From Planctomycetota bacterium (GTDB lineage Bacteria > Planctomycetota > UBA1135 > UBA2386): a DNA stretch of 64,000 nucleotides. Below the pieces are notes generated by a model. The model saw only the letters and a list, made by a program, of their open reading frames with translations. It did no database searches and had not been told where the DNA came from. Positions 1 through 64,000 of this stretch are shown in pieces. A program made the position numbers and the translations under genes. Numbering within the stretch: the first letter of the stretch is position 1; every line of letters starts with the position of its first letter. Where the stretch lies: positions 6,336,001 through 6,400,000 of the forward strand of contig OZ245006.1 of NCBI GenBank assembly GCA_965223545.1, read 5' to 3'.

Positions 1-64
1 GCAGCGCCAGCGAGGTGAGGACCGCGAGCTGGGTCCATGTCAGGATCTGTTCGAGCAGCGGCAT
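1..64 (-). CDS. 5' fragment of a probable membrane protein running off the window start
   Basis: ATG at 64 on - strand gives MPLLEQILTWTQLAVLTSLAL..., hydrophobic and open to the edge; divergent from queA. Confidence 0.35.
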   Translation of the reverse strand, partial: MPLLEQILTWTQLAVLTSLAL

Positions 65-101
65 GGTGGGGGCGGCGAGCAAGGCTATAAGAGCAGATGT
101 C

Positions 102-1145
102 TTGCAGGTCTCCGAGTTCGACTTCGAGTTGCCGCCCGACTTGATCGCGAAGGCACCGGCCGAACCGCGGGACGCCGCGCGGCTGCTGGTCTACGACCGG
201 AAACGCGGCGAGATCCGTCACTCTCGGGTTGGCGCGCTCCCCGAGCTGCTGCGCGCCGGCGACCTGCTGGTGGTCAACGACACGCGCGTCATGGCGCACC
301 GGTTCGTCGGTCGGCGGGCTACCGGTGGCCGGGTCGAATGCCTGTTGCTCGAACGCGATGGCGCCCGTGGCCGGGGGTTTCTGAAACCGGCGGCCAAGCT
401 CGGACTGGGCGAGTCGATCGAGCTGGAGGGCGGCGCGTTGGTGCTGCGGCCGGAGCGCGCCCTGGGCGGCGGTCGGTTCGAGTTCGAGCTGCAACCGGCG
501 GGCGCGGAGCCGCTCGATCAGTGCATCGACCGGGTCGGTCGGGCGCCGCTGCCGCCCTACCTGCGTCGCGACGCGGCGACCGAGGACGTGGCGGCCGATC
601 GGCGGCGCTATCAGACCGTCTTCGCGGCCGAGCCCGGGGCGGTGGCGGCGCCCACGGCGGGATTGCACTTCACCGAGGGCCTGCTCGATCGCTGTGCCGC
701 GCGCGGCATCGAGCTGGCGCGGGTCACCCTGCACGTCGGCGAAGGGACGTTCGCCCCAGTGCGCTGCGAGCGCGTCGACCAGCATCGTATGCACGCCGAG
801 ACCTATCGGCTCGGCGAGGCGGCCGCCGATGCCGTGGCGGCGTGCCGGCGCCGCGGTGGTCGAGTGGTCGCGGTCGGTAGCACCGCGACGCGCACCTTGG
901 AGACCTGTGCGGCGGACGGCGGAGCCGTGCGTCCCGGCAGCGGTGCGTCCGACTTGTTCCTCGTGCCCGGCAGTCGTTTTCGCGTGGTCGACGTGATGCT
1001 GACCAACTTCCACCTGCCGCGGTCGACCTTGTTGATGCTGGTCGCGGCGTTCATCGGCGTCGACGCCATGCGCCGGCTCTACCGCGCGGCGATCGACGAC
1101 CGTTATCGCTTCTACTCGTTCGGCGACGCCTGCTTGCTGTTGTAG
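102..1145 (+). CDS. queA: S-adenosylmethionine:tRNA ribosyltransferase-isomerase
   Basis: FDFELPPDLIA, VVNDTRV, YQTVFA..PGAVAAPTAGLHFT, TLHVG, TNFHLPRSTL, YRFYSFGD motifs; TTG start at 102 chosen from the family N-terminus (ORF open from 15). Confidence 0.96.
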   Translation: MQVSEFDFELPPDLIAKAPAEPRDAARLLVYDRKRGEIRHSRVGALPELLRAGDLLVVNDTRVMAHRFVGRRATGGRVECLLLERDGARGRGFLKPAAKLGLGESIELEGGALVLRPERALGGGRFEFELQPAGAEPLDQCIDRVGRAPLPPYLRRDAATEDVAADRRRYQTVFAAEPGAVAAPTAGLHFTEGLLDRCAARGIELARVTLHVGEGTFAPVRCERVDQHRMHAETYRLGEAAADAVAACRRRGGRVVAVGSTATRTLETCAADGGAVRPGSGASDLFLVPGSRFRVVDVMLTNFHLPRSTLLMLVAAFIGVDAMRRLYRAAIDDRYRFYSFGDACLLL

Positions 1146-1789
1146 GGCGGATCGAGATCGGTCGTGGCGCCGTCGAGTGCCTGGCGCAGGGCGGCCACCG
1201 CAGCACCGGGATCGTCGGCAGCGAGGACGAAGCTCGAGACCGCGATGCGCCGGCACCCGACGCGAGCGAGCGGTGCCACCCGCGCCGGGATGATGCCGCC
1301 AATGCCGAACACCGGCAGCGGCGTCGCCCGCACCGCTTCCGCGATGGCGGCCGGGTCTTGTCCGCGCGCGTACCCCTTGGTCGCGGTCGGGTAGCACGGT
1401 CCGAAGCCGAGGTAGTCGGCCCCCGCCGCGGTGGCGGCGCGGGCCTGCTCGGCGTCGTGCGTGCTCACCCCCAACCAGCGTCCGGGGCCGAGCAGCCGGC
1501 GGGCGACGGCCGGAGTTGCGTCTCCTTGGCCAACGTGGGCCCCCGCTGCGTCGATGCGCGCCGCCAGCGAGGGGTCGTCGTTGACGATGAGGGGAGTGTG
1601 GTGCGCCTTGCAGACGCCGGCGCACCGCGTGCCGTCCGCTTCGGTGAGGCGCGGGTCCGCCGCGGGCCGCCACTGCACCAGATCGACCCCGGCTTCGAGC
1701 GCGCCTTGCAGCACGGCCCAAGGGTCGCCCCGGCACAGGGCGGGAGTGAACAACAGGTACAGCCGGCAGTCGTCGAGTTCACGCTTCAT
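1112..1789 (-). CDS. thiE: Thiamine phosphate synthase
   Basis: LIVNDD, GAHVGQGD, GVSTH, GADYLGFGPCYPTATK, PVFGIGGI; convergent 3' overlap with queA. Confidence 0.93.
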   Translation of the reverse strand: MKRELDDCRLYLLFTPALCRGDPWAVLQGALEAGVDLVQWRPAADPRLTEADGTRCAGVCKAHHTPLIVNDDPSLAARIDAAGAHVGQGDATPAVARRLLGPGRWLGVSTHDAEQARAATAAGADYLGFGPCYPTATKGYARGQDPAAIAEAVRATPLPVFGIGGIIPARVAPLARVGCRRIAVSSFVLAADDPGAAVAALRQALDGATTDLDPPYNSKQASPNE

Positions 1790-1824
1790 TCGCGATGTGG
1801 CCCAGCGTACCGTCCTCGGCGTCG

Positions 1825-2349
1825 ATGTTCGCCGACTCGCTGTGGTTCAACGGTGTCGCGTTCGTCCTCGGTCAGATCGCGGCCTGGGGCTACCTGCGCA
1901 CCGGCAGGGTGGCGCGCGGTGCGGCGCTCATGGTGGGCGGCTGGGTGCTGGCCGACGTCGCCCTGCTGGCGCGCTTCGCTTACGACCATCAGGGCGGCGT
2001 CTATCTGTGCGCGCTGCTCGGCATGCAGGTGTACTCGTTGGTCGAGTTCACCCTGTTCGTCGTACGGCGGTGGCTGCGGCGCCGGCCGGCGGCGCGCGAT
2101 CGGCGCGCCTCTCTCTACCGACAGGCGGTGACCCACTACGTGCGCAACGAGCTCGACCAGGCCGAGCAGCTGCAGCGCCAGCTGATGCGCGCCGACCCGT
2201 GGGACGTCGACGTCGCGGTCGCGCTCGGCTGTCTGCTCGTGCGGCGCGGGGAGCCGCGCCGTGCGCGGCGGACGCTGCGCGCGGCGAGCGCGCTGGATCG
2301 GGACGCGCGCTACGTGGATGTCATCCGCGAAGAACTCGCGCGCGTGTAG
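1825..2349 (+). CDS. Membrane protein with C-terminal TPR-like helices
   Basis: Three hydrophobic segments then YRQAVTHY..LDQAEQ..DPWDVDVAVALG TPR-like pattern; alternative start 1795. Confidence 0.65.
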   Translation: MFADSLWFNGVAFVLGQIAAWGYLRTGRVARGAALMVGGWVLADVALLARFAYDHQGGVYLCALLGMQVYSLVEFTLFVVRRWLRRRPAARDRRASLYRQAVTHYVRNELDQAEQLQRQLMRADPWDVDVAVALGCLLVRRGEPRRARRTLRAASALDRDARYVDVIREELARV

Positions 2350-2519
2350 CACGGCGGTCCGCAGCGCCTAGGACGTATGGAGGCCAGGAGGCGCTCGAGT
2401 TGGGCGCGGACCGGGTGTTCGCGTTGGGTGCCATCTGCGCGATTCAGATCAGTGGAGACCCTTCCGCGTCCCGGGCCGGCGAAACCGCAGGATCTCCCGC
2501 GCGCGTTTCGGTCTCCTGG

Positions 2520-3116
2520 CTACGCTCCCGCTCCCCATGAGTTTTCGCTGGCTGGATTCGCGTTTCGGAGCACGGCGCCCAGCTTGAGTATGGCCCGGTT
2601 GTGCAGATGGGTGACTGCGGTGACCGAGCGGCTCATGCGCCGCGCCACCTCCTTTAGCGCGAGCCCCTCGAAATCGCGTAGGTCGATGATGCGCTGATAG
2701 TCCTCGGGCAAGGTCTCCAGGGCCTCGAACAGGAGGTGCAGCCGCTCTTGCTGCGAGGCCTTCTGCGCCGGGCCCAAGGCGTCGCCGTCTTCTACTTGAC
2801 CCGCCGAAAAGCTGGACGCGCAGGACTCCACCCGCTCCAGTCGAGGGCGCCTTGCTGTGTCGATGATCAGCCAGCGTGCCCGCTGAGTGGCCAACCGGAG
2901 GAAGTGATCGGGGTCTCGCACGTCCACTCTTGCACTGTCGGCGAGGAGCCGGGCAGAGACCTCATGCAGGAAGTCCGACGATTCTGCCGTGTGGCGATTC
3001 CGTGGCCCCAGCATCCATCGGATGCGGCACAGCAGTCGCTCCTGGTGAGTCTCCAGGAGCCTGCGGATCCGTGCCGCCCTGATTGCGCTGGATCGAAATT
3101 GAGAGGGATCGGGCAT
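2520..3116 (-). CDS. ECF-type RNA polymerase sigma-70 factor, Ser/Thr-kinase-associated type
   Basis: Region 2 ESSDFLHEV...IIDTARR; region 4 ALETLPEDYQRIIDLRDFEGLALKEVARRMSRS; directly downstream of a kinase gene. Confidence 0.85.
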   Translation of the reverse strand: MPDPSQFRSSAIRAARIRRLLETHQERLLCRIRWMLGPRNRHTAESSDFLHEVSARLLADSARVDVRDPDHFLRLATQRARWLIIDTARRPRLERVESCASSFSAGQVEDGDALGPAQKASQQERLHLLFEALETLPEDYQRIIDLRDFEGLALKEVARRMSRSVTAVTHLHNRAILKLGAVLRNANPASENSWGAGA

Positions 3117-3180
3117 TCAGCTCGGAGAGGTGGTGTCCAAATCCTAGCAGAAGCCTCGAGAGACCGCCCCCGCCGAGGAC

Positions 3181-6100
3181 CTACCGATCGCGGTTCGGTT
3201 GCCGCCGCTTCTGAGGCGACAGCTCGCCAAACCACTCGCCCGGGCTCGATGGCCCCCCGTACCAGAAGTGCAGCAACATCTTCGTTCTGGGTTCTTCCGG
3301 GTCGACCGTCCCGATGATTACGTGGTCTTGTCGGCTGACCGCCAGAAACCGGGCGATCCCGGAGCCCGCGGCCAGGGGTGGCAGCGGCTGGCCGGACGCG
3401 CCATCAAAGATCGCCAATCGGCCGCGGCGACCCGCAGCAAAGACGCGGCTGCCGTCCACCGAAAACTTGGGAGACCGATACTCGTCTCGCGTTGCGCCCG
3501 CGTGGCGCCAGCGGACTCTGCCGGACTCGAAGTCCAGACATAGCAGCTCGGAGCCGAACCGCAGGCCGAACCGGACTGCGAGGTCGCGGCCATGCGGAGC
3601 GATGGCGGGTGCCCCCAGAAAGCCCTCGGAATCGAGAGTGACCTCCCGAACGAGCTCACCGGTCTCAACGTCAATCCAACACAGCCGTCCGTCGGTGGTC
3701 CCCGCGACCAGCCAGGCCCCATCGGGGGAGAACGCGGTGGTCACTCCGAATGGCCAGCGCGTCGTGCCGGTGGGCACTGCCCAGCGACGTTGGTTGGTCT
3801 GGACGTCCCACAATTCGACCGTTCCATCGTAGTCGCCGGTGGCGCAGTGTGGCAGGGTCGGGTGCATCGTCAGATGCCTCACGTGGTCGGTGTCCAGCAG
3901 GACCGAGAGCTCGAGGGACTCGGCATCGCGCACTTCGAGTTGGCCCTCCACCGGCGCGACCAGCAGGTTGTGGCCGTCGGGGGTGTAGATCGCGGCGATC
4001 GCGTCACCCTCACGGGGCGTTGATCGCAGCTTTCGACGCTCCTCGAGCCCCCAAATCTCCAGGTGCCCGGCGTTGGTCAGGGCGAACTCGGCGGCCGAGG
4101 GGCGGATGGCGACACCGAAGTACTCCCGCGCCTCCATCTGGGTCTCGACCCGCTGTCTCGGATCGTCCAGAGTCCAGAAGCTGGCGGCTCGCGAATGCGT
4201 CTCGACGACCCTTCGCTCTGGAAGAGAGAACAACCGCATATTGCCGGGCGGTGTGCCGGCCAGCACCTCGACGACTTTCCATGAGGTCACATCCAGCACC
4301 CGGGTCGACTGTGGCAAGGAGCTGACCAGCAGGGATCGGCCATCGCGGCTCCACGCGACTTGGGTCTCGCCAACCGCTTGCGGCAACACTCGCGGGGGCT
4401 GGGAGCCCTGCAGATCCCAAACGATCACCTTGCCGTCATGATCTCCGCTCGCCAACAGCGTTTCGTCGGGATGTAGCGAAAGCGCTTGGACCCAGTTTTG
4501 GTGTCCGGCCAGCTCCTCGGTGAGCCGGCCAGAAGCGACGTGATACACTCGAACCGCACTGCTTCTTGTGCCGTTGGCCCAGCTGTCGCCGCCACCCCAG
4601 TACAGGCGCTCGCCGTCACTCGACCACTGCACCGCGGTGCCAGGGCCGACCCGCTTCCCCAAGGTGCGCCGCCGGCGCAAACTCCGGGGGTCGACCAGGG
4701 CGAGTTCGCCATTGTGCAGGCTCACCGCCAACTGCTGTCGATTGGGAGACAGGGCGATGGCGTTGAGCCACGGATTCCAGCCGCTCGAGAGTTGACGCTC
4801 TCGCAGGACCGCCCCGCTCTGCAGGCCATGGACGCGCAGCCAGCCATCGCGACCGCCCAGGTACAACTCGTCGCGCTCGACATCAAATGCATGCGCACTC
4901 AGGTAGTCTTCGGGAGACGGAAACGCACAGACCAGGGCGCGTTGCGCGACGTCCCATATTTCGCATCGCTGTTCCGTGTGGTCCCCCCAGAGCAAGTAGC
5001 GGCCATCGGGCGATGCGACCGCGAAGGCCATATCGGTGGTGGGACGTAGCACGTCGGTGCGTGTATCCGAATTGCGCGCTAGGGCACGCCACTCCCAACC
5101 GCGCAGCTCTTCAGGGCAGCTGCGGAGGTGGCGCCGCGCGCCCTTGAGATCCCCGTTTTGTAGGGCGCTGGCAGCGAGTCCGACGTCGCTCGCGTACAGC
5201 TGCCACCGCGTTTGCCGAGCGCTCGCGGCGAGTTCGCTTGCCGCATGGTACTGCAGAGCGGCGCCCGCCACGAGGCTCGCCAAGACCAGCAAGGACGCGG
5301 CCGCGAGCATTCGGTTGCGAAGAACCCATTTGCGGACCTCGGCGAGCACCCCGGTCCGGTGAGCGCCCACCACCCTCCCCTCTAGCCACGCCCGCAAGTC
5401 GTCGGCGAGGGCGCGCATGTCCGGGTAGCGCGCGTTGGGATCGCGGGCCATCGCCTTCTCGGCGATCGCGATCAGCTCGAAGGGCGCGCCCGGGGCGGCC
5501 TTGCGGAGTGGTTCGGGGGGGCCGGACCGCACTTGGTCGACGGTGGTCTTCGGTGTGACTTGCGTCGTGGTCTGCGCTGAGTATGGCGCCCCGCCCGCAA
5601 GCAGGTGGTAGAGAATCGTCCCTGCGGAGTAGACGTCGGTGCGCGGGTCCGCGCCCGAGACTCTTCCGAAAGCCTGTTCGGGGGCCATGTAAGCTGGCGT
5701 GCCAATCACCTCTCCCGCCATCGTCAGCACCGCTGGCGTGGATTCGGCGTTGCCGGTCTCCGGAACGGTGCACGGCTCGCCGCGGGCGGCGGCACTCGCG
5801 GTGGCCGCCGGCGGGGCAGTGGGTTGACTCACGCGCTTGGCCAGGCCCCAATCCATGACGTAGGTCTCGCCGAACGGGCCAACCATGACGTTGGCTGGCT
5901 TGAGGTCGCGGTGCACGATGCCCTTTCTGTGGGCGTGCGCCACCGCTTCGCACACCCGATGCAGGACTCCGGCGAGGCGGGCCAGGGTCCACTCGGCCTC
6001 GTGAGGGCCGGGGCCGATCAGAGTGCCCAAGTGCCGGCCCTCGACGAACTGCATGGTGAAGAACACCACGCCCTGGGCTTCTCCGACGCTGTGCAAGGGC

Positions 6101-6510
6101 ACGACCGCGGGATGAACGATGCTCGCCAGGGTCCGAGCTTCGTTTCGCAGCCGTTCTTGTCGCCGCACCCAGACTTCCGTTGCGCGCATGGCGCGGCCGC
6201 CGCGCGCGGTCTTCAGTGCCAGCTCGCGCTGCAGGCACTGGTCCCACACCTTGTAAACCACCCCCATCCCTCCCGCGCCGATCTTCCGTAGGACGCGATA
6301 GCCTCCGATGTGCTCGGGTAGAGGTGGTTCGTCGGGCCGGACCAACGCCCGGCGGCCCGCTTCAAAAGCGGCGTGGAGGTCGCGCAACCGCTCGGCGAGC
6401 TCGGGGTGCTCAGAGCACAGATCCTCGAGCCCGCCTGGACCGTTCGCTTGCAGGTGGGCCAGCAGCAACCGCTCGGCACGCTCATCGAGCGTCGAGCTGG
6501 AGGTCGTCAC
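3181..6510 (-). CDS. Hanks-type Ser/Thr protein kinase with TM segment and WD40 beta-propeller repeats
   Basis: IGAGGMGVVY, ALK, HRDLKPANVM, DWGLAK, GTPAYMAPEQ, DVYSAG; hydrophobic helix; RGWEW motif; GHQNWVQAL..HPD..LASGDHDGKVIVWD repeats. Confidence 0.95.
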   Translation of the reverse strand: MTTSSSTLDERAERLLLAHLQANGPGGLEDLCSEHPELAERLRDLHAAFEAGRRALVRPDEPPLPEHIGGYRVLRKIGAGGMGVVYKVWDQCLQRELALKTARGGRAMRATEVWVRRQERLRNEARTLASIVHPAVVPLHSVGEAQGVVFFTMQFVEGRHLGTLIGPGPHEAEWTLARLAGVLHRVCEAVAHAHRKGIVHRDLKPANVMVGPFGETYVMDWGLAKRVSQPTAPPAATASAAARGEPCTVPETGNAESTPAVLTMAGEVIGTPAYMAPEQAFGRVSGADPRTDVYSAGTILYHLLAGGAPYSAQTTTQVTPKTTVDQVRSGPPEPLRKAAPGAPFELIAIAEKAMARDPNARYPDMRALADDLRAWLEGRVVGAHRTGVLAEVRKWVLRNRMLAAASLLVLASLVAGAALQYHAASELAASARQTRWQLYASDVGLAASALQNGDLKGARRHLRSCPEELRGWEWRALARNSDTRTDVLRPTTDMAFAVASPDGRYLLWGDHTEQRCEIWDVAQRALVCAFPSPEDYLSAHAFDVERDELYLGGRDGWLRVHGLQSGAVLRERQLSSGWNPWLNAIALSPNRQQLAVSLHNGELALVDPRSLRRRRTLGKRVGPGTAVQWSSDGERLYWGGGDSWANGTRSSAVRVYHVASGRLTEELAGHQNWVQALSLHPDETLLASGDHDGKVIVWDLQGSQPPRVLPQAVGETQVAWSRDGRSLLVSSLPQSTRVLDVTSWKVVEVLAGTPPGNMRLFSLPERRVVETHSRAASFWTLDDPRQRVETQMEAREYFGVAIRPSAAEFALTNAGHLEIWGLEERRKLRSTPREGDAIAAIYTPDGHNLLVAPVEGQLEVRDAESLELSVLLDTDHVRHLTMHPTLPHCATGDYDGTVELWDVQTNQRRWAVPTGTTRWPFGVTTAFSPDGAWLVAGTTDGRLCWIDVETGELVREVTLDSEGFLGAPAIAPHGRDLAVRFGLRFGSELLCLDFESGRVRWRHAGATRDEYRSPKFSVDGSRVFAAGRRGRLAIFDGASGQPLPPLAAGSGIARFLAVSRQDHVIIGTVDPEEPRTKMLLHFWYGGPSSPGEWFGELSPQKRRQPNRDR

Positions 6511-6630
6511 CTCGCGTGCTCGGGCAGAAACATACGCTCAGGGTAACCGACAGACCGCTGGTCGTGTTGTCGAATGGCGTGCATCCAGTCTTCGCAGGTC
6601 CGCGACGCGTGGCTCTCCCGCCGTCGAGAA

Positions 6631-6654
6631 CCCGGAGTGGTTTACCACTCCGGG
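6631..6654 (-). terminator. Perfect GC-rich hairpin downstream of the Ig-like gene; possible terminator or stabilising stem
   Basis: CCCGGAGTGG-TTTA-CCACTCCGGG; only a weak U-tract (TTCT) follows on - strand. Confidence 0.5.
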
Positions 6655-6689
6655 CCTCCAATGTTTGACACTGCGGGGTCCGCCGCGGC

Positions 6690-9600
6690 TCAGTTGAGAA
6701 TGCGAAGATGGTCTTCGCACACGAGTGCGTCGTCGGCGAACACTTGCACGGGAATCAGCGAGTTGGCAGCGATCTGGCCGGTGGCCAGTGCCGCTCGGAT
6801 CGCGGCGATCAGCTCTTGTCGATCGAATTTGACGGTCAGTTCGGGGATGCCATTGTTGTTCTCGTCGACCAAGCCGCTCGTGAACTCGCTCAGCGCGGTC
6901 ACGGGGCTCGCGCCGGCGATTCGCAGCTCGACGGAGTGGTCCTGGATCGGAAGTAGGAGGCCGAGGCTGTCACCTTCCATCCAGAGAGTCATCGTGCGTC
7001 CGAGAGACTTGCCCCGGTTCTTCTTCTGCATGCCTTTGGGCCCCACCCCGCGCGTGCCGCTGCCGCTGCGAACGCCGCCGCGGTTCGACTTCATGTTGAG
7101 GGTCCTTGGGTTGAGCACGCAGTCGATGGACGCGACGTTGTCCACCGTGACGGTCGTGGCGCAGGTCGACTGGTTGCCGAGGTTGTCGGCAACCAGTACG
7201 TAGATGACCATCGGGCCGTCGAGTCGGGCGGTAGTGTCGTAGCTCACGGTGAACGGAGACGCCGTCGAGATGCCGAGCGACTGAGACTCGACGAAGATCT
7301 CGATCGACGCCAGGTCCGGGTCGAGGGACTCTGCGGTGATCGGGATCGTGCCGCGCACCACCTCGCCTTCGGCCGGCGTGAGCAGTGCCTTGTCCGGCGC
7401 GGTGTTGTCGGTCTGAACGAGGATCGATGCGCTGGCTTGGTTGCCGGCCGCGTCCGTCGCGCTGACGGCCAGCACCAGGGGCCCATCCATCATGGCACTC
7501 GTATCGACCTGGCTCGACGTCATCGCCGTACCCTGTGGGAGCGGCAGGACGATCGAGCCGTCGACCGGGCTCGGAGCAGCGCCGGCGGCTGTCATGGTGA
7601 CCTCGATCACGCCACTGCCACTGTCGTTGGCAGTCGTATCGAACGCGATCAGGCCGGCGACCAACGAGCCGGCCGTCGGGTCGGTGATGACCAGGGACGG
7701 CTCGGTGTTGTCGACCAAGATCTGTTGTGTTCGGATCGCGGAGTTCCCGATTCCGTCGGTGGCAACCACCGAAAGCGTGTGTATGCCATCGGCGAGCAAG
7801 GTACTGTCGATCCGCGACTCGTACGGCGCCCCGGTCAGCGTCTCGATGGTGCTGCCATCGACCTGCAGTGCCACCGAAGCCACGGCGGAACCCGGTAGTG
7901 GGTCGACTACGCTGGCGGCGAATTCGATGGTCCCGCGTACCGCAAGACCCGCGCTCGGTGAGTCGATGACGATGTTCGGTGGCGTCGAGTCGTAGATCAC
8001 CGCGACGGTGTCCGAGGAGCTGAGGCCGACCGTGTCGGTCGCCACCACCTGGATCGGGTTGGTGCCCTCGGACAGAGCGACCTCGCCGGCCAACGTGCCA
8101 CCGCCGGCGGGCAGGGTGCCGGTGACTCCGGTCGGCGTCGAACTCACCGCCGTCGAGGTCAGGTCGGCGACCGTGACCGCGACGTTGATCGATTCCGATC
8201 CTGGGCCGAAAATCGCGCCGTCGAGCGGTGCGTCGATCGTGACGTTGGGGGCTGACGTGTCGTAGATCAGAGTGCGTTGAAGGGTTGCGGCATTGCCTAC
8301 GGCATCCACTGCATCGACCTGCACTACATTGACTCCTGGGGTCAGCGCGACGTTGCCGGTGGCGGTGCCTCCGCCGGCATTCAGCGCGATTGTGTTGGCG
8401 CCGAAGGTCACTGTCGTCGCAGTGAGGTCGGTGATAGAGATCACGAACCCCGCGTCCGGACTGCCGTAGATCGAGCCCTCGGCCGGCGAGTCAATGGTGA
8501 TCGAGGGTGCGATGCTGTCTCGCACCACATCCACCGAGCTGCCGCCGACGTTGCCCTCGGCATCGATCGCCGAAACGACCAGTTGGTTGAGACCCTCGGC
8601 CAGAGGTAAGGTGCCGCTGACAGACCCTCCGCCAGCAGGCAAGGAGGCCATGATGCCGCTGGGCACCGAGGTCACATCGGTGGTGCTCTCGTCCACCACG
8701 GTGGCCTGTAGGAGGATGTCCGGAGCCGCGGTGAGGGTCGCGAAAGTCGGCGCCGTGATCGTCACGTCCGGCGGAGTGGTATCAGGCGGGACCGCGGGAT
8801 CCGGCAGGTACACCCAGCTTTGGCGAGACGTGGGATAGTAGCCGGGAAAGTACTGGAGTCGTGTCACCAGGAGATCGCGGCTCTCGTCGAACGCCAAGCC
8901 CGGCATACCGGCCAAGAGCTCTCCCGCAGTCTGCGACGAAGGAGGGAGGGTCGCTGGCGAGACTGTGCGCCACGCGTGCTGACCGGTTGCCGCATCCAGC
9001 GCGAACTCCCAATGTTCGAAGCCAAACTTGTTGGAGCCGAGATGGACAGTCGAAACCAGCATCGCTCGATCGCGGTGGGCATCCCACGCCATCCAAGCGG
9101 ATCTTTGTGTGGAGCGAGGGTTCGGGCCGGCACTGGTGATCGGGGCCGGAGTCAGTAGCTGGCGCCAACCACCGGCTTCGGTCCACTGCCAGGTGTCGTT
9201 GTACTCGAAGCCACCGGAGTGACCTCCATAAAGCAAGACTCTGTCGCGCGTCGAGTCATAGCAAATGGAGGGGTGAGAGCGATTGCCCGGTCGTGTCGAT
9301 GCGGGGTAGGTCGACCAGCTGTTTCCGTCCCACAGGAAGGTGTCGCTTCTATGTCCTCCGCCATCGTGTCCGCCGAACACCAGGACTCTGCCTTGGCCGG
9401 CGTAGCTAAGGCCGGCGTGCTCTCGGGGCGGCCCGTTACCGACCTGGGTCCAAGAGGCGCCGTTCCACTCCCACGTCAGCCCGGTGCCGGAGCCTACGTT
9501 GGGCTGGTACCCCACGGTCACTCCGCGCTGCTCATCGAACGCGAGCCAGGCGTAGGGGGGGCCGCTGCTTGCGCGATGGGCCCAAGTCGATCCGCCGAAG

Positions 9601-9854
9601 ACCCTGGTGCCCTGGTCGACCGCCACGACTTCTTGCCGCACCGAGTCGTAAGTGAAAGACCCCCGGGTGTTGATCGGGTAGAGCGACGTGTCGCGCCGCT
9701 CCCATCGATTGGTCTGGGCGATCGCGAGCGAGGGGACAGCGAGAAAAAGGGCCAGAGCGATGACCCCCCTCCCCGAAGAACAAGCAGGAAACGCCATGGA
9801 GAGCTCCATCGTGGTCGGAAACGAGGTGGTGCCTGCCCGGAGCAGGCTAGTCAC
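6690..9854 (-). CDS. Large secreted protein: N-terminal kelch-like propeller plus tandem bacterial Ig-like repeats
   Basis: Signal-peptide-like ALALFLAVPSLAIAQ; VLVFGG..SDTFLWDG and VLLYGG..NDTWQW; repeated D(T/S)xxPxxxIxxP...L..G.N...V.A.D..GN units; true start uncertain (several ATGs near 9797). Confidence 0.85.
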   Translation of the reverse strand: MTSLLRAGTTSFPTTMELSMAFPACSSGRGVIALALFLAVPSLAIAQTNRWERRDTSLYPINTRGSFTYDSVRQEVVAVDQGTRVFGGSTWAHRASSGPPYAWLAFDEQRGVTVGYQPNVGSGTGLTWEWNGASWTQVGNGPPREHAGLSYAGQGRVLVFGGHDGGGHRSDTFLWDGNSWSTYPASTRPGNRSHPSICYDSTRDRVLLYGGHSGGFEYNDTWQWTEAGGWRQLLTPAPITSAGPNPRSTQRSAWMAWDAHRDRAMLVSTVHLGSNKFGFEHWEFALDAATGQHAWRTVSPATLPPSSQTAGELLAGMPGLAFDESRDLLVTRLQYFPGYYPTSRQSWVYLPDPAVPPDTTPPDVTITAPTFATLTAAPDILLQATVVDESTTDVTSVPSGIMASLPAGGGSVSGTLPLAEGLNQLVVSAIDAEGNVGGSSVDVVRDSIAPSITIDSPAEGSIYGSPDAGFVISITDLTATTVTFGANTIALNAGGGTATGNVALTPGVNVVQVDAVDAVGNAATLQRTLIYDTSAPNVTIDAPLDGAIFGPGSESINVAVTVADLTSTAVSSTPTGVTGTLPAGGGTLAGEVALSEGTNPIQVVATDTVGLSSSDTVAVIYDSTPPNIVIDSPSAGLAVRGTIEFAASVVDPLPGSAVASVALQVDGSTIETLTGAPYESRIDSTLLADGIHTLSVVATDGIGNSAIRTQQILVDNTEPSLVITDPTAGSLVAGLIAFDTTANDSGSGVIEVTMTAAGAAPSPVDGSIVLPLPQGTAMTSSQVDTSAMMDGPLVLAVSATDAAGNQASASILVQTDNTAPDKALLTPAEGEVVRGTIPITAESLDPDLASIEIFVESQSLGISTASPFTVSYDTTARLDGPMVIYVLVADNLGNQSTCATTVTVDNVASIDCVLNPRTLNMKSNRGGVRSGSGTRGVGPKGMQKKNRGKSLGRTMTLWMEGDSLGLLLPIQDHSVELRIAGASPVTALSEFTSGLVDENNNGIPELTVKFDRQELIAAIRAALATGQIAANSLIPVQVFADDALVCEDHLRILN

Positions 9855-10005
9855 ACCACATGCAGCGATTCGGCGCTGGGCGATCTGTCAGGGTTCTGCC
9901 AAGAACCTGACTCTTGGGCACTCGGCTCCGCCAATCGCTCCAAGAGGAGGGCCACGGCGGGAGCGTGTATGAACACGCCGCGGTCGGCAGCTACGGTGGC
10001 TCGGC

Positions 10006-10141
10006 ATGGAACAACCGAAGGCGAAGTCGCTGCCCGCCGAACTCGAAGCCGTTCGGCGCGTGTCGAGCACGACGCCACGAACGCGATCGAAGTCGCGTTG
10101 AACTACACGGTGGCGGCGCTGCGCTCGACCGGGCTATGTGA
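10006..10141 (+). pseudogene. Possible frameshifted remnant of an IS66-type TnpA-like gene
   Basis: MEQPKAKSLPAELEAVRR, then RVEH / RTRSKSR / LNYT split across frames; resemblance judged from memory only. Confidence 0.25.
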
Positions 10142-10151
10142 TCGGAGAACC

Positions 10152-10340
10152 CTACCCCGACACCTTCCACTTGCGCTTCTCGAGGTCGGCGCTGAAGCGG
10201 CGTTGGTCTTCCTTGCTGAACATCCGGACCGGCGCGCCGCAGGAGATGCAGTACGAGTGGTTCACGCTCATCAAGTAGCGGACGTAGTCGTTGCACTGCG
10301 CGCACCACTTCTTCTCGTGATAAAAGTCTCGGTTGTCCAT
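10152..10340 (-). CDS. Small 62-aa Zn-ribbon protein
   Basis: MDNRDFYHEKKWCAQC...YCISCG: two CxxC pairs; GGAG RBS upstream; host-like codon usage limited to this part of the longer ORF. Confidence 0.8.
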   Translation of the reverse strand: MDNRDFYHEKKWCAQCNDYVRYLMSVNHSYCISCGAPVRMFSKEDQRRFSADLEKRKWKVSG

Positions 10341-10409
10341 TGAAGCTCTCCAGGTTCGGTTCCGCGCCAGCGTGGAGTCGGGCGTCCCGTGCCGGCCGGA
10401 GAGCATCAG

Positions 10410-10426
10410 AGCAACTCGCTTGCCAA
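10410..10426 (-). promoter_or_regulatory. Sigma54 (-24/-12) promoter
   Basis: TTGGCAAGCGAGTTGCT on - strand: GG-N10-GC spacing, matches TGGCA-N6-TTGCW; about 70 nt upstream of the Zn-ribbon ATG. Confidence 0.6.
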
Positions 10427-10658
10427 CCTCGCTCGGGCGGTTGCGAATTGGTCGTAGATCCCGGTGGGAGCGCGAGTTGCGTGTCTCCCCGCCGGGCTTG
10501 CGGAGACCTGATCTCGGCGTTGTGCGCGATGGACGCTGGCGCCTTGTCGACGGCGCCGTCGGCCGGCCGCGGGCTCCTTGTTCCCATGGTGTCGGATGCG
10601 TGAACGCGAGGGTGTGCGGATACGACACGTTGTGGTGGTGCAACACCGCTACCGGGCG

Positions 10659-11813
10659 TCAGCGAGCGTGGCGCGGCGGCGGCGCATCGTCGGCCGCGGC
10701 GCCGTCGATCGCGCGCTGCAGTTCGCCGCGCACGGCTGGGTCCGGTTCGCGCTCGAGGGCGGTGTGCAGCGCGCGCGCGCCGGGGTCGACGCGACCCAGT
10801 GCCCAGGCGGCGTGGCCGCGGACCACGGGGTCGGCGTCGGCCAGGGCGTTGGCCAGCGCCTCGGCCGCTCCGTCGGGACGCAGGTTGCCGAGCACGACCG
10901 CGGCGTTGCGCCGCAGCCCGCTGCGAGTCGCGCGCCGCATCGCCGTGCCCACCCAGTCCCGCTGGTATTCGTCTTCAGAGAGGGCGAGCACGTCGAGCAG
11001 GGCGTAGTCCTCGACCACGGCGTGCGGCCGTAGATCCGCTGGCGGCGTCGAAGACGGCTGCGCCGCGCGCCCCTTGCTGGTGAACGGGCACACCTCCAAG
11101 CAGATGTCGCAGCCGAACAGCCACTCGGCCTGCGCCGCCCTCAGCGGCTCGGGGATCGCTCCGCGCAGCTCGATGGTGGTGTAGCTGAGGCACTGCCGGG
11201 CGTCGACCTCGAACGGTGCGACGATGGCGCCCGTCGGGCAGGCGTCGAGACAGCGCGTGCAGGTGCCGCAGCTGCCCGCCGCGGGTGGGTCCGGCTCCAG
11301 CGCGAGCGGGGTGAGCAGCTCGGCGAGCAGCAAGTAGGGGCCATGGGTGGGCGAGATCACGCCGCTGCTCTTCGCCAGAAAGCCGATCCCGGCCCGTGCG
11401 GCGAGCGCCCGCTCGAGGACCGGCACCGCGTCGGTGCCCGCCTTGATCGTGCCGAGCGGCACGCCCTCCCGCTCCAGGGCGGTCCGCAGCCGCCGGGCGG
11501 CGCCGCCCAGCGAGCGGTGGTAGTCACGGCCCCGCGCGTAGCGTGCGATCCGGGCCCCGCCCGCCAGCTCCGCCGGCGGACCGCCGTAGTCGCGCGCCAG
11601 CGCGATCGCGCTGCGCGCCCCTGGCGCAAACGCCCGCGGATCGACGATGCGGTCCCGGTTGCGCCGCAGGTAGTCCATCTCGCCGTGCCGGCCCGCCTCG
11701 AGCCACCTGGCAAAGCGCGCGCTGTCCTCGCCCACCTCCGCGGGCCCAAAGCGCACTAGGTCAAACCCGAGGTCCGCCGCCATCGCGCGGACCTTCGCCG
11801 GAGACAGCCCCAT
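10659..11813 (-). CDS. queG: Epoxyqueuosine reductase
   Basis: GRHGEMDYL, IARYARGRDYH, CGTCTRCLDACPTGA, CLSYTTIE, FGCDICLEVCP, C-terminal HEAT repeats; start trimmed to ATG 11813. Confidence 0.95.
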   Translation of the reverse strand: MGLSPAKVRAMAADLGFDLVRFGPAEVGEDSARFARWLEAGRHGEMDYLRRNRDRIVDPRAFAPGARSAIALARDYGGPPAELAGGARIARYARGRDYHRSLGGAARRLRTALEREGVPLGTIKAGTDAVPVLERALAARAGIGFLAKSSGVISPTHGPYLLLAELLTPLALEPDPPAAGSCGTCTRCLDACPTGAIVAPFEVDARQCLSYTTIELRGAIPEPLRAAQAEWLFGCDICLEVCPFTSKGRAAQPSSTPPADLRPHAVVEDYALLDVLALSEDEYQRDWVGTAMRRATRSGLRRNAAVVLGNLRPDGAAEALANALADADPVVRGHAAWALGRVDPGARALHTALEREPDPAVRGELQRAIDGAAADDAPPPRHAR

Positions 11814-12049
11814 CCCCCGAAAGTACGGAGTCCCGCTCGATTTTCTCGCTTCGCCCGCGGCCCACGTCGCGCCCGCCCCCGCGGTGCCCGCCAACCCCGT
11901 CGATACGGGAAATTCGCGGCACAATGGGGTTTCACGGCGCCGATGACCCCGCGGCTGACAGCAGCGGAGGGGTTACTACCGGTGGAACCCCAGCTATGGC
12001 AACATGGTGCCCTGGCCGGCCCCGGTGGCCGGCACGGGTCCCTTCCCCG

Positions 12050-12823
12050 ATGCAGACCCTTCCGTCCACCACCGCCAGCGACCCCGCCCTCTGCGCGCGG
12101 CTGGAGGGGGTCTGGGAGCGCACCGGGCATCCCCGCCTGCGCTGGGTCCTCGACTCGGTCGCCGCGCTGGGGGACGACGAGTGGACCGACTGGGTCTCGA
12201 CCGCGCTGATGGCGTGCTACAAGGAGACCGGGGACGCTCAGGCGTTCGCCCTGTTGTTCGAGCGCAACCGGGCGTCGTTCACGCACGCGATTCTGTCCAA
12301 GGTGCGCCGCTGTGGTGCACAGGTGGACGCCGGCGACGTGTTGCAGGAGGTGTTCCTCAACATCTACCGCTACCCGCACCGGTTCTTGCCCGAGAAGGCG
12401 GACGCGTTCCGCAACTGGGGCCACCGGATCGTCCGCAACACCCTGCTCAAGTTCCTCAAGGGCCAATCCCGGGTTGGCCGGTTCGCCTCGCTCGACGACG
12501 AAGCCGGCGATCGCGAGGACCCGAAGTCCCGTTCCCCCTACCTGTCGGCGCAGCAGGCGGAGTCCGCCGGCATCGTCGACCGGGCATATCTCATCTATCT
12601 GCACCTGTATCTGCAGCACTTCAACAGGCTGTCGGCAAAGGAGCAGCGCGCGCTCACCATGGTCGAAGTCCACGGGGCTTCCTACAAGGAGACCGCCGCC
12701 GCGCTCGGCATCCGGCTCGAGAACCTCAAGATGGTGATCTTTCGCGGCCGTCGAAAGATCTTCCGGGGTCTGAGTCGAACGCTGGATCAGCTCAACGCCG
12801 CCCTTCCGTCAGCCAACAACTAG
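12050..12823 (+). CDS. ECF-type sigma-70 factor with N-terminal extension
   Basis: GDAQAFALLF, DAGDVLQEVFLNIYR, FRNWGHRIVRN, LSAKEQRAL...SYKETAAALGI...IFRGRRK; start uncertain. Confidence 0.85.
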   Translation: MQTLPSTTASDPALCARLEGVWERTGHPRLRWVLDSVAALGDDEWTDWVSTALMACYKETGDAQAFALLFERNRASFTHAILSKVRRCGAQVDAGDVLQEVFLNIYRYPHRFLPEKADAFRNWGHRIVRNTLLKFLKGQSRVGRFASLDDEAGDREDPKSRSPYLSAQQAESAGIVDRAYLIYLHLYLQHFNRLSAKEQRALTMVEVHGASYKETAAALGIRLENLKMVIFRGRRKIFRGLSRTLDQLNAALPSANN

Positions 12824-12839
12824 TCCTCGGTCTGTCTCG

Positions 12840-13937
12840 ATGAAGTCTCCTTTCCCGTTCTCTGGCGCGGGCGCCGGTGGTCCGCACACCGACGAGTCGC
12901 GTCGCGCGCCGCATGCGGTGGGGCGCGATGATGCGCCGTGTGAGCGGATCCAGCTCGACCTGTCGGCGATGATCGACGGTGAGTTGGACCCCTCTGCCGT
13001 GCGCCGCGTGTTGGTGCACGCGGATGCGTGTCCCGCATGCCGCGGCTTCCTCAACGGCATCCGCGGCCAGCTGCGCGCGCACCGCGCGATCGCCGGGGTC
13101 GAGCCCCGTGCGGATGGGGCAGAGTGGGATGACGGCTGGGGCGACGTGCCGGATCGCACGCATCAGATCCGCGACCGGCTGCTGCACAACCGCCGCCAGA
13201 TGGCGCGCATTTTGTACACTCTCGGTCGCAGTCACGTGCTGATGGGCACCTCGCCCGCGTTCACCCGCGAGGTGGCCGAGGAGCCGGTGCCGATCCCCGA
13301 CGTCGAGCAGCGGGGGCGGGCGCTGTTGGCCGAGCTCGAGTGCTACGGCCCCGAGGTCGAATGGGTGCCGGCCAAAGAGCTGTTCGCCTCGCACGGCGAG
13401 CGGAGCGCCAGCGACAACCTCGCGCGCGGAATGCGTCTGCTGCGCGAGGCGCTGCAACTCGATGCCGACTTGCACGAGGCGCGGATCTATCTCGGCCACG
13501 CCCTGCATATCTTCGGCGAGCGCGACGAGGCGAGGGACGAGTTCGCCCGCGTGCTGCGCCACGCCAGCGACGCGCTGGTAATCGGCTTCGCCACGATCAA
13601 CCTCGGCAATGTCTTCCTCGAGGAAGGCGATGTTGCCGCGTCGATTCCCTATTTCGAGCGCGTCGTCGAGCTCGGTCTCGTGGCGGCTGAGCCCCGGTTC
13701 TTCACGGCCTACTTCAACCTGGCGCTGGCCCACGGCTTGCTGGCCAGGTTTGATTCCGCCGAGCGGTGGTTCCACCGTCTCTACGACGAGTTCCCGCACA
13801 AGCGCCGGCTGGTGGGGATCGAGATCGGCAAGCGCCGCTTGTTGGGCGCGGCGATCGACCGGCGCGCGGGGCAGCGACAACGCTGGGCGGCCGCGTTCCC
13901 GGAGTGGTTTTCGGTTGCAGGTGAGGTGCAGCAGTGA
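12840..13937 (+). CDS. Putative anti-sigma factor: zf-HC2 domain plus TPR repeats
   Basis: CERIQLDLSAMIDGEL...HADACPAC (HxxxCxxC); TPR-like ARIYLGHAL, INLGNVFL, YFNLALAH; follows the sigma gene. Confidence 0.85.
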   Translation: MKSPFPFSGAGAGGPHTDESRRAPHAVGRDDAPCERIQLDLSAMIDGELDPSAVRRVLVHADACPACRGFLNGIRGQLRAHRAIAGVEPRADGAEWDDGWGDVPDRTHQIRDRLLHNRRQMARILYTLGRSHVLMGTSPAFTREVAEEPVPIPDVEQRGRALLAELECYGPEVEWVPAKELFASHGERSASDNLARGMRLLREALQLDADLHEARIYLGHALHIFGERDEARDEFARVLRHASDALVIGFATINLGNVFLEEGDVAASIPYFERVVELGLVAAEPRFFTAYFNLALAHGLLARFDSAERWFHRLYDEFPHKRRLVGIEIGKRRLLGAAIDRRAGQRQRWAAAFPEWFSVAGEVQQ

Positions 13938-14338
13938 TGAGTGGGACCTTGTTGCGTGTGTTCGCGTTCTCGCTCGCCGCGCTGCTGTGGGGCGTCTCCG
14001 TGCCGGCGGGCGCGGGTGGCGAGGGCGGCTGGGTCGTCACGCCGCGGATGTCGTCGAGCGCGAGCCCGCGATTGTTGCAGCGCGCACCGATGGCGACTGG
14101 CCTCCGCCTCGAGCTGCCCGGCAGTGGTTGGGTGGTGGACGTCTCGATGCCCGAAGTCGGCGTCGTCGCGCGGTTCCCGGTCGAGGGGCGGCAGCTGGTG
14201 GTGCCCGGCGGCGTTCTGACCCAGCTGGCAGCGGCGGGAGTGCGCCAGTTCGAGCTGAGTGGCTTGGGCGTGGACGGCGCCGCCTGGCGGGTCCGCGTCG
14301 AGCTCGACGTCTCGGAGCTGGCGATCTCGGCGTTCTGA
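13934..14338 (+). CDS. Small secreted hypothetical protein
   Basis: Signal-peptide-like N-terminus; start overlaps the anti-sigma stop codon. Confidence 0.6.
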   Translation: MMSGTLLRVFAFSLAALLWGVSVPAGAGGEGGWVVTPRMSSSASPRLLQRAPMATGLRLELPGSGWVVDVSMPEVGVVARFPVEGRQLVVPGGVLTQLAAAGVRQFELSGLGVDGAAWRVRVELDVSELAISAF

Positions 14339-14459
14339 CCGCTTGTGATCGAGAGCGGGCGGCGGTCCCGGCCATTTTGCGTGTGGTGCGCTCTGCGTCT
14401 CGCAGGGCGCGCGCTCCCTCGGCCTCTGGATCGAGAGCTCGCGGGGCCGCCCGCAGCTC

Positions 14460-16492
14460 GCCGAGTAGCCGCGGGGGGTTGCCCCCCCGCAGCTCTCACA
14501 GAACCGGACTTGTGGGTCACACATCCGGCTCTTCAGGACGGTATCCCCCAAAGGGGCCGCCAGTCGTAGCGGCGCTCGTCCCAGAGCTTGGAAAGCGACA
14601 CCAGCCGCTCAGCAAACCACTGATTGGGATAAGCGCGTTTGATCGCTCCCGAGTTGCTCTGCCACCACGTGCCACGCCGGCCAAACGCGGTGCGTGCAGC
14701 CGACTGCCAGCTGCACCCACGGGCGACAAGGTCTCGGAAGAGGTATCGCGGTCTCTTCTTCTGCCGAATGATGATCGCCCGCAGGCGTCGTCGAATATGG
14801 CCATCGAGATTCCGCAAGGTCCGCCACGCGGCCTTCGTGATCAGCTTGAAGTAGCCGATCCAACCACGGAGGTAACGGTTCAGTCGTTCGATGCACCAGG
14901 ACAGCCGACCACCCCAGGACCGCGGCGTAAGCTCACGGATTCGGGCGTCGATGCGATCCAGAGTGCGACGGGACAACTGCACCGTCAGCCAGCCCTTTCG
15001 AGTTGCGCCTACGCGAAACCCGAGGAAGTGCCGGCGATGGGCCAGGTCGACGGAACTCTTCGCTTCGTTCACTTTCAGTCGCACGCGACGTTCGATGAAC
15101 CTGCGAATCGAAGCCATGACCCGGTGTCCTGAGCGCTCGCTACCGACGTAGATATTGCAGTCGTCGGCGTAGCGCACAAAACGCAACCCGCGTCGTTCCA
15201 ACTCCCAGTCCAGTTCGTCCAGGACGATGTTGGACAGCAGAGGTGATAGCGGGCCGCCCTGGGGCGTTCCTTCTTCCGTGATGACGCGGGTGCCATCTGG
15301 AAGAACCACGTTCGCTTTCAGCATCAGGCGGATGATCCGCAGCACCCGACGGTCCTTCACCTTCTGAGCCAGCCGGTCCAGGAGGCGTTGGTGATGGACA
15401 CGGTCGAAGAACTTCTCCAAATCGATGTCCACCGTGTACCGCCGACCCTGCTTCACGTAACCCGCTGCTTCGGCGATCGCTGTGTGGGCTCCCCGCCTCG
15501 GCCGGAAGCCGTGGCTGCTGTCGTGGAACGTCGGGTCGTAGATCGGCTCCAGAATCTGGCGCACGGCCTGTTGGACCCAGCGGTCGATCACGGTTGGAAT
15601 CCCGAGACCCCGCTGCCCACCACTGGGCTTCGGGATCCACACCCGACGAATATCGCCGGGCGCGTAGGTCTCCATGAGCAGAGCATCGCGGAGTTTCGGG
15701 AGCAGGTGTTTCGCATGACGCTTGACCTCTGACACCGTCTGTCCGTCGACGCCCGGGGCGCCCTTCTTGCTTACGACATGTGCCAGTGCGCTTCGCAGGT
15801 TGCCCTGCTCCGCGACCAGCTCCAGCAGATGGCAGTAGCCGTCCGCTGGCGGCGGAGCCGATTCCGATCGATGGCTGCAATCCGTCGTAGGCACCGACGT
15901 GGACTTCGTGGCAGATTCGTCTGCCCTTCCGGCCACGCCGTCCCCTTGCGGGCTCTCGGCGAAAGCGAACTGCAGTTGCCGTGGTTTCGGCTTTCTCATC
16001 CTGTCACCCCCTTCGCTCCACCGGCATTACCCGGCTTCATCACTACTACGGGGTGATCCGACTTCTCTGCATGCCTTGGTGGGTCGTCGTTGCCTCCTCC
16101 CCACCTACCGCTCGAAGCGGACACACAGAGATCTCCCTGGGTAAGAACGCAGAGTTTCGCGCCGCCGCCGGTTCCAGTACTCCGAGGTCGCGACTGGATA
16201 TCGGGCGTCACGTTGGATGGCACGCTGACCCAGACCTCGAGAGCCTTACGGAACTTCGCTTTCGCTCGGTGCTGCGCTGCGTCTAGGGCTTCCATCCCAC
16301 ACGACCTCGCGGGAACAGCACGGCACGGTGTCCGTCCTGTTCTGGCATCCCGGATCAACACCGCGCACCGCCCTCTCGGACGGCACACGGCTCCCCTTTC
16401 TGCCTCGTGCAGCTGCCTTCGACTCATGGTTTCCTCCAGTACGGATCCATAAAGAACTTTCATCTTCAACTCTGCGCCCATGCCAGGCGCAA
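14460..16492 (-). mobile_element. Group II intron, copy 1 (2033 bp)
   Basis: 5' TTGCGCCTGGCATGGGCGC; DV GAGCCGGATGTG..CACAAGTCCGGTTC; DVI ending CTACTCGGC; ends fixed by three-copy comparison and by restoration of the target palindrome. Confidence 0.93.
14533..15999 (-). CDS. ltrA: Group II intron reverse transcriptase/maturase (class C-like, no HNH endonuclease)
   Basis: GAPGVDG, IPKPSGGQRGLGIPTVIDR, SHGFRP, DLEKFFD, GTPQGGPLSPLLSNI, RYADD, LNRYLRGWIGYF. Confidence 0.97.
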   Translation of the reverse strand: MRKPKPRQLQFAFAESPQGDGVAGRADESATKSTSVPTTDCSHRSESAPPPADGYCHLLELVAEQGNLRSALAHVVSKKGAPGVDGQTVSEVKRHAKHLLPKLRDALLMETYAPGDIRRVWIPKPSGGQRGLGIPTVIDRWVQQAVRQILEPIYDPTFHDSSHGFRPRRGAHTAIAEAAGYVKQGRRYTVDIDLEKFFDRVHHQRLLDRLAQKVKDRRVLRIIRLMLKANVVLPDGTRVITEEGTPQGGPLSPLLSNIVLDELDWELERRGLRFVRYADDCNIYVGSERSGHRVMASIRRFIERRVRLKVNEAKSSVDLAHRRHFLGFRVGATRKGWLTVQLSRRTLDRIDARIRELTPRSWGGRLSWCIERLNRYLRGWIGYFKLITKAAWRTLRNLDGHIRRRLRAIIIRQKKRPRYLFRDLVARGCSWQSAARTAFGRRGTWWQSNSGAIKRAYPNQWFAERLVSLSKLWDERRYDWRPLWGIPS

Positions 16493-16764
16493 CATCACCA
16501 TCAGCGCCGGTCCAAGACGAGGCACAGGGTGCGACCGACGCCGATGGTGACGGAGCTGCGGGCGGCGGTCCCGGTGCGTGATGGGTAGGAGTGCAGCTCG
16601 GGCGCCTGAGCCGCAGGTCGCGGACTCAAGAGCGGGTTGTTTCGTCGCGGAGTGGTGCGCACTCGCTTCAGCTCTGGAGCTGGAGGTGGTGTGAGCTCTG
16701 GGGCTCGCAGAGCGCGCGCTCCCTCGGCCTCTGGATCTAGAGCTCGCGGGGCCGCCCGCAGCTC

Positions 16765-18797
16765 GCCGAGTAGCCGCGGGGGGTTGCCCCCCCGCAGCTC
16801 TCACAGAACCGGACTTGTGGGTCACACATCCGGCTCTTCAGGACGGTATCCCCCAAAGGGGCCGCCAGTCGTAACGGCGCTCGTCCCAGAGCTTGGAAAG
16901 CGACACCAGCCGCTCAGCAAACCACTGATTGGGATAAGCGCGTTTGATCGCTCCCGAGTTGCTCTGCCACCACGTGCCACGCCGGCCAAACGCGGTGCGT
17001 GCAGCCGACTGCCAGCTGCACCCACGGGCGACAAGGTCTCGGAAGAGGTATCGCGGTCTCTTCTTCTGCCGAATGATGATCGCCCGCAGGCGTCGTCGAA
17101 TATGGCCATCGAGATTCCGCAAGGTCCGCCACGCGGCCTTCGTGATCAGCTTGAAGTAGCCGATCCAACCACGGAGGTAACGGTTCAGTCGTTCGATGCA
17201 CCAGGACAGCCGACCACCCCAGGACCGCGGCGTAAGCTCACGGATTCGGGCGTCGATGCGATCCAGAGTGCGACGGGACAACTGCACCGTCAGCCAGCCC
17301 TTTCGAGTTGCGCCTACGCGAAACCCGAGGAAGTGCCGGCGATGGGCCAGGTCGACGGAACTCTTCGCTTCGTTCACTTTCAGTCGCACGCGACGTTCGA
17401 TGAACCTGCGAATCGAAGCCATGACCCGGTGTCCTGAGCGCTCGCTACCGACGTAGATATTGCAGTCGTCGGCGTAGCGCACAAAACGCAACCCGCGTCG
17501 TTCCAACTCCCAGTCCAGTTCGTCCAGGACGATGTTGGACAGCAGAGGTGATAGCGGGCCGCCCTGGGGCGTTCCTTCTTCCGTGATGACGCGGGTGCCA
17601 TCTGGAAGAACCACGTTCGCTTTCAGCATCAGGCGGATGATCCGCAGCACCCGACGGTCCTTCACCTTCTGAGCCAGCCGGTCCAGGAGGCGTTGGTGAT
17701 GGACACGGTCGAAGAACTTCTCCAAATCGATGTCCACCGTGTACCGCCGACCCTGCTTCACGTAACCCGCTGCTTCGGCGATCGCTGTGTGGGCTCCCCG
17801 CCTCGGCCGGAAGCCGTGGCTGCTGTCGTGGAACGTCGGGTCGTAGATCGGCTCCAGAATCTGGCGCACGGCCTGTTGGACCCAGCGGTCGATCACGGTT
17901 GGAATCCCGAGACCCCGCTGCCCACCACTGGGCTTCGGGATCCACACCCGACGAATATCGCCGGGCGCGTAGGTCTCCATGAGCAGAGCATCGCGGAGTT
18001 TCGGGAGCAGGTGTTTCGCATGACGCTTGACCTCTGACACCGTCTGTCCGTCGACGCCCGGGGCGCCCTTCTTGCTTACGACATGTGCCAGTGCGCTTCG
18101 CAGGTTGCCCTGCTCCGCGACCAGCTCCAGCAGATGGCAGTAGCCGTCCGCTGGCGGCGGAGCCGATTCCGATCGATGGCTGCAATCCGTCGTAGGCACC
18201 GACGTGGACTTCGTGGCAGATTCGTCTGCCCTTCCGGCCACGCCGTCCCCTTGCGGGCTCTCGGCGAAAGCGAACTGCAGTTGCCGTGGTTTCGGCTTTC
18301 TCATCCTGTCACCCCCTTCGCTCCACCGGCATTACCCGGCTTCATCACTACTACGGGGTGATCCGACTTCTCTGCATGCCTTGGTGGGTCGTCGTTGCCT
18401 CCTCCCCACCTACCGCTCGAAGCGGACACACAGAGATCTCCCTGGGTAAGAACGCAGAGTTTCGCGCCGCCGCCGATTCCAGTACTCCGAGGTCGCGACT
18501 GGATATCGGGCGTCACGTTGGATGGCACGCTGACCCAGACCTCGAGAGCCTTACGGAACTTCGCTTTCGCTCGGTGCTGCGCTGCGTCTAGGGCTTCCAT
18601 CCCACACGACCTCGCGGGAACAGCACGGCACGGTGTCCGTCCTGTTCTGGCATCCCGGATCAACACCGCGCACCGCCCTCTCGGACGGCACACGGCTCCC
18701 CTTTCTGCCTCGTGCAGCTGCCTTCGACTCATGGTTTCCTCCAGTACGGATCCATAAAGAACTTTCATCTTCAACTCTGCGCCCATGCCAGGCGCAA
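16765..18797 (-). mobile_element. Group II intron, copy 2 (2033 bp)
   Basis: Direct repeat of copy 1 at a 2305-bp offset; only two differences noticed by eye (16874, 18476). Confidence 0.93.
16838..18304 (-). CDS. ltrA: Group II intron reverse transcriptase/maturase
   Basis: Protein identical to the copy-1 RT in the ORF track. Confidence 0.97.
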   Translation of the reverse strand: MRKPKPRQLQFAFAESPQGDGVAGRADESATKSTSVPTTDCSHRSESAPPPADGYCHLLELVAEQGNLRSALAHVVSKKGAPGVDGQTVSEVKRHAKHLLPKLRDALLMETYAPGDIRRVWIPKPSGGQRGLGIPTVIDRWVQQAVRQILEPIYDPTFHDSSHGFRPRRGAHTAIAEAAGYVKQGRRYTVDIDLEKFFDRVHHQRLLDRLAQKVKDRRVLRIIRLMLKANVVLPDGTRVITEEGTPQGGPLSPLLSNIVLDELDWELERRGLRFVRYADDCNIYVGSERSGHRVMASIRRFIERRVRLKVNEAKSSVDLAHRRHFLGFRVGATRKGWLTVQLSRRTLDRIDARIRELTPRSWGGRLSWCIERLNRYLRGWIGYFKLITKAAWRTLRNLDGHIRRRLRAIIIRQKKRPRYLFRDLVARGCSWQSAARTAFGRRGTWWQSNSGAIKRAYPNQWFAERLVSLSKLWDERRYDWRPLWGIPS

Positions 18798-19034
18798 CAT
18801 CACCATCAGCGCCGGTCCAAGGCGAGGCACAGGGTGCGACCGACGCCGATGGTGACGGAGCTGCGGGCGGCGGTCCCGGTCGTGATGGGTAGGAGAGCAG
18901 CTCGGGCGCCTGAGCCGCAGGTCGCGGAATCAAGAGCGGGTGTTTCGTCGCGGAGTGGCGCGCACTCGCTTCAGCTCCGTCACCGTCGGCGGCGGTCGCA
19001 CCCCGTGCCTCGTCTTGGACCGCCGTCGTCGGTG

Positions 19035-21067
19035 TTGCGCCTGGCATGGGCGCAGAGTTGAAGATGAAAGTTCTTTATGGATCCGTACTGGAGGAAACCA
19101 TGAGTCGAAGGCAGCTGCACGAGGCAGAAAGGGGAGCCGTGTGCCGTCCGAGAGGGCGGTGCGCGGTGTTGATCCGGGATGCCAGAACAGGACGGACACC
19201 GTGCCGTGCTGTTCCCGCGAGGTCGTGTGGGATGGAAGCCCTAGACGCAGCGCAGCACCGAGCGAAAGCGAAGTTCCGTAAGGCTCTCGAGGTCTGGGTC
19301 AGCGTGCCATCCAACGTGACGCCCGATATCCAGTCGCGACCTCGGAGTACTGGAACCGGCGGCGGCGCGAAACTCTGCGTTCTTACCCAGGGAGATCTCT
19401 GTGTGTCCGCTTCGAGCGGTAGGTGGGGAGGAGGCAACGACGACCCACCAAGGCATGCAGAGAAGTCGGATCACCCCGTAGTAGTGATGAAGCCGGGTAA
19501 TGCCGGTGGAGCGAAGGGGGTGACAGGATGAGAAAGCCGAAACCACGGCAACTGCAGTTCGCTTTCGCCGAGAGCCCGCAAGGGGACGGCGTGGCCGGAA
19601 GGGCAGACGAATCTGCCACGAAGTCCACGTCGGTGCCTACGACGGATTGCAGCCATCGATCGGAATCGGTTCCGCCGCCAGCGGACGGCTACTGCCATCT
19701 GCTGGAGCTGGTCGCGGAGCAGGGCAACCTGCGAAGCGCACTGGCACATGTCGTAAGCAAGAAGGGCGCTCCGGGCGTCGACGGACAGACGGTGTCAGAG
19801 GTCAAGCGTCATGCGAAACACCTGCTCCCGAAACTCCGCGATGCTCTGCTCATGGAGACCTACGCGCCCGGCGATATACGTCGGGTGTGGATCCCGAAGC
19901 CCAGTGGTGGGCAGCGGGGTCTCGGGATTCCAACCGTGATCGACCGCTGGGTCCAACAGGCCGTGCGCCAGATTCTGGAGCCGATCTACGACCCGACGTT
20001 CCACGACAGCAGCCACGGCTTCCGGCCGAGGCGGGGAGCCCACACAGCGATCGCCGAAGCAGCGGGTTACGTGAAGCAGGGTCGGCGGTACACGGTGGAC
20101 ATCGATTTGGAGAAGTTCTTCGACCGTGTCCATCACCAACGCCTCCTGGACCGGCTGGCTCAGAAGGTGAAGGACCGTCGGGTGCTGCGGATCATCCGCC
20201 TGATGCTGAAAGCGAACGTGGTTCTTCCAGATGGCACCCGCGTCATCACGGAAGAAGGAACGCCCCAGGGCGGCCCGCTATCACCTCTGCTGTCCAACAT
20301 CGTCCTGGACGAACTGGACTGGGAGTTGGAACGACGCGGGTTGCGTTTTGTGCGCTACGCCGACGACTGCAATATCTACGTCGGTAGCGAGCGCTCAGGA
20401 CACCGGGTCATGGCTTCGATTCGCAGGTTCATCGAACGTCGCGTGCGACTGAAAGTGAACGAAGCGAAGAGTTCCGTCGACCTGGCCCATCGCCGGCACT
20501 TCCTCGGGTTTCGCGTAGGCGCAACTCGAAAGGGCTGGCTGACGGTGCAGTTGTCCCGTCGCACTCTGGATCGCATCGACGCCCGAATCCGTGAGCTTAC
20601 GCCGCGGTCCTGGGGTGGTCGGCTGTCCTGGTGCATCGAACGACTGAACCGTTACCTCCGTGGTTGGATCGGCTACTTCAAGCTGATCACGAAGGCCGCG
20701 TGGCGGACCTTGCGGAATCTCGATGGCCATATTCGACGACGCCTGCGGGCGATCATCATTCGGCAGAAGAAGAGACCGCGATACCTCTTCCGAGACCTTG
20801 TCGCCCGTGGGTGCAGCTGGCAGTCGGCTGCACGCACCGCGTTTGGCCGGCGTGGCACGTGGTGGCAGAGCAACTCGGGAGCGATCAAACGCGCTTATCC
20901 CAATCAGTGGTTTGCTGAGCGGCTGGTGTCGCTTTCCAAGCTCTGGGACGAGCGCCGCTACGACTGGCGGCCCCTTTGGGGGATACCGTCCTGAAGAGCC
21001 GGATGTGTGACCCACAAGTCCGGTTCTGTGAGAGCTGCGGGGGGGCAACCCCCCGCGGCTACTCGGC
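19035..21067 (+). mobile_element. Group II intron, copy 3 (2033 bp, opposite orientation)
   Basis: Inverted copy; differences from copy 1 noticed at 19670, 19770, 19878; DV 20996-21026, DVI about 21030-21064. Confidence 0.93.
19528..20994 (+). CDS. ltrA: Group II intron reverse transcriptase/maturase
   Basis: Same RT with one A->V change (SESVPPP vs SESAPPP). Confidence 0.97.
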   Translation: MRKPKPRQLQFAFAESPQGDGVAGRADESATKSTSVPTTDCSHRSESVPPPADGYCHLLELVAEQGNLRSALAHVVSKKGAPGVDGQTVSEVKRHAKHLLPKLRDALLMETYAPGDIRRVWIPKPSGGQRGLGIPTVIDRWVQQAVRQILEPIYDPTFHDSSHGFRPRRGAHTAIAEAAGYVKQGRRYTVDIDLEKFFDRVHHQRLLDRLAQKVKDRRVLRIIRLMLKANVVLPDGTRVITEEGTPQGGPLSPLLSNIVLDELDWELERRGLRFVRYADDCNIYVGSERSGHRVMASIRRFIERRVRLKVNEAKSSVDLAHRRHFLGFRVGATRKGWLTVQLSRRTLDRIDARIRELTPRSWGGRLSWCIERLNRYLRGWIGYFKLITKAAWRTLRNLDGHIRRRLRAIIIRQKKRPRYLFRDLVARGCSWQSAARTAFGRRGTWWQSNSGAIKRAYPNQWFAERLVSLSKLWDERRYDWRPLWGIPS

Positions 21068-21267
21068 ACGGTGCTGAGGCGAGCCTTCAGCTCTGGAGCT
21101 GGAGGTGGTGTGAGCTCTGCGTTTCGCAGGGCGCGCGCTCCATCGGCCTCTGGATCGTGAGCGGGCGGTGGTCACGGTCCTCGGAGCTTGGGGGTTTGGC
21201 TTGGACTGAACGGAGAAAAAACGTGCGAACTGCTGACAGGTTTCACGAGTTTCCTTTTGTCGGATTC

Positions 21268-21296
21268 TTGCATGCTGACTCGCTCTCTAGTAAGGT
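21268..21296 (+). promoter_or_regulatory. Sigma70-like promoter for the RAYT-like gene
   Basis: TTGCAT-N17-TAAGGT in an AT-rich patch, 11 nt before the ATG at 21308 (very short leader). Confidence 0.5.
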
Positions 21297-21307
21297 CGCT
21301 AATTCAA

Positions 21308-22006
21308 ATGACGAGCAAGACGGTTGGGGCGCGGTGCGGGGGACGACGCCGTGGGGTGGTGCAGGGCGAGCTGCCGTTTCGGCAGTGGGGTGGGGCTCGG
21401 GAGGGGGCTGGGCGGCCCAAGGTGAGTGACGAGACGGTGCCGCACTTGGCGCGGGGGGCGTTGGTGGCGCGGTATCCGTTGCACTTGACGGTGCGGTTGT
21501 GTCGGGGGTTGCCGGGCTTACGGAATGCGCGGACGTACTGGATGTTGGTGGAGCGGATCCGGGCGGGGTGTGGGCGGTTCGGGTTTCGGTTGGTGGAGTT
21601 CTCGGTGCAGCGTGATCACTTGCACCTCTTGGTCGAGGCGAAGGATCGGGAGGCGTTGACGCGGGGGATGACCGGGCTGTTGGTGCGGATGGCGCGGGGG
21701 TTGAACAAGTTGTGGGGGCGCTCGGGGCGGGTGTTTGCCGAGCGGTTTCACGAGCGGGTGCTGCGCTCGCCGACGGAGGTGCGGCGGGCGTTGGTGTATG
21801 TGCTGCAGAATGCCTGGCACCACCGGCAGCGGCCGCGGCAGTTGATCGACGTCTACTCGTCGGGGCCTTGGTTCGACGGGTGGCGCGAGGTGGTGGAGTT
21901 GTCGGAGCCGGTGGTGCGGCCGACGGTGCGGGCGCGAACGTGGCTGCTCAAGGGAGGGTGGCGGCGGTCGCGGGGACGGTTGGACTTCCGCGAGCGGCCG
22001 GCGTAG
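21308..22006 (+). CDS. HUH/Y1 tyrosine transposase, REP-associated (RAYT-like; IS200/IS605 TnpA superfamily)
   Basis: PLHLTVR, FRLVEFSVQRDHLHLLVE (HUH), GRVFAERFHERVL, ALVYVLQNA (catalytic Tyr), SSGPWF; no tnpB; adjacent palindrome array. Confidence 0.88.
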   Translation: MTSKTVGARCGGRRRGVVQGELPFRQWGGAREGAGRPKVSDETVPHLARGALVARYPLHLTVRLCRGLPGLRNARTYWMLVERIRAGCGRFGFRLVEFSVQRDHLHLLVEAKDREALTRGMTGLLVRMARGLNKLWGRSGRVFAERFHERVLRSPTEVRRALVYVLQNAWHHRQRPRQLIDVYSSGPWFDGWREVVELSEPVVRPTVRARTWLLKGGWRRSRGRLDFRERPA

Positions 22007-22075
22007 CCGGTGGATTGCTAATGCAGGAGTCGACTCGGGCAGGGGGGCGGTTGCCGACGTCCAGGGCCGACTGGC

Positions 22076-22948
22076 CTAACGGCGCAGCGAGCCCGCCTCG
22101 ATCAGCGCGCGCATGCGCGCCGGCACGTTGGTCGTCACCATGTCCAAGCCCAGCGCGCCGGTGCCCAGCAGGTGGAGGTCGGCGTTCACGGTGTAGACGC
22201 AGACCGGATAGTCGTGGGCGTGAAAGCGTGCGACGTCGTCTGCGGTGATCGCCGTGGCGTTCCAGTGGACGAAGCTCGCGCCGGTCGCGGCAATCTCGGC
22301 CAGCATTCCATCGCGCCATGGGTCGTCGCACAGCGCGCCCAAGGTCAGCCGCGGCTCGAGCGCGTGGACTTCCTGCAGCCACTGCCAGTCGAAGGCCTGC
22401 ACCAGGACGTCCTCGAGGTGGCCGGAAGCGCGGAGCATCTCGACCAGGCCGTGGGCGCTTCCCGCCTTGCGCTCGATCATCGTCGTGCCGCGCGGCTGGA
22501 TCAGATCGAGCGCTTCCTGCAGGGTGGGGATCTTGGCGCCCGCATGCTCCGCGCCCTTCCAGGCGCCGGCGTCCAGAGTCGTGAGGGTCGCCAGGGAGAG
22601 TTGCGCCACCGCGGCATCGGCGCCCAACCGCCGCTCGGCGTCGGTGGTGCGGGCGACGGTGGCGTCGTGGATGCAGACCCACTCGCCGTCCGCCGTCTCG
22701 CGCACGTCGAGCTCGATCATCTCGGCGCCGGCATCCAGGGCGGCGGTGAACGCCGGCAGTGTGTTCTCCGGCAGCCGCTGGCTGGCTCCGCGGTGGCCGA
22801 CGGTGACCGGGTGGGTTGCCCACAGCCGGCGCAGGTCGTCGAGCAGGGCAGACTCGCGTGCGGCGTGCGGCGCCATCTTGCAGGCCATCGGAGCTGCGCA
22901 TAGCAGCAGAGCCAGGCCGAGGACCACGGGAATGGAGAGCATGTGCAA
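22076..22948 (-). CDS. Glycerophosphodiester phosphodiesterase (GDPD family)
   Basis: GHRGAS..PENTLPAF, IELDVRETADG..VCIHD, IPTLQE, VYTVN. Confidence 0.92.
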   Translation of the reverse strand: MHMLSIPVVLGLALLLCAAPMACKMAPHAARESALLDDLRRLWATHPVTVGHRGASQRLPENTLPAFTAALDAGAEMIELDVRETADGEWVCIHDATVARTTDAERRLGADAAVAQLSLATLTTLDAGAWKGAEHAGAKIPTLQEALDLIQPRGTTMIERKAGSAHGLVEMLRASGHLEDVLVQAFDWQWLQEVHALEPRLTLGALCDDPWRDGMLAEIAATGASFVHWNATAITADDVARFHAHDYPVCVYTVNADLHLLGTGALGLDMVTTNVPARMRALIEAGSLRR

Positions 22949-23083
22949 GCCGCCCGGAGTTTCGTCGATCCACCTCTGTGTTGCTTGCGCGTTTGCCCGA
23001 AATGCCGGCTAACGGTGCTCCTCCGCAGCTCGTCCTCGCGCCCGAGCCCTGACCATTGCCCTCCTTGTTCTGCGGGAGCCAAC

Positions 23084-24324
23084 GTGACGTCGTCCCCAAC
23101 CCTGCCGGCCCATCGGGTCCGTCTGCTCGTGCCCGCCGTACTCCTGCCCGCGGGCGTCGCGCTCTCGGTCGGCCTCGCCACCACTACCGCCGCCGCGCAG
23201 CAGGCCTCCGCGCCAAGCGTGCGCTTCGAATTGGCGGGCGCACCCACTCCGGTCGGGCCGATGGCCGGCTTGCCCCAGATCGCCGACCTGGACGGTGACG
23301 GCGCGCTCGACGTCGTCGTCGCGTGCGGACCCTGCTGTGGCATGGAGCCCGACCCGGCCGCGGGCCACGTCCGGGTCTTGCTCGGCGACGGGCGCGGAGG
23401 CCTGCGGCCGCAGGACCGCATCCGCGTTGGCGACACCGCGCTGCGCGTCGCGATCGGCGACATCGACGAGGACGGCCATCCCGACGTGGCGTGCGTGCAG
23501 CACTCCAGCTACCGGGTCGAGCTCCTCAGGGGCAGCGCCGACGGCACCCTGCAGCACCGCCCCGAGTGGGGTTTCGACTGGTGGGATGGAGAACGCCCGC
23601 ACGTGCACTCGGTCGTGCTCGAGGACCTCGATCGCGACGGCCACCTCGACTTGGCCGCGACCCTGGTCGCGGACCACTCCTTGGCGGTGTGGTTGGGAGA
23701 TGGCCGCGGCGGGTTCCGGCCGGCGCTGGGGCAGCCCTACTACGCGCACCGACACCCGTACGAACAGCTGGCGATCGCCGATCTCAACGAGGACGGCAAT
23801 CCCGATGCGGTGCTGACCGACGTGCGTGGCGGTGGCGTGACCGTGTTGGCCGGTTCTGGCACCGGCATGTTCGCCACCTCGCGGGGGTTTCGGTTGGCGG
23901 CGCACACGCCGATCGACGTCGAACGCCCGACCGCGCTCGCGCTCGGCGATCTCGATGGCGATGGCGACGCCGACGCCGTCGCGGTGATCGACGAGGCTCC
24001 GCAGGCCGTGGTGCTGCAGAACCAGGGTGGTGGCGACTTCGCGCCGCTCGGGCCGCCGCTGCGGCTGGCGGTCGCCGCCAACAGTGTCCGCGTCGCCGAC
24101 TTGAACGGCGACGGCCACCCGGACTTCGTCACCGGCTGCGTGCAGGGCACCGCGCTGTCCGTCAACTACGGCGATGGCGCCGGCGGCTTCGCGCCTTCGC
24201 TGGCGGTCGATGTCGGGGTCGCCAACCCATCGGTTGCGGTTGGCGATCTCGACGGCGACGGGCACGTGGACCTGGTTGCCAGCAGCTACTCGGAGGGAGT
24301 GGTCGTCGTGCTCTTGGCGCGGCG

Positions 24325-24331
<7 letters not shown>
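23084..24331 (+). CDS. Secreted FG-GAP/VCBS repeat protein
   Basis: Seven DLDGDG..D-type repeats; signal-peptide-like N-terminus; GTG start inferred. Confidence 0.88.
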
Positions 24332-25689
<1,358 letters not shown>

Positions 25690-25732
25690 CGGCCGGTTCC
25701 TCTTGGGCGAAATTCCGTCAGATGCCTCTCAA

Positions 25733-25826
25733 ATCCTGCGAAAATGGCAAGATTGCAGTGGCACTGGTGCAAAAATTAGCCTCTAGCGTGCGCAGTGTCT
25801 CCAGGATTCTGCGGAATATGCAGAAT
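25733..25826. promoter_or_regulatory. Two related palindromic boxes upstream of glnA (candidate operators)
   Basis: ATCCTGC-N7-GCAAGAT (25733-25753) and ATTCTGC-N7-GCAGAAT (25806-25826). Confidence 0.5.
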
Positions 25827-25845
25827 TTGAGACTCGGCCGTGTGG

Positions 25846-28455
25846 CTAGTGCGCGTTCTTCGGCACGGTGACCGCGGCGAGCAAGTAGAGCAGCGCCGCG
25901 GCGACGAACACCGCCGTGAAGCCCCACTGCATCGCCACCACGATGCTGACGATCGAGGCGAGCACCGATGCGGCCCCGTTGATGCCGAACGCCCAGGGCA
26001 TCAGGCTGGCGTTGGAGCGGCCCAGGAGCCGCAGGCCGGTGGGGAACGGCATCCCCATGGCGAACGCCAGCGGCGCGATCCAGGCGACCGTCATGCCGAC
26101 GCGGGCCGACTCCGACCACGCCAGCGTCTCGAGGAGGACGCCGGGCAGCACGTAGCCGTGCACGAAGAGCAGCGCCACCACCGCCAGCGCGGCGATGGTC
26201 GCCAGCCGTGCCGATCCGCCGAGACAGCCGGCGGTCGCCGAGCCGATGCCGGAGAACACCAAGAAGCACGCCAACCCGGCCGAGAGCGAGTAGGTCGGGT
26301 GGCCGAGGTAGAGCACGAAGCGCTGGATGGTGGTGATCTCGACCAGCAGGTACGCCAAGCCGAGCGCGCTGAAGAACAACAGCACGCGCCCGCGCCGCGC
26401 GCCGCCGAAGCCGATGCGCAGCAGTGGCAGCAAGACCAACAGCACCGTGGCGATACCGGTCTGCACCAGCAGCGCGGCGAGGATGTACAGGCCGATCGGC
26501 TCGCTGCCGGTGAGCGCTTCGTAGTCGGCGCTCGACTCGGACTCGAACAGATCGAGGTCGGCGAACGTGTTGAAGTGAAAGAAGAACGGCTTGTCGTCGG
26601 TCGCTGGCTCGATGAAGTAGTCGTAGTCGCGCAGCCAGCTGGCGACCGCGTCCTCACCCGTTGCCGCCGCGGCGAGCATGTGTCCGTATTCGGTCTCCGT
26701 GCCCGCGAACCCCGCGCCGTAGTAGACCTCGTGGTGAACCAGCGGCGGATCGCCACCGCTGTTCATCGGTTGGATGGCTGCTCGGATCGCGTCGACTTCG
26801 GCGGCGGAGAACGGCGTGCGCCGCATCAGGGTCAGCGAGTAGCGCAGCGGCTGCTTGAGGTGCTCCAAGCGGGCTTGGAGGTCGGCCAGGTCGGGGTTGT
26901 GCGGTTGCGCTTCGAGCGCCTCCGCCAGGGACAGTGCCTGGCGGTCGGTCTGGTTGACGACGATGAAGTGGGCGCGCGGATCCTGCACGCCGAGCCGCCG
27001 CAGCGCCGTGGCGGCGGTGGCGACCAGCTTCAGCGTCTCGCGCGGCGGCTCGAACCGAAAGCGGATGATCGACAGCAGGCCGCGCTCGCTGAGATGGGCG
27101 AAGTAGTCGTCGAAAGCCTCTTCGGTGTAGAGGTAGGACTCGGCGAAGACGTAGCTCCCCGAGCTCAGCGCAGCGTAGGTGTCGGTGCCCGACATCTGGA
27201 TCAGGTCGTAGGTCGCGCCTTCTCGGCGCAGGAACGACCTGCCCTCGGAGTGGACCGCACGCACCTTTTGCTTGCCGTACACGTCGCCGCTGTAGCTCTT
27301 GAACGGCTCGCTCTGCACGAGGGCCAGCGTGTCGCCGTTGATGTCGACCGCGGTGACGGCGTCGGCGCGGTAGTGCAAGGCGGTCTCGACGTCGTTGCCG
27401 CCGCCGGGGCCGATGATCAGCACGTTGGGGCTGTCCACCAACCGGTAGCCCAAGCCGTAGAAGTGGCGGTCGTAGCCGCGTTCGCGGGCGTGCGCCGCCG
27501 ACCAGATCGCGGTCGGCGCGTCGCCGTCTTGGAAGACGTGCACCTGGCTGCGCGGCCCGGTGCCCGGCTGCGCGCGGTCGCGTTGATCGTCCTCCGCGGT
27601 CTTGGGGATCGGCAGCGTGTCGATGCGGCAGGTCGGAGTCCACAGGGTCCGCCGCAGGGCGGGATCGGGGCGCTCGTACTCGGGGTCGCGCTGCTGCATG
27701 GCGTCGGCCCAGGCCGCGTACAGCCCCTCGAACGCGGTCTGCGCCTTGCTGCGCGCGGGCTCGACGCGGACCAGCCTCGCCGCTGCCTCGGGCATGGCCA
27801 GCGCGGCGGGCCAGAGAGCCGCGGCGCCGATCGCCAGCGCCGCCAGCGGCCAGCCAGCGCGGCCGGTGCCGCGCAGTGCCGCCAGCCCGGCCCAACCGCC
27901 GAGCGAGGCGAACAAGAACAGGCAGCCCGGTCCGCCTAGGGCGCGGATCAGGAGCAAGAACAGAAAGCTGCCGATGCCCGAGCCGATCAGGTTCCAGAAG
28001 TAGGTGCGGTGCACCGTCGCCGGGAACTCCTTGAGCGCGATCGCGATGGCCAGGCCGGCGAACAAGAACGGCACTACCAGGTAGGCGTAGTGCAGGAACA
28101 GATAGAAGTACTGGCTGCGGTCCTGCTCGATGTCGAGAGTGTCCAGCGAGCTGTGGTTGAGGATCGCGAATGCGCCGATCAGCGTGAGGCCGAACAGACT
28201 GCAGCAGGTGGAGACGGCGCGCCGGGGGTCGCCGCCGGCGCGGCCCAGGCTGGGCCAGGCGGCGAGCAGCGAGCCGCCGGCGGCGAAGCCGAGCAGGGTC
28301 ACCGTGACCACCATGTAGGTGAGGTGGTGCCAGAGCATCACGCTGAACAGCCGCGTCTGCAGCACCTGCACCGCGAGGGTGGCGGCGGAGATCAGCGCGA
28401 CGCCGAGGATGACGCCGGCCGGCGCCGCGTGGGGTTGCGGAGAGGGGTCTGTCAT
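25846..28455 (-). CDS. Polytopic membrane protein with central spermidine-synthase-like SAM-binding domain
   Basis: N- and C-terminal TM bundles; VLIIGPGGGNDV, AVDIN, EGRSFL, YDLIQ, ESYLYTEEAF, ATDDKPFFF. Confidence 0.85.
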   Translation of the reverse strand: MTDPSPQPHAAPAGVILGVALISAATLAVQVLQTRLFSVMLWHHLTYMVVTVTLLGFAAGGSLLAAWPSLGRAGGDPRRAVSTCCSLFGLTLIGAFAILNHSSLDTLDIEQDRSQYFYLFLHYAYLVVPFLFAGLAIAIALKEFPATVHRTYFWNLIGSGIGSFLFLLLIRALGGPGCLFLFASLGGWAGLAALRGTGRAGWPLAALAIGAAALWPAALAMPEAAARLVRVEPARSKAQTAFEGLYAAWADAMQQRDPEYERPDPALRRTLWTPTCRIDTLPIPKTAEDDQRDRAQPGTGPRSQVHVFQDGDAPTAIWSAAHARERGYDRHFYGLGYRLVDSPNVLIIGPGGGNDVETALHYRADAVTAVDINGDTLALVQSEPFKSYSGDVYGKQKVRAVHSEGRSFLRREGATYDLIQMSGTDTYAALSSGSYVFAESYLYTEEAFDDYFAHLSERGLLSIIRFRFEPPRETLKLVATAATALRRLGVQDPRAHFIVVNQTDRQALSLAEALEAQPHNPDLADLQARLEHLKQPLRYSLTLMRRTPFSAAEVDAIRAAIQPMNSGGDPPLVHHEVYYGAGFAGTETEYGHMLAAAATGEDAVASWLRDYDYFIEPATDDKPFFFHFNTFADLDLFESESSADYEALTGSEPIGLYILAALLVQTGIATVLLVLLPLLRIGFGGARRGRVLLFFSALGLAYLLVEITTIQRFVLYLGHPTYSLSAGLACFLVFSGIGSATAGCLGGSARLATIAALAVVALLFVHGYVLPGVLLETLAWSESARVGMTVAWIAPLAFAMGMPFPTGLRLLGRSNASLMPWAFGINGAASVLASIVSIVVAMQWGFTAVFVAAALLYLLAAVTVPKNAH

Positions 28456-28601
28456 GCGCGCGTTGGGGCCGGGCGGCAGCGAACTCGGGCCGGTGGCCGC
28501 AAGGTCCGGTGCTCTCGGGGGTTATCGGTAGCTCGAGCGGTGGGGATCAAGTCGTCGCGGGTGCCGCCAGCGGACCCGATCTCGCCCGTCCGCGGAACCG
28601 T

Positions 28602-30407
28602 TCACCGCAGCGGCCATAGCCAGGGGATGACCGTGACGCCGACCGCGATCAGCAGCAGGTCGAGTGGCAGGCCGATCTTGACGAAGTTGCGGAATCGGTA
28701 GCCGCCTGGGCCGTAGACCATCAGGTTGGTCTGGTAGCCCATCGGGTTCGCGAACGACGAGCTCGCGCCGAGGGCGACGGCAAACACATAGGGCGCCACC
28801 GACAGCCCCTCCGCCACCGCCATCTCGTAGGCCAGAGGCGTCATCAGCACGGCGACGGCGTTGTTGGTCAAGAACTCGGTGAGCACTACGGTCGCGACGA
28901 ACGTCGCCAGCAACAGCCACCAGGCGTTGTCGGCGCCGGTGGGCAGCAGGCTGGTCAGGCCCTCGGCGATGGCGTGGGTCGTGCCGGTACTCGCCATCGC
29001 CTTGCTGAGCGCCAGCATGCCGGCGATGAACAGCACGATGGACCAGCGCACCGATTGGTGGGTCTGTCGCACGGTCAGACAGCCGGTGACGGTCATCGAC
29101 AGGGCGCCGATCAGCGCTGCGGTGCTGTGGTGCACCGCCCGGCTGACGAAGAGCACGACCACCAGGACGATGACACCGAACGCCCATGGCGCCTTGGTGC
29201 GGTGATAGATGCTCTCGTGCACGCCCTCGACGACGTGGAAGTCGGACGTCATCCGCAGGTAGGACTTGCTGCGGTCGTCCCCGAACACCAGCAGCACGTC
29301 CCCGCTCTGTAGCGTCATCGTCGAGGCGCGCTCGCGAATGTGCCGTCCGCTGCGCTGCACCGCGACCACCACCGCGCCATAGTCGGCCTTGAGGTGGACC
29401 TCGCCGACGCGCTTGCCAATCCACGCCGATGACGGTGCCAGTGCCAGCTCGAAGAAGGTCATCGTCGCCGGGTCGTAGCTGTCGCCGTCGGCGCCGGCTG
29501 CGCGGGACTCGCCCATCTGCAGCGAAGACAGGTCCTGGATCGACCCGCTCAGCATCAGGATGTCGCCGGGCTGGACTGTCAACTCCGTGAACGGCGGTCC
29601 GTGCAGCGCCTCGCCGCGCACCAGCATCATCGTCTTCGGCCCGATGTCGCTGCCGCCCGGGGTGGAGATCTCGTCGGCGCGTTGGCCCGCCAGTGGGCTG
29701 CCCTCGCTGACCCGGATCTCCATCACGTACTCCTTGAGGGCGCCGCCGGCCATCTGCGTCGACAGCGAGTGATGGCGGGGCAGCAGCCGGCGGCCGACGA
29801 GACCGAGATAGAGTATGCCGGCGCCGGCCATCGCGAGGCCGGCGGGCGTCAGCGTGAACATCTCGAACTCGGGCAGCGCGACTCCCGCGGTCAGCTGCGA
29901 TTCGAGGTCGTTCAGCGCGCCGCGCACCAGCAGGTTGGTCGAGGTGCCGACCAGAGTGCACATGCCGCCGAGGATCGAGGCGTACGACAGCGGGATCAGG
30001 AGTCGAGACGGGAAGAAGCCGCCGTCGCGGCAGATCGTCGTGATCACCGGCAAGAACGTGACCACGACCAGCGTGTTGTTGACGAACGCGGACAGGGTCG
30101 CCGCCAACACCATGACCATGAAGACGATGGCGCCCTCGGAGTTGCCGGTGCGATGCAGGATCGCGTCGGCGAGCATCGACGCCGCGCCGGTGCGCAAGAA
30201 GCCCTCGCCGACGATGAACAGCGCCGCGATGGTGACCAAGGCCGGGTTGGCGAGGCCGGCGATGGCCTCCTCGGCGCCGACCAGACCCGGGGTGGCCACC
30301 GCGACGATGAGAGTGATGCCCAGCACGCTCAGGTGGGCGCGTTCGAGCGCCAACAGCACGATCGTGCCGAGCGCCAACGCGATCACGTAGTACTGATCCC
30401 AGGTCAT
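28602..30407 (-). CDS. SLC13/CitMHS-type permease with two TrkA-C domains
   Basis: SAFVNNT, PLSYASILGGMCTLVGTSTNL, TrkA-C segments, TNNAVA, PMGYQTNLMVYGPGGYRF. Confidence 0.92.
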   Translation of the reverse strand: MTWDQYYVIALALGTIVLLALERAHLSVLGITLIVAVATPGLVGAEEAIAGLANPALVTIAALFIVGEGFLRTGAASMLADAILHRTGNSEGAIVFMVMVLAATLSAFVNNTLVVVTFLPVITTICRDGGFFPSRLLIPLSYASILGGMCTLVGTSTNLLVRGALNDLESQLTAGVALPEFEMFTLTPAGLAMAGAGILYLGLVGRRLLPRHHSLSTQMAGGALKEYVMEIRVSEGSPLAGQRADEISTPGGSDIGPKTMMLVRGEALHGPPFTELTVQPGDILMLSGSIQDLSSLQMGESRAAGADGDSYDPATMTFFELALAPSSAWIGKRVGEVHLKADYGAVVVAVQRSGRHIRERASTMTLQSGDVLLVFGDDRSKSYLRMTSDFHVVEGVHESIYHRTKAPWAFGVIVLVVVLFVSRAVHHSTAALIGALSMTVTGCLTVRQTHQSVRWSIVLFIAGMLALSKAMASTGTTHAIAEGLTSLLPTGADNAWWLLLATFVATVVLTEFLTNNAVAVLMTPLAYEMAVAEGLSVAPYVFAVALGASSSFANPMGYQTNLMVYGPGGYRFRNFVKIGLPLDLLLIAVGVTVIPWLWPLR

Positions 30408-30490
30408 CGGCGGTCTGCTGTTAGCGGTTGGGCTCCGTTCCTGTCAAGCGAACTCGGCGTTCGGCGCGGGATGCCCGCCCCCTGAGAACG

Positions 30491-31240
30491 TCAGTCGAAG
30501 GCCAGCTGCCAAAGCAGCCGGGCGAGGACCGCGACCGTGGTCACCAGCACCACGCCGCGGACCGCGGCGTGTCCCTTGTCGACGGCCCAGCGGCTGGCGA
30601 GGAAGCTGCCGGCACCGCAGCCCAGCGCGAGGATCACCGACGGGCCCCACACGACGTGGCCCGAGAGCGCGAGCACGGCGGTCGCCGAGACCGACGCGCA
30701 GATCACCAGCGCCATCTTCGCCGCGTTCACCTCGACGAGGTCGCGACTGTGCACCGCCGAGAGCGCGGCGATCGCCACCAGGCCGGTGCCGACCTGCAGA
30801 AAGCCCATGTGCGCACCGACGGCGACGAAGAGGAGCGGGGCGGCCCACTGCGCGCCGCTCCGCGGGCGGACGCGCGGCGGGCGCAGCTGTTGCCACAGCA
30901 CCACGCTGAGCACGGTGACCAGGGCCGTGCGGTACACCCAGACCGGCAGGGTGATGGCCAGGGCGGCGCCGGCGAGGGCGCCCGGGATCGTCATCGCGCC
31001 GTACAGCCAGGCGCGGCGGGGAATGGCGCGGCCGCGGGAGCGGAATCCCAGCCATCCGCTGAGCCCGATCGCCACCGCGCTGAGGCGCAGGCTGGCGTTG
31101 GCTTGCAGCGGCGTCAGCGACGCGGCCTCTTCGAGACCGACCAGGCCGAGTGCACCGGCGGCGCCGGCGAGGTTGTTGATCGCGCCCATGGCGAGGCCGC
31201 AGGCGACGAGGACCAGGACCGCGAACGGGCCCAGCATCAC
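30491..31240 (-). CDS. TauE/SafE (TSUP) family transporter
   Basis: Multi-TM; GAINNLAGAAG, GFLQVGTG, NAAK. Confidence 0.8.
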   Translation of the reverse strand: MMLGPFAVLVLVACGLAMGAINNLAGAAGALGLVGLEEAASLTPLQANASLRLSAVAIGLSGWLGFRSRGRAIPRRAWLYGAMTIPGALAGAALAITLPVWVYRTALVTVLSVVLWQQLRPPRVRPRSGAQWAAPLLFVAVGAHMGFLQVGTGLVAIAALSAVHSRDLVEVNAAKMALVICASVSATAVLALSGHVVWGPSVILALGCGAGSFLASRWAVDKGHAAVRGVVLVTTVAVLARLLWQLAFD

Positions 31241-31328
31241 CGACGGCGCCGCCGTGGATCCGCGCCCCGCTTCTGCGGCGAGGGGGCTCGGCGGGGCGGC
31301 CTCACGACAGCGGCTGTTGTCGCGACGC

Positions 31329-32315
31329 TCAAGTCAGCAGATCGGCGATCGCGGCGCGCTCTTCGACCAGCTCCGCGACGCTGGCGTCGATCTTGCCGCG
31401 GGCGAACTCGTCGATGGCCAGGCCCTGCACGATGCTCCAGTTGCCGCTCCCGTCGGTGCGGCACGGGAACGAGCAGATCAGGCCCTCCGGCACGTCGTAG
31501 CTGCCGTCCGAGCGCACGCAGAGCGACGTCCATTCACCGTCCGCGGTGGGCTGGTACAGCGCGCGGGCGTGATCGATCGCCGCGTTGGCGGCCGACAGGG
31601 CCGACGACTTGCCGCGCGCCTCGATGATGGCCTTGCCGCGCTCCTGCACCGTCGAGATGAACGGGCCGCGCAGCCAGTCGTCATCGCCGATCACCTGCGC
31701 GGCGGGCTCGCCGCCGATCGTGGCGTGCATCCAGTCGGGGTACTGGGTGTTGCTGTGGTTGCCCCAGATGATGGTGTTGCGCACCGCGCTCCAGTGGACC
31801 CCGGCCTTCTCTGCCAGCTGTGCGTCGGCGCGGTTCTGGTCGAGCCGGGTCATCGCCGAGAAACGGTCGTCGGGGACTCCCGCTGCGCTGTGCATGGCGA
31901 TCAGGCAGTTCGTGTTGCACGGATTGCCGACCACGATGGCGCGCACGTCGGGTCCGGCGGCTTCGGCGATCGCCCGGCCTTGGCCGGTGAAGATCGGACC
32001 GTTCTCGGTGATCAGATCCTTGCGCTCCATGCCCTTGCCGCGCGGCTTGCTGCCGACCAGCAGCACGAGATCCGCATCCTTGAAGGCCTCGGCCGGCTGG
32101 TCCGAGCACTGCACGCTTTGCAGCAACGGAAATGCGCAGTCGAGCAGCTCCATCCTCACCCCGGCGAGCGCCGGCAGCACCGGCGTGATCTCCAGCAGCT
32201 GCAGGTGCACCGGCACGTCGGGGCCGAAGATGTCGCCGTGGGCGATGCGCGGTAGCAGGCTGTAACCGATCTGTCCGGCGGCGCCGGTGACCGCGATGCG
32301 CTTGGCTTGGCTCAT
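31329..32315 (-). CDS. mdh: Malate dehydrogenase
   Basis: [61 protein letters not shown]; start trimmed to ATG 32315. Confidence 0.96.
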
Positions 32316-33316
32316 GGCGTCATTCCAGCGCCTCGCGGAGCGTGGGTCCAGCGCGGAGATCGGCGCCGAAGGCGATGGCGGACCCAACGCGCGAGCCCCA
32401 GCAGCTGGGCGGGGACCATGCCGCGCAGGTGGGCTGCATAGGCCAGGGCGGCGGCCAGCGAACCGGCGCGGGCCCGGTGGCGCCGCGCGATGCGCAGCAG
32501 GTCGAGCGCGACCAGCACGGCCAGCGCCAGCCAGTAGAGGCCGCCGAGCCAGAAGCCGGCGACCACCGCCGCGGTCGCGAGCGCCGCGAGCAGCAGGTTC
32601 TTGGTGGTGCGCATCTTCAGCAGTGGAACGCCCAAGCGCCGCTTGGCCCCGATCTGCTCGGCACACGACACGCCGGTAGCGATGCAACGCCGCCAGTAGG
32701 CGCCGAAGCGGTGCAGGTCGATGTCGTGCCGCGCCATCAGCAGCGGCAGCTGCACGATCCGGTAGCCCCGGCGGCGGAGCTCGAGCGCGAGCAGCGGCTC
32801 CTCTCCCGAGAGGGCCTCCTCCGGGAAGCCGCCGGCCTCTTCGAGGCACGCGCGGCGGACCATCGCGATGCCGCCGAACGCGTCGGCCTCGCCGTCGCCG
32901 CGCGGCCAGTCAAGGTGGGCGAACAGGTTGTAGAGCGAGGCCTCCGGCCGGACCTCGTCGAGCCAACCGAACACCGCCGCGACGTCGCCCTCGGCCATCG
33001 CCGCGATGGCGTGGCGAGTCCACTCGGGCGTCAGCAACGCGTCGCCGTCGACGAACTGGATCAGCTCACCGCGCGCCGCGCGCCAACCCGTGTTGCGGCC
33101 CTTGGCCGCGTTGGGTCGGGGATCGTCGACGGTCAGGACGCGGACTCCGGCGGCGGTCGCGATCTCGACCGACCGGTCCGTCGAGTGGCTGTCGACGTAC
33201 AAGATCTCCACGCTGGCGGTCGTATCCTGGGCCTGGATCGCCGCCAGGCATTCCGCCAGACGGGCCTCCTCGTTGCGCCCGATGACCACAAACGAAACAC
33301 GCACGCCGTTCACCAT
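32312..33316 (-). CDS. Glycosyltransferase family 2
   Basis: [29 protein letters not shown]-terminal TM helices. Confidence 0.9.
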
Positions 33317-33388
33317 GGGATGATCGAGCGGCGGCCGCCCTGGACTTGCGCAAACGCACGGCGCAAACGCGCGGACCAGCGCCCGGCG

Positions 33389-33787
33389 CTATTGTCGCAG
33401 CTTCAGCGGGAAACGCGGCTCTTCTTCTTGGCCGCTGGGGTGGCCGTGCGACACCGTGGCGTCGTCCTCCTGCCAGCAGAACACCAGGTCGTCCCCCTGG
33501 GTCCGCCCTGGAAAGTGCACGACCAGCGGGTTGATACGCAGTACCGTGAGATGGTGCCGCTCGAGTTCCTGGCACGCGCGGTGGATGCCGTCCTCCGCCT
33601 CGCAGATGCGCGCACTGAGATCGGCGATCGCGACGCTGAGCCCCTCCGGCGTCGGCGCGTGCTCGAACTCGTCCCGGCGGCGGACCAGTCGGGACCGCTG
33701 GCGCCGGCGCTCCATGATCTCGGCCGAGATCGCGCGCACCAGCGGCAGCATCGCGTTGCACTCAGCCAGGGAGAATCGGGGGGTCAT
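33389..33787 (-). CDS. DUF2203-like protein
   Basis: FSLAECNAMLPLVRAI, coiled coil, VHFP, FCWQ..V.HGH. Confidence 0.75.
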   Translation of the reverse strand: MTPRFSLAECNAMLPLVRAISAEIMERRRQRSRLVRRRDEFEHAPTPEGLSVAIADLSARICEAEDGIHRACQELERHHLTVLRINPLVVHFPGRTQGDDLVFCWQEDDATVSHGHPSGQEEEPRFPLKLRQ

Positions 33788-34129
33788 CGCGGGCCTCGGT
33801 TCGGTGTGTGTCTCGGAGTCGGGGGGCCGGCAAGTCGGGGAGCAGCAACGTCCGTGCCGCAGCCGCGGATCATCGCCTCTCGCCGATAGTGACGGGGCAC
33901 CTTCCTGTAACCGACGTCGAATAGGCCGGCCTTGTTTCTCCCGGCCAGCCAAAAATTGGCCGGCGCCATCTTTCTCGGATCTCGGGCGGTGTCGCTTCGC
34001 CGTCGGCTCGGGTCGCGGTGCACGGAATCCCGATAGGCGAGACCGAGGACCGGGTTGGCGATAGGAGTAATGGCGGCGTCCGCCGATCCACTCGGCGAAT
34101 CCCCTTGCACCCGGCTCCGGCGTTTCCCG

Positions 34130-35704
34130 ATGGCTCGATTACCCAACCTCCGCTCGAACCCCTTCGACCTGCACGGTCGCGAGGTCGATCTGTTGATCGT
34201 CGGCGGGGGGATCCACGGCGCGGCGTTCGCCCGGGAGGCGGCGGTGCGCGGCGCGTCGGTCGCGTTGGTCGAGCGCTCGGACTTCGTCGCCGGCACGAGC
34301 GCGCGCAGCTCGCGGTTGATCCACGGCGGTGTGCGCTACCTCGAGCAAGGCCACATCCGACTGGTGCGCGAGGCGCTGCGGGAACGCGAGCGGTTGCTGC
34401 GCGGCGCGCCCCACCTGGTGCGACCGCTGCCGATGTTGATGCCGTTCTACGCGGGGGCGGGCAAGGCGGCGTGGAAGCTGCGGTTGGGGCTGAAGCTGTA
34501 CGACGTGCTCGCCGGGCGCAGCACGATGCCGCGCTCGCGCGCGTACCGGGCAAAGGACTGTCTGCGGCTCTTCCCGGGGCTGCGGGCCGAAGGCTTGCGC
34601 GGCGGGGTGCTCTACTACGACGCGGCCACCGAGGACGTGCGGCTGACCACGGCGGTGCTGCTCGCCGCGGCGGAGGCCGGCGCCACCCTGTGCAACTACG
34701 TCGAGGTCGTCGGCGCCGCGGACGGCGCGGTGCACCTGCGCGAGCAGCGCAGCGGCGCCGACCTGCGCGTCCACGCCCGCTGCGTCGTCAACGCCACCGG
34801 GCCGCGCGTGGATGCACTGCGCGCGCGCCTCGGCATCGACGGCCCCGACCTGGTGCGGGCCAGCCGGGGCAGCCACCTGGTGCTGCCGCCGCTCGGCATC
34901 GAGACCGCGCTGGCGGCGTTCCTGTCCGACGGGCGGATCCAGTTCGTCGTACCGCACCCCACCGGCACGCTGCTCGGCACGACCGAGGTCGCCGGTCGGC
35001 CGGCCGAGGACGAGCCGGGGGTGCCCGACGAAGATGTCGACTACCTGCTGGGCGCCGCCGCCCAGCTGCTGGCCCGGCCACCGGGCCGCGGCGACGTCCT
35101 CAGCGCGTACTGCGGGTGGCGCTCGCTGCCGGCCGGCACCGGCCCCGCCGGGCAGCTCAACCGCGAGGCCTATCTGGTCGAGGAGCGCAGCGCCGCCGGG
35201 CCGGTGCACAGCGTGGTCGGCGGCAAGCTCACCACGCACCGCGCGTTCGCCGAGCGCGGCGTCGGCCAGCTGCTCGGCGTGACGGGCGCATCGCCGACGC
35301 GCACCGCGCCGCTGCCGGGTGGCGCCGGTCCGCGCGAGCCCGAGGATCCCCTGTGGTGGCGCTACGGTTGTGAGGCAGCGGCCGTGCGCGCGCTGGCACA
35401 CGGCTCGCCGGAGCTGCTGCAGCCGTGCTGTCCGCACCGCGAGGTGCTGGGCGTGGAGGTCGTTTGGGGAGTGCGGCGCCTGGGCGCGGTGCAGTTCAGC
35501 GACCTGCTGTTGCGCCGGCTGTTCGACGTGCGGGGGCCGTGTCTCGTGCCCGAGTGCTTGGCCGCGATGCACGCGCTGTTCGCGGCCGAGGGCGATCTGA
35601 CGGCGGCCGCGGGCTACGATGCCGACGTCGCGGCGCTGCGCGCCGAGCTCGACGCGCAGCTCGGCGCGGTCGCGGCACCGTCATGCACGCCGATCTCCCC
35701 GTAG
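34130..35704 (+). CDS. glpD: FAD-dependent glycerol-3-phosphate dehydrogenase/oxidase
   Basis: DLLIVGGGIHG, GTSARSSRLIHGGVRYLE, VVNATGP, SRGSHL, GGKLTTHR. Confidence 0.9.
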   Translation: MARLPNLRSNPFDLHGREVDLLIVGGGIHGAAFAREAAVRGASVALVERSDFVAGTSARSSRLIHGGVRYLEQGHIRLVREALRERERLLRGAPHLVRPLPMLMPFYAGAGKAAWKLRLGLKLYDVLAGRSTMPRSRAYRAKDCLRLFPGLRAEGLRGGVLYYDAATEDVRLTTAVLLAAAEAGATLCNYVEVVGAADGAVHLREQRSGADLRVHARCVVNATGPRVDALRARLGIDGPDLVRASRGSHLVLPPLGIETALAAFLSDGRIQFVVPHPTGTLLGTTEVAGRPAEDEPGVPDEDVDYLLGAAAQLLARPPGRGDVLSAYCGWRSLPAGTGPAGQLNREAYLVEERSAAGPVHSVVGGKLTTHRAFAERGVGQLLGVTGASPTRTAPLPGGAGPREPEDPLWWRYGCEAAAVRALAHGSPELLQPCCPHREVLGVEVVWGVRRLGAVQFSDLLLRRLFDVRGPCLVPECLAAMHALFAAEGDLTAAAGYDADVAALRAELDAQLGAVAAPSCTPISP

Positions 35705-37095
35705 CGCCCGACCTGCCGGACCATCGCACCTGGCTGAACACCCCGCGGCCACTCTCGCTGTACGGAGAGCTCTGGGGGCACGTCGTGGTCATCTGCTTTT
35801 GGAGCCGCAGCGATGAGCACTCGTGGGTCGTCCTGCGCCAGCTCGGGCAGATCGCCGCCGAGCTCGGGACCCGGCCCTTCGTCGTCGTCACCGTGCACGC
35901 ACCGGTGTTCCCCTGTGATGCCGACGAGGATGCCGTGCGGCGGGCCATCGTCGAGCGGCGCATGCGGCTGCCGGTGCTGATCGACGAGGGCAACGCGGTG
36001 TGGTCCGCCTACGAGTGCCGTTCGTGGCCGACGGTGCTGGTGCTCGACGGCGAGGCCCGGGTCTGTTTTCGCGGCGCCGGCGAGCTCGACGTGGACCGCC
36101 TCCAGCGCGGCCTGCGGGGCCTCCTGGACGACGCCGAGCAGCAGGGGCTCTTGGTCGGTGCCCACCTGCCGCCGGTGGCGCCGCCGGCTGCGCCACCGGC
36201 CGGCGGCCTTTGCGACCCCGGCCAGCTGACGTTCGACTCCGAGCGGGGGTGGCTGTGGTTGGCGGAGACCGGGCGCGCCCGCGTCTTGGCCTTCGACGCG
36301 AGCGGCGCCCCGCGCGCCGTGCTCGGTGGTCCTGAGGTCGGCGCTGAGGTCGCCCTGCACTTGCCGGCCGAAGTCGTCGGCTGGCGTGCTCCCACCGGCG
36401 TCGCGGTTGCCGGTGACCGGTTGTTCGTCAGCGATCGGGAGGGCGGGGTGTGGTCGGTGGACCTGCGTGGTCGTACCGCGCAGCTGCTGCCGATGCCACG
36501 CGAGTTGCACGTGCCGATCGGACTGGCGTTCGGTGACGCGGGGCTGTTGGTGGCCGCCGCGGGCAACCATCAGATCTGGCGGTGGGATGCCGCGTCTGGG
36601 CACGCGAGCGTGTGGGCCGGGACCGGCCGCGCCCGGCATGCCGATGGCGACCGCGAGACGTGCGGGTTCGTCCAGCCGGTCGCGGTCGCGGTCGCCAACG
36701 ACGGTGCCGTCGCGGCGGTCGACGCCCTGGCGAGCGCGTTGCGCGTCGTCGACGCGGCGGGCGCGCGGGTCGAGACCCTGGTCGGCCGCGACGATGCCGC
36801 GTTCGGCGACGCCGACGGTGGCGGTTCGGTCCCGCGGTTGCAGTGGCCCGGCGCGGTGTGCGCGTTGCCGGATGGATGGGCCGTCGTCGATCGCGGCAAT
36901 CACAAGCTGCGGGTGTGGGCCGAAGCAGACCGGACGATGCGCACGGTCTTGGGGCCGGCGCATGGCATGCGCGACCCGCGCGGGGTCGGCTGCGACGGCA
37001 CTGCGTTGTGGGTGGTGTGTGGCGACGCGGAGGGGCTGGTCCGGGTCGGGCTGGCGGACGGCGCGGTGGACGAGGTGGCCGTGGCGCTACCGTGA
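35683..37095 (+). CDS. Thioredoxin-like domain plus NHL repeats (NHLRC2-like)
   Basis: WLNT.RPLSL..L.G.VVV..FW, VH.P.F, WPT..VLD; NHL-like AGNHQIW, F.QP..V, LQWP..V, DRGNHKLR. Confidence 0.82.
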   Translation: MHADLPVAPDLPDHRTWLNTPRPLSLYGELWGHVVVICFWSRSDEHSWVVLRQLGQIAAELGTRPFVVVTVHAPVFPCDADEDAVRRAIVERRMRLPVLIDEGNAVWSAYECRSWPTVLVLDGEARVCFRGAGELDVDRLQRGLRGLLDDAEQQGLLVGAHLPPVAPPAAPPAGGLCDPGQLTFDSERGWLWLAETGRARVLAFDASGAPRAVLGGPEVGAEVALHLPAEVVGWRAPTGVAVAGDRLFVSDREGGVWSVDLRGRTAQLLPMPRELHVPIGLAFGDAGLLVAAAGNHQIWRWDAASGHASVWAGTGRARHADGDRETCGFVQPVAVAVANDGAVAAVDALASALRVVDAAGARVETLVGRDDAAFGDADGGGSVPRLQWPGAVCALPDGWAVVDRGNHKLRVWAEADRTMRTVLGPAHGMRDPRGVGCDGTALWVVCGDAEGLVRVGLADGAVDEVAVALP

Positions 37096-37209
37096 ACGAG
37101 CGGCGGGTGGGTCTCAGCGCGGCCACGGCCGCAACCAAACTCGGATGCCGGTCTTGCCGGCGCGGTCTGGAAGGCCCGACACATCCGCCGCCGCGCTGAG
37201 CCCGGAAGC

Positions 37210-38343
37210 TCAAAAACGAACGCTCTGTAGGGTGCCGTCCGGTCGCAGGACGCTGAAGTCGGCGCGCTGACCGACGGCGATCCGGCCGCGGTCGTCCAGC
37301 CCGAGGACCGCCGCCGGATTGGTGGAGATCGCGGCAGCCAGCTGCACCGGGTCGGCGCCGACGGCCGCGGCGAAACGCCGGGCGGCCTCGCTCATCGTCA
37401 GCGCGGCGCCGGCGAGGGCGCCGCGCGCGTCGCGCACGACCCCGTCGCGGTGCTCGACCGGCGCACCGCCGAGCGTGTAGGACCCGTCGGGCATGCCGGC
37501 GGCGCCGACGCTGTCGGTGACCAGCACGGTGCGGGCGGTCCCCAGGCAGCGCCACGCGACGCGCAGCATGCCGGGGTGCACGTGCACGCCGTCGGCGATC
37601 AGCGATGCCCGCAGGCGATCGTCGGTCAACGCCAGTCCCGCCAGCCCCGGCGCGCGATGATGCAGCGGGTCGCTGGCGTTGAACAGGTGGGTGACCAAGC
37701 CGGCGCCCGCCGCCACGCACGCGTCGACCGCGTCCGGGTCTCGCGCCGTGCCATGGCCGAGCGCGACCGCCACGCCCGCTGCGCGCAGCGCGGTGACGGC
37801 GTCCGCCGCGCCGGACCGGTCGGGAGCCAGGGTCACCAGGGCCAGCTGGCCCTGGGCGGCGGCCAGCAGTTCTTCGATCCGGGCTTTGGTCGGATCGCAC
37901 AGCGCGTCCGGCGGGTGTGCGCCGGGAACGCTGAGGAAGGGACCTTCGAGGTGCAGGCCGAGCGGAGTGGCCTGGGTCGTGCCCCCGGGGTGCGCCGCAA
38001 TCCACCGGGCCACCGCCTCGACCTGGGCGCAGAGTCGCTCCCAGGGCGCGGAGATCAGGGTGGGGGCGAAGGCGACCGCGCCACCGCGCCACACCTGCGC
38101 GGCGACGGCGGCGAGGGCCGCGGGATCGGCCTCGTCGACGGCGTGCCCGCCGGCGCCGTTGACCTGTAGATCGATGGCTCCGGGCAAGAGAGTGCCCTCG
38201 ATCCGAACCCGATGCGCCGTGCGGGCTGCGGGAGAGGTCGTGATCGCGCGGATCCGGTGTTCCTCGATCAAGAGATGCGGGCTCTCCAGCAGGCGGCCAT
38301 CGACGGCGGCCACATCAGCGGTGAGGAGCACTGTTTCGCCCAT
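37210..38343 (-). CDS. nagA: N-acetylglucosamine-6-phosphate deacetylase
   Basis: PGAIDLQVNG, GLHLEGPFL..PGAH, VTLAP, ALGH, THLFNA, IADGVHVHP, LVTDS. Confidence 0.93.
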   Translation of the reverse strand: MGETVLLTADVAAVDGRLLESPHLLIEEHRIRAITTSPAARTAHRVRIEGTLLPGAIDLQVNGAGGHAVDEADPAALAAVAAQVWRGGAVAFAPTLISAPWERLCAQVEAVARWIAAHPGGTTQATPLGLHLEGPFLSVPGAHPPDALCDPTKARIEELLAAAQGQLALVTLAPDRSGAADAVTALRAAGVAVALGHGTARDPDAVDACVAAGAGLVTHLFNASDPLHHRAPGLAGLALTDDRLRASLIADGVHVHPGMLRVAWRCLGTARTVLVTDSVGAAGMPDGSYTLGGAPVEHRDGVVRDARGALAGAALTMSEAARRFAAAVGADPVQLAAAISTNPAAVLGLDDRGRIAVGQRADFSVLRPDGTLQSVRF

Positions 38344-38529
38344 GCCGCACATCTTGCGCGGCGGCGCCGCATGTTGCGCGTCGGGGTGCGGAATCCCCGA
38401 CAGGAGCCGCCGATACGGCGCTACGGACACTGTTCCGCTCGACCGCACAAAGCCCCTTGTCATGGTCGGCAGAGTTGCGGGAATGTCGCTAGGATGTCCC
38501 GCGTCCGTCCCCGACGGAGGAGACACACG

Positions 38530-40065
38530 ATGCCCCCAAGTCTGTCCCAGTTTCTGCTTGCGATGTCCATCGCAGCGGGCCCGGTGCCCGCGTCCGCCCA
38601 GCAGCAGGCCCCGCCCAACATCGTCCTGGTCGTCGCCGACGATCTCGGCTGGACCGACCTGTCGAGCGGTGCCACCAACATGGGCAACCGCTCCCACTAC
38701 TACCGCACGCCGAACATCGACGCGTTGGCCGCGCGCGGCATGGCGTTCGACAACGCCTACGCCAACGGCCCCAACTGCAGCCCGTCCCGCGCAGCACTGA
38801 TGACGGGCAGCCACGCGGCGCGCACCGGTGTGTACACCGTCAACTCGAACGTCCAGGGGAACCCGGCGAACCGGAAGCTGTCGTCCGGGTTCAACGAGCC
38901 GACCCTGCGGGGTCCGTTCGTCACCATGGCCGAGGTGCTGCGCGCCGCGGGCTACGCGACGGGCAACTTCGGCAAGTGGCACCTCGGCGGGTCGGCCGCG
39001 GGCGAGGGCCCGGTGGCGCAGGGGTTCCAGCACAACGCAGCCGGAACGGCGCGCGGCGGGCCGACGGGTGGATCGAACGGCCACTTCGCCCAAGTCAACG
39101 GCGCTTGGAACCTGCCGAACATGCCGCCGAACGGCGTGCCGTTCCAGTTCATGGCGGACCGCGTGACCGACGAGGCTCTGGCGTGGATCGGAGCCAACGC
39201 CGGTGCGCCCTTCTTCGCCCTCGTATCGCACTTCTCGGTGCACCAGCCGACGCAGGCGCCCGCTGCGGCGATCGCCGCCTTCAACGAGGTGGCGCCGACG
39301 GCGCACCACAACAATCACGTGTACGCGGGGCAGCTGAAGAATCTCGACGACAACTTCGGGCGCCTGATCGCGTTCCTCGAAACGACCCAGGATCCGTCGC
39401 GCCCACAGCAGAAGCTCATCGACAACACCCTGGTGATCTTCACGTCCGACAATGGCGGGCTGGGGGGCTACGCCAGTGCTGGCGTCGTCGGTTCGACCGA
39501 GGTGACTTCGCAGGCGCCGCTGAAGTCCGGCAAGAGCTCGCTGTACGAAGGCGGCATCCGGGTGCCGCTGATCGTGCGCTGGGATCGACGGGTGGCCGCC
39601 GACACGGTCTGCTCGACGCCGGTGCAGCTGTTCGACCTGTTTCCCACCCTCGCGGGCTACGCCGGCGCCAGCATTCCCGCTGCGTCGATCGTCGACGGCG
39701 TCGACATCGCGCCGCTGCTGGCCGGCAGTGAGATTCCGCCTCGCCCGCTGTTCTGGCACTTCCCCGCCTACGTGGTGGCGTCGGCCTCGCTCGGCACCTG
39801 GCGCTCGACGCCGAGCTCGGCGATCCGGGTCGGCCGTTGGAAGCTCTTGTTCTTCTACGAGACCCGCTCCTGGGAGTTGTACGATCTGCAGACCGACATC
39901 GGCGAGCTGCACAACTTGGCGTTCGCCCTGCCCGCCCGCGTCACCGCAATGGGGTCGCAGCTGAGCCGCTGGCTGTCGACCACCGGGGCGTCACTGCCCC
40001 GCTACAAGGACGCGTCGGACAGAAACCCGCAGCCGCAGGTGCCGCTGCCGATGCCGGACGCGTAG
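38530..40065 (+). CDS. Secreted Cys-type sulfatase
   Basis: PNIVLVVADDLG, TPNID, CSPSRAALMTG, GKWHLG, FTSDNGG, LYEGGIRVP, ELYDL. Confidence 0.95.
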   Translation: MPPSLSQFLLAMSIAAGPVPASAQQQAPPNIVLVVADDLGWTDLSSGATNMGNRSHYYRTPNIDALAARGMAFDNAYANGPNCSPSRAALMTGSHAARTGVYTVNSNVQGNPANRKLSSGFNEPTLRGPFVTMAEVLRAAGYATGNFGKWHLGGSAAGEGPVAQGFQHNAAGTARGGPTGGSNGHFAQVNGAWNLPNMPPNGVPFQFMADRVTDEALAWIGANAGAPFFALVSHFSVHQPTQAPAAAIAAFNEVAPTAHHNNHVYAGQLKNLDDNFGRLIAFLETTQDPSRPQQKLIDNTLVIFTSDNGGLGGYASAGVVGSTEVTSQAPLKSGKSSLYEGGIRVPLIVRWDRRVAADTVCSTPVQLFDLFPTLAGYAGASIPAASIVDGVDIAPLLAGSEIPPRPLFWHFPAYVVASASLGTWRSTPSSAIRVGRWKLLFFYETRSWELYDLQTDIGELHNLAFALPARVTAMGSQLSRWLSTTGASLPRYKDASDRNPQPQVPLPMPDA

Positions 40066-40089
40066 ACCGTTCGGCAGGTTCGGCGCGAG

Positions 40090-42078
40090 TCAGCGGCGGT
40101 CGGCGGGAACCAGAGCTTCGATCTTGGCTCGCATGCGCCGCACGTCGTCGGGGCGCTCTTCGGCGAGGTCGTGCAACTCACCGGGGTCGCGGCTCAGATC
40201 GTACAGGTGGGGTATGTCCTTGGCGTCGAGAATGAGGTGCAGCGACCCCTCGTACAGGCACTGCAGCGCGCCGCTGGCATGCGGCAGGTGTCGCGGCTTG
40301 TTGATTCCCTGACCGAGCTCTCCCAGCAGGGGAGTGTCGAGCTCCGCGGTCGCGGGATCCTGCCAAAGCGGGCGCAGCGAGTGGCCCGGGAAGTCGGCGA
40401 TGTCGAGCCCGGTCAGGTCGCAGATCGTCGCCGGCAGGTCGCGCAGGGAGACCGGTCGGGGCACGCGCCGCGGCTGGTCGATCCCCGCCGGAAAGTGCAG
40501 AACCAGCGGGATGTGCAACAACGGGTCGTAGAGGCTGTTGCCGTGGTCGGTCAGGCCGTGCTCGCCGAAGTGTTCGCCGTGGTCGGAGGTGATGACCAGC
40601 ACAGTGTTCTCGAGTGCTCCGCGCTCCCGCAGCGCGTCGACGATGCGTTTGACGAGGTCGTCGAGGTAGAGCAGGCATCCGTCGTAGGCGTCGCGGAACA
40701 CCTGCATTTGCTCGTCGTCCCAATCGCTCCTGGTGTACCAGTCGTCGAGGATGTCCTGCGGCTCGCCGAAGGCCCTGTCGTACGGCGCGGGGGGGCGGTA
40801 GAGCGCGTGTGCGTCGACCAGGTTGAGGAAGGCGAACACCGGCCGCTCCTCGGCTGCGCCCAGCCACTCCACGAAGCCGTCGACGACACGACCGCCGTCG
40901 TTGAAGCGCGCGCTCTGCCGTGAGGCGTGGTCGACCTGCAGCGTGCGCCGGCCGATCGCCGTGCTGGCGACGAACACGGCGGGCTTCAGGTGGTAGTCCT
41001 CGTAGTGTTGGAAGCCGCGCGCCAGACCGTAGTCGCGCGCGCAGTAGACCTTGTTGCCGATGAAGCCCGCGGTGAGATAGCCGCGCGCGGCGAAGGCCTC
41101 GGCCAGCGTTGGGTGCTCGTCGTTCAGCGGCACGAGCCAGCTGGCATTGGTCTCGAACTGAAAGCGGCCGGTGAACATCGCGGTGTGCGACGGCAGCGTC
41201 CACGGTGATGTCGCCAGGGCTCGGTCGAAGACGATGCCGTCGGCGGCCAGGCTGTCCATGAACGGTGTCGTCGGGCGCTCGTAGTCGTACATGCCGAGGT
41301 GGTCGGCGCGCACGGTGTCGAGCACGACGAGGACGACACTCGGCGCGCCGGCGGCGGCGGCGGGTAGGGAGCCCACCGCCGATCGCTCGCGCCACCAGTG
41401 CCAAGTGACCATCGCCGCGCTGATCACGGCGACGACGGCGAGCAGCTTGGGGATCGCGGCCCGGCCGCGCGACAGCAGCGCGGCGCTGGGCCCCAGCGTG
41501 CGGCCCGCGTGCAGTCCCAGGCAGAGGCTCAGAAACCAGGTGACGCCGGGCTCGATGACCCGGTAGTCGACCAGTTGGCTGTACGTCGCGACGGTGGCCA
41601 TCACCGTCACCACCACCGGCAGCCGCACGACACGCGGCGCGATGGTTGCCAGCACGCCGCAGATCGCCCCGAGACCGCCGAACAGGACGATGTGGGACAG
41701 CGTCGCCAGCCACAGGAAGTGCTGCGATTGGCGGGTCACCAGGCCGAAGCCGTGCAGGCGCACCGTATAATGGATCACTTCGACCAGACCCATCAACAAG
41801 CCGCAGCAGAGGCCAAGCGTGAGGCAGGTGAGCAGTGGAGCCGCCGGCGTCGCCGCCCAGTAGCTGGTCCAGCGCTGTCGCCGTGCCGGCGACAGCCAGA
41901 GACCGGCGAACACGATCGCCGCGCCGGCGGCCGCCATCGCGATCTGTGCCGGGCCGACACCCGGGCGCCGGCCCAGGCCGAGCGTGTCGAAGAACAGCCC
42001 GGTGGCGACCAGCGCGCCACCTGCGCACATCACGGCGTTCGAGAGCGCGGTCCGCGGGGCGGGAGTCGAGGTGGCCAT
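40090..42078 (-). CDS. Membrane-anchored sulfatase-like/alkaline-phosphatase-superfamily hydrolase or transferase
   Basis: N-terminal TM bundle; VLDTVRADH, SPWTLPSH (Thr in place of the CxPxR Cys), TSDHGE, DHG. Confidence 0.85.
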   Translation of the reverse strand: MATSTPAPRTALSNAVMCAGGALVATGLFFDTLGLGRRPGVGPAQIAMAAAGAAIVFAGLWLSPARRQRWTSYWAATPAAPLLTCLTLGLCCGLLMGLVEVIHYTVRLHGFGLVTRQSQHFLWLATLSHIVLFGGLGAICGVLATIAPRVVRLPVVVTVMATVATYSQLVDYRVIEPGVTWFLSLCLGLHAGRTLGPSAALLSRGRAAIPKLLAVVAVISAAMVTWHWWRERSAVGSLPAAAAGAPSVVLVVLDTVRADHLGMYDYERPTTPFMDSLAADGIVFDRALATSPWTLPSHTAMFTGRFQFETNASWLVPLNDEHPTLAEAFAARGYLTAGFIGNKVYCARDYGLARGFQHYEDYHLKPAVFVASTAIGRRTLQVDHASRQSARFNDGGRVVDGFVEWLGAAEERPVFAFLNLVDAHALYRPPAPYDRAFGEPQDILDDWYTRSDWDDEQMQVFRDAYDGCLLYLDDLVKRIVDALRERGALENTVLVITSDHGEHFGEHGLTDHGNSLYDPLLHIPLVLHFPAGIDQPRRVPRPVSLRDLPATICDLTGLDIADFPGHSLRPLWQDPATAELDTPLLGELGQGINKPRHLPHASGALQCLYEGSLHLILDAKDIPHLYDLSRDPGELHDLAEERPDDVRRMRAKIEALVPADRR

Positions 42079-42204
42079 GGTCCGCGGGATGCTACCCGCC
42101 GGCCTGCGGGGGAGCAGGGCAGATCCCGGCGGCCGCGCGCGGTCGACACCGCGGGCCGGTCGAAATGAGTCAGTTTTGGCCGGGCGCCGTCTTACCTTGA
42201 GGCG

Positions 42205-43827
42205 ATGCGGATCGGTGTGGGGCTCGCTCGCGCGTTGGCGCTGGCCGCGATCGGTGCCGCGGCGCTTTGGTGGGCACCGCCACCGACACCGCCCCCGCCT
42301 GATCCGGCGCCTCGCGATTGGCAATGGACGCCGGACCCGGAGGGCTTGTTGCTCGACGGTGCCCGCACGGTGTCGCTGCCCGAGTTCGAGGACTTCGACC
42401 TGCTCGCCACGGTCGAGCTGCACGCCGACGCGGTGCTCGACATCGCGGCCCATGTGGTGGAGCCGTATGCCCGCGACGGCGAGGAGCTGCAGCGTTTCCA
42501 CGGGCGGTTTCAGATCGCGCGGGTGTCCGCCGGGGAGGAGGGCCCGATGGTGCGCTCCCGGGACGCGGCGCTGTTCGATTCCGTTGCCGGCGGAGCCCGC
42601 GTCGCGCCGGGCGTGCCGGCCTCGATCAAGCTCGAGGGGCGGGGGCGCCGCTTGCGCGTCAACGTCGCCGGTCGCTGGAGCGAGTGGGTCGAGGGTGCGG
42701 ATGCACGGGGTCGTCTCGTGCTGATGGCGCGCGGTGGCCCCGTCGTCGTGCGCTACCTCAAGGTCGTCGTCGTGCCGCGATCGCGGTGGCCGCTGGCTCT
42801 GTGGGGGGGCGGCCTCGGCATGGGGTTGGCGATTCTGAGTCTGGCTCGTGGTCGCCGCGGCGGGCGGGTGTTCGGTGCGTCGGTCGCCGCGCTCGTCCTC
42901 GGCGCGCTGGCGGCGCGCTGGCTCTACGCGACGCAGGCGCTGCCCTTTGTCGCGGGCGATCCGCTCGCCGCTGTGCTGCTGGTTGGCTCGCCCTTGCCGT
43001 TGGCACTGGCGGTGGCGGCTCCGTGGCGCGCGCTGCCGCGCCTGCTGGCTGTCGCCGCCGGGGCGGGGCTCGCCGTCGTCGCGGCCGAGGTCGCGGTGCA
43101 CCGCGAGTGGCCGCGCTTGGCTGCGTCGGAGGACTCCCGGCTGGACCTCCACTTCGGTCCGGCTTCGGGTAGCGCACCGCTCGACGCGCTGTCGCTGCGG
43201 ATCCGCAACCGCGGGCCCGCGGTGCACACCCTCGACATGCCGGAGACCCGAGTCGCGTTCTTGGGGGGCGGCATGATCTTCGAGGCCAGCCCCGACATGG
43301 CGCAGCACGTCGGGCTGCGCACCGCGCTCGCGCTCGGGCAGCGGCTCGGCCGAGAAGTCGAGGGAATCGTGGTGCCGACCGTGATCAGCAACGCGCTGCA
43401 GCAGCTCTTGCTGTTCTCGCGTTTCTATGCGGTGTTTGCCCCCGACGTGGTGGTGTTCGCGATCTCTCGCTTCGAGGGCGAGTCTGTGCCCGCGCCCAAC
43501 CCGCGCGCCGTGCTGCACGCCACCCGGACTGCAGTCGAGCGGCCGGCCTTGCGGTTGTCGGAGCTGTGGCGTTCCGCCGGCGCACCGGTGGCGTTGTCGA
43601 CGCCGGCCGAGCTCCGGCTCACCCTGGAGGAGCTGCGCGCGTTTGCCGCCGCGCAGGGCTGCGCCGTGGTGTTGGTCGCCGAGACCGGCCTGGCGCCGCC
43701 CCTGCGCCGGGTCGTCGACGAGTGTGCAGCGCAGTGGCGTTGGCCGGTGGTGGATGGAGTCGTGGCCGCGGATGGCACGCCGCGCTTCGCGCCACTGGTG
43801 GAAGCGATCGAACCGTTCCTGCGCTGA
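42205..43827 (+). CDS. Hypothetical membrane protein
   Basis: Long ORF with host codon usage, signal-like N-terminus and central TM helices. Confidence 0.65.
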   Translation: MRIGVGLARALALAAIGAAALWWAPPPTPPPPDPAPRDWQWTPDPEGLLLDGARTVSLPEFEDFDLLATVELHADAVLDIAAHVVEPYARDGEELQRFHGRFQIARVSAGEEGPMVRSRDAALFDSVAGGARVAPGVPASIKLEGRGRRLRVNVAGRWSEWVEGADARGRLVLMARGGPVVVRYLKVVVVPRSRWPLALWGGGLGMGLAILSLARGRRGGRVFGASVAALVLGALAARWLYATQALPFVAGDPLAAVLLVGSPLPLALAVAAPWRALPRLLAVAAGAGLAVVAAEVAVHREWPRLAASEDSRLDLHFGPASGSAPLDALSLRIRNRGPAVHTLDMPETRVAFLGGGMIFEASPDMAQHVGLRTALALGQRLGREVEGIVVPTVISNALQQLLLFSRFYAVFAPDVVVFAISRFEGESVPAPNPRAVLHATRTAVERPALRLSELWRSAGAPVALSTPAELRLTLEELRAFAAAQGCAVVLVAETGLAPPLRRVVDECAAQWRWPVVDGVVAADGTPRFAPLVEAIEPFLR

Positions 43828-43857
43828 CGAGCAACGCTGGCCTCTGACCTCGGCGTG

Positions 43858-44769
43858 TCAGTGCCGCATCAAACGGCGCACTTCGAGGTGGGAGCTCACG
43901 GTAGAAACCGAGACGTCGGCCACTGGTCGCTGCCCCGCGGGTTCGCCGATGTGGGCATGACGGTACCAGCGGCTGCCGCGCCGCTGCCGGTCATGCCATT
44001 GCACGGGAAACTCGGTCTGCAGCGCGCCTTCGTCGCTTTCGAAGTGCAGCTCCATGCAGCACGCCGCGTCCATGTCGACGCGCAGCCGCCCGCTTTGGCT
44101 GGCCAGGCGCAGGGCCGGGGGGGGATCGGTCGCCGGAAGAGTGACGTCGACCCCGCCGGTGACGGTCTCGACCGAGGCGCGGCGAAAGCCGCCGAGCAGC
44201 CGCACGCGGCCACTGCCGGTGGTGATGCGGGCGGTTCCGCCCGGTCCGCTGCGACAGTGCACGGTGCCGGCCTCCGTGCGCACGTCGAGGTCGCCGGCGT
44301 AGCCCTGCACCGATACCCGCGCCATCTGCGTGCGCACCACCAGGCGAACATCTTCGGGCAGCACCAGCTGGCAGCAGATGTCGACCGATTCGAGGGCGGC
44401 GCCCTCGGCGTGCGTCATGGAAAGGCGCCGGACGCCGTCGATCTCCTCGACCAGCGCGCGCACCGAAGCGGCGCGTTGTGCCGCCAACGCCGCGTCGGGG
44501 GCCTGCACGCGGACGGACACTTCCACGGCCACCGATGCGCCGGCCCGGGCGATGATCTGGCCGCGGTGGACGTGGACCTCGAGCGTCTCGGGCTTGCCCG
44601 TGCCGAGGGAGACCGGCAGGGGGACGTCGACGTGGGGCTCGGTCGGCACCTCGTAGGGGCTGGCGCAGCCCGCGCCCAGCAGGATGGCGCAGCCGGCCGC
44701 GGCGCGCGCCTGCGCGGCGCTGGATCGGGAACGGCGGACGGCGGGTTTCACGGCGAGCGAGGACACCAT
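43858..44769 (-). CDS. Lipoprotein with DUF4097-like beta-strand repeats
   Basis: Lipobox LGAGC; repeated T..G.V / S..G.L strands; start uncertain. Confidence 0.65.
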   Translation of the reverse strand: MVSSLAVKPAVRRSRSSAAQARAAAGCAILLGAGCASPYEVPTEPHVDVPLPVSLGTGKPETLEVHVHRGQIIARAGASVAVEVSVRVQAPDAALAAQRAASVRALVEEIDGVRRLSMTHAEGAALESVDICCQLVLPEDVRLVVRTQMARVSVQGYAGDLDVRTEAGTVHCRSGPGGTARITTGSGRVRLLGGFRRASVETVTGGVDVTLPATDPPPALRLASQSGRLRVDMDAACCMELHFESDEGALQTEFPVQWHDRQRRGSRWYRHAHIGEPAGQRPVADVSVSTVSSHLEVRRLMRH

Positions 44770-44904
44770 AGCGCGTCGGGTGGATTCGGCGAACCGTAGC
44801 TGCAAAAGCCGGGCCGCCGGGGCCCCGACCCTGCCCGTCCACGGCGCATGGATCGGACCGTGGGGGGCGATCGCAGCGAGGGGTGCACGCTAAACTGCGA
44901 GTTC

Positions 44905-45831
44905 GTGTCGACGTTCCTCGGCCTCGACGCGGGTGGCACCCGCACGCGGTGGGTGCTGCTCGACGCGCAAGAACGGGTGCTCACCTCCGGTGAGACGGCT
45001 CCCATCCAAGCCGCCGTGCAGGGGGTCGATGCCGCTGCCGAGGCGCTCGCCGGTGCTTTGGCCGAGATCCTCGCGGCGATCGATCCGGGCCAACGTCCGG
45101 GGGTGACGGTGGCCGGCGTCGCGGGTGCCGGCGCGGTCGCCGTCCGCCACGCGTTGGCCGCGGCGGCGCCCGTGCCGTTGCACGTGACCGGTGATGCGGC
45201 GTTGGTCGCCGCGTTGGCGCTCGCCGATACGCCGGGCGTCGCGGTTTGGTCCGGCACTGGTTCGTTCGTCATCGCCCGCGATGACGAGGGCCGTCTGCAC
45301 CGGGCCGGGGGCCGCGGCCCGCTGTTGGGCGACGAGGGCAGTGGCTACGACGTGGTCCGGCGCGCGGCCGTGGCGGTGGTGCGCGCGATCGATGGGGTCG
45401 GCCTCAAGACCGCGCTGGCGCCGGCGCTCGCCGACTTCTTCGATGTCGAAGAACCCGCCCACCTCGGCGCGTGCATGCAGCGGTTGTCCTCGGGTCGGGT
45501 GGCGGCGGCGATGCCGTTGGTCGCCGAGATCGCCGATACCGGTGACCCGGTCGCGGCGCGCGTCATCGAGCAGGCGGCGCAGGAGCTGGTGGCCCTGGCG
45601 GTCTCGATCGCCGCGCGCGCCGGGCTGTCGGTCGAGCGGGACTACATCTGTTTCGGCGGGGGCGCCGTCCGCTGCGTGCCACGCTACGCGCGCTGTTTGC
45701 AGGACGTGCTCGTCGCCGCCGGCTTCCGCGCGCCGCAGCTGGCGGGAGACGACCCTGCCATTGGCGCCGCGCGCTTGGCGCGGGCAATCGACGCGCACCG
45801 CGAACCCCTGTGTGAGTGGGTCGGCGCTTGA
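44905..45831 (+). CDS. BadF/BadG/BcrA/BcrD-type ATPase (N-acetylglucosamine kinase-like)
   Basis: LGLDAGGTRT, GDA, SGTGS, RAGGRGPLLGDEGSGY, FGGG. Confidence 0.88.
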   Translation: MSTFLGLDAGGTRTRWVLLDAQERVLTSGETAPIQAAVQGVDAAAEALAGALAEILAAIDPGQRPGVTVAGVAGAGAVAVRHALAAAAPVPLHVTGDAALVAALALADTPGVAVWSGTGSFVIARDDEGRLHRAGGRGPLLGDEGSGYDVVRRAAVAVVRAIDGVGLKTALAPALADFFDVEEPAHLGACMQRLSSGRVAAAMPLVAEIADTGDPVAARVIEQAAQELVALAVSIAARAGLSVERDYICFGGGAVRCVPRYARCLQDVLVAAGFRAPQLAGDDPAIGAARLARAIDAHREPLCEWVGA

Positions 45832-46265
45832 GTCGAGTGCCCGATCTCGACCTGGGGCGCGGCCGCGTGCTGCCGGCTCATTTGTTCCACGTGCGCTACA
45901 GCCGCAGCGGCGGCCCGGGCGGACAGCACGTCAACAAAGTTGCCACCAAGGTGGATCTGCGCCTCGATCTGCGTGGCGCCACCGAGATCCTCGGCGCGGC
46001 CGCGGTCCGGCGCATCGGCGACAAGCTCGCAGCGCGCCTCGACGCCGAGGGGCGGCTGCAGGTGGTTGCCGACGAGAACCGCGAGCAGCTGCGCAACCTC
46101 GAGGCCGCGATGGCGCGGATGCGCGCCCTGTTGCTGGGTGCCTTGGCGGTGCCCAAGCGCCGCCGGGCGACCCGGCCGACCCGTGGCAGTGTCGAGCGGC
46201 GCTTGTCGGCGAAGCGCTCGCGCGGACAGATCAAGAAATGGCGCTCGGACCGGGGCGGGGAATGA
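45828..46265 (+). CDS. arfB: Alternative ribosome rescue peptidyl-tRNA hydrolase
   Basis: RSGGPGGQHVNKVATKV, REQLRN, basic tail PKRRRATRPTRGSVERRL..K. Confidence 0.92.
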   Translation: MSRVPDLDLGRGRVLPAHLFHVRYSRSGGPGGQHVNKVATKVDLRLDLRGATEILGAAAVRRIGDKLAARLDAEGRLQVVADENREQLRNLEAAMARMRALLLGALAVPKRRRATRPTRGSVERRLSAKRSRGQIKKWRSDRGGE

Positions 46266-47100
46266 CGCCGTTCAATGGGCGCCAGCGCACCCACGCGCCG
46301 GTGTCGGTGCGCAGAAAGGCCGGGCCTCTCGGTGCCGCGTAGTGCTGCAGGGCGCGTCGCAGCGTCGTCGACATGCGGCCGACGACGAGCTCGGCGGGCA
46401 GGCCGGTACGCTGCAGCAAGCCGCCGTCGCCGAGCAGGTGTGCCTGGCCGACGACGACGACGATGAGCGCGTCCGGCCAGCGCGCCGCGGCGCGACGGAT
46501 GCTGGCGGCGATCACCGCGTCGCGCTGCTCCAGTGGTAGGCGGGGAGTCGGCTCCAACGGGAACAAGGGCTGTCCGCGCTCGCGCGCGGTGGTCAGCAGC
46601 CGGCGGAAGAACCCGGTGTCGACCTCGGGGTTGTCGAGCCACGATTCCGGCCACCGCTGGCGCATGCGCATGCGCAACTCGCCGAGGTCGAACTTGCCGG
46701 CGGCGAACCCGCGCACGTGGCGGTTGTCTTGGCTACCGATCGCCTCGAGACCGAGGACGACCCGCACCCCCCGGCGGTGGAGGCCGTCGAGCATCTGCTC
46801 GATCTCGGCGTGCCATGCCGGATCGTCGTGTTGATCGCCGATGAACAGCACGCGGGCCGCCATCGCGTGCGCCAGCAGCGTGTCTCGATCCGCGTGGTCG
46901 ACCCAGCGGTAGCCGAGCGCGCGGTAGAAGGACTCCTTGTAGGCGCGCAGCACGGGCGGGCCGGCCGGGTCGGGGTCGGCGACGCGCGGAGCGTCCTGCC
47001 AGTTGAAACCGCTCGCCGCGCACGCTGGCAGCAAGAGGGCCAGCAGCGCCGCAGCCGGCTTGCGGCGCGGCGGTGCGCAGCGGATAGGCTGTGCGTCCAT
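46231..47100 (-). CDS. ChaN-like lipoprotein
   Basis: Lipobox-like LLPAC; VLFIGDQHD, LGLE, QRD..IA, VVVGQAH; start uncertain. Confidence 0.65.
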   Translation of the reverse strand: MDAQPIRCAPPRRKPAAALLALLLPACAASGFNWQDAPRVADPDPAGPPVLRAYKESFYRALGYRWVDHADRDTLLAHAMAARVLFIGDQHDDPAWHAEIEQMLDGLHRRGVRVVLGLEAIGSQDNRHVRGFAAGKFDLGELRMRMRQRWPESWLDNPEVDTGFFRRLLTTARERGQPLFPLEPTPRLPLEQRDAVIAASIRRAAARWPDALIVVVVGQAHLLGDGGLLQRTGLPAELVVGRMSTTLRRALQHYAAPRGPAFLRTDTGAWVRWRPLNGVIPRPGPSAIS

Positions 47101-47887
47101 GGAACTCAACGCAGCGACCAATCTAGCCGGCTGCCGCGCCGTGATCACGGGTGGAGGCAGTGGGATCGGCCGCGGCATCGCCGAGGTGCTCGCCGCAGCG
47201 GGCGCGACGGTGATCGTGACCGGTCGCCGCGCGGCGCCCCTCGACGAAACCGTCGCTCTGGTGCGCGGTGCCGGCGGCAACGCGGCGGCGTTCCCGCTGG
47301 ACATCCGCGATTCTGCTGCCGTCGACGCGACCATGCGGGCGATCGCGAGCGAGTTCGACGGCATCGACGCGCTGGTCAACAACGCCGGCGTCGGCGGGCC
47401 CAACGCCTGCTCCGCGGACGGTGAAGACCGCTGGGACGAGATCGTGCGCACCAATCTCGACGGCCTGTTCTTCTGTTCGCGGGCGGCGTTGCCGCACATC
47501 CCCGACGGCGGCCGCGTCGTCAACATCGCCTCCGTGCTCGGTCGCTTCGGGGTGCCCGGCTACACCGCGTATTGCGCGTCCAAACACGGCGTGATCGGCT
47601 TCAGCAAGGCCCTCGCCCTCGAAGTGGCCGCGCGGCGCATCACCGTCAACGCCATCTGCCCCGGCTGGGTCGACACCGAGATGGCGCGGGTCGGCATGGA
47701 GGGGTTGGCGGAGGCCACCGGCGTCAGCTTCGAGCAGGCCCGGGACGACGCGCTCGGCGTGGTACCGATCCAGCGGCTGATCGAGCCGCGCGAGGTCGGG
47801 GCGCTGGTGCGCTATCTGGTGAGCGCGGATGCCGGCGCGATGACCGGGCAGGCGGTCAGCTTGTGCGGTGGCGCGACGATGTGGTAG
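47099..47887 (+). CDS. Short-chain dehydrogenase/reductase
   Basis: TGGGSGIG, NNAG, YCASK (YxxxK), VNAICPGWVDT. Confidence 0.93.
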   Translation: MELNAATNLAGCRAVITGGGSGIGRGIAEVLAAAGATVIVTGRRAAPLDETVALVRGAGGNAAAFPLDIRDSAAVDATMRAIASEFDGIDALVNNAGVGGPNACSADGEDRWDEIVRTNLDGLFFCSRAALPHIPDGGRVVNIASVLGRFGVPGYTAYCASKHGVIGFSKALALEVAARRITVNAICPGWVDTEMARVGMEGLAEATGVSFEQARDDALGVVPIQRLIEPREVGALVRYLVSADAGAMTGQAVSLCGGATMW

Positions 47888-47910
47888 GCCGCTCGCGCGC
47901 GACTGGGCGC

Positions 47911-49017
47911 CTACGGTTCCTCGACCCACTCGGCGACGAACACGTTGGTCTCGCCCTGCTGGGAGCCGTAGCGGTTGCTGGCGAACGCCAGGTAGCGGCC
48001 GTTGGGGGAGAACATCGGGAAGCTGTCGAAGCCGTCGTAGTGCGTCACGCGCTCTTCGGACTCGCCATCGATGTCGATCATGAAGATGTCGAAGTTGCGG
48101 CCGCGCGGATCGTTCTTGTTGCTGGCGTACAGGATGCGCTGGTTGTCTGGGTGGAAGAACGGCGCGAAGTTGGCCTTGCCGTTGTGCGTGAGGCGCTTGA
48201 AGTTGCTGCCATCACGATCCATCACCGTGATCTCCATGTGGCTCGGCACGACCAGATCCTGTGCCAAGTACCCCTGGTATTCCTGCACCGCCGCCTCGTC
48301 GGCCGGGAAGCCCGAGCGCAGCACGATCTTGGTGCCGTCGTGCGAGTAGAACGGCCCGCCGTCGTAGCCGACGCGGTTGGTCAGCCGTTGCACGTCGGAG
48401 CCGTCGGGTTCCATCGAGTAGACCTCGAGGTCGCCATCGCGCACCGAAGTGAAAACGACGCGACCGGTGACGGGACACACCGTCGCCTCGGCGTCGTAGC
48501 CTTCCGCGTCGGTGAGCCGGATCAAGTCGCTGCCGTCGGGCGCCGCCGAGAAGATGTCGTAGCCGGGATAGATGGCCCAGACGTAGCGGCCGCGCACGCG
48601 GAACACCGGTGGTGGACACCCCTCGTCGGCGAGGTGGGTCGAGGCGTACAAGATGCGCGCATCACCTTGGGTGAAGTAGGCGCACGTCGTGCGCCCCTTG
48701 CCGGTGCTCACCAGCTGTTCTTCGCCGGTGGTCAGGTCGATGACGAAGATCTGATCGCAATCGAACGGCGGGCGCTTGGATTGGAAGATCAGCTTGGTTC
48801 CGTCGCCCGACCAGTACGCCTCGGCGTTCTCGCCGCCGAACGTCAGCTGCCGCACATTGCGCAGGCGGGTCTCGCCGTCGATCGGCTCGACCGGGCGCCC
48901 GGCGCGGATCGCGAAGTCCGCCGCCGGCATCACCGGCGCGGCGGCGTCTTCCGGGGTTTGGCTGTGCGCGCACGCACCGAGCAGCGTGGCGGCGACCGCG
49001 GTCCAAGTTCTTTGCAT
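47911..49017 (-). CDS. TolB-like PD40 beta-propeller lipoprotein
   Basis: Lipobox LLGAC; QLTFGGENAEAYWS, GYDAEA, GYDGGPFYS, FDSFPMFSPNG. Confidence 0.88.
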   Translation of the reverse strand: MQRTWTAVAATLLGACAHSQTPEDAAAPVMPAADFAIRAGRPVEPIDGETRLRNVRQLTFGGENAEAYWSGDGTKLIFQSKRPPFDCDQIFVIDLTTGEEQLVSTGKGRTTCAYFTQGDARILYASTHLADEGCPPPVFRVRGRYVWAIYPGYDIFSAAPDGSDLIRLTDAEGYDAEATVCPVTGRVVFTSVRDGDLEVYSMEPDGSDVQRLTNRVGYDGGPFYSHDGTKIVLRSGFPADEAAVQEYQGYLAQDLVVPSHMEITVMDRDGSNFKRLTHNGKANFAPFFHPDNQRILYASNKNDPRGRNFDIFMIDIDGESEERVTHYDGFDSFPMFSPNGRYLAFASNRYGSQQGETNVFVAEWVEEP

Positions 49018-49126
49018 GGCGTCATCCAACCTGCGCCGCGCTCGGCTGGCAACGCAAAAAGACCGCGCGGCCGGGGTCCGGCCGGGGGGTGCTTTTGCCG
49101 CTCGACCGCGCCACCATGGAGAGACG

Positions 49127-49924
49127 ATGCGCCGCGCACCGGGACTCGCCCGTGTCGTGGGCTCCGCCGCACTGGTCGGCCTGGTCGCCGGCTGCCTGGC
49201 GCGACGCCCCAAGGACACCATCTGGCCGCCCGAGGACTACTTCTTGGACGTGCACGTCGTCCGCGACGGGCGCGAGCGCCAGCGTGTCCGCGTGTGGGCC
49301 GGCGGGGTCGTGGCCTATGCCGAGGCCACCGCCTGGCTTGCCGATCCGGTCGTGGCGGGCGCGACGTTGCCGGTCTACTCGCGGTTGAGTGTCTACCGCT
49401 TGCACCCGCGCTCGGTGCGCCAGCTGGCGCGGGCGATCGAGCGGGCGGGCCTCTACGATCTCGACGAGGTCGAGCCGGGAGTCCCGGTGGCGGCGGCCGG
49501 CGCGGCGCGCATGGTCGCCCGCTGGCAGCTGTTCGCCAGCCGGGGCACTGCGAGTGCCGAGGAAGGCAACGGCGCGGTGGTGCGCGCGGTGCGCGTGCTC
49601 AACGGCTACCTGCCGTCGGGGCACTTGCTGTCGATCCCGCGCATGGGCGGCGAGAGCGAGCCGCGGCGCGTGTCCCGCACCCCCGCTCCGGCCGACTCGG
49701 TGGACCAAGCGCTCGCCCTGCACGAGGACCTCGTCGAGCTGCAGCCCGCCGACGCCGCCTTGCGCGAGCACACGCTGGCACTCGCCCTCGCGGCCGCCGG
49801 CAGCGCCGGTGCCGACGCGCTCCTCGAGCAATGGCAAGAGGAGGGCTTGGACGATGGGTTGATGGTGCGGCTGCGCGCGATCGCGCTCGGCGACCGCGCG
49901 CCGCTGTCAGCGGGCGGTGGCTAG
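49127..49924 (+). CDS. Hypothetical lipoprotein
   Basis: Lipobox-like LVAGC after a basic/hydrophobic leader; host codon usage. Confidence 0.6.
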   Translation: MRRAPGLARVVGSAALVGLVAGCLARRPKDTIWPPEDYFLDVHVVRDGRERQRVRVWAGGVVAYAEATAWLADPVVAGATLPVYSRLSVYRLHPRSVRQLARAIERAGLYDLDEVEPGVPVAAAGAARMVARWQLFASRGTASAEEGNGAVVRAVRVLNGYLPSGHLLSIPRMGGESEPRRVSRTPAPADSVDQALALHEDLVELQPADAALREHTLALALAAAGSAGADALLEQWQEEGLDDGLMVRLRAIALGDRAPLSAGGG

Positions 49925-50036
49925 TCAGTGGTGTGAATCAGACAGATGGGGCGGATGGCCTCGGAGGTTGCCGCAGATTTCTGATTCGACCAGGAGCCTC
50001 CCACAAGGCCGGCTCCTGGGTCGCCCGCTGCCCGCC

Positions 50037-51857
50037 TCAGTTGCCGAACTGCGTGTCCATGCCGCGCGAGACGCCGAGCGGCAGGACGAATGGCAGGCTG
50101 GGGTCGAGGTCGGCGAGCTGCCAGTAGATCGACCTGCCGACCAGCGATGGATTGCACGGCACGTTGACCGGAATCGCGACGTCGCCGGTGGCGCTGGTCG
50201 GGGCGGGGAACACCAGCGTCGGCGGGATGGCCAGAGCCGAGCCCGGCTGGCCGCCGAGCGGACCCAGCGCCACGGTGGCGGTCAGCGGGGCGACCACGAG
50301 GGCGGTGATCGAGTTGGGCACCAAGCCGGTGCCGGTGATCTGCCAGCTGTTGTTGCCGATCGTCGGCGGGCCGTTGGTGCCGATGGCCGGGGTGCCGACG
50401 CTGTGGGCGAAGGCGCTGCCGAAGTAGCTGATCGCGCTGGTCGCCGCGGTGACCCGCAGGTCGTCGATGAGCAGCGGATGGGCGTCGTTGTTGTTGTCGC
50501 AGACGAACTCGCGATAGCCGATGTAGAGCGTCACCGGATCCATGTCGGCCGGGTCGATCGCCGCCGCCAGGTTGTTGCCGGTGGCACAGCCGGAGCCGAC
50601 CATGCCGCCGAACGTGCCGAGCACGCTGTCGGCGGAGCGCTCCAGGCGCAACCGCTGCCAACCGTCGTTGACGCCGGGTTGGATGTTGATCGAGCCGATC
50701 ACGTTGGCGTTGGTCAGACCGACGTTCCAGGCGCCGTCGTTGTGATCGACGAGCGAGAGCGTGCCGCCCTGGTCGGTGATCTGGTAGACCCAGCTGACGC
50801 CGGTGTTGCCGTTGGCCTCGATCGGGCCGCCGAACGTGCTGGCGATGTAGCCGGTCGGATCCGGCGAGTTGAAGAACGTGCCGGTCGAGCCGAAGCCGAT
50901 GCTCCAGGTCTGGTACTCGGTGCCGGAGCTCAGGCACTGCGTCGTACCGGCCGCCACCGATGCCTCGATGCCGGAATCGAAATAGACCCAGGCTTCGAAG
51001 ACGGCACCGCCGTCGACCTCGGCGAGCAGCATGCCCATGTCCCCGCCGCCCGCCGGGTCCCACAGCGCGAGGCAGTTGCCGCCCTGCGGCGAGGCGCTCG
51101 TCGGCAGCCAGCCCAGCAGGTAGTTGCCCGGCAGCGTCGGGTCGACGACGAACGGAAACTCGAAGCTGCCGCTGAAGCCGACGGCCGGGGTGTCGGGTGA
51201 CTGCAGATCGAAGTTGTCGGTGAACGGCAGGGTCGCCGAGAAAGCGCCGGCGTTGCTGGTGCCCGGCGTCATCGGCACGATGTAGAAGTCGCGGCCGTTG
51301 TTGCCGGTGTCGCGGCCGTCGCGGATGCGGCTCCAGGACGATTCGATCGGGAAGCCGCTGGTCGAGCTGTCGATGCTGCGGAAGTTGCCCCAGACGCCTT
51401 CCGCCTCGGCGAGCGCCGGGTTCCACAGGCCCTTGTTCGCCTCGTAGACGAGTGTGTCGATGCTGTTGCCGGCGGTGTCGCGCAGGGTCAGCGAGGCGTT
51501 GCTGTTGTCGAGCAGGTCTTGGTCGAGCCCGGTGGTTGGGTTGAGCACGACCTGGTTGACGTTGGGCACCGCGGACGAGCCGACGACGTAGTAGCCGCCG
51601 GCGGCGAGCATCGTGCCGGCGTTGATCGTGAAGCTCGGGAACGCCCCGCCGGGGCCCTCGGCCGCGATCGTCCAGTTGCTGATGTCGATCGCGGCGCCCG
51701 TCGCGTTGTAGAGCTCGACGAACTCGCGGTAATCGGGGAAGCCGCTGTCGTCATACGAGAACTCGTTGATGACGACGGGGGCATTGGCGCCCTGCGCGGC
51801 CAGCGGGGCGAGGAGGGCGGGGACGACCAGGGCGGCGCACGGCAGCGGATGTCTCAT
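50037..51857 (-). CDS. Secreted lamin-tail-domain protein with C-terminal beta module
   Basis: Signal peptide; VVINEF.YD...EFVELYN.....DISNW...MTPG (LTD). Confidence 0.85.
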   Translation of the reverse strand: MRHPLPCAALVVPALLAPLAAQGANAPVVINEFSYDDSGFPDYREFVELYNATGAAIDISNWTIAAEGPGGAFPSFTINAGTMLAAGGYYVVGSSAVPNVNQVVLNPTTGLDQDLLDNSNASLTLRDTAGNSIDTLVYEANKGLWNPALAEAEGVWGNFRSIDSSTSGFPIESSWSRIRDGRDTGNNGRDFYIVPMTPGTSNAGAFSATLPFTDNFDLQSPDTPAVGFSGSFEFPFVVDPTLPGNYLLGWLPTSASPQGGNCLALWDPAGGGDMGMLLAEVDGGAVFEAWVYFDSGIEASVAAGTTQCLSSGTEYQTWSIGFGSTGTFFNSPDPTGYIASTFGGPIEANGNTGVSWVYQITDQGGTLSLVDHNDGAWNVGLTNANVIGSINIQPGVNDGWQRLRLERSADSVLGTFGGMVGSGCATGNNLAAAIDPADMDPVTLYIGYREFVCDNNNDAHPLLIDDLRVTAATSAISYFGSAFAHSVGTPAIGTNGPPTIGNNSWQITGTGLVPNSITALVVAPLTATVALGPLGGQPGSALAIPPTLVFPAPTSATGDVAIPVNVPCNPSLVGRSIYWQLADLDPSLPFVLPLGVSRGMDTQFGN

Positions 51858-51990
51858 GGCGATCGTTCTCGGTGCGGTTTTGACGAGGACACGCGGTCGG
51901 GCGAGTGCCCGCCGCGGAGAACCGGTACGGTACGGACGCCCGCGCGGCGCGGCAAGGATGCCGCATTGCGGTGTGGCGGAAATTGGGCGG

Positions 51991-53250
51991 CTACGGCGTC
52001 GGCTGCTCGTGGCAGGCGCGCACGTAGTCGGTCAGCAGGTGCCACTGCAGATGCAGATCGTGCTGGTCGACCTCGAGGGGCGCCTTGAAGAAGCAGGACA
52101 GGTGCCGCATCGGCCCGCTCTCCCCCCGCCGCGCCGCGAGGTCGGCGAGCCGCACCATGTCGAGCACGATCGGTGCCGCCAGGATCGCGTCGCAGCCCTG
52201 CCAGGTGAACTGCATCGACATCTTGTAGCCGAGGAACCCCTGGAAGTGGATGAAGTCCCAGGCGGTCTTGAGGTCGTTCAGCGACGGCACGTAGTCGATG
52301 CCGACGTGGGTGTGCAGCGGATAGCCGAGGATCGTCGACAACAGCGCGTCCTTGCTCTCGACCTTGGCCTGCTTGTTCTCGGCGTTGGCGAGCACGACGC
52401 CGTCCCGGTCGCCGAGGATGTTGTAGCCCTGCCAGGACAGCACGCGCAGGTTGCGGTACTTGAACATCGGCGCGAGCGACGACTTGACCAGCGTCTCGCC
52501 GGTCTTGCCGTCGGCGCCCATGTAGGGCGCGCCGTTGGCCTCGAAACGGGCGCGCACCGCTGGCACCAACGCCGCGTTGGAGGGCGTGAAGTGCACGAAC
52601 GGCAGACCCAGCTCGGCGGCGGCCCACGCGTAGAGCAAGGACGGCCGCACCGCGCCGAGGCGGTTGCGTTCCAGCGCCTGCGCCAGCTTGGCCGCATCGC
52701 GGTGGGTGCCGGTGAGGCGCAGCTGGGGCTCGGTCGAGGTCAGGTTGACGCACACGCAGCGCCGCAGCCGGCGCCGCCGCATGAACCGCCGGATGTCGTC
52801 TTTCAGGCGGCCGACTTCGGCGCGCAGGTCGACCTGCCCCGGCGGCTCGGCTTCGGCGAGCTTGGTGATCGTGCGGCCGGCGTTGACCAGCGAGCCGAGC
52901 CGGATATCGCGGTCGACCTCGGTGAAGTCCCGGCGCAGCGCGCCGAGCATCGGATACGGGATCGTGCCGGTGGCTTCGTAGATCTCGCGGGCGGCGTCGG
53001 CCAGCGTGCCACCGCGCACCTCGTGCCCGCCGAAGACGAGGTCGCCCAAGCCGGCCAACTCGATGCCGTCGAACAGCGCCGTCTCGGTCAAGAGACCCGT
53101 GGGGTCGGCGAGGCCGCGCTGGATCGCGCGGGCGCCGGTGATCACGGTGGTGGCCAGACCACCGCGGGCGCCGAAGATCCAGACGCCGACGCGCTCGGCG
53201 GTGGAGCGGCGGCGAGCGCGTGCGGGGGAGCGGGGCTTTTTCTTGGCCAA
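51991..53250 (-). CDS. ino1: myo-Inositol-1-phosphate synthase
   Basis: GARGGLATT, NLTSTE, FTPS, GADGKTGETLVKS, NILGDRDG, KVESK, IDYVPSL.D.KTAWD, DAILAAP..LD. Confidence 0.92.
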   Translation of the reverse strand: MAKKKPRSPARARRRSTAERVGVWIFGARGGLATTVITGARAIQRGLADPTGLLTETALFDGIELAGLGDLVFGGHEVRGGTLADAAREIYEATGTIPYPMLGALRRDFTEVDRDIRLGSLVNAGRTITKLAEAEPPGQVDLRAEVGRLKDDIRRFMRRRRLRRCVCVNLTSTEPQLRLTGTHRDAAKLAQALERNRLGAVRPSLLYAWAAAELGLPFVHFTPSNAALVPAVRARFEANGAPYMGADGKTGETLVKSSLAPMFKYRNLRVLSWQGYNILGDRDGVVLANAENKQAKVESKDALLSTILGYPLHTHVGIDYVPSLNDLKTAWDFIHFQGFLGYKMSMQFTWQGCDAILAAPIVLDMVRLADLAARRGESGPMRHLSCFFKAPLEVDQHDLHLQWHLLTDYVRACHEQPTP

Positions 53251-53458
53251 GGAGGTCGCGGCGCGGCGGTCGGGGGGCGGTGCGGGAACGGCGCGGGCGC
53301 GGCCGGGTTCAGTCGGCAGCGCTTCGACCGGGCGGCGCGTCTTGCAGCAGCAGAGCCGCCGCGGGGGCCGCGGTCAAGGGAGCGGAATGGGCCGTCTCGC
53401 GCAGTTTCTCGCGGCTTGTCGAGGTCCGGCGGCGGGTCGCGGGGATACTCGGGCACCG

Positions 53459-54754
53459 ATGGGCTCTCGGTGCTGGTGGTGGTGGCTCTTGGCGGCCGCC
53501 GTGGTGGTGCTCGGCGTCGTCTTCGTGCGCAAGGGCACGACCAAGACCAGCGAGCTGCCGGTCTACACCCTCGGCGCCGAGCGCATGCTGGCGGGCGAGG
53601 AGGTCTATCGGGTGTCGGACGAGAAGCCGTTCACCTACCCGCCGTTCTTCGCCCTGCCCTTCGCGCCGCTCGGCCACGTGCCGCTGCACCCGCCGCGGCC
53701 GTGGAGCAAGATCCTCGCCTGGTTTGTGGTCAACGCGGCGCTGCTGGGCTGGATCCTCGGCGTCGTGCACCGGGCCCTGGCGGTGCCGCTGGCAGCCGCC
53801 GGTGGGTTGCGCCCGGTTTGGTTTTGGACCCTCACCCTGACGCTGGCGGCGCGGCACGTGTCGGCGACGCTCGAGAACCAGAGCCACGACTTGCTCGTCT
53901 TCGGCTTGGTCGTGGCGGCCGCCGTGGCCGCTGCGCGCGGCGCGCACACGCGCGCGGGCGCCTGGGTCGGCCTCGCCGCCGCGTGCAAGGCGACGCCGCT
54001 GCTGTTCGCGGTGGGCTGGGTGCTGCAGCGCCGCGGGCGCGCGCTGCTGGGGATGGTCGCGATGGGGGTGGTCGCCACCCTGTTGCCGGACTTGATCGCG
54101 CCGCGCGGCGACGGCCAGTGGTGGGTCGAGGCGTGGGCGCGCACCTTCCTCGGCGGGGTCAGCGCGGCCGGCACCGCAGCTGCCGAAGGCGCGTGGACCG
54201 CGGGTAGCGAGCTCAACCAGAGTCTGTCCGGCACCCTGCACCGCTTGGTCAGTCCGGTGGAGCCGAACCCGGCGCGGTTCGTCCGCGACGTCGCGCTGTT
54301 CGAGGCATCGCCGGGCCAGCGCGCCGCGGTGATCCTGATCGGCCGGCTGTTGGTGCTCGGCGCCGTCATCGCCGCGGTCTGGCGGCGGGTGGACGGGGCG
54401 CCGGCGCGGCTTGGCCAGGCCGGGGCGGTGGTCTGCGGCATGGTGCTGCTGTCGCCGATGAGCAGCAAGTCGCACTTCTGCGTGCTGCTGCTGCCGCTGG
54501 CCTACGCGGTGGCCGTCTGGGGCGGCGCCGGCCGGCGCGATCGCTGGCTCGCGTGCCTGTTGGTCTTTGTGTTCATCGCCGGTACCTGCACGGTCAAGGG
54601 CCTCGTCGGCCGCGCGCTCGGCGGGCAGCTGCTCGCCCTGGGGGCGGTGACCTGGACCGCGGTGGCGACCTTGGCGGCGACTCTGCGCGCGCTGCACCTC
54701 GAGCGCGTGGCGACTGGCACGGTTGAGCCCGCGGCGGCCGCCGCGGTAGGGTAG
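53459..54754 (+). CDS. GT87-like (DUF2029) polytopic membrane glycosyltransferase
   Basis: VY..G, FTYPPFFA, N.Q, KATPLL, NQSL, LSP.S..SHF; many TM helices. Confidence 0.8.
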   Translation: MGSRCWWWWLLAAAVVVLGVVFVRKGTTKTSELPVYTLGAERMLAGEEVYRVSDEKPFTYPPFFALPFAPLGHVPLHPPRPWSKILAWFVVNAALLGWILGVVHRALAVPLAAAGGLRPVWFWTLTLTLAARHVSATLENQSHDLLVFGLVVAAAVAAARGAHTRAGAWVGLAAACKATPLLFAVGWVLQRRGRALLGMVAMGVVATLLPDLIAPRGDGQWWVEAWARTFLGGVSAAGTAAAEGAWTAGSELNQSLSGTLHRLVSPVEPNPARFVRDVALFEASPGQRAAVILIGRLLVLGAVIAAVWRRVDGAPARLGQAGAVVCGMVLLSPMSSKSHFCVLLLPLAYAVAVWGGAGRRDRWLACLLVFVFIAGTCTVKGLVGRALGGQLLALGAVTWTAVATLAATLRALHLERVATGTVEPAAAAAVG

Positions 54755-54762
54755 GCGCCAGC

Positions 54763-55509
54763 ATGGCGGTGGGAGCGACTGCGGGCGGCGACCTCCGGTT
54801 CTCGCTGGTGGTGCCGATGTTCGACGAGCAGGACAACGTGGTGCCGCTGCTCGAGGAAGTGGCGTCGGTGTTGGGCGCGTCGGGCGGCTACGAGGTGCTG
54901 CTGGTCGACGACGGCTCGACCGACGAGACCGTGGCGCGCGCCCAGCGCTACAAGCGCGACAACGGTGCCGAGTGGCTGCGCATCCTGCGCATGGCCGCCA
55001 ACGGCGGGCAGAGTGCTGCGGTCCTCGCCGGGGTCGAGGCGTCGCGGGCGCCGCTGGTCGCGGCGATGGACGGCGATCTGCAGAACGATCCGCGCGACCT
55101 GTTGCCGATGCTCGAGCTGGTCGAGAGCGGGCGCCACGACGGCGTGACCGGCCTGCGCGCCGTGCGCCGCGACAGCTTCGTGCGGCGGGCGTCGTCGCGG
55201 GTGGGCAATGCCGTGCGCAACTGGCTGACCGGTGACTCGGTGCGCGACGCGGCCTGCGGCATCAAGGTGTTCCGGCGCGAGCTGTTCTTGTCGCTGCCGC
55301 GCTTCAACGGCATGCACCGGTTCATGGCGACGCTGGCGCGTCAGGCGGGGGCCGACGTGGTCGAGGTGCCCGTGCACCACCGGCACCGGCAAGCGGGCCA
55401 AGCCAAGTACGGGATCGGCAACCGCGCTCTGCGCGGGCTGGCTGATTGTCTCGCGGTGCGGTGGTATCGGAGCCGCCAGCTGCGCTACGCCGTGCGCGAC
55501 GAGGTTTAG
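54763..55509 (+). CDS. GT2 polyprenol-phosphate glycosyltransferase (DPM synthase/ArnC-like)
   Basis: SLVVPMFDE, VDDGSTD, NGGQSAA, MDGDLQNDP, GMHRFM, H.R..G.AKYG. Confidence 0.9.
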   Translation: MAVGATAGGDLRFSLVVPMFDEQDNVVPLLEEVASVLGASGGYEVLLVDDGSTDETVARAQRYKRDNGAEWLRILRMAANGGQSAAVLAGVEASRAPLVAAMDGDLQNDPRDLLPMLELVESGRHDGVTGLRAVRRDSFVRRASSRVGNAVRNWLTGDSVRDAACGIKVFRRELFLSLPRFNGMHRFMATLARQAGADVVEVPVHHRHRQAGQAKYGIGNRALRGLADCLAVRWYRSRQLRYAVRDEV

Positions 55510-55575
55510 CGGCGCGCCCGGCCGCAAAGCGGGGGATGGTGTAGCGTTGGCGGAGGCGCTTCGACCTCGTCTCCG

Positions 55576-57690
55576 ATGCATCTGCTCCTCGCTGCGATCG
55601 TTCCGGTTCTGGCCCAAATTCCGTTGAGCGAAAACAGTGGCGACACCTCCGTGCCGCCGACCGTGCGTGAGGTCATCACCGATGGGCACGGCGTCGGTGC
55701 GGTGGATGGGGTCTTGTGGGGCGTCGGACCGGGCTTCCGGGTGCGGCTTGCTGCGCCCGGCCCGCGCGTCGACGTGTTCAACGCCAAGGGCAGCGTATCG
55801 TTGTGGAGTCGGCTGCAGGCCGTCGAGCGAAGTGGCGCCGCCGGCCTGGCGCTGGGCGATGTCGCAGTGCGGCGGGTCGGGGACGCTGTGCACTACGAGC
55901 GCGGCGCGCTCGTCGAGCGCTACGTGGTTGGGCGTCGTGGCGTGGAGCAGAGCTTCGTGCTGTACGAGCGCCCCGCCGGGCGCGGTGATTTGATCGTGCG
56001 GTTGGAGCTGCGCAGCAGCGGTGAGCTCCGCGATGCCGGTGAAGAGCGCGGGCTGCGCTTCGGCGCCGGAACCGTCGAGGTCGAGTACGGCGCGATGACC
56101 GCGATCGATGCGCACGGTCGGCGGCACCCCGGGCGCGTCCGGTACCACGACGGCCAGCTCGAGCTGGTCGTCGCCGGCGCCTTCGTCGACGGGGCCGCGC
56201 TGCCGTTGCTGATCGATCCGCTGATCGGCCCGCCCATCACCCAGTCGACGAGTGTGGGCGACCGGGACCTCGACTTGGCCTACGACGAGACCAACGATCT
56301 GTACCTGTGCGTGTGGGAGCGGCCGGTCGGGTTCGATGAGGACATTCTCGCCGTGCGGTTTCGGCCGGATGGGCGCGCCGTCGGATCGACGATCCCGATC
56401 GACGTGGGTGTGAGCGTGGTGTCGAACCCGCGGGTCGCCAACGTCAACGGCGCCGACGCTTTTGTCGTCGGTCATTCGCGGGGAGTGCGCGCGGTCAGCG
56501 CAGCGACCGGTTTGGTCTCGGCGCGCGTAGGGCCACGCGCGGTGCAGGATGTCGGCGGCGATGCCCGTCCCAACGGCCACCGGGCGGTCGTCGTCTACTA
56601 CTCGGGCGCTGTCGTGGCGGATGAGTTCGACGTCGCGCCCCTGGGGTCGGCGCTGCTGTCGGTCGGGACGCTCACGCTCGGCGCGCCGTCTCGCTTCGGT
56701 GCGAATCTGCGTATCACTGCGCAGCCGGGTGCGGCGGGCCGGCACCTCGTCGTCTGGGAGGAGCCGTTGACGGCGTCGGTGTACGGCGCCTGGTTCGACC
56801 AGGCATCGCGGATTCTCGATGGTCCGAAGTTGATCGCCACAAACGCGTTGCGTCCGGTCGCCGCCGGGGATGGCGATCGTTGGCTGGTCGCCTACGACAT
56901 CACGCCGAGGGGCCCTCTCGACATCGCGTGCACGGTCGTCGACTGGGATGTCGGCAGCGGCTCCAGCATGATCGGTGCCGAAGTGCGACTGAGCAACTCG
57001 CTGCCCTACGAGCGGCTGATGGGAGCCGAATGGGCGGGCGAGTCGGTCGTCTTGAGCTATCAGCGGCAGTACAGCGTGCAGCGCGTCGATGGCTTGCTGG
57101 GCTCGATCGACCCAGCGCGGTGCGGCGATTGCGAGGGCGAGATGCCGCTCGAGGCGCCGCAGGCGTCGTGGGCGATCGAGGACCTCGCCTTCGCGACCAC
57201 GCACAGCGGTAGCTTGAATGCCGGCAGCGGCGGCTTGGCGGTGTGGCAGCGGCTCGACACGCAGTTCGGGCGCGCGACCACGACGGGCATCGCGCGCTTC
57301 GTCGCCGAGGACGGCGTGGTCACCGACCTCGGTGGCGGCTGTGGCCAGGGCGGGCGCGCCGTGGTGTCGTGCGCGCGTCGCGGCAACTCCTTGTTCGTCC
57401 ATCGGGCTCGGGATGCGGTTGCCTCGGCGCCCGCGCTCCTGCTCGTGGGCGCGCAGGGGCCGGGTCTGCCGTGTGGCCCGTGCGTGGTGGTGCCCAATCT
57501 CGCGGGCGCCATCGCGTTGCCGGCGCTGACCAGCGCGGTGGGCGCGGTCGACATCCCGACGCCGATCCCGGCCGCACCGGCGCTGATCGGCGCCGCCTTC
57601 GTCGACCAGTGGCTGACCCTGCCGCCGGCCGGCCAGTGCGCGCCGATCGGCTTCGACACGTCCAACGCCCTGCGCGTGGTGATCGAGTGA
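55576..57690 (+). CDS. Secreted hypothetical protein, tandem paralog A
   Basis: Signal peptide; N-terminal module ending LPLLIDP; probable propeller body; C-terminal module ending TSNALRVVIE. Confidence 0.85.
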   Translation: MHLLLAAIVPVLAQIPLSENSGDTSVPPTVREVITDGHGVGAVDGVLWGVGPGFRVRLAAPGPRVDVFNAKGSVSLWSRLQAVERSGAAGLALGDVAVRRVGDAVHYERGALVERYVVGRRGVEQSFVLYERPAGRGDLIVRLELRSSGELRDAGEERGLRFGAGTVEVEYGAMTAIDAHGRRHPGRVRYHDGQLELVVAGAFVDGAALPLLIDPLIGPPITQSTSVGDRDLDLAYDETNDLYLCVWERPVGFDEDILAVRFRPDGRAVGSTIPIDVGVSVVSNPRVANVNGADAFVVGHSRGVRAVSAATGLVSARVGPRAVQDVGGDARPNGHRAVVVYYSGAVVADEFDVAPLGSALLSVGTLTLGAPSRFGANLRITAQPGAAGRHLVVWEEPLTASVYGAWFDQASRILDGPKLIATNALRPVAAGDGDRWLVAYDITPRGPLDIACTVVDWDVGSGSSMIGAEVRLSNSLPYERLMGAEWAGESVVLSYQRQYSVQRVDGLLGSIDPARCGDCEGEMPLEAPQASWAIEDLAFATTHSGSLNAGSGGLAVWQRLDTQFGRATTTGIARFVAEDGVVTDLGGGCGQGGRAVVSCARRGNSLFVHRARDAVASAPALLLVGAQGPGLPCGPCVVVPNLAGAIALPALTSAVGAVDIPTPIPAAPALIGAAFVDQWLTLPPAGQCAPIGFDTSNALRVVIE

Positions 57691-57818
57691 CCGCGCTCCC
57701 GGCTCACGCCACGTAGCGGCGGCGGCTGCCACGAAGCGCGACCAGGTCTCGGTCAGGACTCGGTCGCAAAAGAGAAGAGCTGTGTAGCGTTGGCAGCGAT
57801 GCTTCGACCTCGCCCCTG

Positions 57819-59924
57819 ATGCACCTGCTCCTCGCTGCGATCGTTCCGGCTGTGGCTCAAATCCCGCTGAGCGAAAACGATGGCGGCACCGCGGTGCCGC
57901 CGAGGGTGCGCGAAGCCATTGCCGAGGGCTATGGGGTCGGTGCGTTGGACGGGGTCCTTTGGGGCGTCGGACCGGGCTACCGCGTCCAGTTTGCCCCGGC
58001 CGGCCCGCGCATCGACGTGTTCAACGCCAAGGGCATCGTGCGGTTGTCGAGCCGGCTGCAGGCCGTCGAGCGCACCGGTGCCGCTGGCCTGCCGCTCGAC
58101 GGCGTGGCTGTGCGGCGGGTCGGGGACGCGGTGCACTACGAGCACGGCGCGGTGGTCGAGCGCTACGTGGTCGGGCGCCGGGGCGTGGAGCAGAGCTTCG
58201 TGCTGTACGAACGCCCGGCCGGCCGCGGCGATTTGGTGGTGCGGTTGGCACTGCGCAGCAGCGGTGAGCTTCGGGCCGCCGATGAGGAGCGCGGGTTGCG
58301 CTTCGGAGCCGGCGCGGTCGAGGTCGAGTACGGCGTGATGACGGCGATCGATGCGCGCGGGCGGCGGCACCCCGGCCGCGTGCGCTACCACGACGGCCAA
58401 CTGGAGCTCGTCGTCGCCGAGGCCTTCGTCGATGGCGCCGCGCTGCCGTTGCTGATCGATCCGCTGATCGGACCGCCGATCCTCCAGCCGACGACCATCG
58501 GCGACCGTCACCTCGACCTGGCCTACGACGAGACCCACGATCTCTACCTTTGCGTGTGGGCGCGGCCGATCGGGCGCGACGTCTTGGCGCTGCGATTCCG
58601 GCCTGACGGGCGGGCCGTGGGCTCGTCGATCCCGGTCGAGGTTGGGTGGGGGGTGGCTGTGAAACCGCGCGTCGCCAACGTCAACGGCGCCGATGCGTTC
58701 GTCATCGGGCATTCGTTCGGAGTGCGCGCGGTCAGTGCCGCGACCGGAGCGGTCTCGGCGCTCGTGTTCGTTGGGCAGGTGAGCGACGTCAGCGGCGATG
58801 CCCGTCCCAACGGCCGCCGGGCCATCGCGGTCTACGACTCGGGCGGCGTCTTTGCGGATGAGTTCGACATCGCGCCCCAAGGAGCTGCCGTGCTGCCGGT
58901 CGGGACGCTCGGAATCGGGCCGCCTGGCTTCATCACGAATCTGCGCGTCACCGCCCAGCCGGGTGCCGCGGGCCGGTACTTGGCGGTCTGGGAGGATCCG
59001 TTCGCAGCCTCGGTGTACGGGACCTGGTTCGACCAGGCATCGCGGATTCTTGATGGACCGAAGTTGATTGCAACAAACGCGTTGCGTCCGGTCGTCGCCG
59101 GGGACGGCGATCGCTGGCTGGTCGCCTACGACATCACACCGAGGGGGCCACGCGACATCGCGTGCAAGGTCATCGACTGGGACGTCGGCAGCGGCGCCAG
59201 CGTCATCGGTGCCGAGGTGCGCCTCACCAACTCGCCTCCGCCCGAGCAGCTGATGGGTGCCGAGTGGGCGGGCGAGTCGGTCGTGCTGAGCTATCACCGG
59301 CAGTACAGCGCGCAGCGCATCGATGGCCTGCTGGGCTCGGTCGACCCGGGGCGCTGTGGTGATTGCGAGGGCGAAATGCCGCTCGAGACGCCCCGGTCGA
59401 CCTACGCGATCGACCAACTCGCCTTCGCAACCACACACAGCGGCAGCCTCAAGGCGGGCACCGGCGGCCTGGCGATATGGCAGCGGACCGATACGCAGTT
59501 CGGTCGCGCGACCACGACGGGCATCGCGCGCTTCGTCGCCGAGGACGGCGTGGTCACCGACCTCGGTGGCGGCTGCGGCCTGGGCGGGCGCGCGGTCGTG
59601 TCGTGTGCGCGCCGCGGCAACTCGCTGTTCGTCCACCGGGCCCGGAACGCGGCTGCCTCGGTGCCCGCGCTCTTGCTCTTGGGCGCGCCGGGGCCGGGTC
59701 TGCCGTGTGGTCCATGCGTGGTGGTGCCCAGTCTCACGGGCGCGATCGCGCTGCCGGCGCTGACCAGCGCGGCGGGCGCGGTCGACATCCTGACGCCGAT
59801 CCCGGACGCATCGGCGCTGTTTGGCGCCGCGTTCGTCGACCAGTGGCTGACCCTGCCGCCGGCGGGCCAGTGCGCGCCGATCGGCTTCGACACGTCCAAC
59901 GCGCTGCGGGTGGTGATCGAGTGA
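57819..59924 (+). CDS. Secreted hypothetical protein, tandem paralog B
   Basis: Colinear and highly similar to 55576-57690 over its whole length. Confidence 0.85.
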   Translation: MHLLLAAIVPAVAQIPLSENDGGTAVPPRVREAIAEGYGVGALDGVLWGVGPGYRVQFAPAGPRIDVFNAKGIVRLSSRLQAVERTGAAGLPLDGVAVRRVGDAVHYEHGAVVERYVVGRRGVEQSFVLYERPAGRGDLVVRLALRSSGELRAADEERGLRFGAGAVEVEYGVMTAIDARGRRHPGRVRYHDGQLELVVAEAFVDGAALPLLIDPLIGPPILQPTTIGDRHLDLAYDETHDLYLCVWARPIGRDVLALRFRPDGRAVGSSIPVEVGWGVAVKPRVANVNGADAFVIGHSFGVRAVSAATGAVSALVFVGQVSDVSGDARPNGRRAIAVYDSGGVFADEFDIAPQGAAVLPVGTLGIGPPGFITNLRVTAQPGAAGRYLAVWEDPFAASVYGTWFDQASRILDGPKLIATNALRPVVAGDGDRWLVAYDITPRGPRDIACKVIDWDVGSGASVIGAEVRLTNSPPPEQLMGAEWAGESVVLSYHRQYSAQRIDGLLGSVDPGRCGDCEGEMPLETPRSTYAIDQLAFATTHSGSLKAGTGGLAIWQRTDTQFGRATTTGIARFVAEDGVVTDLGGGCGLGGRAVVSCARRGNSLFVHRARNAAASVPALLLLGAPGPGLPCGPCVVVPSLTGAIALPALTSAAGAVDILTPIPDASALFGAAFVDQWLTLPPAGQCAPIGFDTSNALRVVIE

Positions 59925-59937
59925 TCGCGCGCCTGGC

Positions 59938-60490
59938 TCACGCCGCGTAGCGGCGGCGGTAGAGCGCGGCCGCGGCGGCGTTGAGCACGACGCCGATCCC
60001 GATCAGGATCGCGATCGAGCCGGCGATGCCGTCGACGTCGGCGGTCGCCGCGAACGACTGCCCTCGAGCTGCTTGCGCGAGCGGCACGTCGTGGCGAACA
60101 GCACACCCAAGCCCACCGACCGCGAACACCAACCCGAGCGAGATCGCGACCAGCTCGAGCGCGTTCGGTGGCACTGGCACGTCGAACACCAGCCAGCCGT
60201 AGACGAACAGCGTCGCCAGCTGGACCAAGCCGCAGCGCGGTGACGATGTTGAGGCGACGCTTCATCCCGCCCGAGAAGGTCCCCACCCGCGCCGTCCGGC
60301 GGTCGGTCAGCCCGGCGACGTCCAGAGCCCGTCGACGCGGTCGGCGCGCCGGTCGCCGTCGACCTCTTACATGCGGGCGAAGAACTCGAGGTTCTCGGCC
60401 GCCGACAGGGCGTCGTACAGGGCGATCGCATGACCCGGGCTCCATGCAGAGGACATCGCACGGTATTCGAGCTGGACGCGCAGCGCGATC
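59938..60490 (-). pseudogene. Decayed ABC-2-type exporter (ATPase and permease fragments)
   Basis: Fragments in different frames: IALYDALSAAENLEFFARM; ALDVAGLTDRRTARVGTFSGGMKRRLNI (signature); permease-like VQLATLFVYGWLVFDV and GIGVVLNAAAAALYRRRYAA*. Confidence 0.75.
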
Positions 60491-60565
60491 CGTCCGGTGC
60501 TTGAACCTCGTCGACGAGCCGGTAGACGTCTGTGGTCGGCGCGCGGCCCGCGCCGGTGGTTCCCC

Positions 60566-62098
60566 ATGCGCTCGGTCTTCACCCTTCTCCTGCTCGCACT
60601 CGCTGCCGCTTGGCCCCGGCTCCAGCTCTCCGAGTGGCGCGGCACCGAGGCGCGCCGCGTGCAGATTGCGCAGGAGATGTTCGAGACCGGCGCTTGGATG
60701 GTGCCGACGCTGGGGCACGAGCCGACGCTGGCCAAACCACCGCTGCACTACTGGGTGCTGGCCGCGGCGATGTACCTCGGCGACGACCCCGCGCTGCTGC
60801 GTCTGCCGTCGGTGTTGGCGCTGTGGTTGTTGGCGGTCGCGGTGTTCGGTGCGCTCCGGCGCCACTACGGAGAGCTGTCGGCGTGGTTCGGTGCGGCCGG
60901 GCTGCTGCTGTCGCCGATGGTGTTGACGCACGTCCCCTCGGCCGAGATCGATCCCCTGTTCACCGCGTTGACCGGTCTGTCCGTGGTCTGGTTGGCGCGC
61001 GGCGTCAGTTTCGGCGGCGTCGGTTGGATCGTCGCGGGGGGCGCTTGCGGCGGTCTCGCTCTGCTGTGCAAGGGACCGCCCTACCTGATGTTCTTGCTCG
61101 GTCCGCTCCTGGTGTGGGGGCGTCGCTTGCGCCTGCGGGGCTGGCAGTGGTTCGTGCCACCGCTGCTGGTGGTTCCGCTGCCCTACTACGGTCCCTTGTT
61201 CCTGTGGCGCGTGCCCGTGGGTGAGTTCTTCGCGACTGCGCAGGAGGAGAGCGTGGGTCGCATGAGTCAGTTCGGCTGGACCGACCTGCTCGAGCTGCCC
61301 GTTTACTTCATCGGCGCCGTCTGCATGGTGATGCCGCTGGGGTGGTGGACCTTCCACGAGTTTCGCGGACAGCGTGAGATGCGCGAGACGGTGGTCGGCC
61401 GCGACGAGGCGTTTCTGCGCATGTGCGCGGCCGCGCTGGTCAGCGGTGCGCTGATCCTGGCGCTGTTTCCGGCGCGTCCGGGTCGCTATCTGCTGCCGGC
61501 GATCCCGCTGTATTGCGTCGGCGTGGCGGCGGCCGTGGCGAGCTATGCCCGCTATGGCGCGCATCCGAGCCGGGTCATGGTGCGCGTGGTCTGGGTGCTG
61601 GCCATCGCCGGCAGCCTGGGGCTGCTCGCGGCGCCGTGGATTCCCTTTCCGTTCGTCGAGCGGACTCCGCTGCTCTGTCTGGCGCTGGCGGTAGCGCCGA
61701 TGTGGGTGCGCTCGCGCCGCGCGGTCACCGCCTACGCCCTCGCCGTGCCGCTGCTGGCGGCTTGGACCGCACTGCTCGACTACGGCGGCCGCCAAGCGGT
61801 CGCGCCGCGCAGCCTGGAGCAGGCCGCGCGGGTGGTTGCCCGCGAGCTCGACGCGCTGGATGTCGAGCAGCTCGCGACCTACGGGCACGTGCCGTCGCAG
61901 ATCGTCCTGCGGTTGGGGGCGCGGCCGATTCCGCCCGGTGACGAGTACTTGCGCCGGCCCCCGACGGCGCGCTGGCTGTTGGTCGAGGACCCCGATCGCA
62001 CCGTCCAGTTCGACCCCGGGGACCCGGTCGGCTACGTCGACCGGCTCCGCGTGCGCCTCGCCGACAAGTCGATCGTGCTCAAGGAACGCGTCGAGTGA
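60566..62098 (+). CDS. ArnT/PMT-like (GT83/GT39) membrane glycosyltransferase
   Basis: EARR..IAQEM...G.W.VPTL......KPPLHYW, LRLPS, AEIDP, LCKGPP; many TM helices. Confidence 0.85.
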   Translation: MRSVFTLLLLALAAAWPRLQLSEWRGTEARRVQIAQEMFETGAWMVPTLGHEPTLAKPPLHYWVLAAAMYLGDDPALLRLPSVLALWLLAVAVFGALRRHYGELSAWFGAAGLLLSPMVLTHVPSAEIDPLFTALTGLSVVWLARGVSFGGVGWIVAGGACGGLALLCKGPPYLMFLLGPLLVWGRRLRLRGWQWFVPPLLVVPLPYYGPLFLWRVPVGEFFATAQEESVGRMSQFGWTDLLELPVYFIGAVCMVMPLGWWTFHEFRGQREMRETVVGRDEAFLRMCAAALVSGALILALFPARPGRYLLPAIPLYCVGVAAAVASYARYGAHPSRVMVRVVWVLAIAGSLGLLAAPWIPFPFVERTPLLCLALAVAPMWVRSRRAVTAYALAVPLLAAWTALLDYGGRQAVAPRSLEQAARVVARELDALDVEQLATYGHVPSQIVLRLGARPIPPGDEYLRRPPTARWLLVEDPDRTVQFDPGDPVGYVDRLRVRLADKSIVLKERVE

Positions 62099-63129
62099 GC
62101 GCCGCAGCGGCGCGCGTGCTATGCGTGCGTCTCTCGGCGCTGGGTGACGTAGTGGAAACGGTGGGGGCGGTGCGGGCGTTGGCGCGCGCGGCTGCCGGTG
62201 TCGAGCTGTGGTGGCTGGTGCAGGAGGACGCCGCTCCCGTCTTGCAGGGCCTCGACTTCGACTGCGAGCTGATCCGTCACGATCGGACCGGGGGCGTGCG
62301 CGCGGTGTGGCGGACCGCCCGTGCCCTGCGCGCGCGCCGCTTCGACGTCGCGCTCGATCTGCAGGGCAACTGGAAGAGCGCTCTGCTGTGCAGGTTGTCC
62401 GGCGCCGGGCGTTGTCTCGGCGTGGCGCGCGGGGCGCGGCGCGAGCCGGCCAGTGCGCTGCTCTTGTCGAAGCGCGTGCCGTGCCCGGCGGACGCCCATC
62501 CCGCGGCGGCGGCGTTGGCGGTCGTGCGCGCGTTCTGCCCCGGTGCGCTGCCGGCAGCGCCGGCGTTGATCGCCACCGAGGCGGAGGTGCGGCGCGAGGC
62601 GGTGGCGGTGGCGGCGGTCGGCGTGGATCCGCAACGCCCGTTCACCGTGGTCGTCGGCACCGACGGCCGCGATCCGCGGGACTGGCCCTCGCGCTGGTGG
62701 CCTGCGGCGACCGCCGGTGGGCCAGCCGTGGTTCTGCTCGGCCCGGCCGAGGCAGCGGCACCGCCGGACTGCGGGCTCGCCGTGCTGCGGCACGGGCGCG
62801 GCGAGCTGCGGCGCCTGGTCGGCCTCGGCGCACTGGTGGCGCGTGCCGGCGGCCGCGTGTTGGGGCCGGATCGGGGCGCGACGCATGTCTTGGCGGCCTG
62901 CGGCGCCGAGTGCCACGCGCTGTTCGGCGCGCAGGACCCGCGCCGGACCGGGCCGGTGGGATCGACCGCGTGGCGCCGTGCCGATGCTCCGGAATGCCTT
63001 CCGTGCCGCGCGCGGCAGTGCGCACACGACGATGGACCGGTGTGCATGCACTTCGCTCCACCCGGCGCGCACCGGCTCGGCACGATCGGCGTCGAAGGTG
63101 GAATCTCGCCGCCCGACGCGATCGTATAG
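62095..63129 (+). CDS. GT9 heptosyltransferase-like protein
   Basis: [45 protein letters not shown]. Confidence 0.88.
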
Positions 63130-63139
63130 CCAGGCGCCA

Positions 63140-63490
63140 ATGCTGGAGGTGTTCGACAACCCCAAGCCGGAGCGCCGGTACGAGATCGAGTTTCGCTGCC
63201 CGGAGTTCACCTGTGTCTGCCCCAAGACGGGGCAGCCCGACTTCGCCACGCTGCACTTCCGCTACGTGCCCGATCGGGTCTGCGTCGAGCTCAAGTCGCT
63301 CAAGCTCTATCTGTGGAGCTACCGCGAGCGAGGCGCGTTCCACGAGGCGGTGGTGAACGAGATTCTCGACGACCTGGTCCGGCTGCTGGCACCACACTCG
63401 ATCGAAGTCGAGGGCGTGTTCAACGTCCGCGGCGGCATCTACACCACCGTGCGCGCGCGCCACCCGGATCCGGCGGGTGACCCCGCGTGA
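63140..63490 (+). CDS. queF: preQ0 reductase, short type
   Basis: [40 protein letters not shown]. Confidence 0.95.
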
Positions 63491-64000
63491 CCCGCGCGCG
63501 CCGAAAGCCGTCGCCGCGCGCGCTGCGTCGGATGGCGTGGATCGCGCTGGTCGGCATGCTGTTCATCCCGGCGTTTCCCGACCCGCCGCTGCGCAGCGGA
63601 GCGTACGTGCAAGACGTGCGCACCGACGCAGCGGTGCTCGCCTGCATCGACGCTGCCCCGCAGGTGCGGTCGGCCGAGGTCTGGGATGCCGGCGGCAGCT
63701 CGGTGTGGCGGTCGGCGGGTGCCGGGGCGCGCCGCCGCCACGCATTCGCGGTGCGCGGCTTGCAGGCGGCACGGGAGTACACCTACGCGATCCGGGGCGC
63801 CGACGGTGAGGTCGAGTATCGGGGGCGGTTGCGGACGCCGCCGGCCGACGACTCGGCCCCCGTGCACTTCTGCGTGGTCGGCGACTCGGGCGGGCTGCCG
63901 TGGTGGATCTGGATGCAGAACAATCCGTTGTTCTACTTGGCGGCGCGCAACGAGTGGTTGCCGCCGCGCGGCGACGTGGTCGCGGTCGCCGACCGGATGG
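63487..64000 (+). CDS. Metallophosphoesterase (purple-acid-phosphatase-like), partial at window end
   Basis: GTG overlapping the queF stop; AYVQDV, H...V.GL....[16 protein letters not shown]; open to the window edge. Confidence 0.75.

Follow-up and report, generated by a model that had tools for sequence, protein, structure and literature searches.

We consider it probable, at roughly 0.78, that a class C group II intron has undergone a recent burst to 14 copies in this genome and is specialised on the hairpins of a multi-copy Y1 element that is RAYT-like but IS-like. As judged from the sequences, the intron would retrohome with strand specificity into long DNA hairpins of a single family. 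These hairpins are probably cis-elements of a Y1 (HUH) family, forming BIME-like arrays upstream of each of its 13 loci.

Intron copies and features of the locus

The window (the whole stretch of 64,000 nucleotides that was analysed) contains three repeats of about 2042 nt, located at 14453-16494, 16758-18799 and 19033-21074, the third of which is inverted relative to the first two. When filled sites are compared with paralogous empty sites, the intron proves to be exactly 2033 nt long, with termini 5'-UUGCG...CUACUCGGC-3'. Three near-identical RT-encoding introns of 2033 bp had been proposed in a preliminary description of this DNA; their coordinates are confirmed, and an intact 488-aa ORF is present in each of the three copies. 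An intron was also said to lie about 240 bp upstream of a Y1 gene, and indeed a gap of 240 bp separates the end of copy 3 (21067) from the Y1 start codon (21308). Copies 1 and 2 are spaced 2305 nt apart in consecutive array units, and their short flanks are 93-97% similar. The features of the locus are listed below (H_A and H_B are hairpins; S1, S2 and T1 to T3 are modules of the linkers between them).

14347-14459: left array edge, beginning just past the stop codon of the preceding ORF, 13934-14338
14355-14371 and 14414-14438: T1 and S2, respectively, in the left array edge (sequence and module map)
14447-14459, minus strand: severed lower 3' arm of H_B no. 1 (hairpin fold)
14460-16492, minus strand: group IIC intron copy 1, 2033 nt, with RT/maturase ORF at 14533-15999 (minus strand, 488 aa)
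16493-16565, minus strand: lower 5' arm, upper stem and loop of H_B no. 1, ending ...GGTGATG directly 5' of intron copy 1
16558-16666, plus strand: array linker T1-T2-T3 (module map); the whole linker region is 16558-16764
16719-16743: S2, within the array linker region 16558-16764
16752-16764, minus strand: severed lower 3' arm of H_B no. 2
16765-18797, minus strand: group IIC intron copy 2, 2033 nt, with RT ORF at 16838-18304 (minus strand)
18798-18870, minus strand: 5' arm, loop and upper 3' arm of H_B no. 2, directly 5' of intron copy 2
18863-18969, plus strand: array linker T1-T2-T3 (module map)
18965-19034, plus strand: 5' arm, loop and upper 3' arm of H_A; the intron follows ...GTCGGTG and lies 3 nt before the usual insertion point
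19035-21067, plus strand: group IIC intron copy 3, 2033 nt, with RT ORF at 19528-20994
19211-19381, plus strand: D1-D4 Rfam match in the ribozyme of intron copy 3
19308-19311, plus strand: candidate EBS1 loop CAUC of intron copy 3
20994-21067, plus strand: D5-D6 of intron copy 3, with a bulged A 7 nt from the 3' end
21068-21307, plus strand: region between intron copy 3 and the Y1 gene
21068-21083, plus strand: severed lower 3' arm of H_A
21076-21108 and 21138-21162, plus strand: S1 and S2, respectively, then a degenerate T1
from about 21257, plus strand: conserved leader of the Y1 gene
21308-22006, plus strand: Y1/HUH tyrosine-transposase-like gene, 232 aa, with ATG at 21308

Class C identity of the intron

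Among bacterial group II introns, class C is the most frequent class. The 488-aa intron-encoded protein (IEP) contains only two Pfam domains, RVT_1 (residues 122-330) and GIIM (348-418), without a DNA endonuclease domain, and matches NCBIfam TIGR04416 with 373 bits (cutoff 300). Its best PDB match is GsI-IIC RT (402 bits), followed by the group II intron RT/maturase 7uim (335 bits), which we take to be that of the Eubacterium rectale IIC intron. The "retron-type RT" fragments 5hhl and 5hhj, presumably IIC intron RTs as well, reach 264 bits, LtrA 136 bits and 6me0 119 bits. By these PDB similarity scores, the RT appears to group with class C IEPs. The class C identity assumed in the preliminary description is thus upheld by the closeness to GsI-IIC RT and by the absence of the endonuclease domain.

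At the RNA level, Rfam RF02001 is detected in all three window copies with 71-73 bits (gathering score 32). RF00029 matches D5-D6 at 39.2 bits, just below its gathering score of 40, and the match stops exactly at the deduced 3' end of the intron. About 566 nt of the intron lie outside the RT ORF. The last exon nucleotides preceding the intron are GAUG or GGUG, which gives a 3-4-nt IBS1, and 13 of the 14 copies are situated directly 3' of a stem-loop; the assigned EBS1 (CAUC) and EBS3 are candidates. All 14 copies start with UUGCG and so depart from the canonical GUGYG boundary, having U1 instead of G1. This U1 is paired with a penultimate G in place of A. The same pair occurs in one relative (L125), and 33 other relatives have G1 with A. 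A contact between the 5' first nucleotide and the penultimate one is known from mutagenesis, and the U1/G(-2) boundary pair represents natural covariation at it.

Target hairpin and array architecture

The reconstructed empty site folds as a single long hairpin of about 86-88 nt, composed of an upper stem of about 20 bp, a 19-nt loop and a lower stem of about 14 bp. The intron enters the 3' arm exactly at the end of the upper stem, and an intact stem-loop is left directly 5' of it. Insertion in the 3' arm is observed for all three window copies, in agreement with the earlier claim that each of them interrupts a long hairpin. Eleven of the 13 hairpin insertions in the genome follow ...TG at the stem end, and two are located 3 nt upstream, after GGUG. 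All 13 use the same strand, namely the one with G.T wobbles in the stem and the more stable fold (DNA dG -34.0 and -44.4, versus -25.9 and -38.9 for the other strand). Such strand asymmetry of the hairpins suggests single-strand recognition, as in IS200/IS605 elements.

The hairpins are arranged in tandem, BIME-like arrays with the layout H_A> S1 S2 <H_B T1 T2 T3 and a period of about 353 nt. The alternating orientation of the hairpins and the linkers between them are reminiscent of BIMEs. They start right behind the stop codons of upstream genes, and given this position the hairpins might also act as terminators. The linkers between neighbouring hairpins are non-coding (S1-S2 about 110 nt, T1-T3 about 100 nt). 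With about 100-110 nt they leave no room for cassette ORFs, which distinguishes these arrays from integron attC or CALIN arrays.

Distribution of introns and hairpins in the genome

Genome-wide, flanks were defined for all 14 intron copies, which are 99.4-100% identical. Eleven of them are inserted in the 3' arm of a canonical hairpin, always on the same strand. Two reside in a related, shorter hairpin inside an ISL3-family IS, which has 37 nt in common with H_B and the arm sequence CACC-N-TCGGCGTCGG in common with the target hairpin; of the three ISL3 copies, two contain the intron, inserted at an identical internal position. The last copy is ectopic and lies antisense in a sulfatase gene, where neither hairpin nor array sequence is found. 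That a long palindrome, not ordinary terminators, serves as the target had been proposed from the window alone, and the census, with 13 of 14 copies in one hairpin family and one in an unrelated site, bears this out.

Canonical hairpins number 23 (22 core matches and one indel variant), 11 filled and 12 empty, and filled and empty sites differ by exactly 2033 nt. All 23 belong to arrays directly upstream of Y1 loci, with about 1.8 hairpins per gene, and at least one intron is present at 8 of the 13 loci. Away from Y1 genes only one orphan look-alike and three look-alikes inside ISL3 IS copies were found. The 23 hairpins make up about 2 kb of the 8.1-Mb genome, yet they hold 11 of the 14 introns (chance probability below 1e-30 by simple arithmetic). 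The proposed tie of the palindrome to Y1/HUH genes is strengthened by this complete association with Y1 paralogues and by its conservation in other genera (see below).

With respect to replication, the intron sense strand equals the leading-strand sequence in 10 of the 14 copies, a weak bias (one-sided p about 0.09, simple arithmetic); for these copies the target would be the lagging-strand template. Of the hairpins oriented to the lagging-strand template 7 of 11 are filled, versus 4 of 12 in the other orientation, a difference that is not significant.

Y1/HUH gene family

The Y1 protein matches Pfam Y1_Tnp with 25 bits and carries the HUH motif H104-L-H106 and the catalytic tyrosine Y164 within YVLQNA. 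HUH motif and tyrosine are conserved in all 34 aligned homologues. The Y motif reads YVLxNA (Y---NA), and an N-terminal WGGxRxGAGRKPK motif and a C-terminal W-rich extension are conserved as well. The sole PDB profile match is TnpA_REP 4ER8. The AF2 model (pLDDT 83) likewise finds 4er8_A as its best Foldseek match (E 1.3e-5), followed by ISDra2, IS200 and IS608 TnpA structures. NCBIfam REP_Tyr_transpos is matched with E 1.3e-8 and 34.8 bits, below its cutoff of 80, and no NCBIfam IS200 model matched the protein at E <= 0.001.

The gene had been regarded as solo. This does not hold, as the genome contains 12 intact 232-codon paralogues and one fragment (13 loci). The paralogues are 95-98% (about 96%) identical in amino acids and 92-96% in nucleotides, under purifying selection. 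Their conservation stops at the stop codon; no hairpins downstream of the gene and no right-end hairpin were found at the Y1 loci of this genome. At least 1192 homologues were retrieved, with 9 to 70 or more Y1 matches per genome of relatives; homologues in the nearest genomes are only about 55% identical. In two genomes from other genera (G017 and G011) homologous long hairpins accompany the Y1 copies, and in G017 each copy has one hairpin type on its upstream and another on its downstream side. Y1 copies in other genera would each be accompanied by this kind of hairpin, and the Y1 unit of the relatives looks like a hairpin-bracketed, multi-copy, IS-like element. On the ground of conserved co-location, the hairpin is a putative substrate of the Y1 protein.

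Like REPtrons (E. coli TnpA_REP, PDB 4ER8), the unit combines a Y1 HUH core, for which 4ER8 is the best structural match, with long hairpins adjoining the gene. Unlike REPtrons, it exists in 12 intact, selected paralogues here, genomes of relatives yield as many as 70 or more matches, and its hairpins are not dispersed. Dispersed REPs were rejected as a candidate because every one of the 23 canonical hairpins belongs to an array upstream of a Y1 locus and none is scattered in extragenic space. The REPtron layout, with inverted REPs on both sides of the gene, differs from the one found here, in which hairpins are upstream only; G017 has them on both sides. The preliminary description had seen a REP/REPIN-RAYT system; in the accepted sense this is abandoned, given 12 intact Y1 copies and one fragment instead of about one, and hairpins only beside Y1 genes. 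The Y motif also stands apart. According to the available parts of PMC6006769 (Quentin et al. 2018; Table 1 for class 2), TnpAY1 class 2 has Y---NP and classes 1 and 3 have Y---Q, unlike YVLxNA here, and class 3 is said to resemble both IS and REPtrons. The N-terminal motif and the C-terminal extension are extra to REPtrons and the TnpAY1 classes.

With IS200/IS605 elements (IS608, ISDra2) the family shares a multi-copy Y1 gene with hairpins, and the upstream and downstream hairpin types of G017 resemble LE and RE. Unlike class 1 IS200/IS605 TnpA (about 150 aa, Y---Q), the protein is RAYT-like with 232 aa and YVLQNA. The copies are only 92-96% identical in nucleotides, versus about 99%, and are under purifying selection; a right-end hairpin was not found in this genome, and G017 has hairpins on both sides. 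The preliminary description had also considered that the Y1 protein might group with ordinary IS200 TnpA having its own ends. Of this, the grouping fails, with TnpA_REP 4ER8 as the closest structure; hairpins of its own, in a multi-copy element, are nevertheless present.

Alternative explanations

Could a single domesticated RAYT keep a dispersed population of REPs or REPINs, which the intron uses as a renewable intergenic target? The protein is indeed nearer to TnpA_REP than to IS200 TnpA (REP_Tyr_transpos E-value, 4ER8 as top match), its homologues bear the JGI label "RayT", and the alternately inverted hairpin arrays resemble BIMEs or REPIN doublets. However, 13 loci contrast with the mean of 1.3-1.8 copies per replicon given for RAYT groups in the accessible text of PMC5581495. 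Moreover, the hairpins are confined to the neighbourhood of Y1 genes apart from the orphan and the three ISL3 copies, the region downstream of the gene is hairpin-free in this genome, the REP_Tyr_transpos score stays under the cutoff, and Y---NA is not the Y---NP that PMC6006769 tabulates for class 2. This explanation is largely refuted here and we give it very little credence. Equally improbable is that one or two intron insertions were followed by passive copying with duplicated or transposed units of Y1 gene and array. The closely spaced copies 1 and 2 with their similar short flanks would fit such copying, and the two intron-bearing ISL3 copies could stem from IS transposition, their introns being at the same internal place. 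Nevertheless, in all 55 pairwise comparisons of hairpin-borne copies the introns (99.4-100%) resemble each other more closely than do the 150-nt flanks on either side (53-95%), and in none of the pairs are flanks as similar as introns. Both H_A and H_B are occupied, with introns in the same or the opposite orientation to the Y1 gene and at varied array positions, two insertion points 3 nt apart are used, and the sulfatase-gene copy is free of hairpin and array sequence. The median dS of Y1 paralogues is 0.148, whereas introns differ by at most 0.6%. Since flanks are far more diverged than introns, the insertions are independent and recent, although gene conversion between the intron copies could make them look younger than they are.

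Somewhat less remote, but still improbable, is generic class C behaviour, in which any strong terminator-like stem-loop with a compatible 3-4-nt IBS1 would do and the link to Y1 would be incidental. The arrays begin directly past upstream stop codons, and relatives of the intron are found after ordinary terminators (in Firmicutes, classic hairpins with T-runs) or after unrelated GC-rich stem-loops. Reliance on structure more than on sequence is in fact what the consulted sections of PMC7306698 describe for class C introns. On the other hand, 13 of 14 copies sit in one hairpin sequence family, although very many other stem-loops must be present in 8.1 Mb of genome, the ISL3 hairpin in use matches the arm sequence and not merely the shape, and a single strand of the palindrome is used in 13 of 13 cases.

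Our preferred reading is therefore that this class C intron has specialised in the hairpins of the multi-copy Y1 element; these hairpins would be a third type of target in addition to terminators and attC. The intron would choose its target in the class C manner, by a single-stranded DNA stem-loop and very short exon pairing, and by analogy with its family it may be primed by a strand of the replication fork. It would be a retroelement living on the hairpins of an HUH-transposase element and on a look-alike hairpin in the ISL3 IS; its host population would not be dispersed REPs or REPINs served by a single domesticated RAYT.

Relation to known targeting systems

The nearest RT relatives are at most 73% identical and have no Y1 neighbours, and the one at 73% comes without its 5' flank. 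Among 170 loci of more distant intron relatives no Y1 neighbour was detected beyond one marginal match. As no close relative was found, the pairing of intron, hairpin and Y1 is documented in one genome only.

As far as the available portions of PMC4424553 and PMC7306698 go, class C introns recognise stem-loops by shape, mostly intrinsic terminators after which they insert, e.g. B.h.I1 (Robart, Seo and Zimmerly 2007, cited in both), and one lineage uses integron attC sites. The present intron resembles terminator-targeting ones in lacking the endonuclease domain, in its non-ORF part of about 566 nt, in entering directly 3' of a stem-loop and in its very short IBS1. It differs in that its target is one conserved hairpin family of about 88 nt without a T-run, that it enters inside the long stem, at the junction of its upper and lower parts, and that its first nucleotide is U. 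Also, the slight preference for mobile-element neighbourhoods given for class C in those portions of PMC7306698 contrasts with 13 of 14 copies in mobile-element hairpins here.

Group IIC-attC introns, e.g. S.ma.I2 (Quiroga et al. 2008; Leon and Roy 2009; via the accessible text of PMC4424553 and PMC3001079), are likewise specialised on an imperfect palindrome that is a single-strand substrate of another recombination system, and insert strand-specifically inside the folded element. This likeness is one of target. The partner here is a Y1/HUH transposase-like family instead of the integron tyrosine recombinase, and the hairpins are separated by non-coding linkers without cassette ORFs. A further parallel is provided by IS that target REPs (Tobes and Pareja 2006, PMC1525189), mobile elements landing in repeated palindromes as safe sites. 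The part of that paper at hand reports a group II intron of Pseudomonas putida KT2440 associated with REPs in 2 of 9 copies (22%), in a genome with 938 REPs. Unlike this minority among dispersed REPs, 11 of 14 copies here occupy a hairpin of only 23 copies, all beside Y1 genes.

Biological meaning

The finding suggests that stem-loop homing can become restricted to the hairpins that an HUH transposase recognises. Whether single-strand hairpin substrates of an HUH (Y1) family constitute a third natural class of IIC targets, beside terminators and attC, with possible functional interplay, is a more doubtful matter, and we hold it to be unlikely though worth stating. The intron and the Y1 element would both use one and the same folded strand at replication forks, and a functional interaction may thus exist. 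The foot of the upper stem is where Y1 enzymes typically bind and cleave. Since the intron splits the hairpin at this very place, the Y1 element could be disabled or regulated by it. If the interplay is true, mobilisation of intron-bearing hairpin units as single-stranded DNA by the Y1 protein would represent a second, DNA-based route of spread.

The 13 filled and 13 empty sites (Y1 arrays and ISL3 IS) form a natural set for dissecting how a IIC RNP reads hairpins, in particular with regard to strand, wobble pairs, distance and IBS1. A large and so far little described Y1 family comes to light as well. It combines a RAYT-like fold with IS-like copy number, with 12 paralogues under purifying selection in this genome, and it bears on the relationship between RAYTs and IS200 elements.

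Class C introns in hairpins

Near-identical repeats of about 2.04 kb occur three times within 14453-21074, twice on the minus strand and once on the plus strand. Setting every copy in the genome against paralogous sites that lack an insertion gives an element of exactly 2033 nt, 5'-UUGCG...CUACUCGGC-3', since the empty site ...GGTGATG/GTGGTGAGG... matches the filled site ...GGTGATG[2033 nt]GTGGTGAGG.... Copies in the window, delimited by this filled versus empty site comparison, are as follows.

14460-16492, minus strand, intron copy 1
16765-18797, minus strand, intron copy 2
19035-21067, plus strand, intron copy 3

The same comparison, together with folding, confirms the preliminary description of three near-identical 2033-bp introns encoding reverse transcriptase (RT), each lying in a long hairpin. 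Every window copy carries an intact ORF of 488 amino acids, in which Pfam recognizes only RVT_1 and group II maturase domains and which scores 373 bits against the NCBIfam group II RT/maturase equivalog (cutoff 300). Among solved structures, the best match of the RT is that of GsI-IIC (402 bits), followed at 335 bits by 7uim, a group II RT/maturase from an Eubacterium rectale IIC intron; LtrA and 6me0 reach 136 and 119 bits. By this similarity, and without a tree, the intron is taken as a class C element. Approximately 566 nt lie outside the ORF. The Rfam D1-D4 model gives 71-73 bits in all three window copies, and the D5-D6 model 39.2 bits, slightly below its gathering score of 40, with a match ending at the deduced intron 3' end. 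The bulged adenosine of D6 is located 7 nt from this end.

In DNA run X1, a contig joint from 19034 to 21070 with "AT" between was considered as an intron-less allele and rejected, being the sequence of paralogous empty sites of hairpin variant H_A. Contigs from DNA runs X5 and X6 were fragments only. No RNA run was indexed as containing the stretch, and the polyA-library RNA run X23, with no reads on it, is uninformative about expression or splicing. Words of window 18700-21400 were found in runs of 17 studies under many organism labels (shares 0.13-0.85), which points to this bacterium, or its intron, being often carried along in sequencing data of other organisms.

Target hairpin and insertion point

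The source genome (8.1 Mb, 70% G+C, two contigs) contains 14 intron copies. A conserved hairpin core directly precedes 11 of them on the 5' side, two follow a shorter hairpin with 37 nt of arm sequence in common, and a single copy, in a sulfatase gene, occupies an unrelated place; insertion in unrelated sites is thus confined to 1/14. Fuzzy genome search for the 27-nt core detected 22 sites, or 23 hairpins including one indel variant. The tally of filled and empty hairpins called for by the preliminary description could be completed, with 11 filled and 12 empty.

The reconstructed unoccupied site folds into one hairpin, some 86-88 nt long, with a lower stem of ~14 bp, an upper stem of ~20 bp and a loop of 19 nt. 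The intron interrupts the 3' arm where the two stems meet, so that an intact stem-loop remains immediately 5' of it. The stem-end ...TG precedes the intron in 11 of the 13 hairpin insertions; the remaining two are found 3 nt upstream, after ...CGGTG. Stem-end sequences before the intron are ...GGTGATG (10 sites) and ...GAGGGTG (two sites in an ISL3-family insertion sequence), with ...GTCGATG at one site of the second hairpin variant, H_B. The 5' exon therefore ends in GAUG or GGUG, and the 3' exon starts with G or A. The loop CAUC at 19308-19311 is a candidate EBS1, potentially able to pair with both IBS1 forms.

Among non-array matches of CCGTCNCCNTCGGCRTCGG with one mismatch, only eight were folded; one of these is a true H-like hairpin and seven are not. 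Many such matches, judged from their sequence, are probably GC-rich repeats within genes that encode DxDGDG-type motifs (cf. repeat family D3). In the window, a 34-nt coding repeat occurs six times in 23280-24273 and encodes an Asp/Gly-rich "DxDGDG"-like motif. These repeats lie inside an 818-aa ORF (23323-25779, plus strand), for which no Pfam match was found at E <= 0.001.

Y1 loci and hairpin arrays

The neighbouring HUH tyrosine-transposase-like gene (21308-22006, plus strand; hereafter Y1) has its ATG at 21308, 240 bp past the end of intron copy 3, precisely the distance estimated previously. The gene is not solitary as had been thought: there are 12 intact copies of 232 codons each and one fragment, with identities among the copies of 95-98% for protein and 92-96% for DNA. 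All 23 hairpins are contained in arrays directly upstream of these 13 loci, eight of which bear at least one intron. Away from the arrays, only three look-alikes, each in an ISL3-family copy, and an orphan at C1:6578084 were detected.

The arrays consist of a tandem unit of ~353 nt, in which H_A in gene orientation is followed by linker modules S1-S2, inverted H_B and linker modules T1-T2-T3. Array length differs between loci, and the start is usually just past the upstream gene's stop codon. An integron/attC reading was rejected, as the units leave no room for cassettes. Similarity among the loci stops at the Y1 stop codon, and no conserved right-end hairpin or target motif was found past it across the 12 copies. 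Comparison of 66 paralogue pairs gives a median dS of 0.148 and a median dN/dS of 0.14 (maximum 0.25). Judged from these values, the Y1 paralogues are older than the intron burst and their function has been maintained.

Linker motif T1 (GCGGGCGGCGGTCCCGG; 14355-14371, 16558-16574, 18863-18879) is similar to the terminal ~50 nt of the Y1 gene (21957-21973; GGTGGCGGCGGTCGCGG...TTGGACT...CGCGAG). Because of this likeness, T linkers might be remnants of the right end of the element, and the arrays could represent series of end-to-end junctions. Just past the stop codon, similarity extends over another ~50 nt in four of the 12 Y1 copies (...TTGCTA.TGCAGGAG...GGGCAGGGGGCGGTTGCCG). This stretch could represent the terminal part of a convergent, paralogous gene, or else a right end that has decayed. 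It is located as follows.

22007-22060 of the window, post-stop stretch
G000:C1 (source genome) near 2431550, post-stop stretch
G000:C1 near 3214120, post-stop stretch
G000:C1 near 5690820, post-stop stretch

Y1 proteins and their relatives

Features invariant across an alignment of 34 Y1 homologues are the HUH motif (H104-L-H106), Y164, a WGGxRxGAGR motif in the N-terminal part and, in the C-terminal part, several tryptophans. Single-sequence search of the PDB retrieved nothing at E <= 1; the profile of 34 sequences matched only E. coli TnpA_REP (4ER8), weakly (E 0.017). The AlphaFold model (pLDDT 83) has 4er8_A as best match (E 1.3e-5), followed by ISDra2, IS200 and IS608 transposases. The NCBIfam model of REP-associated tyrosine transposases gives 34.8 bits, under its cutoff of 80. 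The tyrosine motif of Y1, YVLxNA, differs both from Y---NP of class 2 (TnpA_REP) and from Y---Q of class 1, as these are listed in Table 1 of PMC6006769.

With a threshold of E <= 1e-10, homologues in the family number at least 1192; many are on contigs of ~1 kb, and some are labelled RayT by JGI. Matches occur in 14 of 40 related genomes, with at least 70 in G036, 33 in G017, 22 in G028 and 15 in G022. In G017, a perfect palindrome with core CCGTCGCCGTCGGCATCGG is present within about 1.1 kb upstream at 23 or more of the 25 listed Y1 places, and a second hairpin type is found just downstream of several copies. Copies in this genome are often tandem, ~1.4 kb apart (e.g. C1:297056 and 298428; C34:169127 and 170501), each with its own upstream palindrome. 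Both Y1 copies of another genome, G011, are preceded by a homologous hairpin. Hairpins beside Y1 copies in G017 and G011 indicate that gene and hairpin stay associated in different genera, with about one hairpin set for each gene. Such a pattern is IS-like or that of a multiplied REPtron, not of a dispersed REP population. Published RAYT groups have means of 1.3-1.8 copies per replicon (PMC5581495), and in PMC6006769 class 3 alone is described as resembling both IS and REPtrons.

Independent insertion and strand choice

For the 11 introns in canonical hairpins, all 55 pairs were compared. The introns are 99.4-100% identical and their 150-nt flanks 53-95%; in no pair are flanks as alike as introns. 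Both hairpin variants carry introns, which run either with or against the Y1 gene and differ in their place within the arrays. Because flanks are less alike than introns and sites and orientations vary, we conclude from these comparisons that hairpin insertions are independent and recent, not products of passive copying. Gene conversion among introns could add to their similarity.

The hairpin is asymmetric: G.T wobbles are present on the strand that takes up the intron, and the fold of this strand is the more stable (DNA dG -34.0 versus -25.9 for the complement in H_A, and -44.4 versus -38.9 in H_B). This strand receives all 13 hairpin insertions, though the complement has a similar GGTG. From cumulative GC skew, the replication origin lies at about 4.0 Mb and the terminus at about 0.1 Mb. 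With this origin, the sense strand of 10 of the 14 introns is on leading-strand sequence, a bias that is not significant (p about 0.09); the target is then the lagging-strand template, the direction expected for introns without endonuclease.

Intron copies outside Y1 arrays

An ISL3-family IS (1.44 kb, 24-bp terminal inverted repeats) is present in three copies, all outside the window.

G000:C1 2607059-2608501, ISL3-family IS copy
G000:C1 3672918-3676390, ISL3-family IS copy
G000:C1 5060154-5063630, ISL3-family IS copy

Between its right inverted repeat and transposase start, this IS has an internal hairpin with 37 nt common to H_B. Two copies contain the intron at the same place in this hairpin and the third is empty. 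The remaining intron (locus L040, G000:C1:2456638-2458670) lies antisense in the 3' part of the sulfatase gene (Pfam Sulfatase) and severs about its last 62 codons. It follows ...UGGUG, and no convincing stem-loop was found in the sequence 5' of it. This copy probably represents ectopic retrotransposition that damaged a host gene.

Boundary nucleotides and relatives of the intron

All 14 genomic copies begin with U (UUGCG, window 19035) instead of canonical G and have G, not A, as penultimate nucleotide (...CUCGGC; window 21066-21067). Ends of relatives were placed by blastn anchoring and a tight regular expression. The U1/G(-2) pair recurs in one relative, 54% identical (L125:1506-3682), and G1 is combined with A(-2) in the other 33 for which both ends could be placed, a count that includes five rows starting "TTGTG", equal to a 2-nt offset of a GUGCG start. 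Contact between first and penultimate nucleotides is known from mutagenesis of yeast aI5gamma, and the U1/G(-2) pair looks like natural covariation at this contact.

The nearest intron RTs are 46-48% identical among the 40 related genomes, 58% across GTDB with one genome per species, and 73% in metagenomes (locus L120). The last lacks its 5' flank; directly after the intron it continues into an unrelated small ORF (L120:1616-2000), which presumably resembles the four-helix-bundle "23S rRNA intervening sequence protein" type. Relatives with placeable boundaries are located after ordinary terminators (Firmicutes) or unrelated GC-rich stem-loops. RAYT neighbours of RT homologues, as envisaged earlier, were practically absent: tblastn with Y1 yielded one marginal match (E 0.004) in 90 loci of intron relatives and none in a further 80. 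From these flanks and searches, the pairing is documented for this genome only.

Discussion

Exact boundaries delimit a class C intron whose insertion is hairpin-adjacent, strand-specific and repeatedly independent, next to a hairpin with conserved linkage to Y1. By analogy with the accounts of class C introns in PMC4424553 and PMC7306698, the intron RNP would recognize a folded single strand together with 3-4 nt of exon pairing and reverse-splice into this strand, and the nascent replication strand would serve as primer. We infer from co-location only that the hairpin is the DNA substrate of the Y1 protein.

In a literature search that covered subscription journals thinly, no description of class C introns homing into Y1-associated palindromes was found. 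The nearest precedent is a table row of PMC1525189, according to which a group II intron of P. putida KT2440 is REP-associated in two of nine copies. PMC7923331 records IIB introns occurring together with attC sites and with an IS200/605 element, and its authors speculate about shared single-strand requirements.

The proposal of a retroelement parasitising a REP-RAYT system holds insofar as the class C intron is hairpin-specific and Y1-linked; it fails in that the hairpins are not dispersed and Y1 is multi-copy. Use of the hairpin by this intron is a variant of known IIC stem-loop homing, and the system is best described as a lineage of class C introns that has specialised on hairpins belonging to a Y1 element, itself RAYT-like and multi-copy.
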